Below, one piece after another: positions 1-64,000 of a stretch of 64,000 bases of DNA. The first letter of the stretch is position 1, and each line of letters opens with the position of its first letter. The notes under the pieces are model-generated. The model did no database searches and was not told the DNA's origin. It saw nothing but the letters and a program-made list of their open reading frames with translations. Source of the DNA: Auanema rhodensis (taxonomy: Eukaryota > Animalia > Nematoda). The DNA is taken from NCBI GenBank assembly GCA_964057225.1, contig OZ059894.1, forward strand, positions 6,758,001 to 6,822,000, in the 5' to 3' direction. Position numbers and translations under genes: made by a program.

Positions 1-1222
1 GAAGGTAGGAAAGGACAGAATTGTTTTTGAGGAGCATCATATGAGTTTTTTTAGTGAGAAACAATATACCTCTCAAGAAATAGAAACAACAAAAAACATC
101 AGAATGTAATTTAATAAGTTGCTCTTTGAATAAGCAACAATCTGAGCAAAAACAGGAGTATGCAAAACTATGTGTAGATATGGATGTATGATGGGATGAA
201 GAGGCTGCATGCAGGAAATAAAAACATTGAGACGCAGCCTAGTGCAATAAAGGAAAGAAACAGCCATATACAGAAAAGGAAAATAAAAGGAGAAATAACG
301 GGAAAAAAGAACTGAAAATGTAATTTGAAGAGCAGCTTTGAAGATGTTTCCACTGTGAAGGACTAGCCTTCAGGCATCAAACAATTGATTAAACATTTTA
401 TTTTCAGTATTCGAAAACTTAAAACGACCTTCAAAAGGAGCAATGCTTGATGGAGGAAGTAAACATAATGCAATCATAACTGTTGTTGTTGAATAAAGAG
501 AAAAGGAACAGAGTAGAAACTGATCATAACCATCTTATTAGAAATAATATAATGAAAATGAGATAGCTCAACCAATCATCACATCTGCGTGAAATGAAAT
601 GATTGAAAACTGCTGTTGACAGAATCCACTTGAAACATGAATATGATAGCATAATATGCTAACGAAACATGAAAAATACCGAAATACCGTTAAATTAAGA
701 TCATAATAACTTTTATTTTTTAGTTGGAAGATGCCGGAATTACAAATGAAATTGATAAGATATAATAACAAATACATATATCATATAGTTTCGAAAAATA
801 TTCCAGCTATATAACCATATTTGAAACAGAAATGTTAAGAAAGTTGTGATGTTTTATAAAAATATCTTTCTTTTTTTGAAATTAGATCAAATATTAGATT
901 TACATCTATAATAAACATTTCCTATTCATCTGCTGAGTCTGAATCAGTAAGTATATGAAACAGTAAGAAGGTAATACATATACAGTACATGATGATACAA
1001 ATAAAAAAAAAATGTTGTTATTACATGGCTTTTGATTCGAAAAATGGTTGATACCAGTCAAAATCATTATAATATCTTATATATATATATATACATATTA
1101 TATATATAAAGAGAGAATATATTCATTATTTGCTTAAACATTGTCGTCTCCATTTCAGAAAAATAATTGGAATTAAATCTGATCTGTCTATATCTCTGTC
1201 TTTTTGTCTTTTTTCTTCCTCC

Positions 1223-1226
<4 letters not shown>

Positions 1227-1260
<34 letters not shown>
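1227..1260. repeat. (CT)n microsatellite
   Basis: Direct reading. Confidence 0.95.
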
Positions 1261-1262
<2 letters not shown>

Positions 1263-4200
1263 AATATCCACCTAGAGAGATATACATATAGAATCATTGA
1301 ATCTACCTTTTGTAGCTATAAGAAGAAACATAACAATGATAAATGTATGGATAAAGAGGAAAAGACTTTGAATATTTTTGTCGTTTGATAAGAATATGTT
1401 TGAGATAATGACATTTTGTATATAATGGATTTGTTCTTGTTTTTTGAACAAAAAACTAATGTGACGTCTAGTCAGGAAGATATTGTGTCTGATCAAAAAA
1501 TGGCTATCTACGTATTATACAAACTACAAAATCTCAAATATACTACGAAACAAGGTATAATGGAGCACTACATCGTCTGAGAATCTATACTCGTATGAAT
1601 GAATAAATTTAAAACTCAAACTTGTTTATAATTCTATTACCTATTCCACGTGAAGTCAAGTTATTCTTCATAAAAATGATTTTTTTATGAAGAAAATATA
1701 AAAAGAAAAATTAGATATGCCTGGTTGAATGATATAGTCAAGTAAGAGAAAAGAGAAATAAGGAAGTTCGAGCTTTTTCGAGAACAGAAGGAACAAATGG
1801 ACATGCTGAAAATGGATAAGTGTGCATTAGTTCTCATAAAACATAATCTATCATCAATATCAATATCAATATCAATATATCAGGAAGATTCAAGCAAAAT
1901 TGGATATTATATTCAACACCCCACAACATAATCGAACGACAGCTGTTATTCTCAAGGTGATGAGCATTGGAGAAACTATCAAGCTGTCCGTAGTGTTGGC
2001 TTTTTCTCAAACTTGCCTTGTGTCATCGTATTCCTGCTTTCTGTCAATTCTCTTCGTTTCTTTCGCACTATCTATTCCCTTTACTCTGTCTCTTTAACTT
2101 TTAGAAGTTTGTAATCCATATCTCTTTCGTTATCTTCCACCCTCTATCTATTGGTTTCATTTTAGTTTCGAAATCCCTTAGATGCATCAGTCTTTCATGG
2201 TTATACACGTCTCATCTCACTCAATAATCTGAGCTCATGCCCTCAAAGTTTACATGCGAATGATGTTAGATGGCAGTTTTTCTTGTTGTAGTTCTTTTTG
2301 TTTCATGTTTTATCAGCTTATTGACTGCAATATCTTCAAAAGATGCTTACATACATACATGTACATCGTTACATCATCATCATCATCTGACACACTGCTT
2401 CAAACCATCAGTCACTTCATTTATCATTAGAAGATCACAAGACTAATATATGATGACAACATAACGTAAGTAAAGTAAACATTCAATTTCTTATCTTCAA
2501 TAGCTGAACAATTTTAAAGTTAATGAGGAAAATAGTTATAAATTCAACTTCCTATGAAATCATAGAAACCACTTCCTATGAAATCAAAGATTAGTTTCCA
2601 GCATTGATAAGTTCTCTCTCCCTATCAGCATACATGTGTTTCTATGTATGTACATATGAATGAGAAGGTGAACAAGACTAAGTTTGCTGCAAGTTCAGGA
2701 AAGCCTACCACCCCAAAAAAAAATATTTCTCAATGTTTGCAAATCTATGATGTGGACTACTATGCATAATGTGCAAGTAATCAAAACTAAAATTTGTTTG
2801 ATTAAATGTCCAATTAGAAGTTAATTATGGGATAAATTGAAAGTATAACATTAGTTAAAATTAACTTTTTCTCAAATATAGGAAAGTTGTGTGAATATCT
2901 AGGCTAAAAAAATATTAAATATGATATAATCTACTCTTAATAAGGAACAGCTGAAGATGAAATTATAGATTTCGTGAATATTATGCATTACCACAATTGA
3001 AACTGAATCATAATATCAGAAAGATGCAATATAAATTGAAGAAAATGATGATGAATGTCACTTCGAGAAACACAAGTAAAAACCTCAACAACTACAACAA
3101 TACGCAGAAATTAATTTTTTTATATTCAACTTTTCGTACTATCTCTGAGCTTTGTGTTATTGCTCTTCTATAAAAAATATTCTAACTTTCGAAGTTATTT
3201 TAACGTTAGATATGAGAAGATCAAGTGCAATTTGTTTTCGAATGAAAAATGAAGAGAAAAACAAGATTAATATGAGTAATAAAGAAAATATATAAAGAAT
3301 ATTTTGATGAAAAATAAATTAAAAAAACTTGAAAATATGTTAAACTGTTATAAAAGTCCCTCTAAAGAGCATACTTTTTATTGGAGGAAAAAAAAGGATA
3401 GAAATCATCTTCGCTGCAATTGTCTTCACAAAATTATTGAAGAGATTGTGACGACACCATGGGGCAGCTGCCTGTTATACACCCAATAAAGGAAAAGCTT
3501 AATTCATTCAACGATGCCTGAGAATATTTTCTTCTCTAGATAACTCACAGAGATCTATTTCTTTCTCATTTTCTAGGCCTATCCGTCTTTTTCCTTAATT
3601 TTAATTTTTATTCAATTTTTTTCTCAAAACGTTAGCATGGCCTTTTGATGTTTTTTTTTCTGGATAAAGAATCATAATTGACCTGATTTATAGAAGTATG
3701 GTCAATTACTCTCTTCGTTTTGCCTGAAATATTGCAGCGATTCCTGAAGATAATTTCACATTTTTCGTTAAAATTCAAAATTCAAAAAACAAAGCCATTA
3801 ATCTTATAGTAATTTAAAATACCGAATACAGCAATAAATTACAGACAACAATAGAGAAAAAAAAATATATATATATAAACAGTTATAAAAAATGTCATTT
3901 TTAGATATGATATATCATCAAATATTATGAAGATAATCCAACTATAATAGATAAGTTTTATAAATAAATAGATTAAATATATATTAATATATTCTCTATT
4001 CAAGATAAAAATAGTATAATTAAAGAAATGTTTCAATATTGGTATAAATATAAATTTGGTAAAAGCTGTTCATATGATTAGGGTATTGAAGAATCTTGTT
4101 GAACGTTTGTACCAAGTTGTTGAGAATAATTAGGGAGCAGAAAGAGCATATTAGTTAAAAGCGAAACTTAAACGATGACATGAAAATGCTCTTTCATCCC

Positions 4201-6823
4201 TTATCTACATAACTTCTTTCACCTTTCTCGAAACATGGCTCATAACTACATTTGCTCAAACTCAAAGTTGAAATATTATAGATGACAATGAGTTAAAAAA
4301 AAAGAAGAAAGAACAAGTATCTCAAATATAAATAGGATATATTGAGAGCAAATGTGGGTCGTTATTTTGGTTTTAGATGTTTTGTAGTTTGTCGTCAACT
4401 TGATTAAAAGGTTGAGAGTGTTGGAATAACAGATGAAAAATAAAATTAAATCGGAATATCACGTTTATCACTAGAATAAAATTGAAAAAAAAAGTTGAAA
4501 AGAATCAGAATAAAAATTAGAAAAAAGAACATGAGAGTAGAAATGAACATGAAAATTATTATTTTATATCATATGCGATTATTTTAATGAATGAACAACA
4601 TATTGATAAATATTTGATTTTTCGAAGAATTATCTCAATGATCTAGAGAGATGAAGACGAATAGTGATGAATAGTGATGAATTACAGATTATTATAATAA
4701 GAAATTAATAAACATCAGTGAAGACAACCGATGAGCACGTACGTAAGCAAGAGAAATGAAATCAACTTTCAATTGAATTTTTACGTGAAACTACGTTATT
4801 CTAATTCAAGAATGCACTGATCAGAGGAAATCATTCAGAAATATTACATTTTAATTTTTTAATTTTCAGAGAAAAAGTGAATTTCAATTAAGAAAATTAA
4901 AGAACTAATGAGAGAAATGAGGTAAATGAAGCAAATGTTATACTATATCATTTGACCATAAAAAGAAAAACGAACTAGAAAAAAAAAGAAAAGAGGGATA
5001 GAAAAAGAGAGAGTAAAAAAGAAGAGAGAGAGAGAGATATCCATAGACAATAGCAGAATAGAGCATACTTTGCCTTGCTTCATTCATTTCTCTTCACAGA
5101 GATATGTGCTTGTATGGTTCCAGCTGAGCTGGTAAGATTTAGAATTTTGCGTCGTCTCTTCAGCTTCATCTTACATATCTCAATCCATCTTTACATTTTC
5201 TAAATAAGAGTAGACAAGACTGGAAATAGATAAACGACTTTAATATGGATTGAAACATATTTAAGCTTATAGTACAATGCCATTTACGTGTATACGTATA
5301 CATACTACATGTATCAATAAAATAGTAAGGCTAATGTTGAAAGATCTTCTTGTAAATAAGAATCATAAATAGATGACAAGATAGATGTTAAAATTGAAAG
5401 AATAAAGTTTTAGCCTCTACAAATAAGGTGAAAACATCCAATTGAACTGATAAATGAAGTCATTCAAGACTCCGGGACTGATCAAAATTGGTTGGGAACC
5501 AAAGTTTCACTTTAAATTCTTCTCAAATTGAATTTTTTCTGCAAGGAACATACCTGTGAAAGTTCTAATCCACCACTTTCTCAGGAGTTACTCGTGTGCG
5601 TGTCGGAAAGATATACACATACATGTACATATGTTGCTGCATATCATACTGATAGGTAACGGAAAAAATATATTTTCACAATATACAAGTGAAGAATATC
5701 TGCAGATGTATGAGAACACTAAATAATTTCAGTTTCTATTTATAAATTTATTTTTCAATAATCAAAATCAAAATACAACTATAATTATAATACAAATGTC
5801 ATAGTAAAGAAAGAGTTCTTGTTTAAATTAATAAAAAAACCAATTAAAAACTGTTTGTTATGCTTAAAATACTTGAAAATGCTCTTCCTAATGATTATTT
5901 TTAGAAAAATATAAAGGTTAATTCGAAATTATGTTGAGCCAGAAGTCTCGTAGCATAATAAAACAATAAATTTTTTTTAAAGCAAAAATCGGTAAATTTA
6001 GTTTTTGATTCTTAGTTAATCAGTACTAAAGCCGAGCAAACAAACTAGGGAGAACATTTCATTCGAACGAAGTATTTCATAAAAGCACAGATATTTTCCA
6101 GACAAACTCCAATTTCAACAATTCTTCTTGTTTTTTTAATCTTTTTTTTGCGAATTTTGTTTACAAGGTACATGGAATAATTAGGATTCGAGATATTTCA
6201 CTACAAGCTAGGTTTCAAATCCTTAAGAAGAAGCAGAAAAAAAGAAAAGAATGAAGATATTGAAATTGTAGAGAATTATTTGTCAAAAATTGCAAAAATT
6301 AAAATTAGTTGAAAACAATACACTAGCAGATGAAGTTTCTAAATTAAGTAAAGAATACTCTCAGAGTATTGTGAAAAAACGGATGTATTGGTAAGACTAT
6401 TGAGAAGTGTGGCTCATGAATTCGCGATTTCATGACAATAAGATGGTTCGATTGAACGAAGTATAGATCACTGAAGTAGAAAGAGGATTCTCGGAGTATA
6501 AAAGGCATAAATCACATATAGAATGAGACAATAAAACATTTCTCACGTGGTTGAATATAGAAAACGAACGACATGCATATTTGATGACATCAGAAGACCT
6601 TCGGCTAAACGAATGAGGCATTTGGACTAGATGCTAGAAGATTGGAAAGCATTCTGGAAGTAGACAAGTCCGACAGAGACGGAGCAAGCAATAATGGAGG
6701 AAGATGTAAAAGGAAATAGGAATGAAGTCATCTAAATTTTACTCCAGCAAGCCACGGAGCCTTGGTTTGTTCCCAGTCCTGTGAGGTCTCTGTGTTTTGG
6801 ATATGTGCCTGTGCTTGAGCATG

Positions 6824-6845
6824 CGTGTGTGTATGCATGTGTGTG

Positions 6846-6882
<37 letters not shown>
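6824..6882. repeat. (GT)n microsatellite, imperfect at 5' end
   Basis: Direct reading. Confidence 0.95.
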
Positions 6883-6885
<3 letters not shown>

Positions 6886-7028
6886 ATGTACAATAAAATC
6901 AACAGAATGCTCTTCGAATGAACAAAGGCTGTTTGGGACTTATCTTCGAAATTACAAGCCAATAGGAAGCATGTATATGTATATTATGAGTAATCTCCTT
7001 CCTTCCATTCTTGTTTCCTGCTTCACAC

Positions 7029-7031
<3 letters not shown>

Positions 7032-7079
<48 letters not shown>
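7032..7079. repeat. (CT)n microsatellite
   Basis: Direct reading. Confidence 0.95.
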
Positions 7080-9489
7080 GTTCAAGAAAAAAACATTTAG
7101 TTGCCATACGTCTGTGATACAGCTGACTATGGAAGTATTGAACGTTCTCATACAGTTATTAAGATTAATTAACATATTTTAAGAAAGTTTAAAACATAAC
7201 AAAGTATTTAACGAGTTATATATAGAGGATCAGGCTGACTATTCGAGTAACGACGTCCAGATAATTGGTGCGGGATAGCAAATCTCTAGCTCTCATGGGA
7301 AAAGAATAGAACCTTCAGAAATTCATGACTAATTGAATTTATCAAAATTCTGAGAATATAATGTCTTAAATATCCAGAATGATTAAGGACATCTTTGGTT
7401 TTATAAAGGACAAACATATACTTAGAGCTTAGAAAAGCGACAATGATATTAGACCTAAGACTAAGCTTTAGGTAACTGAGATAATTGAACGCAAAAGCAT
7501 GATGTACGAGAGAAGAAATACATTTATTTCTGTTACGAACTGAGGAAGGAAGCAATAAAGTTGAAAATTGAAAAAAACCATACGGAATTCTCTTATAGCA
7601 AAAAAATTTGCATCCCATTACATTAGATGGCAAGAGCATAACGGAATAGTAGTTGATCCAGCAATTTGAAGAGAAACATCGAATTATTTGTTTCGTATGC
7701 TTAGTAATGATATGTTTGGATAACAAGATATGAAAATGTATTAGTTAAAATCCAGAAAGATGAAATGGATAACTGAAGCTGACGATACTAGTGATGAAGA
7801 TGTAAGCACAATAATGGATTGTTGAATGATATTTATGTTGTTCTATGTGTCTTCTTTACAGTTAAAGTTGAGTCATTCATAGAAAATGACATGTAAGCAT
7901 CTTTGACCAGCATGAATATCATACACCACACTCATATACATTCATCTAATATGAACTCATATATGACATTTTCATAAAACTAACTGTACCAAAACTGAAC
8001 TAGTAGTTTGATCATCATATATGAATTCAAAATGAGCTTGATCTTTAAGGCGGTATGAATTGAATTTGCAATTTTGGAAGAACATTGAAACACAATGTCT
8101 ACAGTATTCACACGCTCAGAAATATTTGGACGTTGTATAGATTGCGTAGTAGTTTTGTGGAATGTATTCCAAATCCAGCAGAGCTACTAATCGACAGATA
8201 TGCCAACTAATTAATTTGAAAAAAAAAATCCGCTTGGACCACTGAATTTATTCTAATAGAATGATGTTTTTTTTCTGAATATGCCATCAAATTTGTGAGA
8301 GTACAAATCAATAAATGAACTTGTGATTTAATAGTTTTCGTTCTATAATAATAATAAAATATTTTGATTTTATATAAAATATAAATAATAATTTAGTATA
8401 TTTTTAGAAATAATATGGTTGTATTATTTATAAATAGATATACGTACGTTAAAAATAATAATAACTAGATTTGTATTTCAAGAAAAAGTTATAAAATCAT
8501 CACATGTTTCTTGGATTAATCAGGTGTTTTAATGATCAAATCAGCTGTTTCATTCAGATTTTTCATCTGTAATCTTGTAACATTCTACGAAGTTCCAATG
8601 AGGAACTTGTTCAAGCTGATCTTAAAACTTTTTATTATCTAATATAGAATATGATAATTTAACAACTAAATGCAGAAAACTATATTCAGGCAATATTATA
8701 TAAACATATATTGAATTTTATAAAAATATATACATGAAGTTATAGTATTATGCTAGTTTTCTAGGGTCCTTAGAGTATATTTAAGTTAATATTATTGTCC
8801 AAGAAAAGTTGTCAGGGGTGTGAAGAATTTTGATCAAATTTCAGGGGGTTGAATGAAAAAAATTGTCATTATAACGATCAAATAAACTGATTAACTCATG
8901 TATTATGCGTAACAATAATGATGAAATACATTTTCAATTCAATTAATTTGCAGTTGTTTCTCAAAAAAATTTTTTTTTCACATACCTTAAGGAATACATT
9001 AACGTTCTCCGAAGATTTCATATACTTCAGTCATTTTTTTGTTTCTGCCCTTTTTCTTACAAGACAACATAACTCAATAAACTCAGTGCGACCGACAATC
9101 CTTTTCTCTGAAAGAAAAACGCAAAATAAATAAGCTGCAAGCAAGTTTTTGATTGGTCAAAGCAAAAAAAAAATAAGGAAGAAAATATAGGATTTTGAAA
9201 AATCTAAAAGTTAAATTCGAAGTATGTTTCGAAGATGACTGTCCTTTTTCAAAGCTGTATTTTGATTATTCATTTCAGACATGTTAACGATAATCGCTTT
9301 TTGAAGTTCAGCAAAATTTGGAATGCGACCGAGTAAAGCAAAACTGGAATTGAAAATGAATTTTAGCGTGAAAGTCATTGCGAACGATATTGACACGTGT
9401 TTTTCAAGCCCAAAGAACCAATTGCATTTAACATAAATAGTTTAAACATTTACTAAAAGTTTCAAGACAGCAAAGGGATAAACAATCAA

Positions 9490-10038
9490 TCAGAGTGCTT
9501 CTGGTGCTTTAGTAACCATTTCCTTTTCCCAGTTTTGTCCATCAAAATGAGATAGATCTAGTTGAGCAATAGTGTCTGAGTCAATACAGTGTGGCATTAC
9601 AGCTTAAACATAATATATTAAATTAATTTGAATATAATTAAATAATTTAAATAACATACCAACATCATTGGGATTTGATCTTGGGATATAGAAACTTTGA
9701 ACTCCACAAACTTTACAAAAACGATGTTGAGCTTGGTGAGTGTTGAAGGTATAGGTGGTTATTGAATCTTCTCCCTGAAATTCAATAACAAAATAAATAA
9801 TAATATGCTGATAATCAAACTTGAAGTAATGTAAATCGACTTTTCGAAATGATTACATGATTATTACTCTTCTTCTTACATATAGAGCAACTGCAAACAT
9901 CAAATTTTTAATTATAAACTTAAGAAGACAAACAACTTACTTGCATTCAATGCATTTCAGATGACGAGGTGCGATAAACTTCCATTTAACTGCTCCACAA
10001 TGACATGAACCAAAATGTTCCACTTCATCTGCTGACAT
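9490..10038 (-). CDS. CENP-V / GFA (glutathione-dependent formaldehyde-activating, Mss4-like) family protein, ~131 aa, 4 exons
   Basis: Exons 10038-9941, 9890-9821, 9774-9660, 9602-9490 splice in frame: MSADEVEHFGSCHCGAVKWKF...CIECNCSICKKK...YTFNTHQAQHRFCKVCGVQSFYIPRSNP...FDGQNWEK. The GxCHCG, CNCSIC and HxFCxxCG zinc motifs are diagnostic. Not in the ORF track. Confidence 0.93.
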
Positions 10039-10610
10039 TTGTGCTTGTACTCTCCAAATATATCAATTGAAATAATATTTCTTCCTCCGTATTATGCCAT
10101 CCTCCCCTCCAAACGTAAAATGATGACAAATCAAAAATCGATTGATAAGTAGCGACTACTGAGCACTTTCTATTTCGATTATACGTATATAAATTCAAAT
10201 TCAAAAATAGTTTAAACAAGATAATCGTGCTTTAAATATTTTCTAAAAATTTGAAACAAGTTGGCAGAAAAGAAGGTGAGTGACCGGTTCTGTGAAGCTT
10301 GAGAAAAAAAAGAAATGCATGTCAAACAATCTCCGGATATGCTCATAAAATAAAAAGTTTGTGATTTTTCTTTCATACTATACCCACAAAATCTAAAATG
10401 ATAGTGAAATGAAGATGCAACACCGTTAAAGTGATACTTCATCAGATAGTTCATCAGGTTGAAAGTCATAAAACAAACGAAAAAAAAATTCTGTACTCTC
10501 GTTTATGTCTGTCATTTTCACATTTAACATGTTCATAAAAGTGTCAATACAATAAAATGCTATTCGACCTAGATCTATTTGAATGCTGTTTCCTAATTAA
10601 ATTGCATGTC

Positions 10611-10620
10611 CATATAAAGG
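10611..10620 (+). promoter_or_regulatory. Candidate TATA box of the collagen gene
   Basis: CATATAAAGG, ~115 nt upstream of the collagen ATG; resembles the nematode TATAWAAG core promoter element. Confidence 0.5.
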
Positions 10621-10732
10621 CTAAAAATTTTCTATACAAGAGATCCAGAATAGCTTTTTTCTGATTTTAACCTACGATTGCTGTTTTCATTCTCTATTTT
10701 ACTCTGACTTATTTTGGAGCAGAACTAATAGG

Positions 10733-12079
10733 ATGAGCAGAACTATTGTAATTCTGGCAATAAGTGCTTCATCCTTAACATTACTGGCTTCTTTATTCAT
10801 TTCTTGTATTATATCTAATGAAGTGAATTCACTATGGGTTGAATTAGATAATGAATTATTAAGTTTGAAAGTAAGTTTTCTTGTTGTATTTCATTGCTAG
10901 TTAATTTACTCAGGAAGAGACTGATGATATTTGGAAATCCGTAATTGAATTAGGAAAAGAGGAGAAGTTCCTGAGGCGCTTACGTAGACAAATTGAAAAA
11001 ACTAGTATAGAGATTAGTGAAAAACAACAGCATTCTGATACTGATGCACTCAATGATCCTCATCTACAGCAAGATCTATGCTGTACGTATTTAGTTCTAT
11101 ACTCAAGACTAAAAATGTTTGCTTCAGCTTGTTCACAGACAAATCTATGTCCTCCAGGACCTCCTGGAAAACAAGGAGCCCAAGGAGCAGATGGTGTAAA
11201 CGGCATCGATGGTTATGATGGTTATGACGGATTCGATGCACATGTAATGCCTTCAGCGGTCAGTAGTATATCCGTTCTTTCTTGTGAATGTCATTCATGT
11301 TCTTATAAGTGCATTTGGTTACTCTTTCAGGGACCATCCAAAACTTGCTTCCGTTGCCCACCAGGAATTCCTGGTGAAGCTGGACCTGAAGGACCTCGTG
11401 GTAAACGAGGAATGCGAGGTGGCCGAGGTTTACCAGGAACTCCGGGAACCCCAGGACAACCAGGATGGCCAGGAGATATTGGTACACCCGGTAATTACAA
11501 AATTTGAATATTTAGTGTATAAGTTTTATATATAGGAATAGTTGGACCTGATGGAAAAGCCGGAGAGCGCGGTCCAAACGGATTCGATGGAGTAAAGTAT
11601 ATAGCTAGACCAGGAGTCAAGGTATTTAGTTTTGCTGAGTTTGATTCAATTATTACGTGATAGGGAGCCTTCGGAGAGCCAGGTCCAGAAGGACAACCTG
11701 GACTACGTGGAGCCCAAGGAGTACAAGGTTGGCATTCAAATATTTTGAGCTTAAATACAGAAAAGGCTGTTTGTTTATAAATTATTTATACTGCAGGACC
11801 ACCAGGCAAACAGGGATATCTAGGACTTGGTGGTTTACCAGGAACTAACGGCCCTGAAGGACATCCGGGTCCAGCTGGAATTACCGGAAGAAAAGGAGAA
11901 GATGCATTGGCAAGTTGAAAGCTTTTATTTGGGGGAAAACAAATCTGTAGACAACAATGATTTTTTTTTATTTTTAGTATTGCTCGTGTCCAGAACGGGA
12001 CGATTATGCTGAGATTCAAGGATCTGGTGGTGTTCCTGATCAAAACAAAGAGCTTGTTACAGTGGCATATGAGAAATAG
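10733..12079 (+). CDS. Cuticle collagen (N-terminal anchor, RxxR furin site, interrupted Gly-X-Y blocks), 8 exons
   Basis: MSRTIVILAISASSLTLLASLF...RRLRR...LCSCSQTNLCPPGPPG...CFRCPPG...(G-X-Y)n...DALYCSCPER...YEK*. Donors at 10871, 11083, 11259, 11491, 11622, 11728 and 11910 (GC); stop TAG 12077-12079. Confidence 0.96.
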
Positions 12080-12122
12080 TTTTCTATTTTCAAATGATTA
12101 ATAACTAACTAAATAATAAAAG

Positions 12123-13850
12123 TTATAAAGAAATTTGATCTATGTCTTCTTCTGGATATACTTCTCGAAGTAAAACTGAAAACGATCTTGAAAGAATAGG
12201 TGAATAATCAGTCCATCTGGCATTCTTCTCATATGTCAAAACATCGAAGATCTGTAAATTGAATAAATTAGATTCTGCTTTCAATATAAACTACGTACAG
12301 CACGACGTCCGCCTTCCAAGTATGAGCATCGTTCTGGGAAAATATCCCAAATATCCATCTAAAAAATGATTAATAAGTTCAAAATATGTGTTACTATGTT
12401 ATAGAATAACATAAACATGATGTAGATTAATGTGTTTTTTTACCTGTTGAGTACAATTTGATTGTCCTCCAACAACTGTCATTTCATATTGAACACCATT
12501 GACAACATTAGCAGAACCTTTAAGAATCTAAAAGTTATAATTAGATTGGAAAAATATTTTTAGCAGAACATACTCTTAGAGGGATCCACCAATTTCCACC
12601 GTCGATGCGACCATTAATATCTTCTTGGAATGCTTTCCATGCCACAACCTAAATAGAATCTTATATTGGAAAGACAATGTTGTCATCACCTTGGCTCTCA
12701 TGGATGTAATGTCGAAGTAGATATCTGAGTATGATCCAGCACTCAACAATGCTTCTTCGGTTGTGGATGAAGGAATGTATGCTAATGTAGTTGTTGTTGG
12801 TCCTTCAGTAGTTGTTGTAGCTTCAGTGGTTGTTGTAGCTTCTGTGGTTGTCGTAGCTTCAGTAGTTGTAGTAGCCTCTGGGGTTGTGGTGGCTTCGGTC
12901 GTAGTTGAAGTTTCCATAGTTGTTGTAGATTCTGCAGTTGTTACATCTTCAACGGTTGTTGTAGCTTCTGTCGTTGTCCATGGCTCAACATCATTCGATA
13001 ATGCTGATTCAGAAGTAGCTAAGTTAAAGGTGTTGGCTTCTTCGACTAGTTCATTCTGAGTAGATGTTTCAACGTCCAGGGATTCAGCCAAGGTTTTGAT
13101 GGTTGAAATAGCTTCATCGGTACTTCTTGTAAGTTCTTCGTCTTGTTTGGCAGAAAAAAGTGATGAACTGGGTGTGATAGCGTCTACTGCTTCTATGTGA
13201 ACATCCTGGACTGATGGAACGGAATCAACAGACACAGCAGATTCTGTGGTTTCACTAATGTTGTCAACTACAGGTGATTGTGTTGATAGGTCAGATGATA
13301 TCTCTGTATTAATCATTACGGTTCCAGAAGAGTCCACGTCGTTACTTAAAACCTTAGCATCGCCAACCAAACCGGCATCACCCATTGTGCCTGTGTTCTC
13401 AACAGTTGGAAGAGCAATGCCTGAACTAACTTCAGAACTATCAACATCATCGCGAGCTTCAAGTTCAGAATCTTCCATAATTTCTTCAAGAACAGAATGA
13501 GAATTAGCAACAGCATCTTGAGTATTATTTGAAATAGCAGTATCCGTAACTTGAGAAATAGTAACCGAGGGTAAGCTATCATTCACAAGAATTAAAGTTT
13601 CAATTTTTGGTAAAAGAATAGCTGATTCAATTTCCGAGAGAACATTTTCTGAAAATAAGAATCAGACAGTAATAATAGTGAAGTTGCTAGGAAAAAGATG
13701 AATTAGCTTACCCGTTTCTAAGGTTCTTGTGAGGTTTTCATTCACTTCATCATTCAAATCCAAGCTGGATTGAGTTGTTAGCATCTCATCATCAGCTAGT
13801 ACATTGTTAAAACGGATGAACAGGATCAGAATCAATGCTTGTATCCTCAT
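12123..13850 (-). CDS. Secreted protein with long acidic Ser/Thr-rich (mucin-like) region and C-terminal cystatin-like domain, 6 exons
   Basis: Exons 13850-13712, 13648-12690, 12648-12574, 12527-12444, 12358-12299, 12251-12123. Signal peptide MRIQALILILFIRFNNVLA; TTTTEA repeats; C-terminus VVAWKAFQEDIN...WIPLRILKGSANVVNGVQYEMTVVGGQSNC...C...IFDV follows the cystatin helix / QxVxG hairpin / Cys pattern, with NVVNG replacing QVVAG. Confidence 0.85.
12786..12980 (-). repeat. Coding tandem repeat, ~18-bp unit encoding TTTTEA
   Basis: Recurrent gttgttgtagcttcagt-like units on the + strand; translation TTTEATTTPEATTTTEATTTTEA... Confidence 0.9.
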
Positions 13851-14679
13851 TATAAATTCTTAAAATGAATAAAAATTGAACATAATGAATAAATTAATGT
13901 AAACTCATTGAAGATATAAAATAAAACAGCATTAAAGCTTTAAAGCATGTCGTTATAAGCGTTAATGACAGAATGAAGTCAGGTTACACGTCGACAACTT
14001 AAGCATCCTAAACACTTTTTATCTTCTGTAACGGTTGTTCATATTGTTTGGTGGAACCGTACTTGTCTTATATCTGATATCATGTTTTTATATTCACAAT
14101 ATTTCATTGCAAATTCAGTTACGATTACATTTTGTGTGAAGAAAATGATTTTCCATCTTTTTCATCAAATTACAATTTTCTTATTCATCACCTCTTTACT
14201 TATAATAATATAAATATTTCTCTATTTATACATGAAAATCATGAATATTTCAATATAACAATCAACATAATTATCCTTTTTCACAACATAAATTACATAT
14301 TTTACATATAAAATCATAAAAATATTTTATATTAAATTTTAAAAATTTGCATAATCAGTTGATCTTTGAAAGCTTGTCTTCGACTTTTTTTTATTCCTTT
14401 TTTTCTTTTTTTCATAGAAATATTTTTGGAAAAAACACTTTTATTGTAAAGAAAAATGTATTTCAGATTAACAGTTGTTATTTTTTGAAATATATTTAAA
14501 GCAAACAAAAGAAATAATCATTCTATTACAGAGTTGACATATAATAAAAGTTTTTATTTCGGTTTTCATTGTTACATTCTAATTGTATTTCTTTAAATTA
14601 AGTAAATGATTGAAAATGAAAATGATTTATTGTACAAGTAAGTATTCTTTACGTTCTTTACAGTTATTAAAGATTCGAT

Positions 14680-15509
14680 TTACAAGTCCTTGATCTTGAC
14701 AGCGTGAGTCTCCTCAGTACCGTCAACTTTCTCGGTTGTGGTAACCTCGTACAACTGAAAGTGAAATTGTATAATGACTAGTATAAGAATATGAATGAGA
14801 TTTCATTTGTTTTTGTTTCAATAAATCTCTATCAATACACGTTTCATAATGCTATTTTAAGATGAAACAAAAAAAGCTTGATAATGTTGTGTTTCTTTAA
14901 ACTTGAAACTAAACATGATCAGTTTGACCCTGAACAGACTTCATCGAAATACTACGAGAACTAATAAATCGTGATCGAACAGATAATTGAGAAAAGTGCA
15001 AAATATTCAATCAATCTGGATGTGTACTTCAAGTTTTACATTTGTTTTTGAATTGAATTATTAAACTTACAGCTTGAGCTCCAGTTTGGTAGAGTGGGCA
15101 CATGGATTCACAGATGTCGTCAAGGGTGTTTCCTTCCTGGAAAAAGAAAGTTTTTTAAACAGTCAGCTGTTATAGTTCATACGTCAGTGCTGCACCAGGA
15201 TTCTTGGAAGATAACCTGGAGGACAGTTACTTTCAATGATCCAGTATCAGAGACAGAGAAGGAAGATACCTAAAAGTTTGGTTTAATTTTTAAAAAATTA
15301 AAAGTTTAACCTCTTTTGGAACATAGAATTTCCCTTGACGTCCAGCATTAATTTCTCCAGCAGCAGCGTGCCAAGCAAGGCCCTAGGATAGAGTTTAATA
15401 TTTTTTTATGAAACGGAATAGAATATACGAGGTTAGAATCGTCTTGCTCTCCTGGAACTGGAGCAGCGTAAGCAGCAGCAACAAGGGCGAGAACAAATAC
15501 GGCTTGCAT
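14680..15509 (-). CDS. Small secreted divergent cystatin-fold protein (~126 aa), 5 exons; paralog of the adjacent gene's C-terminal domain
   Basis: Exons 15509-15429, 15382-15311, 15269-15183, 15136-15071, 14754-14680, all phase 0: MQAVFVLALVAAAYAAPVPGEQDDSNL/GLAWHAAAGEINAGRQGKFYVPKE/VSSFSVSDTGSLKVTVLQVIFQESWCSTD/EGNTLDDICESMCPLYQTGAQA/LYEVTTTEKVDGTEETHAVKIKDL*. TTTCAG acceptor 2 nt upstream of the ATG. Gene model strong; fold assignment is inference. Confidence 0.82.
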
Positions 15510-15693
15510 TCCTGAAATGAAAGAGCTATTTCGAAAATATTTTCATTCCAATAATATGAAATTTCAGAATAAAACAAAGAAAACGATACAAATGAATAAA
15601 GTTTCATTTATTTCTTCATTAGTTCATGAGTAAAGGTTGGAGACAACATCTACGATGGCGACTTCAGATGCATCATCTCCGTGAAACTGTCAG

Positions 15694-15703
15694 CCTTATA
15701 TAC
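15694..15703 (-). promoter_or_regulatory. TATA box of the small cystatin-like gene
   Basis: GTATATAAGG on the - strand, ~180 nt upstream of the putative trans-splice acceptor at 15512; matches GTATAWAAG. Confidence 0.6.
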
Positions 15704-17164
15704 CATTCAGATAATTAGGCACATTTCGGCATTAGGTTATCGGAAAGGTACAACACCGTCAGAAAAATAAAACTTGGCTCAGTCAAACCGGTCGACATCA
15801 TTGTTCATCCACCCATCAGAAGTGATACGAAGACGGCGTCATATTGTCGGACGTTAAACGGACTTCTAAATAGGACAAAAAAAAACTTTGCCGAGATGAC
15901 GTTCCAATGAAATAGGGAAGAAATACACGCCTGAAGATAATTAATAATTTGACAGTTCAACAGTAACCTGTAAAATAATTATATTCTGTATATTTAGCTT
16001 TGATGACCAGATTGGAATGATCAAAATCTAATCATTGATGTTTCAAATGAAACATGATTCTATGGAAAAACATAAGAAGCATTTATTATTCAACGATCAC
16101 TGATTATTATTTTTATGGAAGATTGTTGGAAAATTATAAAATTTTGAGCTTAAACTATCATTTTTGATTGTGAAACTTGCAAAACTTTCTCGATTTTTTG
16201 CGATTCTAAGCTGTGCAAAACATTGATACTGTGTTTCAAACTATTTAACTTTCACATTTCATAAACATCAAATTATGAGAATACGTTGTCTTGTATCAGT
16301 TTTTACAAGATATCGTAAAAACTTGAGTTACTAATGTTTTCGTTCTCTCGAAGTTGCACTCATCGGTCATTGTTGTAAAAGGACGGCAAGACGATGATTT
16401 AATGGGATAGGTTTGACCAAATTAAGATACATCTGGCGCCACTAGATCAGTAGACTTGTTCTCGATAAATGAATTTTTCATTACAATGACTATGAATAAG
16501 AAAAATGTTTCCTATAACTTTTGTAGAAAAAAATATAATTTTTAAATTATCTCACATGATTTTCATGATACCCATCTCGATATTTGTAGTTTATCGGCAA
16601 AATGTAAGCGATTTCCATATTATAATAAAAAAACTTATATCAATAGTAAATGATCTTGATGTAAAAGATGAAATGCCAAAACCTGAAAGACATGTGGCAT
16701 CAAAAACTCTGCCGAACGATAAACTGATATTGAAGGCAAATTTGATTATAGTTTTTTAACTTTCAGTTCAAGGAAACATCAATTTTTGATATGAGTCTGA
16801 TAATTGTTCTTCCGGGTTAACCACCCATTAACAACATCTCTTCTAAACCTGTTCAGAGAGTCTAAAAATGTTTTCTCAAATTAAAACAGAGCTTTAAGAC
16901 GTTTCAGACAAAAGTAGTTCCTCATTTTATAAAAAAAAAAGAAAAATAATGTTTTTTTTTGCCTGAAAAATCAGTTTAATATTGAAAATTAAATGATTTA
17001 AATTTGATTCATGGTTTAAGAACTACAGAAATATATAAATAGCTGAAGAATCGAAGAAACGGTATAGGATCAGCATGAAGCTGTGAAAATGAAGAAAGCA
17101 ACCGTTCATTCTGTCTACAAATAATGAAAATAAAGTGTGTTACGTGTAATATTCGAATAAAGTA

Positions 17165-17213
17165 GTTTACGTGAAAGGGTTTACGTGAAAGGGTTTACGT
17201 GAAATTTCACGTG
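17165..17213. repeat. 3x tandem 14-bp GTTTACGTGAAAGG ending in an inverted TTTCACGTG
   Basis: gtttacgtgaaagg gtttacgtgaaagg gtttacgtgaaa tttcacgtg read directly. Confidence 0.85.
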
Positions 17214-19489
17214 TTTGCTTTCTTATTTTCAGCTACATTAATTGCTAGTATATTTGTATTTTTTCACATATTATACGATATACATATGTTTGAAAAATTA
17301 TTATTATTGAGTTCGCACGTACATACGTGCCATCAATTCAAACTCATTTTTTCGATTATTCAAATAAGAAGATCGTTTTTAAATGCCTGCGGCAATAATT
17401 TCAGATTTTTTTGTTACAAATCATTTTATTTATTCCAATGCTATACCATATAATCCCGAACGCCTTGGCATAATTTACATATTATTTGACCTTAATCATG
17501 CAGTTGAATATAGTTTGAAATATATTTATATATATGAAGTATTTATTATATAAAAACTAAAAAATATAATTACTTATATGTTATAGAATAAAGAGTAAAC
17601 AATTTGTTTCAATAAAGTACACAGGGATAGTGATATCATTCAGTAATAAAGTCTATAATAACAGGATATATGGGATAATATGACAGTTTCAAAGTTGTAT
17701 CTCTAATGACGCCAATATAAATACATGTATTCATTTATATATGTATTTATGAACTACATATGTATGTATGTATTAATTATATTAATATAATATATGAAGT
17801 TAATATAATCAAAATCAGCTTGACCAGTTTGAACTATATGCATTTTTTCTTTCAGTTAATCACATAATTTACTTGACATGCGTATACATATATACATAAT
17901 ATTTGAAAATTATTATATTATATCAATTTATATATCCAATACCTTGCGCTGATTATGACCCTTGACTCTACTTGAATTTTGACGATTATTTCCGGATTTT
18001 TGACGAAAAATCAGATGGGGAGGTATGCGACCGATAACTTATGTAAATCAGCTGAGGTATGAAGTAAAATGAATAAAAAGCGAATTGTTACATCATTTCA
18101 CCATTTTTGTCTGTTGAAAAATGAAAAACTAGTCATTGTGCTGCTATTCATTCATATTGCTTAGTAACATGAATATACTTTGACTCATGACTCAGCCAAT
18201 TTGCTTGAATTTTCTTGAAGTTTTTCTCAAATAATTTAAAATCTCTTTTTAGTGTATTGATACTTTTTTTTCTCTATTATTCTTTTGTATACAATAGTTG
18301 TTTCTTCTATTTGTATTATCAAATTTTAAAATCGAAAATCTTGTAATAAATGTATTTTTGAGGAATCATCACATATTATACTGCGAGTTTTATAGATTTC
18401 TTCTGAAAATATGCATTTTAAAAATTTTGAATCATCAGCTTGAAATATTAGTTTTTTCTAAATCTTTTTCTCATTTTTGAAATTCTCAAATAAAAAAAGA
18501 ACATGACAATTGCAATCACATTCGATATAAATAAATCTGTTTCTTCTCAGACGCTACAATGATATTTGTAATTTGTGTGTGAAAAAAGTAAAACAAACAG
18601 TTATTTTAATGGAATATATGTATATAAACTAATTCAATAAAAATCATTAAAATGATATAAGAGCTCCTCTCTTATCGTTACATTTCAAATATAATGATAG
18701 TCATCATCACCAGATTTGCAAAAAAAAAGAAGAGAAAAAGAGAGTGAGAGAGCGCCAACTGGAAGTTTCTACAACAACAAATTGTTCTCAACGTCATTTT
18801 TTAAATTTCTTTTCTATTTTTTGAAAGAAGAATTATTTTTTTTTATTCTAAAAATTTGAAATGCTAAGAAAAGTTCAAATGTTAGCTTGAGTGGTGAGAC
18901 AAAATTTTTTATGGTTACACACATACATACTGTTGACGTTTCATTCAAAAGCAACAGCTGATAATAGAACTTTTGTATAGCATGATGTGATTGTTTGATT
19001 GGATGTATGACGTTGATGCTTCAAATGGTGCAATAAGTACTGTATCTATGTGAGCTAAATTGCACATAAAAGGAAGCTGAACCACAGAGGCAAGCAGCAC
19101 TAACTCGTTGTTAGTTAGATCAAAAACTGTTCGTGGCAATGTGGTTAGAACTCAGTTTAATCTTCTTCTCTCCTTTTTTTTGTCTCGTTTTTCATTTTTT
19201 GTTCCTCAACCTTCGACAATGATAAACCTACCAATTTTTACAGTCTAAATAGGTTTGGATCATAAGCTGTATTAAGTCTGAATCAAAAAGTGATGAGTGA
19301 TTTACGGTAGTTAAACCAACCATCCAACCCCATATCTGTCAAACATTTTCAAATCCTTCCAGTTCATTCTGAAATATTTTGTTTTCCATTCGTCTCGTCT
19401 ACTATTTTCAAATATCTAACTAAAATACCAAATTTAAACTTTATTACTGTTCTATTTATTGATTTATAATTATAATAATTATAATTTAG

Positions 19490-22460
19490 ATGAGGGTAAT
19501 TCTCTTACTGTTAGCAGCAATTTATATTTCCTCTGCACAAGTAGAGGAGTTCTTTTTGAATAGAGCAGATAAAGCTTCCAAAGATATTGCTCGCAGACGC
19601 CAAGAATTCTTACAAGTAAAACTCTTTTTCTTCAGAATTTCTCTATTTTCAAAAATATTTGAATCAACTCTTATCATCAAGAACATATGCCTTTTCAGTC
19701 GTTTGGAAGACCAGATGTGCAACATGTGCAGGAGAAACTTGGCAAACTTCGCAAACGTTGGGACAGAAGATTGAATGAAAATCATCAGAATGTTAAGAAA
19801 GAGCTTGCTCAGCGAATGAAGGTATGCATGATAAAGCTTAATTAACTGCTTTTTTTCTTTATAAATTATGGTTTTTTTGAGATATATGTCATCTTTGACG
19901 TATATTACACATAATCATGTACATATATGTACATGAAAATGTTATAACCGGCAAAATATTAATGTTGATTACTAGATATCTTTTTTAATGTATAGGAGAT
20001 TAACATCAAAATATCTAAAAACTTTTGTAATAACCACTGATTACAGAGCTATCATATGAAACAACGTCAACAAGTTCGAGCAACTGGAGATACTTTAGCA
20101 GAAATTAATCAGAAAGCTAATGTGACCGATTTTATGTATCAAGGTGATATCATCCTAACATCGTGAGTTTATGTTAGAACTCAACAGGAGAAGCTTATAC
20201 AGTGTATTGAACTTTGAATTTGTGTGACCCTCCCCGAAATCGGTGTACCTTCTATACTTGTTTCGCATGATAGATACACTCATAGGTTCATGACTCAGAT
20301 TCTATTTTCAACAAACTTGATTTGAAAATAAACCATATTGAATATTTAATTTGAAGAGAGCAAGCCGATCAACTGATTGCTGAATCATCATCTCTTGCAA
20401 ACAGTGAACGTCAGAGGCGTCAAGCTTACAGGGACATGTAGGATTATTACTGGATTAGCCACACACTCATTCAGTACATTTTAGATTCTATCCTAAGACT
20501 ATTTGGGGAGCAACAGTATACTATTATTTGGATAATACAATTAGTTAATTAACTAGTTAATTATATAAATATATTTTTATTATATTTAGCTCCAAATGTT
20601 AAAGCTGTTTTTGAAAAAGCTGTTGAATACTGGAGAAGTAATACATGCATAAATTTCGAAGAAAGTGCTGTTGGTATGTTATACTTTGAAGGAAATGCTT
20701 GTATTGTTCCTGATATAAATTCATTTCAGCTGCAAATAGAATTAAAGTTTTCAAAGGACAAGGATGTTATTCCTATATTGGAATGATTCGTGGTGTTCAA
20801 GAATTATCATTAGGAGATGGATGTGATTCAGTAGGAAATAAATTCAATTCATATGGTATATGTGACATTTAAGATTGGTACAGCAGCTCATGAGCTTGGT
20901 CATGCTCTTGGATTCTTCCATACGCAATCACGTAGCGATCGAGACGAAGCAATTACGATTAATATTCAAAATATTGTTGTAAGTATTAAGAGAAAATCAA
21001 CCGGTTCTCGCATCGTTCGCACAAGAAATGGTTTTGAGAAGACGCGTCATTTTCACGTGATGGTAATTCACGTGAATTTGATGATGTCCCGTTTCTTATG
21101 ATTGATTTATACAGAAAAAAAATGAAAAAAAGAAAGAAAGAATGAATCAGAATATAAATTAATTTCAGCCATCATATGTAGATCAATTTGACAAAGAATC
21201 ATCAAGTACTAACTATAATTACGGAATGCCATATGATTATGGAAGTGTTATGCAATATGGAGGCTTAAGGTTTGTTTCCAACATTTCATTAAAACTTGAA
21301 CTTTAAAAAAAATTATGTTTTTCTTATATTATAACTTAAGTGCATCTATGAATAACCGACCAACTATGATTGCAAAAGATATTGATTATCAAGATACTAT
21401 GGGATCTGATATGGTTTCCTTCTATGATGTTTCTATGATGAATGAGCATTATAGTTGCAAAGGTATTATATTTATTTCATAAATAATAACAATAATACTG
21501 ATTATATGTCTTTGTATTATATGATTATAGCAAAATGTGCTGCTAATACATCAGCAAAATGTGAGAATGGTGGTTATCCAAATCCTCGTAATTGCGCTGT
21601 ATGCAACTGCCCCTCGGGATATGGTGGCATTCTGTGCAATACCAGAGTATGTACCTAAAACTTAAAAAAATCTTCTTCATACCTATAGTTATAATAATTT
21701 ATTTTAGCCTGATGGTTGTGGTGTTACTGTTACAGCTACAAATGACTGGCAGACATTAGAAAGCACTGTTGGCGACGGTGTTATGAAACTACGTGATGAA
21801 TTCTTGAAATGCAATTACTGGATTCAGGTATATAACTATTAACTAATTATTCCATAACATATAGTACTCTAGGCTCCAGCTAATAAACGAGTTGAGATTC
21901 GTTTGAAGAAATTACAAGGAAGATATGTTGATGGTTGTATTTACGGAGGAATTGAGCTTAAGACTCACAAAGATCAATTGAGAACTGGATATAGGTATAT
22001 AGCCAGACAGCAGACTATAAGTCAAACGTGCAAAATTCAGATTCTGCTCAAATGAAGAAGTTGGAAAAGTTTTAACCTCATCTAGCAACCTTGTACCAGT
22101 TATATCATATAATAGATTGCAACAAACTATTATCAGTATTGAATATCGTATAGGTAAGACTCTCACAACTACTTCTGAATCCTTCAATTGTTTGATTGTA
22201 GCTAATGCAGCAGTGAATCCCATTTCAACCACTCTAGTTCCAACAACATCCGTAACGTGCATGGATAGGAGCACAAAGTTTGTTTTCATCTTATTTCTTT
22301 ACAAGCTCCATTCATTCTCAAATTCTTACAACCTTTCATGCACCTTCACTACCCTCTGTGTTATCAAACTCATTACAGCTGTCTGATACTTCGCTACTTT
22401 GGATATTGTAACATGCGTCACATTCAGAGGCAATGCGGTCGTTCATGTCGTGCATGTTGA
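19490..22460 (+). CDS. Astacin metalloprotease (signal, prodomain, astacin, EGF, CUB, ShK); NAS-31-like architecture
   Basis: Signal [16 protein letters not shown]; prodomain YQGDIILT and RQRR|QA site; zinc motif [19 protein letters not shown]; Met-turn [10 protein letters not shown]; [29 protein letters not shown]; CUB domain; C-terminal six-Cys Sh[34 protein letters not shown]. Exact ortholog not certain. Confidence 0.95.
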
Positions 22461-23592
22461 TGTGCGGAGTATGCTTTGGATATTACTGCTTTGTGCCTTG
22501 AGTAAATGGTAAAGAAAGCTTAGAATCCCCTTAAAATCTGCATGTTTGATCATCTAATAACCCTAATAAACCTTTGTTTTTCCAACATAAAGAAAACTCT
22601 TCCGATCATACACAACCACACAATCACAGATTATGAACCATATGAACACATATTATATCCTAAATATACATAATACACATCTTTTACATTTAGTCAGAAT
22701 CATATGTATCAGAAAAAGTTTTGAAAATTAAAAAAAAAAAACTTTTTTTCCCCTACTTTTAATCATTTTTATAAAATATTAAGCCATTTCCCAATTATTA
22801 TATGATTAACCACGTTTATAATTATAATATTTCTAATACGTGTGATTTTGTTTTATTCAATTTTTTCAATAATATCTGACTACATGTATTTCTGAATATG
22901 AGTTTCTACTTTGCTTCTTCTTCCCACCAACCCCCTCCCCCTCGCCCCTTGTTCTTCATCTTATCCCTAGTACTATGATGTTTCGCGACTTTAAACTCAT
23001 AAAATGTATATATCAGCTTCACTTTATTTGTTATTTACTATTATATATTGTTTTTATTTTTGTTTGTAAAATTATATAAATTATGGTTTAGGTTTTATAA
23101 TGTTATATTATGCTTAACTATATCATATAAAAGTTCTTTTTATAGAAGTAAATTACATTTTATTGCAATTTAGACACATCTTAACAATAAGCGATTTAAA
23201 AATGAATTTGAGACACAATTCAATGTATATTTATTCTTTTGTTTTCTTTTTTTTTCAAAATTTTAATAAATCATACCGGGTATAGAGTTAAAAGATTGAA
23301 GCAGAATACCCGCCAAATAAAGATTGTATGCTCATATAAGAATTGAATTGCTTCCAAATTATAAATGAAAAACTTGAATATATATTGCTGAAGCAAAACA
23401 AAAAAAAAACAAATTTGAAACATTTGGATTGCAAAATATTCTTTTGAGATATACGCAAAGACATATAAGTAGTTAAAGCACAAAGTTTGTTTTAATTATT
23501 AAACTATAATGTATTGTTTGATTTGTTATAACCGATTAAAGTACATATGCATATACATACATGTAAAAGCTTGTATCGGCTTTCAAGCTGAT

Positions 23593-25494
23593 TTACACAA
23601 ATTCCACTCGACTGTTGCTGTTCGTTGGTGAATCATTATCCACATTCAATAGCGTTTTCTGTGGATTGAAGTTTTCCAGCAGTGTCATACGTCTACTCAT
23701 CTTCTTAAACGTCCAGAGTTGAGCTGAAAAAAAAATTGTTCAATTTTCAGCGATTTTCATTACACAAGAGATTTTCGATGGTTTTTCATAATAAATATAA
23801 CAAAAATATAATTAGTTTCTATCCGGTTTATAGAAACTAAACTTCATATCATTACATCCATTTAATTGATCTGATTTCATATATTGGATACTATATTGAA
23901 CATGTTTAATGGTCATTTTTATGAATTTAAAACTAAAACCAATCGAAATAAATGAAGAACTTACAGAAGAATTGATACATTTCTTTTCTGAGCATTGGTT
24001 GACAAACTGCATAAATTGGTAAACGAAGACATGATGCCATCATAGTCAAAAGAGAAATCCAATCGACTGATAGGACATAAAGCCAAATCCATCTAGAATA
24101 TTACAGTTTTTTCAAGTTTTTTTAATTTAAAAGGATATTACGTTGTGCTAAGTGTGTCATAAGATAGATATTCCCATATTGTGATGATAACTTGAAGCAA
24201 ATTACTCATCAGATAAGTACATACAATGATAACAAGAGTTCTTGTAGCTGCACGAATACGCGCCTAAAATAGAAAGCATGAGCATAATCGAGAAGCTAAT
24301 GCTTGATTTCAAAAAAAAAATGAAGTAAAAAGAAACCTTTTTCTGAAGAACACTTTGTTTATCTTGAACAGCTTCAAGTTTAGAACTTCGATTATTACGT
24401 AATCTAGAAGTTATAGTATGTTTTCTAATCATTGACTAAAAATGCAAAACCTGAAGATAAGACGAGCATTGAGATATAATAGGATAAAGAAAGGAGCAAG
24501 AATTGTAAACATTGTTCTAAATATTCATTGTATTTGTATTTAATTTTATAATTAATGTACCTAAAGTAAAAACGAAAGATGATATTGAACCAAGGATGTT
24601 GTTGAACAAGTGTTGATGGTTGTACTTCCCATTCATTAATGGTTCCTATGCAATTTTCGTTTGTCCCAATCTATAAAAGCAAAATCAGATTTTCATCTAA
24701 TAAGCTTCGCAATAAACATTCTCTCAAGTACTTCCTTATTACACAAAACAAGGATGTGAAAACATGAGCTGTAGATTTTAGATATATTGAAGAGATTTAC
24801 CTGAATTTCTTTCAGAATAGTTCCTTTACTTACTATACCACACATCATAGCAACAAAAGCCAAAATTTTTCTATTTCTCTGTAAATTTTCTAACATGAAA
24901 CAGGGAGTATGTTTGTGAAATGCTGTAACCTGTAAATAGCCAACAGCCCAATTATTCACGGTTATGCAGTATCTCTCTACAGCGGCGAATGTAATTAGGT
25001 AAGTTGAAGCAGTCATTGCTATATGAGAAAAAGCCAACATGGGAACCATGTATGTAACCCTAGATTATAAAAAAATATTTGAATATAAGCTTGGATCAAA
25101 CAAACCATATGGATTTTAATGTAATACTAGCTGTCCAATTGAACAAAACGCGAGCTGATAACACGCTGATATATGAAATGCCAATAAAAACATCTGACAT
25201 GGCTAGTAACATTAGATATAAGTTATAGGAATTTCTGAAACAAGTAATGATATAGCAACTTTAAAACTTGATAAGAACATCAACTTACCTATGTTGTTTG
25301 CTAGTCACAAACACAAGAAAGACGAAAGAATTGAAGATGATACTGATTACTGACAGCGAATCACCCAATACCACAGCTAGCCAAAATCGAAGAACAATGA
25401 AATAGTTATCAACTTGGTTGCAAGCTTCTAAATGAGCAACACCAGCAGGCAATGAAGTGCTATTGTCCATGTCTAAGACATCAGTAGAATTCAT
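23593..25494 (-). CDS. Class A 7TM GPCR, nematode FMRFamide-peptide-receptor-like
   Basis: Spliced frame: N-glycosylated N-terminus (NST twice), TM2 LAMSD, TM3 AAVERY, TM5 APFFILLYLNARLI, TM6 AATRTLVIIVCTYLMSN, TM7 CLRLPIYAVCQP; last exon ends SRVEFV* (TAA 23595-23593). Confidence 0.9.
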
Positions 25495-28400
25495 TCTGAA
25501 AAACAGATATAGTATGTGATGAAGCTATATGGCTAGATCTATGATAGAACAAACCTTTCAAGCAAGTTGTCCTAGATTATCCTGGTTATCATGAGCACTG
25601 AAACAAGAATGTTGATAGATGCATACAGACAAAGGAACAAACAAGAAAAGAAAGAAGATAAAACAAATGTTAAAATGAAGACTTAATGAATTTATAAAAG
25701 AAGGCTATACAACTTTATTGATGGGCAACGAACTAAAACCAAATTAGGTAAACGTGCTCAAAGATGAACACAAATCCCATGATTTTAGCCTGTGAGATTT
25801 AAATTTCTATTTTCGTTCAGTTAGGATTTACATTTTTATTTCTTCCATCATTCTATTTTAATTTAAAATTACCACTAAAAATCTGTTTTCCTTTTTTTTT
25901 CTTTGAAAGTAATTATAATTATCGCAGCAAAAGACTGGATGGATACTTAATTCGAACTGTTCCGCTTCAAAAAATCGCTTAGAATAAGAAGAACAAAGAA
26001 AATAAAACAAGAAGTTTCGTAAAAGCTGGTGAGTGCAACGTGTATGAAACAAACAAAAAACACAAAGAACATTGTTTAAAAAAGGAATAAGATAGATAGA
26101 TGTAACGAGTCAACATGCCAGATAAAGAAAAGGTGAGCAGAAAGAAATTTCTCTTATTAAATTTTCAATGTTTACAACAGGCTCCGTCTACAGAAAAATA
26201 GTCTGAAATGAATTGTTAATGATGGCTTTTTACTAAATTTTCCCTATATTATCCTTTCATGTGAAGGTAACTTCCTTCTTAGTCAGCTCCTGAAGTATCA
26301 TCGGTTTCGACTCGTTTCTTTAGTTCGTATGTTGTATGAAAAAGGGGGATGAGGGAGGAAGAGCATGAAAAGATGAAAGCAGTGATTCCAAAGCATTTAA
26401 AGATCCACGAAAGAATTTGAATAAACATAACCATATTCTGTGCTCATCCAAAATTTAATAAAATCATTATTCAACAAAGAGAAAGAGATAAATAGATAGA
26501 CAGAGAAGGGGAAATAGAGGGAAGGGGGATAATGAGAAGGGTGGGCTGAAAGGGGAAAAGAGAGTTCACAAATCAGGTCAGGTGAATCTCAATATAAACA
26601 AGATAGAAAGAATTTTATGCGAAACAATGAGAAAAGGAATCAAAGCTCTTTGAAAATATCAAAATTGGAAACAATATAGAAACTAAAAGTTGGAAGATTT
26701 CACTGCAGAATTGTGATGTGCTAACCATTAAAAGCTTAATATGGAACAAATGATTGTTGAGCTCAGGCTATTTCAACTGAGCTTACAGCTTATTTCTGTT
26801 TTAGTTGACTAAGACGTTTTCAATTTTTTTAAACATGTGATCTAAAAGGATAATCCTAAGGGTGTTAAGACTAGATGAATCCAAATGTCCGTTTACTGAG
26901 CTTTGAATAGAAACTGAATGAACAGAAAACATTTGTTAAATGTGCACAAAGTTGAAATGAAAATTAATAAATCTTACATGATTGATAGGAGAATTTGGAA
27001 TATTATTGAGAATCTACTACGCCAAAAACTTTTGAAGTACATATAGATTACTGATAAACGATTACTTATAGTATATTAGATATATTTAATCTCAATTTGT
27101 TTATAAATAAACAAAAACAAATAGAATTTAGAGAAGACAGATTGACGGCTCACCGTATTTTTTAAATAAAAGAAACTATTAGTCAAATGAGATTACTCAT
27201 AGGCGGACTGACAGAAAGTAAAAGCAAAAAGAGTAAATGAGAAGAGGGGGAGGGAACTTCTCATAATAAGGAACATGTTTGAAGTAGCAAACATTTTAAT
27301 ACAATACAATACAATGCTTTAACATGATCTCTAAGAGCTTAGAATCATATTTAGATAATCTGTAATGAATTGTGTGCAAAATTTCGCTTTGTGTGTCATC
27401 TTCAGAGAAGCTTTATATAGAATAGAAACAAAAAATAAAAAAAGGAAGAGAGAGATACGGGGAAACAGATGTAAAATATGAGAACTTTTATATAAATTGT
27501 TAGTTAAACTGACAAAGTGACAGCTAGTCTATGAAACATTTAAACCTTTAGAATCTATCATCATCAAGCTTCAAGTTTTTTCAGATGAACCAAAAATATT
27601 CAAACAAGATTTCATCTTGACATGGATTAATCACTTTTCTGTAAAAAATGTGCAAAATTTTAGAAAATAACGATTAAAAACCGTTTAACTGACATCAGTA
27701 AATCTTCAGAGATTTGAGCTTCTCATCAAGTTTCAAACATATCTGATTGTCTGATCAAACTAGTTTCAGAGTGGAGCATCAATCATTCAAAGTACTTTTA
27801 GATAAGAGCAATTTAAAGAAAAAAATATAAAAATTAAAAAGTTTCGGTATTGGATTATAAGGTTGAAATTGCCTATTTTGTGGGAAGGGTAGAGTTTTAA
27901 TGAAACCAAAATTTGATTTTAAATGGAAACAATCTGAAAGAAATATGTTTCATCTATAAAGGAACATACTAAGATAAAGCAGTCATGGAATATGAAGAAA
28001 AAGCAAAAAAAATGTTTATTTGTTTTAATGTTTTGTTTATTTTTTTTCATATTGCATTTGATTGCTTAATATGTTTTTATTGAAAAATGTATAAAACTAA
28101 TGAAATTCTGGAACAAAATAAGTTAAAGATGGAAAAAAGTTTTGAAAAAAATCTGTGTAAGATCTCAATAAATTTATTTGATGCTTCCACGTTTTTATAG
28201 AATTTTTCAGAAGCACTAGATGCTCTGAAAGAAAACTGTGACTTATATACTAAGTTATATATGGAAGAAGAGAAAGAAGCCGGGGTGCATATTGTTTTGG
28301 ATGTCCCAAGTTTTCAGAATTTGGATAAAAAATTTCCTGAAAATTGGCTTTTGGTGTAATAAATTGGAAACATGATCAAAATTCAAAAATAATCCTAAAT

Positions 28401-31400
28401 AGGAGTATCTGTATGTATATTATGGCTTTATACATAATATATATTTGTCTATTTAGGTTTATAGTTTATTGCTCAGCACTGTACCAGCACTGAGTTTAGT
28501 ACTTAATAAGAAGGACAGAGTAAATCAAAATTTAAATATTATTACTTATTATAATTATTATATTTATTTTAAATAATATCGTCAGTTTTTTTTCTTGAAA
28601 CAGCATGAACATGACATCTATCAAAGGCTTGACGTCATGGAAAACAAATATAAAACATATAAATATAGTTAAGTCAGAAAACAAATACTAAATCAAACGG
28701 GCTAAGTGAGATTTGGTGTGAAAGTTAGAATGGAAATGAATATAAGACATCGGTAGCCATTGTGTTCCATAAGCTAGAAATGTTTCCAAAAGTCATAAAA
28801 AAAACAAAAAAAAAGCTTTTGTCTTCATTTATGCTTTTCCATTTTTTTAAACTCCCCTTCTCCCCCCCCCCCACATCATTTCGCCTCCCACTTCAACGAC
28901 ATGAAAATGGAAAAAAAACAAATTTATATTTATAAGATCAGTAAGGATGAAGTTTAAACGAGAAAACAATTAATAACGAATAGATCAACAATCATTCGTC
29001 TTCGTCATCTTACATTAGTACGAGATAACTTAAGCTAAGGACAACAGAAGAATTAAGATTCGAAAGCTTATCATAAGAAAAATATTATTTAAAAAACATT
29101 GGAATGTAAAACAACATTTCAAATATAGTAATGTTTGTGTTTTACTATGTGATTTCAGGGTGAAAATAATTTCTTCTAATATTTTTTTCATTAAAACTCA
29201 ATATTTTCCTTCCTTCTTCTATTAAGTTTCAAGTTTTTGAAAAGTTTTTTTTCTGCCTTAATGCTATAGAAAATGCGATTTTTGATAATTGTTCAAAGTT
29301 TCTATGAATTTCAAACGTTTTCTTGAATATATGATTGAATACTAAGTTTAGAACAGAGTTTTAAATCTAAAGTTCTCAGCATTTATCTTCTTTGTATTGT
29401 TAAAGAGAGAGTATTACTAATTATAATCTACTCTTCAAACACAAGTCACAATGAAGACGAAGAAGAAGTTCATATGAATAGAAACTTAATTATTTTGTCC
29501 GAAAACTGAAATAGTTAGTAGAGCTTTTTTTGGAAAATCCTCATCTTTAAGCTCTATTCATTTCAATTAATAGAGAGAAAAAGGACTTTTTCTATCTAAT
29601 ATATTACATATTATGTTGATGAATCTATTGAAATAAGTTAGAGATGTTGTTTCAAAAAGCACAATACATGTACATGTACTTCAATGTTTTTCTTTTTTTT
29701 TTTTTTTTTTTATTTTATTTATATTTTAATTTAATTTGAAAATTCAAATATATTAAAGAAGTAGATATCAAATCACAATGGTAAAATGTTTTTTCTTAGT
29801 GAAATTAAAATGATAGAAGCTCATCAAATAACTCGTTGCAAGAAGATCCGACAAATATTTTGATAATTTACTGGAAACAAACGAGCAAAGAAATATGTAT
29901 GTATGTAGATGAATTAATGGAAAATACACAAAAAAAGAAAGAAAGAATATTTTAAACCATAGACGTCCTCAATTCTTGAAGAATAACAATTAATCGAAAA
30001 ACGAAAAACGAAAAACATTGTTTTTTTTTGGCTAAACTCCAGCAGAATGTTGAGTTCGATGTGGTTGAAGCATGATCTCATGATCTCATATGCAGAAATT
30101 GCAATGGGCCGGCGGATAATGAGATGAGAAGTATAACAGGATCAAATCTTCGCTTTTATTTTTTGTACTCAGAGAAGAAGGAAAAAAGAGAAGAGTTTCC
30201 AGTTACATTATATACAAAATAGGATTACACCGTTTTATTGTGAATATTTCAAGCGCAGACACACGGACAGACACATTCAGACATTCATACGGCAATGAAG
30301 TGGGAGGAAATGATGAAGCCCAAGGCCCGCTATACATCTTTTGATCCTTTCTAATTTAGGATTTCCGTTTTTAAATCCAGAAGATGAATTGAATGTGTAG
30401 GTTAGTTCAAGAAGTTCTCGAAAAAGCTTTTATGAGAAAATAAATTAATTTTCAATAAAATAAATCTATATGTATTAATTTTATTAAGATATCAAAAAGA
30501 AAATATTTCAAGTATAATGGCATATCTCATAATATTTCCATTTTTTTCATCAGCATCTTCATATTTTTCAATCTAATTATGAAATTAATTCAAAATTAAA
30601 TGAAAACGTGAAAAAGGAACTAGAATGCCACCCAAAAAACTTATTTATTTGGCAGCATCTTCCGCTTGAAGGCTTGAAGGGTTCATGGCAGGTTTTTTTT
30701 GTGACAGAAGCTCAAATTCTCACAGTTTTCTATGTCTTTACGAAGAAAAAATCAAACGAAAAAAAAAATGTAATAGAAAATAATAAAACGGAAAAACAGA
30801 TTGAATGGATTGAATTCTAGAAGTTATTAGATTTTTAGCCAGAAAATTTACAAAATGACATCATTCTCTTTACAACATTTGAGCGAAATGGCTAAATGAA
30901 TGACCCAGTACTGAGATTGGAAACGTGAAAAAGCTTCAGAGCTTCCGGTTGATGACAGCATGATCTGAGGAGGAATAGAGAACAATGAAAGAAAACAAAG
31001 AGAGGACAAGTTTGGTATTCTCGAAATCCTTGTGAAGTTGCTAATCTGATTTGAACAATAGGTGACAAGAACTTCAATATTTGTGATTGGTTAGTAGTAC
31101 TGACAGCAGACGAAAATTACATTAAAGATTGTAAGAAATAATAGATTTTCTAATATAATGTTTTAAATAGAATAAAGTAAAAATACAAAATGGTTCACAA
31201 GCTGCAAAAAAAACGAATAATCCTCTTGTGTGAGGTATTTCATCTTGCATACTGCATGGCTGAATAACAGCTCATTCCCATATGTGAAGATCAGAAGTAG
31301 GCATAAACCTATATATCTTAATGAATGTTATTATCTTGTTAAAGGTAAGAATAAATGAAAATATATATATTAAATGTGTATGTGTGTTGAAGCTTTATGT

Positions 31401-34400
31401 AGGATACAAAGGGGCAAGTGAACTAAACTAAGATAAACGATCTCCAATCCTTAGCAGTCATCAGTAAATCAAGATAAGATAAAGAAGATGAGAAAGCAAA
31501 TGTTCTTTGCTTTATTATACTCAATCTTAAGTGGAAAGTTTAGAGAGATAAAGTGACAAACTGATTAATCGAAGTCACAGGTTGTGCTTTGTTTTAAAAC
31601 ATTTTTTACATTTTTTTCATAAAGTTCTCTTCGTTCGTTCAATTTCTGTATTACAAGCTGATCACATATCTTCAGCTCAGCTATATTTATATCATCTAAT
31701 ACATTCTTTTCATAGTACTAAAATGATTAAGAATCAATTAAAATACAAATATTTCTATTATTGAATATCAAAAATAAAACTTTCTAATAATACTTAGAGC
31801 ATTGTGAACTTGTGACAAACTTAATTTTGAACTGAAAGGTAGTCGTGAAAGCTGATGGCTATGTCTGTCATAGCTGTCACTACGTGAGCCATTTGCATTT
31901 TGACATTATTTTTTATTTTTTTGGCTCACCGCGCGGTTGAGGTATTGAATTTAAAAGAGAACAGAAATAAAAAATAGACAATTTTCCAGCAATAAAATGC
32001 TACTTTAAGAGCAAAATTATTCAAATTATAATTCAAAAAAACAATTAAAATTTGGAAAAAATTTTTTTACGAGAGATTTATGTTCGATGGTCTATCTTTC
32101 AAACAAAGAAAACATTATTTTCTCATTAATCGAGTGCGTGGACTCATTAAAATATCAAAGACATGCCATTTGAAGAAATTATCAAGAATTTGATTAAAGT
32201 TTAGAACAAGTTGAAACAAGTTTGTTCCATCTTGTGTATTAAAAACATATTTTGAAATTTTAAAGTTTATTACGAGGCTATAAGAATAATTGTATTTGTT
32301 TCTATAAAGTTTATAAGATACTACTTCTAATTGAAACACATAGAACACGAAGTTTGTACTTTCAATAAGTATGTACAAATGAACAGAAAAATTTAAGAGG
32401 AAAACTAAGAATAAATTGAAATTTTGAAGAAACGGACCAATAGATCTATGGCAATATCTACATGTAGTATATCTATGTATTTTCTTGAAATATATATGTA
32501 TGAATACATATTTATATAGATAGTTCATATCTAAATTAAAGGAAAATAATTAAGAAAGAATCTCAAAATGTTATTTTTCTCAATTTTATTCAGAATATAA
32601 AGTACTTACATATAGTTAAATTAATCATTTTTTTCATTTAATACTTAATGAATATAGATAAACATTTCGTAACTTGACCGGAAACAAATTAATTTTTTTT
32701 GTTTATTTTTTTTTATAAATAAATTTACGAATATAATTTATATGGAAGTAAAATTAAGATGTTTCTTTTATAATTTATTTAAACAACTTGTTTAAATATG
32801 TAAATATTAGGGTCTTTTTCAACAAAAGTTTAAAGATTATCTTACGTCATTTAGGATTTATGTTCGGCTTTCTAACAGAAAAATAAAAGAAAAATGCACA
32901 ACATTAAGAGTGATATCTTTGGTTCAAATATATTTATATTTGCTTTATTTTCTATTGATATTTCTCATTTTAAAATTTGATTCAAAACTTGAAGATATGT
33001 GATGAAGATTTTGATTTAAGCTTTTTTGGTATATTTGAATAATTCTACTTCTATGTGGGCTTAGGTATTGTATGATAAAGTATATCATCAAAAAATGGCT
33101 GGAAATTATATAAATAGAACAAGTTGATAGATAAATTAGAAAAATCTTGAACGAGTGAGATTTGGAGATCAAATTCAATAGCTGTGAACAAGAGTAACGA
33201 CAAGCGTTTCAGATAGAGGTGAGATTCATTTGCAACTGACAGCTCATACGTTATCATCAAGATCAACTCAATGGCTCAAAAGCATCAATGGTGAAATGGT
33301 TGAAAGATTAAAATATCTTGTTTGACGACAGCTGTCTATTCCTTTGTGTTAGCACATGATTATCTACCAAAAAAGGGGAAGTGATGCGTGCTCGCAGAGC
33401 TGAGATGTGAACATAGTGCTGTGCACTCCTGATGCTAAGGAAGCACACAAGCGAAAATACAAAGTTTTTTTGTATAGAAGTTTAGGTCGAATAGTATGGG
33501 GTTAGGACAGGAAATGACGACTCTGACTATGGTACAATGATTAAAAATTAGAAATAGAAGATAAGAGCAGCGTAATTCAAGATGTTTGGATAAGAACATA
33601 CATATAGAAAGTCAAGATAGGAAGCCAAATAAGAAAGTTTTTAGAATTTGTTTTTTCGCTTTAAATAAGAGAAATACATCTCAATTATTTGGAAGGTAAT
33701 TACTTCTTGAAATACGAACGACGGATGAAGTATTCAGAGATACAAATAAGAAATAGAGGAATCTTCAGAAAGAAAAGGTTTCATTCTTTTGAGAAGAGAT
33801 TTTTGCCTTCAAAGTCTAGATTCAGACAGAGTGACTGAGCATCATAAACTGGCAACAATCTCCAGCATAATGACTTATTTTGAGAGCAAACTTCATAAAA
33901 ATATGCAAATAATCAGGGGGAAACTAAAAGTAAAGTGATGGAAATATGTTAGTATGGCGGATTTAGTAGTAAACGAAAAAAAATGATTTAAAGCATATTT
34001 AGTATAGTTTTTGAAAAAAAAAACTTGAATTCTTTCCTATAGGTGGTATATATGGAAATCGTATGTGCTTGACCCTTTATAATATATACCCGGAAACAAT
34101 TGTCGAAAATTCTTTTATAAATTTTTTTTTCAATAATCTCTATGAAGTATTGTAAGACGGGAATTCAAAAATTGAATAAAAGCAGGTCGATTAAGTTGAC
34201 GCAAAAGCGGGGGTAGAGGAAAAGTCTCTGACCGAAACAAAAAAAAAGATGAGGAAGAAGAGAACAAGGCTGATGTTAGTCTCATTTTCTTATTCATCAT
34301 ACATAAATAATAAGATTTAATTGTCAATTTTGTTGTTCTTCTTTACTTCCAAAAAAAATAAAAAATCTAACGGAAAACAATGTTTTTACGGTTCGACGAT

Positions 34401-37245
34401 TGAAGTAAAACAGAAAGAGATATTAGGGTTTAAGCAACAAAACCGAAAAAAAAACAAAAGAAAAAGAAAACTACAATTATTTCTCAGAAAAAAATATTCA
34501 AAATCATCTATGAATCAGTAATCTTAGTAATTCTTAACCATACTTTCATATACTATGACATGTTTGTCATAATATAGATGGAGCATTGATCTGAGATGAA
34601 TGTAAAGAAGAGGGGAAGTTGTTACCTTCAAATGTCAAAGATGATCTCATGCGATCTGCCCATCTGAATCATCAGAATTTCCGTTTGAGATCATTCAGAC
34701 TAATTAAGAATGTAATGTTGTCTTAAGCTGGACAGCTTTGTTCACCTAATCCAACACATTTTTTGTTTCTAAATGGCCTATTAGAATGAAACTAAGAAGA
34801 ATAATGCATTAATTACTTAAGCATTTTTGCTGTATGTATGCTCAAATACAACCAGCATTTGCAGAAAAAAAAAGTTGTGAATTAAGCAGTCTGCTGATTC
34901 GTAGAGAATGACGTCTTCTTTTGACTATGAATAGACAACTAATTTAGTCATATCTGTATAGCCTTTTTTCAATATACATGCTGGTTAGAGAATCTAATAA
35001 AGAAAACGAGAACGAATGCACAGACACTTAAGCTTCACTGACCATGCTGTCTTCTAGAATCAGGCACATGGCACAGAAGATTAGGCTTTAATCTTTTCAC
35101 TCCAATTTGTTCTGTTTCTGATCTTTTTTTCTTTTTCGTATTCTTCTTCTTTCTTTTTTTTATTTAAGAAGAAAAAATGAAACTAACCGATTCGATGTAA
35201 AGCTTCCGAATGAAAGCAGGGAGTAATGTACTAAAGAAGATATGCCTGTAGCTCACTGCTCACAATTGAAATTGAAATAAGGCCCGGGGGTAATGCATGT
35301 TTAGATGCTCATATACTATGTATACAATGATCTGAATGATAATTTGGAATCTACAGAACGGGAGGAGATATGGCATAGCGATGATAGAGTTATAGCTGAA
35401 TGACGTGCGACTAGTTCATCAAAAACTATTTTAGTTTTGCTCATTCTATATCGGGTTCATTGGATTTTGAGTCATTGAATACCCAAAACTTAAATTTTAT
35501 TATAATAGCGATGTCCAGCTCATAGATGGACCTTCATGGTTGTAACAAGATAGAGTCTCCAGAAGATAACTTTGGATGGACTCCGATTTATGAGATTCTG
35601 CAGACGAATTCAATTTATTTTTCTTCACATTTGGAGACAATTTAATAACAAGTATACAAAGATCTGTTGAATGATATAAGCGGCCAGCACTAATGTACTT
35701 TTGTATGGAAAAAGAGAAAAAAAGGAAGAAAATGAAGTAAAACTTTAGCGGAATTTACCAAACATTTTACATTAAAGCACTAGAAGAAAAGTGGGGTTTG
35801 TAATGCGATATAGAATTAGAAAACGAGGATGTAGCTTTGAATAGCTGAACAGTCTGTTTTGCAATACATCCAGCTTCTATTAAGTTTTCAACAAGTCTAA
35901 AGAAAAAAATGAAGTTCAAAGAGCCATGTACCGCTCTTGATCTTCCGACAAAGTTTTTAAAGCTTTAGCAAGTTTGAAGTAAGAGAGCTTGAAGATTTAT
36001 CCGACAGGAGATGAAAGATGTTAAAACATATGAGCCACGTTTTTTCATTCAGGTATGAATGAGCATAGAAGTAATAAAATTCGGAAATTCTGACTCACAA
36101 AAGAGTTAAGATTAGCAAAATATAATTTTAAGAAATGTAAGATTAAAGATAACATTAAATATTCGAATAAAAAAGAAGAAGATGAAGCAAAGTTGGAAGC
36201 AAGGAAAGGCAACCCGTGATCCTTCAAAGCTAAGATGTCAAGGCACACACCTGATGTGAGTTGTGATATTTCAAGAAAAAGAAGAAGCTTCTCTCATGTT
36301 CCAGTTTAAGTTTAAATACAAATATTACTTTCAATAGACAGAAGAATTATATTTGAAGAAAACGTGGGAGTAGTGGGAATTGAGAGTTTTCCATGTTTGA
36401 ATCCTGCAGTGTATATGCAGATCGTAGATAGATGAATATAAAATGTCTAATGTCGATGAGGAAAGTAAGAAACAAAAAAAAAAGAAATGAGAACTAATAT
36501 ATGGGCTTTTAGAATTATTATAAGTGGAAAAAAAAATTTATAGATATATTGGTAATAGATGAATAGTATAGTTTATAGTTATATATGTAAATGCGTATAT
36601 GAGGATAGATAGAAGAATCAAAAACCTTTTTAAAAAATGTCGGAATTTTCACTGCAGACTTGCGGATAAGTGACAAACTCAGGAATATTAAGGAATAGAG
36701 CGTTGTTTTGGTTGGATAGATAGTGAAACCCAAACTCTCGTTTCGTCATTAGACATTCAGAAAAAAGGCTCTCTAATGGTTTTTGTGTGTTTTTAATCCT
36801 CATATTCAGTTAAAGAAACAAAAAAAAAATAAATAAGTGTTGATGTGTATTAAGGATCGAGCAATGAAAATGAAACAATGTACGTACTACGTAGATGTTT
36901 GTTGTTGCATGTTTCACAACAACGAAGTTGTTTAATGTTTGAAATGAGCTAAATTGTAATAGTAGATTTGAAATTTGTGTAGAGCATTGAATTGAATTCA
37001 TTAATTGTGTGCAGAATTAGAAGATCTGAATGTGTCCATAACAGCAGTAGCATCTAAATAATCAAAGTAATTATTGTGATTAATACGACTAACAGATGTA
37101 CTTTACTACATGATATACGAGAGATAAGATAATATTATTATTAGTATTCAGGAAATATATTGTTATTTCAATTTTAAAATTAGATAAATTTAGTTTTTAC
37201 TATGTGTTATAAAGCAATATGTTAAGAGCACGTTCCAATTTTCCA

Positions 37246-37246
37246 G

Positions 37247-37320
<74 letters not shown>
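37246..37320. repeat. (CT)n microsatellite
   Basis: Direct reading. Confidence 0.95.
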
Positions 37321-40300
37321 GTTACTTATTTTCTCTCCTACACCGAACCTCTACAACTTCTCCCACTCTCCTTTCCTTACTACATAAACTCAGTGTCATC
37401 TTCCTACTGACTACACACGTGTCATTCAAATGAATGTCACTCGTCACTGAAACGTATATGAATATCTCCCGCATACTACAGCATCTGACCTTTGAAACCC
37501 GGAATTAAAGAAGTTGCAATTCTTCGTTTTATGCTCAATGTTTGTTCAACAATTAGTTTTTTCTAAGAAATTTCCATTAACTTGTGCAATCTAACAGAAA
37601 TATCCGAATCTGTATATAATCTTCTGGTCATATTTTTCATGAACTTCCAACCTCCATTTATTAGCAGGAGCAGCAGAGGCGAGAGCAGCAGTAACATCAA
37701 ACAAATTGTCCCGAATTGCATGAAACGATTTTGTCGTTCTGAACACCAACATAGATCAACCGTTTTATGCGACCGCAGATAGAAGTATGGCATTTTTCAC
37801 GTGTTTTCACGTAATTTAGAAAAAATTGCTTAGGGTAATTAGCATAAATTAACGTAGAGCTCTGATCTTATCAGAAAGCTTTCATATAAATTAGTATATT
37901 CTTGTTTACAGCATTAATTATATGGCATATATGAAACTAGAATAGTGAGCTTACAAAGAAAAATATAATTAATGCAACCATATAATATTAAGTGAACGGA
38001 TAATATTAAGTGATCAAAGTTTATTCTTTTTTAGTTGAACAGCTGTCCATTTACTTATACAATAGCAAGAATATGAAACGAATTTTCTTCAAAAGAGCGA
38101 AAAACATTAAAAATAACAATAATAAGCAGGGAAATAGCATAATAAAATTCTTTCCGAAGGATTTACAGAATAAGCAAGGTCTTTTTCGGTTATAGCAGTT
38201 TTAAGTTTTGATTTATCTGAGGAACTAGCTTCAGTATATTGTGACAAGATACTATTAAACAAAGAAAAGCATAACTATGTGTGTATGAGTTGAGAACCAT
38301 TTTCATATTCCTACCGTGTTTTCGGTTCGTCTTGCAGTACTCGTATTTCAAGTTTGGGTAAGGAGGGCGGAGAAAGGTAAAGCATACACATCCTCCAACA
38401 TGTATGTTCATAAGTAAAGATTTGAGCTTATGTGTATTAATCTTGAGAGTAAGGAACTGAAAGGGAACAAGATTGAGAGAGAGAGAGAGGGAAAGAAAGC
38501 ACATAGAGGGGAATTTTGTCTAAACTTAAACCATCGGCTCAGATTAAAAAAAATGAATAATAAGGTATTTCGTATGCTGTTCTAATTGTTGATGCAATGC
38601 CGAATTGTCACCCATTGATGAATATTAGTTGAAGGATAACAGTAAAGCCAAATTCAATAGAACATCGTCATACATATTTACACATATATACTAAAAAATA
38701 ACAATATAAATAATAATAATATTATTTATTATTATTAATATTATTATTATAGTTATAACCATACACGCGAAATGAAAATTTCCTTTTGAAGCTCAACTGA
38801 AAACATAAATTTGTGGAATAGCAGCACTGTCAGATGGGATCATTCAAAATATAATACATTTTATTCAGAAAGTGAATTTTACAATACATTGACAAGAGAA
38901 AAATTAATATAATTGAAATTTATATACTCAATTAATGAATTAATATCATAAATTTTGATAAAAATTTACATTTTGAGAAGAAAAAGTTAAAATTTAATTT
39001 CATTGAAATCAGAGTTTTCCAACGCATCGGACGTTTTTCACAATTTTTTTAATGTAATTTTGCAAAATTATTTTACAAAATACAGTCTTAGCGTTTTATT
39101 ATTTCATTTTTTTAAATTTTATATAAATATTTTTGATTAGAAAATGGCAATGAAATACAATTTTAGTTGAAATAAAATTTATAATATTATTTTAAAGTTT
39201 ATATAGTTTTAAAACTTTTTTATAATCAAATATGCTTAAGCTCTTCTTTCATTTAATGTTCGTTTGTTGAACAATTACCAAAAATTATACAAATAAGTAT
39301 TTCTACTACTTTACTAAATAAGGCAAACATTTTTTTTTTTCAAAAAATTGTAAAACTAAGCTAAACTTGAAAAAAAAATCATAAATACAGTAAGCATAGA
39401 GAAAAAAGAAGCAAATATGTAGCCGGTTAGAAAGGCAAAATGTATTTAAAGCTTATTAGGTCAAGTTTTCAAAGCTTATTTTGGAAATTTTGCAGAAATA
39501 ATAAAATATGACATTCATTCATTTGATAATAGAAATGCTAAAAAAACACCTATAGAGTTTTCCATCTGATTGAATCTATGAGCAAATTGGTCGGTTTAAA
39601 TATAAAAAATGCTTTGTCAACTACCAATTTACCAGCTTAATTAGGAAAGTTTATTATTTAATCTTTATTATATTTTTCATTTAAATAAATTTACATATGG
39701 ATACAATACAACTTTATAAAATAAAATTATTATTATTAATATAATATGATACAATCGATGAATTTGGGATTCCTAATTTCATTTGATCCTCAATTTCTTA
39801 TTCTGAGCCATGTTATTCATCATAGTATTACCTAAACTATTAGAAATTTGGAACCTGTGTTCACTCTCATGTTTCAAGTAGTAATGTGATATTCGATTTT
39901 GTTTGTATGTTATTTTAAATGTTACTCCTCCTTGTTTAGGATTTACTAATTGTTTTTGAACTTCCACGTCCCCTATTCAACATCAGGAAGATGTACATCG
40001 TATGTAACTGTCCCCAATCTTTAGTTGGTCCCTTCTCTGAGCTAAATTTTGTCGATTGCCAAAGTAAAAAATTTGGGAAAAAACCAAAAAAAAAAAGACT
40101 GAAAGAGGGTGGAAAGCGAAATGAGGAAAGATGAGGGAAGAGCAAAATGGAAGAAGAGAAACTCGAAAATAAGCTTTCGAGCAGGAGAGCAATAGAGCAA
40201 AAAAGAAGAAAGAGAAAGTGAGAAAGGATACGAAGATGAGAGACCGCAGAGAGATAAAGACGGAAAAGGCACATTCAGCCGTTTTTCACCCCGTATTTAT

Positions 40301-42813
40301 TGGTGAGCTCGTCTGGCTCCTCATCTACTACCAACACCATCAAAGCCGCCACCTAGCCCTCTCCATTTTCCTCTGTTTTCTTTCTCTCTCGATCTCTCGC
40401 ATCTCTATAATCTTTTTTGTCTTTATATCTCTTTTTCTCAATGGCAGATTCAATAAACCCCGAATCATTCTGCAAATGGAGCGCGACGGCCTCTAGACCA
40501 AATGCTGTATCCGTCGTCGTTCATTTACCACCTCATCCCATGCTTCATGTCATCGACTTCAAACTTCTCATTTTGATGCCGATGATCTATCACCGAAAGT
40601 TTCTCTGTTAAATGAAAATAAAAGTAAATGAAAAAGTTGTTCAACATACTTGTACACAAGTCGACCTTTATAATCAGCTCCAAGTTTAATTAGGCTAATT
40701 AATGAATGGAAATTGCATGCGAATTGTTTATCGTATATACATTCTTTTTAACTATGTGTATAGTAGTACTAGGTCGTTCGCTTTGATGAGGCACATGAGG
40801 GTGTTTCCTCCTTCCTACTTTCTTTTCCCTTCTGCAAACCCCGCGCAATCCTGTTTTGCTCCTTTAGATCCTTTACTCGAATCACTTTGTTTATCTCCTC
40901 TCCCTTTTCTGGACGATGGTTCGATGTAGGCTTCCGGGACTAATATGGACTAAATATATACGAATAGGACAACTTACATAATTTTAAGTAAAAAAGATTT
41001 ATTAAAGAAAATTAGATAAAATATAAAGTTTTAGTTAAATAATTTTTTTATTTTTCAAATGCATAATGAATAAACAAAAATATTTAGATTGAGGGAGTCG
41101 TAGAAAATCAAATGAAATAGTAAAGTGTGAAATTGGAAAAATCAGAAAAGATGCATGATATAGGCTTTTGCTTGTGCTCAATTAGCCAAAACGATAGTAT
41201 GTAGATAGATGGATGATGAGGTGAATCACATCATTGTCTGCTTTTTCATTCAACTTTTATCATGTCTTTCTATTGATCACATGCTCTTCGTTGATTTTAC
41301 ATGTCTGTATATGCATACATGAAGATATTTTATTTCTAGATCAAACAACAAATGAAGAAAAATATAAAAATATAAAAACTTTTTTAATATCTGCAGCCTA
41401 AAATCCACATTTTTCATGAAAAAATATTGAAAAGCTGTATGGAAACCTAATTATGATATATAAATTCATTAGCTTCATAGGGTAATCAGTTAAGAAGACG
41501 AATGGACAACGCCTTGCGCAGTAGTTCCAGAAGAACCCCCGGCATACAAAAAACCGACAACGAAACCAGTTGAGCGACAGGGAAAGGGGAGATGGGAAGT
41601 GAGAGGGGGAACTGTCAGCAGGCGAGCTCTCTTTATCTATCTCTCACAGCCTCCCCCCTCTTTTCTCATTGACTTTACCACTCTAACACTCTCTTTCTTT
41701 ATCTCTCTCTCATTCTTTTCACTTTTTGGCTAAGACCAGAACGCACATACACACGTAGGCACGCAACCGTCCAATACGTACATTCATATATCTTGTATAT
41801 TATAGATAAATATATTGACGATATATGATTGCTATAATGAGTTATGAATGAAATCAGCTATTTTCATTTTTTTATTCTACAATGCTTTGATTTGCATCAG
41901 TATCTCGTAATATGCTCTCAAGTTGACTTGTTCATATATTCTGTGCTCCTTTTCCGTGCTCACACCTTGATTTGAGCATGATTTTAGTCTTATTTCCTAC
42001 AATAATTTCCATTTCAATATTCATGCGGATGTTTATTTTTTTTTTTCAAAATTTTCGCCATTTGTATGTTGGTGATGTTAGCGTAAATCTCACGTCAGTC
42101 TTATTTTTACTTGAACGGGCCAATGAAGCGGTTGTGTCTCGTATTTCAAATTACTCTCCACTTTCATTCCTTTGTAATATTTATTCATTAGGCTTGTAGG
42201 AATTGATCTAAACTTAAGCTTCATCTTCAATCTGACTTTATCAATATGTTGTTGTTTATTTCTCAAAATCTAGCATCTCATCAAGACAGAGATGCGTATC
42301 ATCTCATTAACTTATCATCAATGCTTACTGTGTTTGTCACCACATCTCATTTACTCGACAATATTCTATTTTATTTTTTATTTAAGGATCATTTGCTTTC
42401 TCTGTTTGTCTCGTTTTGACATTGGGCATATATCTTTTCATAATATTCTGAGAAAAAACTCTTATCAAGACATCACATCTTCAAATCTGCCCAAATATCC
42501 CATTCGCTCACTATAGTCCGATTTGCCAATTTTCACAAGTTTTTTTTCCCATGAAGTTAGCTAATCCTATACAAGTATATTTTAGTTTTGTTGAATTGTT
42601 AATGTTGGCCAAGTGACGGATATGAGAGCAAGTACTTCCAATTGAGTTTTGCTGTCAAATTTCTGAACGCTTTGATTATCTATTTTGACTCGACTGAACT
42701 AACATTTGTCGATTATGTAACTATAAACTGAGTATCAACATCTATTTTTTCTTTCGTTAGTTCATTCGTGTTCTATCACTAGCTTCTACTCTTTATATAT
42801 TATGTATTCTTAT

Positions 42814-42815
<2 letters not shown>

Positions 42816-42880
<65 letters not shown>
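42816..42880. repeat. (CT)n microsatellite
   Basis: Direct reading. Confidence 0.95.
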
Positions 42881-42882
<2 letters not shown>

Positions 42883-45800
42883 AGCTCTTTCTCGGTTTCT
42901 TTATCTTACTATCTCATACCCTATTACTCTTTTTTTTCCACTGATGTTCTCTAACTCGTTGCAACGAATGGAAAATAAGAATCGCTTACGACTACCAAGG
43001 TTGTGAATGAAGATATGATTCCAACATTCAGCTCCAATTTTTTATTCATTTTCATTACTCTTTATATTATTTTTTCTTTATATATATTATCCTTTCAAAA
43101 TATTTGGTTTGAGAATATCAGGTAGCTTGTAAGAAGGATCAAACCGATATATTCAGAATATGTTCAAGTTTCATCCTATATTGCCCACATATTTTTCTAT
43201 GCTACTTGCTCAGTGAATCAAATATCTTGTGTGTATTTTATTATTATCAGCAAAATTTCTAATTAGCTTCTAGTTCATATGGTCAAAATAATTTCTATTT
43301 TTCGTTCAATTATCGACATCACTGCTCGAAAGAACATTCACTTCTTATCGATTGGTAATCTCAAGAGCACTCTGCTATCAAATTGCTTTGAACTTATAGT
43401 TAGTGATAATAAGTTCTGTTGTTGGATCTATTTATTCATATATTATATCCAATATATCCATATGTTATATTGTTATTTTCAAACAATATTGTCTGATATA
43501 CACAAGAGTATTATTTGTTTTTTACTACAAGTTATAAATTTTTTATAGTAAATGCAATACATAAGTACTTTAACTTTAATTACTTTTTTATTTCTTTAGT
43601 ATAATTTTGATTTTTTTTCCAAATTCTTATTAATTTTTCTATCCACCCCTCCCCTGTATGTTGTCTCAATATCTTGTTATCCACCTTATACATGTAATGA
43701 TTAAGCTGTGTTCATGCAAATCAAATGGCAATATTTTTTGAAAATTTATTTATCTGCAATGTGCTTTGAAGAAATTCCGAAAACATTGCATACCGTCTTC
43801 TTAATCATGTAATTCTTCAAGCATGGAAGAACAATTTCGAATGGAAAAGCTAGGCAAAATAAACGAACGATGCCATGTAGCACCCAGCCGTTCGCACCTA
43901 TTGTTGTTGCTTTCGCCGTTGTCGTCATCACGATTATAGTTGTGATCGACATTGTTCAGAACTTCTTCGAGATTCGAGCTGTTGGTAATATCGAATCAAT
44001 CCTATCTCTGTATCCGTCTGTCGTTTCCGCCATATAGCAGTCGTCCCGGTGTAGCTGATGTGGTTCTCATCGTCGGTGGTGAAGCCCGGCTGAATCGATT
44101 GAGAGCTCCTGTGACGAGGCTAGTTTGGGCACTGATGACAAATGACAACTGATATTATGCGCATCCACATAACCGAAAGCATAATATTCCGTTTCGTTTA
44201 CATTCAGATCATTATCATTCTCCTTATTTCTTCACTTTCTTCATGAATATTACAAAATTCTTTTTCCTTTTTTCTATTCTATCTATCTGCCTCTTCTAGC
44301 GTGTGACTATTTCTTTTAGCTAATACGACACCACACAACGCCACCCCCTCATACTCTAAATGAGCTTTAACGAATGGCAAGTAGTGTTCCATGTGCAATT
44401 TCTGGAGCATCCATTCTGTTACATTTGTTGCATCGTCTCACGTCCCCATTTGAATGTTTTCAGCTTCAACATCAAACGGCTACATCTTCTTGGTGAAGCC
44501 ATTTGGGTTCCTTCAATTTCTTTACCGCTGAGCTTCTCCATCATTCTGTGCCTCTTAATGTCCAATTTAAATTAGTATTAGATGAATATATCCTCTCCCT
44601 CTGAATGCTATCGTTGTCTGTCCACGAATTGTTTATTTGTGAGCAATTTTCTAAACAAAATTTGAATTTTATTAGAAAATTGCATCACACTTCAACTGTG
44701 GATTTCAACATCAACTAAGCATCCTATCATATAATTCAAAAGCATTCTATTCCAAAAGTAGAAACTAATTCGTTAAATTAAAATATTTCAAATATTTAAT
44801 CTTAGCAGATTTTCATTTTTATTCGAAAACACATGTTAGAACTACAATTACATCATATCAAATCAAATCTTATAGTATCAGCTTGTTGAGCTACATCTTA
44901 TTCATACATACATCTGGTTATTATTTTTAATAAATTATTTAATATCTTTGTCGTTCAAATTGAAGAGCTAATTTTTAATTTACATACATGTCCTTTGATG
45001 TCATATGAACAACTTACATATCATACATTTATATAATTTTTACAAATGCTCTCTGGTACAAATGAAACTAAAACCGCTTTCATACAACATGAAGTTGGGA
45101 ATAAGCTGTAGTTCAGAGAAAAATTGAGTTAAGGAGGAAAAAAAGATTATGTTCTCGCCTTTTTTTTTTCGCATTCTGCTGGCTTTGTGTCCATCTTATG
45201 TATCTTCTCATCTCTTGTACTTTCAAACATTTTGGCTCGTCTTTTCGTTGTTACTAGTCGCTCTGTGCTCAACCACAATCATCACCACAACCACCGCCAG
45301 CAACAACACCACAACCACCACCACGACTATTTTGCCCCTTCGATCCATTGCCTTTTTCGGCCGGCGCGCGTCCTGGTCTCCCTCTCCTTGTTTCCCTTCC
45401 CCCTCCGTTCTTTTTTCTCTCTGCTTCTCACAGTTGCTTAGGCTCTTTTTCTAGCTCCCTCCCTTTCCAATGTTTTTCATCACCATTTCCTCTCCTTATA
45501 TGTATACTATTCTGCGTTTCATGCGGCCATTGACTCATTGAAAACGGCAGTCGTGCGTGTGGAGACCGCGCTTATCAGTGCGCGGCCGAAAAACGCTCTA
45601 GCTAGCTTCCCACATTAATTGAAAACCAGTTATACTTCAATGTAATCTGATAAATATTTAGTTTACTTGCATTGAATTTTTTTTTCTGTTTTTTTCTATC
45701 TTTTCTTAAATATTCAAATTGTATTTCACCAGCCTACATGAAGAACGATAAGGTCATGAGAAGTAGTTACGTCTGATCTCATCGTTAGAGTTTTCATATA

Positions 45801-48800
45801 TGTATGTATGTGCATATGACGATTTCGCGGACTGTTCTTCATCATGTAGGAACAAAGAATTCTGACTAACATTTCATTTTGAATTATTTTATTCACAAAG
45901 AAGGAAGTCTCGTAACTTTCTTGAAGAAAAGCTACACAAAATGTTTTATATCGCATTACTTTGATGTTTTTGTGTTTGTCTCATGCTCTACCAATGAGTA
46001 TAGAAACCGCAATTCCGTCCTGTTATCGGACTAATCTGTTTCTATTCTTCAATTTGTAGTATAAAAAACTTTTTTCTTCGTTTTTCTGTGATATTGTGCC
46101 TTATAAGTAAATGTAATGTTTGTTGTATTAATTTTTCTTGTTTCAAACTAAGTTGTTGTAATTGAGGTGAATTATAGGTTATATGAATCCTCTATGTTAG
46201 CATGTTATTTCTTTTCTAGATGTACCATTGAACAAGCATTTTTATTGAAATTTACTTTTTTTTTGTTCTTCGTGTACGTCACCACAATTTCCTATGAATG
46301 TGAAATCTCATGGCACTTTTCTACATAACACTTTTCTTCTTTTTTTCCTTTTTCTCCAAAATAGTACAGCACACAAGCTTTGTTTTTATTGTTGCAATTA
46401 GTGCTAACTGAGACTGAGAAACTTGGAATACACGGCAGAATTCAAAGCACCGCTGATTGACGCTTCACAGAATTCATTAATTTCGGAGCATTCCAGCTTA
46501 AACGTATGCTATGACAGCTCTCGCATCTTCATCTTTTACTTCAATTTCAATTATTCATTAATTAAAATAATTTTGTGGTAATAAAACTTCACGATTGCCT
46601 CATTGTCTGGTCTGCGTATAGTATCGTGGCTTGTCTTTAGGCCACATTAATTGACATGCTCACAGACTCTATTGCTCAATCTTTGAAACTGATTGAATCA
46701 TCTGTTTCCCACTTTGATGCATTTTTTGGTCGTTGATTGTAGTCAACCATAATTCATCTGGCGATGGTAGTTCGGAGGACAACAAGTGGTCGTTGTCGCA
46801 TCAACCGCCGGGCGCATGGTCGCGCGCGGTTTGCACAATGCCCTCCGGCAATTGAAGGTTTGTGGTGCAGACGAGAGACGAAGAGAAGGAGGTTATGGTT
46901 GTGGAGAAGGGGAAGCAAAGCAAACCCATTTCGTGGGAGGAAAATGAAAAAAACATAAATATATACTTACCGACGCACATATGCTTCAATATAGCCAATA
47001 ATCTCGGTCTACGTACCTATTTTACTAAGCTGTTCAGGTGTTCCGTTCACCCATTCCCCCTTCTGTTTTGCGATTTATTTCTTTTTGCCTTTCCCTCTTC
47101 CTTTCTCTTTCTCTCTTCAGTTCCCACATTTTCCTATCTATTTCCTCTAGCTAGTTAATGCACATCGATTGATAGCTATACCACTGCATAACCAACATAA
47201 GCTTTGGGCCAAATAAACGAATTGAATTGAACACGGCTGGATGGAGTCCATGTAGCCTCTGAACGTTCGAATAGCATTTCCTTTTTTGGTTGATCGGTAT
47301 ACGTATAGCGCATTTCCTACTTAACTCTCTTCAAGCCTTTTCCATTATCTGTTTTGTGTTGGCTTTAGCTACTTCTATTTTTTCCAATTTATACGATTTC
47401 ATTAAGTTTTTTTTTAACTTTTTTTGCGATGCATGAATATATTATCAAACTTAGCTGTTGAGTTAACTTTCATCGGCAGATTGTCTTTGGATTGAATTGT
47501 TGAATGTGAAAATGAGAAAATTGTCTACATATCGAAGCATTCCCGTACGAATTGTTTCTTTCTTTCTTTTTCAAATAAGAAACCATTAAGTCCTTGAGCA
47601 TTGTACTATTCCTTTTCTCGGGCTGCTGGAGGCTCTGCATTGTAAATCGTGGCAGACCCTAAAGCATGAGAAGGAAAGCGGAAAGAGAGGAACATACTCG
47701 TTTTTCAGATATCGGCTCTTCTCCTCTCTTTTCCTTCTCTTTTCTCCGTTCAATTTGTCAACTACTCGTGATGGCCGGATGTGGCAAGTGCAGCCAGAAG
47801 CTAAGCAACTGCGCGAAAAAGACGAAATATGGTTTAAAAATCTTTCTTATAAAAGAAGCCGTGAATAAGAAAATGAGAAAAAAAATAGTTTTTTGAGTAG
47901 TAATAGTATAGTAGAACAAGGTGCTGAATGAAAAAAAAATAAATATGAAATATCTGAACGAGAGATAGGATTGGAAAAAATAGAGCAAAGAGAGGATATA
48001 AAAAGATGGAATGGTAATGAATAGTTAACTTTAGAGATATATGGCTAGCAGAAAAAGTGAGAGAGAAAGAGAGTATGATAAGGAGAGAAAGCGAATATAG
48101 GATTAAATAATAAATTTAAAATACTTACCTTAATCAACCGTTCATTTCATTTTAACAAACGAAAATAGTTGCACTAAACGAAATGTTGTTTACGTGAAAA
48201 TTTCACGTAACATGTTAATATCCCAATTTTGTGGAGAAATTGAACAACTGGGAACAGATATTTGCATGAATTTATTCTTTCAATTTGTTATTTTCGGAGC
48301 AACAAAAGTTTTTAAGTTGACTGTGAACGATATTTCTGCATCATTTCCTGGTAGTATTATCACTTATGGGAAAAAAATTCTCTGCAATGCATCCGTCATA
48401 CTCAAGATATACCATTTAAAATGGGTTTGGTTAGTCTTGCTGCTCATAATTCCAAATTTCATCTTCACAAAATCCAAACATCGTGTCACCTGAAAATAAT
48501 AACATGTATCTCTTTCATGCAGAGCTTTCCTCTATCGTATACATACCCACTAGATCGATTGATGAAGCCTGAGGGCTCTGTGTGGGGCTGTTGTAGCTAT
48601 AACTGCGCAGTTCCTCCTCAGCTGCTTTTCTTCAACTCCTCCCGAGTCCTAGGGGTCCTGCCACGAAGTAATCTCGCGCGGGCTCTTGTTGTAATGTGGT
48701 GTTGGTGCTGGTGGATAGAAGAGCCGAGTAAGCTTTCTGTTTCCCTAGTCTTCAACTTCTTCTGCTCTACTCCTCATCTATCTGTTTCTCTTCCTTCGTT

Positions 48801-48990
48801 CTTCATTCGTTTCCTTGCAAATCACAGAGCACTCTCTCGCTAGTCCAACTGCTATTTCAGCATTCTCAGCTGATAGTCGAACATTTCGACCTTATTTGAG
48901 CCATATTCTTTCATTAACCTCCTTTAATTCATGACTAAGCATAAACGTTGAATGTTATTCAATCTAAGTAAGATTCATAAAATCTAGATT

Positions 48991-50784
48991 ATGGAGCAGT
49001 TTATCAAAGGTAAATTTTCATTATAATATATTGGACTATAACTTAGAAGCTGTCATTTAACCTATAGTCACACATCGGGCTTTGAATCTCATATCCTGGA
49101 TACGCTTTAAGCATCATCAGAGATTGCTTATCAATAGCAGTGCATATATAGCTCCCAGCATTTCCGAACTAGATCCCCTCTTCCTCCAGTCCCAATATTC
49201 TGTTGAGCAAAGTAGCTTGCATGATACCTCTGATATAATTTCGGCTCTCTGTGACTCTGATCAAAGGCTTTTCAAAAGCAATCTCTTTGTGGCTTATCAG
49301 TCTCAATTATAATTTCTCGTTTAGTTCATACTATGTTTATTTCTATACTTAAGCATTAGTCCAAATGAACACAAATTCGTCGAGAGATATCAATCCTCAT
49401 GGTCACAGCTGACGCGTTTTTATTAGCTAACGAAATACACCAGTAAATTTCTCATTTTGAGAGAACGTTTGGTTGCGTTCGTTTCGGACATTGCAGCCAG
49501 TTCAAACTATTTCACATTCCAATTGTTTTTTTTTGTTTGGAAAATGACCTGTACATCGCTATACTACCCCTAACTTAAGTAATCAACACAGCTAGTATTG
49601 TGTGTTGCTCCTAATTTCTCTCAGAAAAATTTATCGAAGTAATAATAGCCATCATAAGAAGCTGATGAGATTTATCCTTGCTCAAATTTCAATTTAATCT
49701 TAGTTATCTTCATTAGAAGTTTTTTAACAATGCGTCTACAGCCCGTTAGTATAATCTCTTATTACTTATATACTTATCTCTAACTATAATATCTTTAATT
49801 AGTTTTGTATTAAATTATTTTAGAGTGGAATTGGAGAACTCCTATGGCCACTCAGAAGACTGGGTCTCGACGATCTAGGAAACGTCGAAATAGTGAGACA
49901 AGTAGCGATGGTGCACCACCTATTCGAGTTCTTAGGGTAAGAAAATCGAACACTAATAAGAACTTATGTTTTTTATCAAACTTTTTTTTATTGTTGCCAA
50001 TGAGTTTTAAGACTAAAAATTGTTTTTTTTTCTTTTATCTTCAACATTCAAACAATTTTTGATTTTTTATGTTTCCAGCAAAAATAACAACAATACTATC
50101 ATAAATGGAGAGAAAATATAGTTTGAATTTTATTTGAATATTAACTGTTCTTTTATTTTTTAGTCGTATGGTGTGGATGAAAAATTGGAAATAATTGATT
50201 TCGCTAAAAACAATGGTAATCGTGCAGCTGGACGAGAGTATAATGTTGCTGAAAGTTCTATCAGAGAATGGAGAAAAAATGAGGACCGTTTAAGGTAACT
50301 GGAGAAATTTCTTAGAGCTTCATCATATTTTTCATTTATTTCAAGGCAACAAGTACAACAGTCTGCACCTCAATCAACACAAAAAACCATTACAGCTTTA
50401 CGTGATATTCCAAAAGTAAGGCAATTTCATTATTTCAAAAAAGTTATTTCTTCTTCTTACTTTTTTTCCCAATTATTTTCATGTTTTTTCTTGTTATAGT
50501 GTGAAGTAGGGCAGGTACCTCTATCACTATCAATTTCCCCCGTTCGCCGAGAATCTCCTTCTGCTGATAATCAGGAAAATGAGGTAGTACACGATGTTAC
50601 AACTCTTACATGAAACTAAGGATTTCAGGCTTCGCTGGGCGCAGCCTCTAGCCATTCCAATCATTCAGGTTCTCCAACCATTTCGCTTTCTGGAAATGAT
50701 TCAAATCAGATTCCAATTTATGGGTCAGGGCGACGAAAAGCAAGACAACCGAGAAAAATTATCTGCGTCGAGCAGGAAAGCTAG
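48991..50784 (+). CDS. Brinker/pogo-type helix-turn-helix DNA-binding protein (~190 aa), no transposase catalytic domain, 6 exons
   Basis: Exons 48991-49009 (less certain; alternative start 49844), 49824-49936, 50164-50294, 50346-50415, 50500-50583, 50629-50784. Domain RSYGVDEKLEIIDFAKNNGNRAAGREYNVAESSIREWRKNEDRL fits the BrkDBD pattern (RSY...KL.I...A....N..AAR.F.V....VR.WRK); basic NLS-like RRSRKRR. Confidence 0.85.
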
Positions 50785-51535
50785 TCCATCACATCTAGTG
50801 TCATCTTCTCTCATCGCTTTACTGTCATTTAACTAGTTGACTACTGATTTGTCAAGTTGCTTTAGAACGCGTATTCCTTTTTAAATATTTTACTTAGTAC
50901 TTTCCATGACCGATGTCATTTAATTTCTTCCCAAAAATTGCAAATTAAAGTATGTTTGTACAGCTAGTCATAAGCGTTAAGACAACTTTGAATGCAGCCA
51001 TTTCAGTTATTTAAACTCCAAATAGCAAACATTCTCAATCTATCTTAGCCGGTGTTAATATTGCCTCGGTTCTCACATTTCTGGTCCACAAACTCATATT
51101 ATTCCTCATTCACCTATAATTGTTATTTCGAAATATCTGCTTATCCTTGATAATGCTTTGTTGGCATCTAATATTTTTAGTTTCACCTTGCTCCATTCTC
51201 TTTCAAGAAAATCATTTCTGTATTCCGTTTCCCTTTGCTTTAATTATTTCATCTCTTAATACGATATGTCATCTCATGACTGCGTAATTGCCGTTTTCTT
51301 AAAGTGTACTTATCGAATTTAGAGCCTTTGTGATCTCCGTCGGTGCCTATATTGCCTTCTTTATCAGAAGTCTTTTCTTAGATGTGATGGACCCACTAAG
51401 TTCTATATATATAAGCGTTTGTGAAGGATTCTGGAAGTACATATACATGCTGTCTTCTAATGTCCAATAGTTTTATTTCTTTTATTAAAACATTTTTCTC
51501 AAATTGTTTTCATTCTATGCAAATCACAAAACTTA

Positions 51536-51607
51536 TGGAGGTGTGGGGAATCGAACCCCAGACCTCTCGCATGCGAAGCGAGCGCTCTACCCCTGAGCTA
51601 CACCCCC
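51536..51607 (-). tRNA. tRNA-Ala (anticodon CGC)
   Basis: Reverse complement GGGGGTGTAGCTCAGGGGTAGAGCGCTCGCTTCGCATGCGAGAGGTCTGGGGTTCGATTCCCCACACCTCCA: 72-nt cloverleaf, A/B boxes, anticodon stem CTCGC/GCGAG around TT-CGC-AT, G3:U70 Ala identity pair, TTTT downstream. Confidence 0.97.
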
Positions 51608-51907
51608 ACTAAAACAAAGTAATCAATGTCATAAGTATCATGCTACATGCAGTTGTGTTTGTTTTGTAAGTACAGCACAGAATATAATTGAAAGGCAGGA
51701 TTTATTTAAGAAACAAAAAGAGATCATTTAGTACACTACATGGAATGCTTGACTACCAAAATAAAAAAAAACTATAAAAGAAAGTAGAATCAAGCTATAT
51801 AGACTAGGTTAATCATAATGTGTTCATAAAGATAATTTGAATAAATATAATTTTATCGTCCTTTTCATGATAGATTATAGTTAAATAGGAGAGGAAAGCT
51901 ATCAGAA

Positions 51908-54900
51908 TTACTGAGGTGGAGCAGGTGCTGCTGGAGCGGCAGCATCAGCAGCTGGAGCAACGGCATTCTAAAAAAAGGATTGCTTATACCACATCTATGA
52001 GAAAAGTTGAAAAAAAAAGAATCGAGCACTCACGGGATCTTGAAGATCCTGGCTTGCTCCAGGAATTATTTTTCCAATAGCTTGCTGAGCCTGGGAAGCA
52101 TATCCTTTAGTGGCATCAGCTGAAATTGTAAAATTAGGAAGGAAGAGTTACGAATCCCTTACCAGCAGTAGACAAAACGTCCTTAGTCTTATCAAAAATG
52201 GAGCTCAAAGCTTGTTTCTGAAATCGGGAAATTTATTGAATTTCTTTTCTTTTTTTTAGTTGTTGTTTTCAAAGCAATGTTTCTTCGCTTTCTTTTGAAA
52301 AAAACTACTGAGTGAAGCGGGGGGGAGGAAGCTCGTTTCGTAGTTCCAGATTTCCTGTGTTGTTGTATCTTTTCATGCATACTAGAAAACAACTTTTTTC
52401 ATGTTTGCTTCTATTCACAACATATTATGGCAAAAAATAGGTTTTTTGTAGATCATAAAATCTCCCGAAGGACATACGCATGGCTGAACTATTTGAATCT
52501 TCTTGGAAACGTATGCTCCAGTTCCAGATTAAAACACGTTTATACTGTTTTCGTTCGTTAGTAAACGTTAGTCATCTTTTGACGCTTATTAAAGACAATC
52601 TACATGACCTCAGAGCAACATGCCATTATGTGTAATTTCCGGACTAAAAAGGAAAGAGCACACAAATTCTCATTTTGAATGGAAATGTTGCGTACTCGCA
52701 CTTCATTTCCAACAATTATCGACCATCGCGTTACGCCCCTTTGACCACAATTCAGCAAAGGAATGGAAAGAGTTTAGAGTGAAAGACCAAGAAATGTTTA
52801 AATGTGAATGGCCAGAGAAAAAGTGCTATAAAATGAGAAAATAGTGTGAATGTAAAGAAGAAGCCCTGAAGGAGAAATAGCAAACGTTGTGTCTGCGGCA
52901 GAGAGATAGAGAACATGCCTTGAAGCCTCTACTTTATCATGGTCTTTGAGCACGAGTACCTGAGGCTTTGAGAATGAACATCAACGTTTGCTGCTGAATA
53001 CGCATGCGCCAGCTGAGAAAACGTTGACAATCTAAGGATTCATTGAAGAGCAGCAGTGTTAGGATGCCTTTTCGTATTGCCTCGTCATTTCTTCCGGGAA
53101 ATGGCATAAACTTCCGACACAACATTGACTACTGACTCGGCTATAGAAGAAAAGCTGAAGCAATTATATCGTCAAATGTTTAATGTCTTGAGAATAATCT
53201 CAATATTATGAAGGAAACTGCATGTTCGATGATTTGAGACTCTTCGTCAGAAGTTTGTATTATGAAGATTTACTATAAGTTTTCTCCTTCGTAAGAAAAC
53301 TTCTAAAAAGGAACCACCTGCCAGCTTTCTAGACTATAACATTTTTTCAGTCAAGATTTTGTGGTCGGGCTGTTAGCAATCTTATGGCGAGACTCGTAAA
53401 GAAAGGATTTGGCAATTTAAATCTCCTTTCTTTTCAACAAAAACTTAACACCAGGCTATGCAGTATGAATGAAACTATAAAATGTCTTATTGTTTTAAAA
53501 GTAGCATTTTGCTTAAATAAATATATTTTATAACAATAAACAGTTCTTGTACTCTTGGAAACTTTGGCTGTATTTATATTTTTGCTTTCTCTTTTTCTTT
53601 CACAAGAAAATGTGAAAACAATAACAAGTTTTAAGTTTTATATAAAGGCATCTGGTTGTATGAGTTTGAATAATCCTGCTTCAAACTTCATGATTCACGC
53701 TTGTCAGCTCAACGGTGAGCTCAGTAATGAACATCCTCCCTTCTGCTCAAGTATTTCCTGATGCTTCGTTGAGCCATAATGGTGACACCAGCCTCAACTA
53801 TCGTGAGTATATATAAGGTCTGCATGTGGTTTATTTCTATTTCAAAGATGAAAGATGAACGAGAAATAGGCAAAGCTCATGTTCAGCTGGTTATACTAGT
53901 AGGTTAGTCTTATTTCTTCTTTTTCTTTCTTTTTCGAGCTCGGCTTCTTTGGCCTTTTTGAGATGTCTAGCTGATCGATAGCTCTTCAGGGGTGCTAGTG
54001 GGTCCGAAGAAGAAAGCTCCTTGCGGCAAATAGACACAGAAACAGATAGAAAGAAAGAGAAGAATGAAAAGAGAAATTGTATAGAAAGACAGAATATAGA
54101 GAACGCAAAAGAGCGAGACGAGAGGTCCCCGAAACAGAATGCCATAAGACGACTACGTCCTTGGTTCTACGAAGACAACATGCACATTCACGGGAGCGCT
54201 TTTTCTGCTTTTCCTAACCACCTTCATGTTGTGTATCTGTGGTTTAATGTCACATTTTCATGAGAATAAATATGCAAGAATAGGATATTCGGTTTAAAGA
54301 GCAAGTCAAAAGGCATCAGAGGAAATACTAACCTAGAACCCCTATAGATCGATGATTACAATTTGTAAGCAAAAAGATAGATGGGTGCTTGACAAAACGA
54401 GACTGAAATGAGATGAAAGATGTCAGCTGAATTTGGCTAAGACTAATGAGGGGATTAGCATTCAGATAAGACGGACTGAGAATTTGGGTGCAGAGTTGTG
54501 CCGAAAAGTAACGAAGATGTGAATGATGGTGACGATAAGGTATAAGCTATCATATTCACTATTTCCGCTTCTTAATTTTAATTCATCATTTGACCTAGCT
54601 GCCAATTTCTATTGATATACAACTTTCAATTTAACAAGTTTTCATTTTTGGTGGATATTCAGCATTCAAACTAAGCAAACACATGCATAGTTCGGCTATA
54701 TTGTGCTCATCATCACATTTCTGACAGCCAAACGCAGCTAGAACTCGGACTTTTTTATGAAAAAAAAACAGAATAGGCGGCTGAATCTGACACTTGTTGA
54801 ACTTAGACGGAAAACTTGTTATTGCTTGCTGTCTTGTCTCGTGGGCCTTAATCCAGCTTTCTCTTAGCCCAAACATTGAATTACAGATTTTTCTTTTTGT

Positions 54901-55418
54901 ATTAAAAAGATATCGAGCACTCGTTGATTGCTTACTATATCAATGAAAGAATAACATGCAACGGTCCTAAATTGTCGTTTTCTCTGAGTCTAATTACTGC
55001 TTAATCTTCACTTACTTCTTTTGATCTTATTTCTTAGACAGTATATGCATGTTAGTACATGCAAGTTGAGCACGTCAAGAACATATACATGTATGTCTAG
55101 ATAGTAAGCTCGACTATTATTCATAACTGCTTCTTACTAACTTTATCGATTTTCGCCATAATTTTAACTATTTGCATCTAATTAATACATGTTCAATAAA
55201 CTTGAGACTCAAGCTATAAATCTTTCATTCAACATTGTTGCCTTTTTTCATAGAAAAATATATTATATTCATCTTAAAAAACGCCAAAAAAAAGTTTTTC
55301 TGCTTCACTCATTAAATAATTACAAAGAAACAAAAACCTTTTTTCAAATATAATTTTTAGGAAAAGATATTTTATATTAAAATTAAAAACTCACAGCAGC
55401 ATCAGCAGTTCCGGCCAT
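51908..55418 (-). CDS. 74-aa microprotein with 11-mer amphipathic repeats (LEA group 3 / synuclein-like) and Ala/Pro-rich tail, 4 exons
   Basis: Exons 55418-55395, 52217-52163, 52119-52034, 51967-51908 with consensus GT-AG sites and matching phases: MAGTADAAKQALSSIFDKTKDVLSTAADATKGYASQAQQAIGKIIPGASQDLQDPNAVAPAADAAAPAAPAPPQ*. Exons 2-4 are strong; linkage of exon 1 across 3.2 kb is inferred. Confidence 0.8.
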
Positions 55419-57432
55419 GTTGTAGGTTGGTTCGAGAGACGACTGCCCCTCTAAGGCAGCATCGATCCGCCCTACCGCACCGCCCACATCCCTCAGGCCC
55501 TCAGTTGCTCTGGTCCAACCCCCCTCAGGCAATCGACGGAATAATGGAATTATATAGAGAATCTATGCAGATGGGACACCAAATGAAATTCTTATACGGA
55601 AAAATGAGACTGTTTTAGATTAAACCCTCATGGCTATGTTGTTTTCGTAGGCTAGAAATAATTTCAAACGTATTATAATGATGTGAAAAGTAAAATATGA
55701 TAGGATACAGTTGTAGAATTCTTCAATCTTGTTGCAATACTTGAACAAACTGACTAACGTGCTCTTAATTGGTGACAAGTGAACGAAAACGGGTAAAGAG
55801 AATTTAATAGCTCCTGAGCTCTTATTTGTGTAACGATAGTTGTAATGAGGCTTATGAGATTGGCTGAACAATTAAAATGAGAATTAATCTATTCCCCTAA
55901 GATAAAAAGAAAAAAACGAGCTAGAAATAGAAAATGAACTTTAATAATTGACCAAACACTCATTATCTTTACCACCAATGAATGTAATCGATTCGAAAAG
56001 TAAGCTCCGTTGTTTTGTTCTTTTGGCAAGTTTCATGAAAACATTGAAGCTGCAACGCCACTGATGATTAGTTGAGAATCCAATAAAAGTACAAAGCTAA
56101 AAAAGCCGTTTAAGGATTATAAGTTTAAAAGAGAAAAAAACTTATAGAATACATGTAAATGCATATGGCTGATATATTTTAGATTAAAATTTCTATTTGC
56201 CTATCACATTTCAAAACAAATTGTCGTTTTTACATACATCTGCACGTTTCTTGAATCAAATTTATTTTTATTTTCGGCATCACTTACTGAATGAAACTTA
56301 TCTTATTATCAAATGTTGTCACATGCTATAAGAAAAACTTGAAACTTGAAAAAGAAAACATATTTCCCAGAAGTTCTACTGATCAACATAATGCCCGTAG
56401 TTGAAACAATATTGGGTGGTTAGGAATTCATCATCGTTGTTTACATATTCAAAAATTTCAGGAACGATTGGTCACAATAACTATTTCTGTCCTGAGCTCT
56501 ATTTCTGCCTTTCTCCATTTTTTCTTTTTTCTTCTCTCATTTTGCTCTTCTGACATTTTCATTTCTTCTGCTGCTTCTTAACCATATAACTACATATGTG
56601 TATATTATGCTCAAGAAAATCATTAAAATAAAGATGACTGGATTATGAACCGAAAAAGTGCTCTAACATATAGCACGCTTAGAAGGACCCAAAAATTATC
56701 AAACTAATACATTTACAATATTCAGAATATTTGTTTTACAATTGTTTTAATTAAAAATAAATGGTTTGAATAAAATTTAAAGAAATGTTTATCGGTGTTC
56801 TTAAATAAACTTTGTCAGTATGCTCATTACCCCTCCATTGTAAATTACAATTATATGCAATTAATGGAGTTCCATTAAAACTTCATGAATAAAAGAAAAT
56901 TAGATATATAGTGATATATAAGTACAGAACATTATTTGTCTATGCATGGTGCACACGATTTGCACGTTTCAGAAGATTTTACGTTAAGCATATATTTCTT
57001 CATTATAATTTTTAGTTAGACAAACGATCGGTTGTTGTGCAGTTTCAAACGTAAGAAAGCACAATATCAAGACTCATTTCACTTAAGAAAACAGTTTAAA
57101 GAAATTTTTCTTAGTCAAAACAATATCATTGCGAGAGAGAAGATTACGTGTGTTTAAAACATCTATTTTTAATTATTTTAGCACTTATAATAACAATGAC
57201 TAAACGTATTTTTTCTGTATTTCATGGATACAACATAACTATCTACGTCTTTGAAAACTAGAAAATTTAACCATTGAGTAACTTCGTGTTAGATTGTGTA
57301 CACGCTAAGTGCACGTCGTTTACAGTACGTTACGTACGCTGTTTACAATATTAACTATTCGAAACTCTTTATGATATTCAAGATTTTGGAATTAATTAGT
57401 TTTATTCGCCACATTTATACAAATATTTTTAG

Positions 57433-62088
<4,656 letters not shown>

Positions 62089-62209
62089 TTTTGATGTATT
62101 ATTTTATTGCATTCAAGTTGTACCTACGAGACTGTTTTTTTTGTTCTGACCTCAAGTCGTTAATTATTTTTTTAATGTGATATATAGTTTGTACATTTGC
62201 GTTGAACAT

Positions 62210-62321
62210 AATAAAAAATAATGAATTGTGCAATCATTAATTATCAAATTTTAAATGTTTTCGTGCATTTTTTATTTTAAATCTGAATCATGGATTTAAG
62301 CATGAACCATCTAGATTTCAG
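62210..62321 (+). promoter_or_regulatory. Candidate operon intercistronic region (polyA signal, U-rich tract, trans-splice acceptor)
   Basis: AATAAA 62210-62215, T-rich tract ~62267-62278, TTTCAG 62316-62321. Confidence 0.55.
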
Positions 62322-62504
62322 TTCGCGCATACGCTAGTAACCGCACGCGGTCGAAATAAATAGGCTTTATTGTCTTGGTCTCAGATTGGGCTTTACAATA
62401 TCTTCATAATGAGTTCTTTGGAATAGAATGCGGAATGACAGTTTTATTTCCACGAATGAGGTATTTTTTTTTTTTTAATTTTTATGTATTTATTTTAAGT
62501 CATA

Positions 62505-64000
62505 ATGATGCACAGCCACTTGTTCAGTGGGCCGTCTGCACTCGCCGGGCCTAGTGGCCTACCTTCGTCTACTGTTATAAGTGAAGGTAAGTTTCATTAT
62601 AAATAAAATTATTTATTTCCGTTATTAGGTGCTTTACTCAATCACTCTCTCACCCAACCTAAAGAAGAATTGAAAACTCAGTTCACTACTAGAGAGGGAA
62701 CCTACAAAATAATGCCACAAGCTGAATATTCTAGACCCACACGGGTCCCTGTGAATCAGGTTCGCTTTTACAACTTGTTTCTATTGCTATATTTTTTTTG
62801 TTCTCAGCAGTTGCAAACTGGAGTACCCAACTTTGCCGGTGCTCCTGTTCGTGTATCATTTTTATCTCTGAATTTACCAAGTCCTTCAGTCAGAGAAGAG
62901 GTTAGATTCTTGAGAGAACCTGTCAAAGTACAGAAATTTTAAGGAAAAATGTTTTTCTGCTTCAAATCTAAGTGATGTTGAAGACTCTGTCGATGATCAA
63001 AACTGTGATAGAATATGTTTCAATGTCGGCCGAGAAATATATGTCTATATGTATAAGTATGAAGAGTAACTTGAGTATGTTTATAACCAGTTTTGCTTTT
63101 CCAGAGGACCACAAACAGCCGCAGATTTAAGTAAACCTATCGATAAACGGGTATATAAAGGAACCTTCCCTACTTGCCATCATTTTAATTCTGAAACTGC
63201 TACTTCAGATGGTTGTAGGTGAGCTCATTCATACTTTAATATTGATAAGCCTGTTTATAATGTTTATAACAATATTATAACAATAGATTTTCAGCCTTCT
63301 TATTGGTTTTTCGGCTGGACAAGTTCAACTAATAGATCCTTTTAACAAAGATTTCCAGTCAAGTAGACTATATAATGAAGAAAGATTCATAGATAAGTCT
63401 TCCGTGACTTGTGTAAAATGGGTGCCAGGTACAATTACGCATATTACATTATTTATTAAAATTTGTTTTATTTGCAGGCGAACGAAATCATTTCCTTGTG
63501 TCTTATTCTAGTGGATTCATGTATTTATATAATGAGGATTTACAATGTCCTCAAGCTGCTCCCGTTTATCAAGTATTCAAACAAGTTAGTTGTTTTTCGA
63601 ATCACACTTTGTATAAAACTGACTTATTCAGGGAGAAAAATTTACAGTTTCCACATGTAAAACAAAAACATCTAGAAACCCAGTGTATCGTTGGCAAATT
63701 GGTCAAAGTGGAGCCATTAATCAGTTTGCGTTCTCGGGTAGTGATGCCAAATTATTAGCAACAGTTGGACATGTATGACAGCTTTAATTACAATTGTTAA
63801 TGAACTTAATTTCAGGATGGATATTTAAGAATTTTCAATTATCATGAGATGGAACTTCTTTCATACATGAAATCATATTTTGGTATAAATCATTAAATCG
63901 TCGTGTCATTCATCCATATATTCAGGTGGTTTATTAACTCTTGCTTGGAGTCCTGATACTAAACTGATTGCTACTGGTGGTGAAGACGATTTGTTAACTG
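62505..64000 (+). CDS. wdr-20: WD40 repeat protein WDR20/DMWD (USP12/46 cofactor), truncated by window end
   Basis: Spliced frame contains LKTQFTTREGTYKIMPQAEYSRPTRVP, DRICFNVGREIYVY, AADLSKPIDKRVYKGTFPTCH, LLIGFSAGQVQLIDP, SYFGGLLTLAWSPD...TGGEDDL. Confidence 0.93.

What the first reader, a model, noticed from the sequence alone, without database searches (positions are those of the whole stretch)
48991..50784. Brinker-like candidate repressor with putative NuRD (RBBP4) and CtBP docking motifs
Seen: an intron-containing ~190-aa protein with one Brinker/pogo-type HTH, no DDE domain, PLSLS (50518-50532) and a C-terminal GRRKARQPRKI (50728-50760). Known: FOG1/SALL/BCL11 recruit NuRD via RRKQxxP (FOG1 SRRKQSNPRQI), normally at the N-terminus; CtBP binds PxDLS-type motifs; Drosophila Brinker is a BMP-pathway repressor with this DNA-binding domain and a CtBP motif; nematodes are generally described as lacking Brinker. 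Inference: a pogo-domesticated or Brinker-related repressor with an unusual C-terminal NuRD hook.
Basis: partly seen in the sequence, partly recalled or inferred. Interest (0 to 1): 0.8.

Follow-up and report, generated by a model that had tools for sequence, protein, structure and literature searches.

The report
Nematode pogo-derived repressor with NuRD hook
This is a real, expressed, single-copy nematode gene (ortholog of the uncharacterised C. elegans Y44A6D.3) that joins a transposase-derived DNA-binding helix-turn-helix to a short tail motif, kept in every relative examined, that matches the published internal docking motif for the RBBP4 subunit of the NuRD repressor complex.

Summary
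Spliced contigs from four runs reproduce all five introns. The ORF has 190 codons. Exon 3 passes Pfam BrkDBD, and PLSLS and GRRKARQPRKI lie at the stated coordinates.

The gene is single-copy in its 181-Mb genome, has no DDE domain or TIRs, and is under strong purifying selection (pN/pS 0.04-0.06 against Auanema sp. JU1783).

It belongs to a Rhabditida-wide family whose C. elegans member is the uncharacterised Y44A6D.3. It is not a Brinker ortholog (Brinker DBD E=0.29). Clade III/IV members keep a second Tc5/CENP-B-type HTH, and the nearest outgroups are pogo transposases, so this is a domesticated pogo DNA-binding module.

The tail motif is the main result. In 49 aligned members the only invariant residues outside the HTH are R, K and P of RK-x3-P-x-[KR]. 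That is the published internal NuRD-interaction motif (ZNF512B/PHF6). It occurs in 49/49 members against 1% of shuffles.

A complex model with an RBBP4 surrogate scored 0.81 (best control 0.20) and placed exactly RRKARQPRKII in the pocket. A like complex has been solved, so this pass may be from memory.

The CtBP motif is only partly conserved. No binding has been measured.

The parts
48642..49009 (+). Exon 1. It is a 5' UTR with three short upstream ORFs (ATGs at 48694, 48931, 48952), followed by the start codon at 48991 and 19 coding bases (MEQFIK + 1 nt).
   Evidence: Contigs of X1-X4 begin at 48642-48712 and splice out at 49009/49824. ATG 48991 is the first in-frame ATG after the in-frame TAG at 48985. 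The stretch ATGGAGCAGTTTATCA[A/G]AG|GTAA is conserved in Auanema sp. JU1783 while its flanks have diverged.
49824..49936 (+). Exon 2. It holds the second ATG at 49844, which aligns with the start of the strongylid orthologs, and a basic patch SRRSRKRR (49865-49888). I read that patch as a nuclear localisation signal followed by an acidic/serine stretch.
   Evidence: Splice joints are and the translation. The RKRK patch is nearly invariant in the family consensus. pN/pS is 0.04 against Auanema.
50164..50294 (+). Exon 3: the psq/BrkDBD-type helix-turn-helix DNA-binding domain.
   Evidence: Pfam BrkDBD scores 26.7 bits (cut-off 23.4) and CENP-B_N 22.5 bits (cut-off 21.2). About 60 nematode representatives are 70-98% identical over these 44 aa. 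There are 24 invariant columns. The AF2 model has pLDDT 85-94 here. pN/pS is 0.06.
50346..50415 (+). Exon 4: a glutamine-rich, variable linker.
   Evidence: Splice joints are. The region is not conserved in alignment A1 and is predicted to be disordered.
50500..50583 (+). Exon 5: disordered tail containing VPLSLS (PLSLS at 50518-50532), a CtBP-type PxDLS-like match.
   Evidence: Splice joints are. The motif matches the ELM CtBP pattern. The aligned column reads PLSLN in Auanema, PLSLR in Mesorhabditis, PLDLS in C. auriculariae, VSLST in strongylids, and is absent in the C. elegans group.
50629..50784 (+). Exon 6 coding part: a serine-rich tail (SSHSNHSGSP) and the C-terminal island GRRKARQPRKI (50728-50760). 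The core RKARQPRK (50734-50757) is an internal NuRD-interaction motif of the form RKxxxPxK. The stop codon is at 50782-50784.
   Evidence: Translation is. R, K and P are invariant, and the eighth position is K in 39 and R in 10 of 49 members. In the RBBP4 complex model the contacting residues are 35-45 of this exon, RRKARQPRKII. pN/pS is 0.06.
50785..51465 (+). 3' UTR. Its end is approximate.
   Evidence: The contigs run to the edge of the laid stretch at 51400 and carry about 65 further bases.

Best explanation
The locus is a functional, single-copy, six-exon gene. It encodes a 190-aa nuclear protein of the Rhabditida-wide Y44A6D.3 family.

The protein is a domesticated pogo-transposase DNA-binding module. 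In this clade V lineage the module is reduced to one psq/BrkDBD-type HTH preceded by a basic NLS-like patch. It is followed by a disordered tail that carries short linear motifs.

The C-terminal island RRKARQPRK is an internal NuRD-interaction motif (RKxxxPxK/R). The proposed mechanism is that the HTH binds specific DNA sites and the tail motif inserts into the H3-tail/FOG pocket on top of the WD40 propeller of RBBP4 (LIN-53/RBA-1 in nematodes). That would bring the NuRD deacetylase/remodeller to those sites and repress transcription.

The mid-tail PLSLS may add CtBP as a second corepressor.

What is shown: transcription and splicing, the domain, single copy, family membership, purifying selection, motif invariance, and a passing complex model. 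What is inferred: DNA binding, RBBP4 binding in vivo, which RBBP4 complex is recruited, and repression.
For: - **Splicing and expression.** Four runs give identical spliced contigs.
- **Domain.** BrkDBD scores above its cut-off. In the AF2 model the HTH is confident and the tail is disordered, with a local confidence bump at the motif.
- **Not a transposon.** The gene is single-copy and has no TIRs.
- **Orthologs.** They occur in Auanema, Mesorhabditis, Heterorhabditis, Diploscapter, Pristionchus, Strongylida, Caenorhabditis (C. elegans Y44A6D.3), Ascaridida, Spirurida/filariae, Oxyurida, Strongyloididae, Steinernema, Panagrolaimidae, Cephalobidae, Aphelenchoididae and Tylenchida.
- **Pogo origin.** Clade III/IV members carry PF03221 HTH_Tnp_Tc5. 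The nearest non-family hits have BrkDBD + Tc5 + DDE_1.
- **Synteny and selection.** Synteny with Auanema sp. JU1783 is kept. pN/pS is 0.04-0.06 at pS 0.37-0.68.
- **Motif invariance.** The invariant residues outside the HTH are exactly R, K and P of the motif, and the eighth position is always K or R. The regex hits 49/49 members against 1% of shuffles. It hits 75 of 81 members with a tail of 85 aa or more.
- **Match to experiment.** In ZNF512B the residues essential for RBBP4 binding are R422, K423, P427 and K429 (K or R). The first R and Q4 are dispensable or partial, and the following hydrophobic residue contributes (PMC11602157). These are the positions kept here.
- **Complex model.** RBBP4 surrogate plus the exon-6 peptide scored 0.81, 0.81 and 0.70, with a best control of 0.20. 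That mark was reached by 51 of 78 solved complexes and 2 of 108 mismatched pairs. The runs agree in at least 49% of contacts and the partner's pLDDT is at least 42. The interface is partner residues 35-45.
- **Surrogate validity.** All 24 interface residues of the surrogate are identical in this genome's own lin-53 exons.
Against: - No biochemical or genetic data exist for any family member. Y44A6D.3 appears in one searchable paper, only as a line in a table of transcription factors.
- Y44A6D.3 was not found in the held supplementary files of three C. elegans chromatin-complex papers: PMC8131101, PMC6072134 and PMC6826145. This is weak negative evidence.
- The complex model may pass from memory, because RBBP4-NIM complexes are solved (2XU7, 8TX8 and others). 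The tool's calibration is untested on peptides and disordered chains, and the partner's pLDDT is low.
- The RBBP4 chain was an invertebrate surrogate from a metatranscriptome, not the nematode protein.
- A basic island could instead serve nuclear import.
- Q at motif position 4 of the N-terminal RRKQ type is absent.
Confidence: 0.6

Rival explanations
1. The conserved C-terminal basic island is mainly a nuclear localisation signal (importin-alpha ligand) or an accessory DNA/minor-groove contact. Under this reading the protein is a plain DNA-binding factor whose cofactors are unknown.
For: The island is lysine/arginine-rich, like a monopartite NLS. It lies in a disordered tail. In the ZNF512B study importin KPNA4 also co-purified with the protein (PMC11602157). 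No experimental link between this family and NuRD was found.
Against: An NLS does not need an invariant proline exactly four residues after RK, followed by an invariant K/R two residues later and then a hydrophobic residue. That pattern is the iNIM consensus. A separate, nearly invariant RKRK patch already sits N-terminal to the HTH. There is no GRP core as in AT-hooks. The complex model places these residues in the RBBP4 pocket with controls at 0.20 or below. The two functions are not mutually exclusive.
Confidence: 0.25
2. The protein also, or instead, recruits CtBP through the mid-tail PLSLS. It would then act as a Brinker-style short-range repressor.
For: PLSLS fits the ELM CtBP pattern P[LVIPME][DENS][LM][VASTRG]. 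In total 19 of 49 family members have such a match, against 7% of shuffles. At the aligned position C. auriculariae has canonical PLDLS and Mesorhabditis has PLSLR. Acrobeloides has PLDLA, and Panagrolaimidae have PLDL[ST] followed by basic residues about 20 aa after the RRK motif. From my own knowledge, Drosophila Hairy uses PLSLV.
Against: The motif is not positionally conserved across the family. The closest relative, Auanema JU1783, has PLSLN, which fails the pattern. Strongylids have VSLST with no proline. Members of the C. elegans group lack it.
Confidence: 0.25
3. It is the nematode ortholog of Drosophila Brinker and acts as a BMP-pathway default repressor.
For: The Pfam BrkDBD model is the best-scoring family for exon 3, and databases name the family 'Brinker DNA-binding domain-containing'.
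Against: Direct comparison with the solved Brinker DBD (2GLO) gives only E=0.29 over 27 residues, and Dan/CG11849 scores better. CENP-B_N also passes its cut-off. Long family members carry the pogo-type second HTH that Brinker lacks. The nearest outgroups are pogo transposases at 59-66% identity over the HTH. There is no evidence on BMP signalling.
Confidence: 0.03
4. It is a decaying pogo transposon remnant or a chance ORF with no host function.
For: The HTH type is typical of pogo transposases.
Against: The gene is single-copy in 181 Mb. It has no TIRs and no DDE domain. It is spliced and expressed. It is syntenic with Auanema. pN/pS is 0.04-0.06. Orthologs occur across Rhabditida.
Confidence: 0.01

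Closest known systems
ZNF512B / PHF6 internal NuRD-interaction motif (iNIM, RK(x)xxPxK/R; Wunderlich et al., NAR 2024, PMC11602157; PDB 8TX8, 4R7A)
   Same: The motif has the same consensus and spacing (RK-x3-P-x-K/R plus a hydrophobic residue) and is also not at the N-terminus. The residues that are invariant in this family are the ones shown to be essential in ZNF512B. The complex model places the peptide in an RBBP4 pocket. From my own memory of the solved complexes it is the same pocket.
   Different: The carrier is a pogo-derived HTH protein of 150-630 aa in nematodes, not a vertebrate zinc-finger or PHD protein. The motif lies 12-95 residues from the C-terminus. Binding has not been measured.
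FOG1 / SALL1,4 / BCL11A,B / ZNF827 N-terminal NIM (MSRRKQxxPxxI)
   Same: It has the RRK...P core, a basic residue two places after the proline, and then a hydrophobic residue. The presumed function is the same: a DNA-binding factor recruiting NuRD through RBBP4.
   Different: The motif is not N-terminal. Position 4 is not Q (it is A, P, N, C, T or G in the family). The DNA-binding domain is of a different type.
Domesticated pogo transposase genes (CENP-B, JRK/JRKL, TIGD1-7, POGK, POGZ; Gao et al., Mob DNA 2020, PMC7386202)
   Same: The DNA-binding region is of pogo type: a psq/BrkDBD/CENP-B_N HTH, plus a Tc5/CENP-B-type second HTH in clade III/IV members. It is a single-copy host gene under purifying selection.
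   Different: The whole DDE catalytic domain has been lost, and in clade V the second HTH as well. The family has gained, or retained, a corepressor-docking tail. It is restricted to nematodes in the named records.
Drosophila Brinker
   Same: It has a single psq-type HTH matched by the same Pfam model, an otherwise disordered protein, and short corepressor motifs in the tail (Brinker has a CtBP motif; this protein has a PxDLS-like match).
   Different: There is no specific sequence relationship (E=0.29 to 2GLO). No Groucho motif was noted, though I ran no pattern scan for one. Instead it has an RBBP4-type motif that, as far as I know, Brinker lacks. Its ancestry, shown by the long-form relatives, is a two-HTH pogo module.
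C. elegans Y44A6D.3 (NP_001256953/4; UniProt Q9XXE0, F3Y5Q0)
   Same: It is the ortholog. It has the same HTH signature GNRAAGREFNVAESSIREWRKNE, the same serine-rich tract, and the same island GSGRRKPRCPMKIV.
   Different: It is 229-230 aa with a longer Q/N-rich middle. It has no PLSLS-type match and no MEQFIKEWNW N-terminal extension.

Membership tests
Nematode Y44A6D.3 family (BrkDBD-containing small nuclear proteins) | HTH signature GNRAAGR-x-[FY]-x-VAESSIR-x-W[RK]K, with 70% or more identity over the 44-aa domain | tested here: met
   Exon 3 is 98% identical to Auanema P0006 and 71-91% identical to about 60 nematode representatives. The signature regex finds 114 members.
Nematode Y44A6D.3 family (BrkDBD-containing small nuclear proteins) | A single C-terminal island [RK]RK-x3-P-x-[KR]-[IVML], preceded by a serine-rich tract | tested here: met
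   The window has SSHSNHSGSP...GSGRRKARQPRKI. The island occurs in 49/49 aligned members and in 75/81 members with long tails.
Nematode Y44A6D.3 family (BrkDBD-containing small nuclear proteins) | Single-copy orthologous locus | tested here: met
   There is one hit in the own genome. Synteny with Auanema sp. JU1783 is kept: a 74-aa gene and a DHX8-like helicase lie downstream (window ORFs).
Internal NIM (RBBP4/NuRD-interaction motif) carriers | Sequence RK(x)xxPxK/R in an accessible or disordered region | tested here: met
   RKARQPRK is encoded at 50734-50757. The tail has pLDDT below 50. The consensus is taken from PMC11602157.
Internal NIM (RBBP4/NuRD-interaction motif) carriers | Direct binding to the top-face pocket of RBBP4/7 | tested here: inconclusive
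   The test was in silico only. The score was 0.81 against a best control of 0.20, the interface was exactly the motif, and the pocket residues are identical in the own-genome lin-53. The pass may reflect memory of solved complexes.
Internal NIM (RBBP4/NuRD-interaction motif) carriers | Co-purification with NuRD subunits and motif-dependent repression | not testable with these tools
   This needs IP-MS and reporter assays. Y44A6D.3 was absent from the held supplements of three C. elegans papers.
Drosophila Brinker orthologs | Specific similarity of the DBD to Brinker beyond the generic psq/pogo HTH | tested here: not met
   The match to 2GLO is E=0.29 over 27 aa, and Dan (2ELH) scores better at E=0.028. 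Pogo transposase HTHs are 59-66% identical.
Drosophila Brinker orthologs | Single-HTH architecture without a Tc5-type second HTH in the family's ancestry | tested here: not met
   Clade III/IV orthologs carry PF03221, scoring up to 49 bits.
Drosophila Brinker orthologs | Role as a BMP/Dpp-target default repressor | not testable with these tools
   No functional data were found.
Domesticated pogo transposase derivatives | Pogo-type N-terminal DNA-binding module (BrkDBD/CENP-B_N plus HTH_Tnp_Tc5) | tested here: met
   The window protein has the first HTH. Its orthologs in clades III/IV have both. Remnants of the linker RxRLxGGGRK persist in Mesorhabditis and Heterorhabditis.
Domesticated pogo transposase derivatives | Immobile single-copy host gene under purifying selection, with no TIRs | tested here: met
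Active pogo/Tc5 transposon | DDE_1 catalytic domain, terminal inverted repeats and multiple copies | tested here: not met
   No DDE domain is encoded. No convincing TIRs were found. There is one copy.
CtBP-binding PxDLS proteins | A P-x-[DENS]-[LM]-[VASTRG] motif that is conserved in orthologs | tested here: inconclusive
   The window's PLSLS matches the pattern. The aligned position reads PLDLS in C. auriculariae and PLSLR in Mesorhabditis, but PLSLN in Auanema and VSLST in strongylids, and it is absent in the C. elegans group. Panagrolaimids have PLDL[ST] elsewhere in the tail.

The most novel reading that the evidence does not exclude
The family is an ancient (pre-Rhabditida) capture of a pogo transposase DNA-binding module that was fused to corepressor-docking motifs. 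It still recognises pogo/Tc5-like terminal repeats or their genomic relics. It would thus act as a host-encoded, transposase-derived silencer that brings NuRD (through LIN-53) and, in some lineages, CtBP to transposon-derived sites. If so, iNIM-type NuRD recruitment would be shown to be used outside vertebrate zinc-finger proteins.
Probability: 0.12. Interest if true: 0.8.

Novelty: new member of a known kind. Interest (0 to 1): 0.6.

Why it matters
The NuRD recruiters cited in the paper read here (PMC11602157) are vertebrate zinc-finger or PHD proteins. The motif-based ones use either an N-terminal RRKQxxP or the recently defined internal RKxxxPxK/R.

This finding adds a nematode-wide, uncharacterised DNA-binding protein family in which that internal motif is the only tail feature kept invariant across the family. 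The carrier is a domesticated transposase HTH, not a zinc finger.

Because C. elegans has an ortholog (Y44A6D.3), the hypothesis can be tested directly with standard genetics and biochemistry. It could identify a new sequence-specific entry point for LIN-53/NuRD in worm development. It is also a clean example of transposase domestication in which the protein is progressively reduced: the DDE domain is lost first, then the second HTH.

Tried and rejected
- **Joined protein.** The exons were searched by reference. The near-identical Auanema ortholog P0006 served as the full-length proxy for alignment and folding.
- **Length filter.** The search for homologous proteins could not be used on the short exons because of its length filter. 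The exon-3 peptide therefore went to the exhaustive representative search.
- **Own-genome RBBP4.** This genome's lin-53 is split into many small exons, so a full chain could not be supplied without joining. I used instead an uninterrupted RBBP4 ORF from a metatranscriptome contig (L020:37-1305). It is about 90% identical to human RBBP4 but not identical to it, and I take it for an invertebrate. I then checked that the pocket residues are identical in the own-genome exons.
- **Transposon reading.** Rejected.
- **Brinker orthology.** Rejected.
- **ncRNA in intron 1.** Rfam found nothing in the conserved intron-1 element, and folding gave z-scores of about 0.
- **Literature.** Y44A6D.3 appears in only one TF table. 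The supplements of three C. elegans chromatin-complex papers do not mention it.
- **First look-up of P0006.** The look-up of encoding contigs failed for P0006 because only the longest isoform is indexed. P0151 worked.
Full report
**1. The observation**

The region 48991-50784 was read directly. Contigs from four public runs of one study lie on it as a spliced transcript of about 1.55-1.6 kb with no mismatches.

- They skip 49010-49823, 49937-50163, 50295-50345, 50416-50499 and 50584-50628. All five are GT..AG introns.
- The runs are only guessed to be RNA. However, exact removal of five canonical introns is what an mRNA gives.
- The exon phases are consistent from ATG 48991: 573 nt, or 190 codons plus a stop.
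- ATG 48991 follows an in-frame TAG and three short upstream ORFs.
- The mini-exon ATGGAGCAGTTTATCA[A/G]AG|GTAA is conserved in Auanema sp. JU1783 while its flanks are unalignable. I therefore accept the 190-aa model. ATG 49844 corresponds to the start used by strongylid orthologs (177 aa).
- Exon 3 passes Pfam BrkDBD (26.7 bits against a cut-off of 23.4) and also CENP-B_N (22.5 against 21.2).

The Auanema ortholog P0006 was the full-length stand-in.

**2. Not a transposon**

- The exon-3 peptide and the BrkDBD model each hit only this one place in the 181-Mb assembly.
- There is no DDE domain, and the inverted-repeat scan gave only AT-rich chance pairs.
- Against Auanema sp. JU1783 (locus L085) the introns are mostly unalignable. 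Exons 2, 3 and 6 show pN/pS of 0.04-0.06 at pS 0.37-0.68.
- The downstream neighbours are the same in both species: a 74-aa gene and a DHX8-like helicase.

**3. What family it is**

An exhaustive search with the 44-aa HTH found about 60 single-HTH representatives at 70-98% identity. Every one that carries a name is a rhabditid nematode:

- Clade V: Auanema, Mesorhabditis, Heterorhabditis, Diploscapter, Pristionchus, many Strongylida, and Caenorhabditis, including C. elegans Y44A6D.3.
- Clade III: Ascaris, Parascaris, Toxocara, Anisakis, Syphacia, Gnathostoma, Thelazia, Loa, Brugia, Dirofilaria.
- Clade IV: Strongyloides, Parastrongyloides, Rhabditophanes, Steinernema, Panagrolaimus, Halicephalobus, Acrobeloides, Bursaphelenchus, Aphelenchoides, Meloidogyne, Heterodera, Globodera.

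Databases label these proteins 'Brinker DNA-binding domain-containing' or 'HTH CENPB-type domain-containing'. I found no functional study. Y44A6D.3 occurs in one searchable paper, as a line in a transcription-factor table.

**4. Brinker or pogo?**

- The solved Brinker DBD matches at only E=0.29, and Dan/CG11849 matches better.
- Clade III/IV members carry a second HTH of the Tc5/CENP-B type (PF03221, up to 49 bits).
- Mesorhabditis and Heterorhabditis still show the RxRLxGGGRK linker typical of pogo transposases.
- The next-best non-family hits, at 59-66% identity, are BrkDBD + Tc5 + DDE_1 proteins.

The family is therefore a domesticated pogo DNA-binding module. It has lost the DDE domain throughout and, in clade V including this window, the second HTH as well. 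It is not a Brinker ortholog.

**5. The C-terminal island**

In a 49-sequence alignment spanning the three clades, mean column identity is 12%. The invariant columns are 24 in the HTH region plus exactly three in the tail: R178, K179 and P183 in P0006 numbering.

The columns around them read:

| Position | Residues |
|---|---|
| 1 | R in 43, K in 6 |
| 2 | R in 49 |
| 3 | K in 49 |
| 4-6 | variable |
| 7 | P in 49 |
| 8 | R, K, Q, M or I |
| 9 | K in 39, R in 10 |
| 10 | I, M, V or L mainly |
| 11 | V or I mainly |

The pattern RK...P.[KR] occurs once in every one of the 49 members, against 1% of shuffled sequences. It occurs in 75 of the 81 members that have at least 85 residues after the HTH. 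The six exceptions look like truncated or alternative gene models.

This is the published internal NuRD-interaction motif. Wunderlich et al. (NAR 2024, PMC11602157) solved ZNF512B's motif on RBBP4. By alanine scanning they found R422, K423, P427 and K429 to be essential, with K429R tolerated. The first R was dispensable, Q424 only partly needed, and F430 contributed. They proposed the consensus RK(x)xxPxK/R for internal motifs (ZNF512B, PHF6, ZEB2, IKZF1), as opposed to the N-terminal RRKQxxP of FOG1, SALL and BCL11. The positions evolution has frozen in the nematode family are the ones that study found essential.

**6. Structural plausibility**

AlphaFold2 on P0006 with the family alignment gives a confident HTH (pLDDT 85-94). 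The tail is disordered (below 50), with a local rise at the motif. That is the usual picture of a short linear motif.

This genome's own lin-53 is split into many small exons. For the complex test I therefore used an uninterrupted RBBP4 ORF from a metatranscriptome contig (L020:37-1305). It is about 90% identical to human RBBP4 but not identical to it. I take it for an invertebrate.

Results with the 51-aa exon-6 peptide as partner:

- The scores were 0.81, 0.81 and 0.70, and the best control scored 0.20. The mark was reached by 51 of 78 solved complexes and 2 of 108 mismatched pairs.
- The runs agree in at least 49% of contacts, and the partner's pLDDT is at least 42.
- The confidently placed partner residues are 35-45, that is RRKARQPRKII.
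- The RBBP4 residues are 40-46, 72-76, 127, 129, 182, 276, 295, 320, 322, 339, 376-379 and 396-398. From my own knowledge of 2XU7 and 8TX8, this is the top-face H3/FOG pocket.
- All 24 of these residues are identical in the own-genome lin-53 exons.

Caveats stated by the tool: similar complexes are solved, so the pass may be from memory, and peptides and disordered chains are outside its calibration. The result shows likeness to a known interface, not binding.

**7. The CtBP motif**

- PLSLS fits the ELM CtBP pattern. In total 19 of 49 members have some match, against 7% of shuffles.
- In a tail alignment of clade V forms the same column reads PLSLN (Auanema), PLSLR (Mesorhabditis), PLSQS (Heterorhabditis), PLQIS (Diploscapter), PTSLS (Pristionchus), VSLST (strongylids) and canonical PLDLS (C. 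auriculariae). The C. elegans group has nothing there.
- Acrobeloides has PLDLA. Panagrolaimids have canonical PLDL[ST] followed by basic residues about 20 residues after the RRK island.

PxDLS-like motifs therefore recur in the family, but they drift in sequence and position. For this window's protein, CtBP docking is possible but weakly supported (about 0.25).

**8. Mechanism proposed**

- Shown: an expressed, constrained gene; a pogo-type HTH; a disordered tail; an invariant iNIM; a pocket-compatible model.
- Inferred: the basic patch SRRSRKRR imports the protein into the nucleus. The HTH, with its conserved R-x-L-K-x-Y arm, binds a specific DNA site. The iNIM docks onto LIN-53/RBA-1 and brings NuRD to repress nearby genes. 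CtBP may add to this in some lineages.

According to the discussion in PMC11602157, NIM binding is reported to exclude PRC2-bound RBBP4. Which RBBP4 complex is engaged in worms remains open.

**9. Rivals**

- The island could be mainly an NLS or a DNA contact (0.25). The invariant proline spacing, the separate N-terminal basic patch and argue against this.
- CtBP recruitment as an additional function (0.25).
- Brinker orthology (0.03).
- Transposon remnant (0.01).

**10. Novelty and score**

The gene family is catalogued but uncharacterised. The motif type and the recruitment principle are known. What is new is the link between them: a nematode-wide, transposase-derived HTH family whose only invariant tail feature is an iNIM.

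I found no paper that states this. I rate it a new member of a known kind, with interest 0.6. It is directly testable in C. elegans through Y44A6D.3.

Noticed in passing
window 51536-51607 (- strand): A tRNA gene (Rfam RF00005, 68.5 bits, E=4e-14) lies about 70 bases beyond the apparent 3' end of the transcript. It accounts for part of the block conserved with Auanema at 51280-51607.
   Followed up: partly
window 49355-49420 (inside intron 1): About 65 bases are nearly identical to Auanema sp. JU1783 (the wider block 49334-49492 is 83% identical), while the rest of the 814-base intron is unalignable. Rfam gave no match and neither strand folds better than shuffles (z about 0). It does not encode the alternative N-terminus of the Auanema 220-aa isoform. 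It may be a cis-regulatory element.
   Followed up: partly
window 48541-48835 (promoter and 5' UTR of the gene): This stretch is 80% identical to Auanema over about 300 bases, which is more conserved than most introns. The 5' UTR exon carries three short upstream ORFs, with ATGs at 48694, 48931 and 48952.
   Followed up: no
window 51908-55418; L085:12803-16129 (-): The Auanema sp. JU1783 annotation calls a 74-aa product on the minus strand between the BrkDBD gene and the helicase. This is syntenic with the '74-aa microprotein' that another first-stage note (s1-421194) placed in this window.
   Followed up: no
window ~58276-59950 (+): This is a DHX8/PRP22 (mog-5-like) helicase gene. It has an RD/RS-rich N-terminus, an S1 domain ([15 protein letters not shown]) and a DEAH-box core ([13 protein letters not shown]). 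It is syntenic with the Auanema helicase gene.
   Followed up: no
G000:C3:18873887-18877141 (L003) and G000:C3:13583728-13586871 (L004): The genome has two loci that match the RBBP4 N-terminal histone-H4-binding domain (PF12265). One scores 99 bits and is lin-53-like. The other scores 30.5 bits and is possibly rba-1-like.
   Followed up: partly
Family members P0043, P0049, P0069, P0030, P0052, P0064, P0041 (clade IV long forms): These long forms have a further conserved mini-motif, [ILV]-[ST]-M-V (as in ..NGxSISMVRK..), between the second HTH and the serine-rich tract. It may be homologous to the V-[PS]-L-S-L patch of clade V short forms. Its function is unknown.
   Followed up: partly
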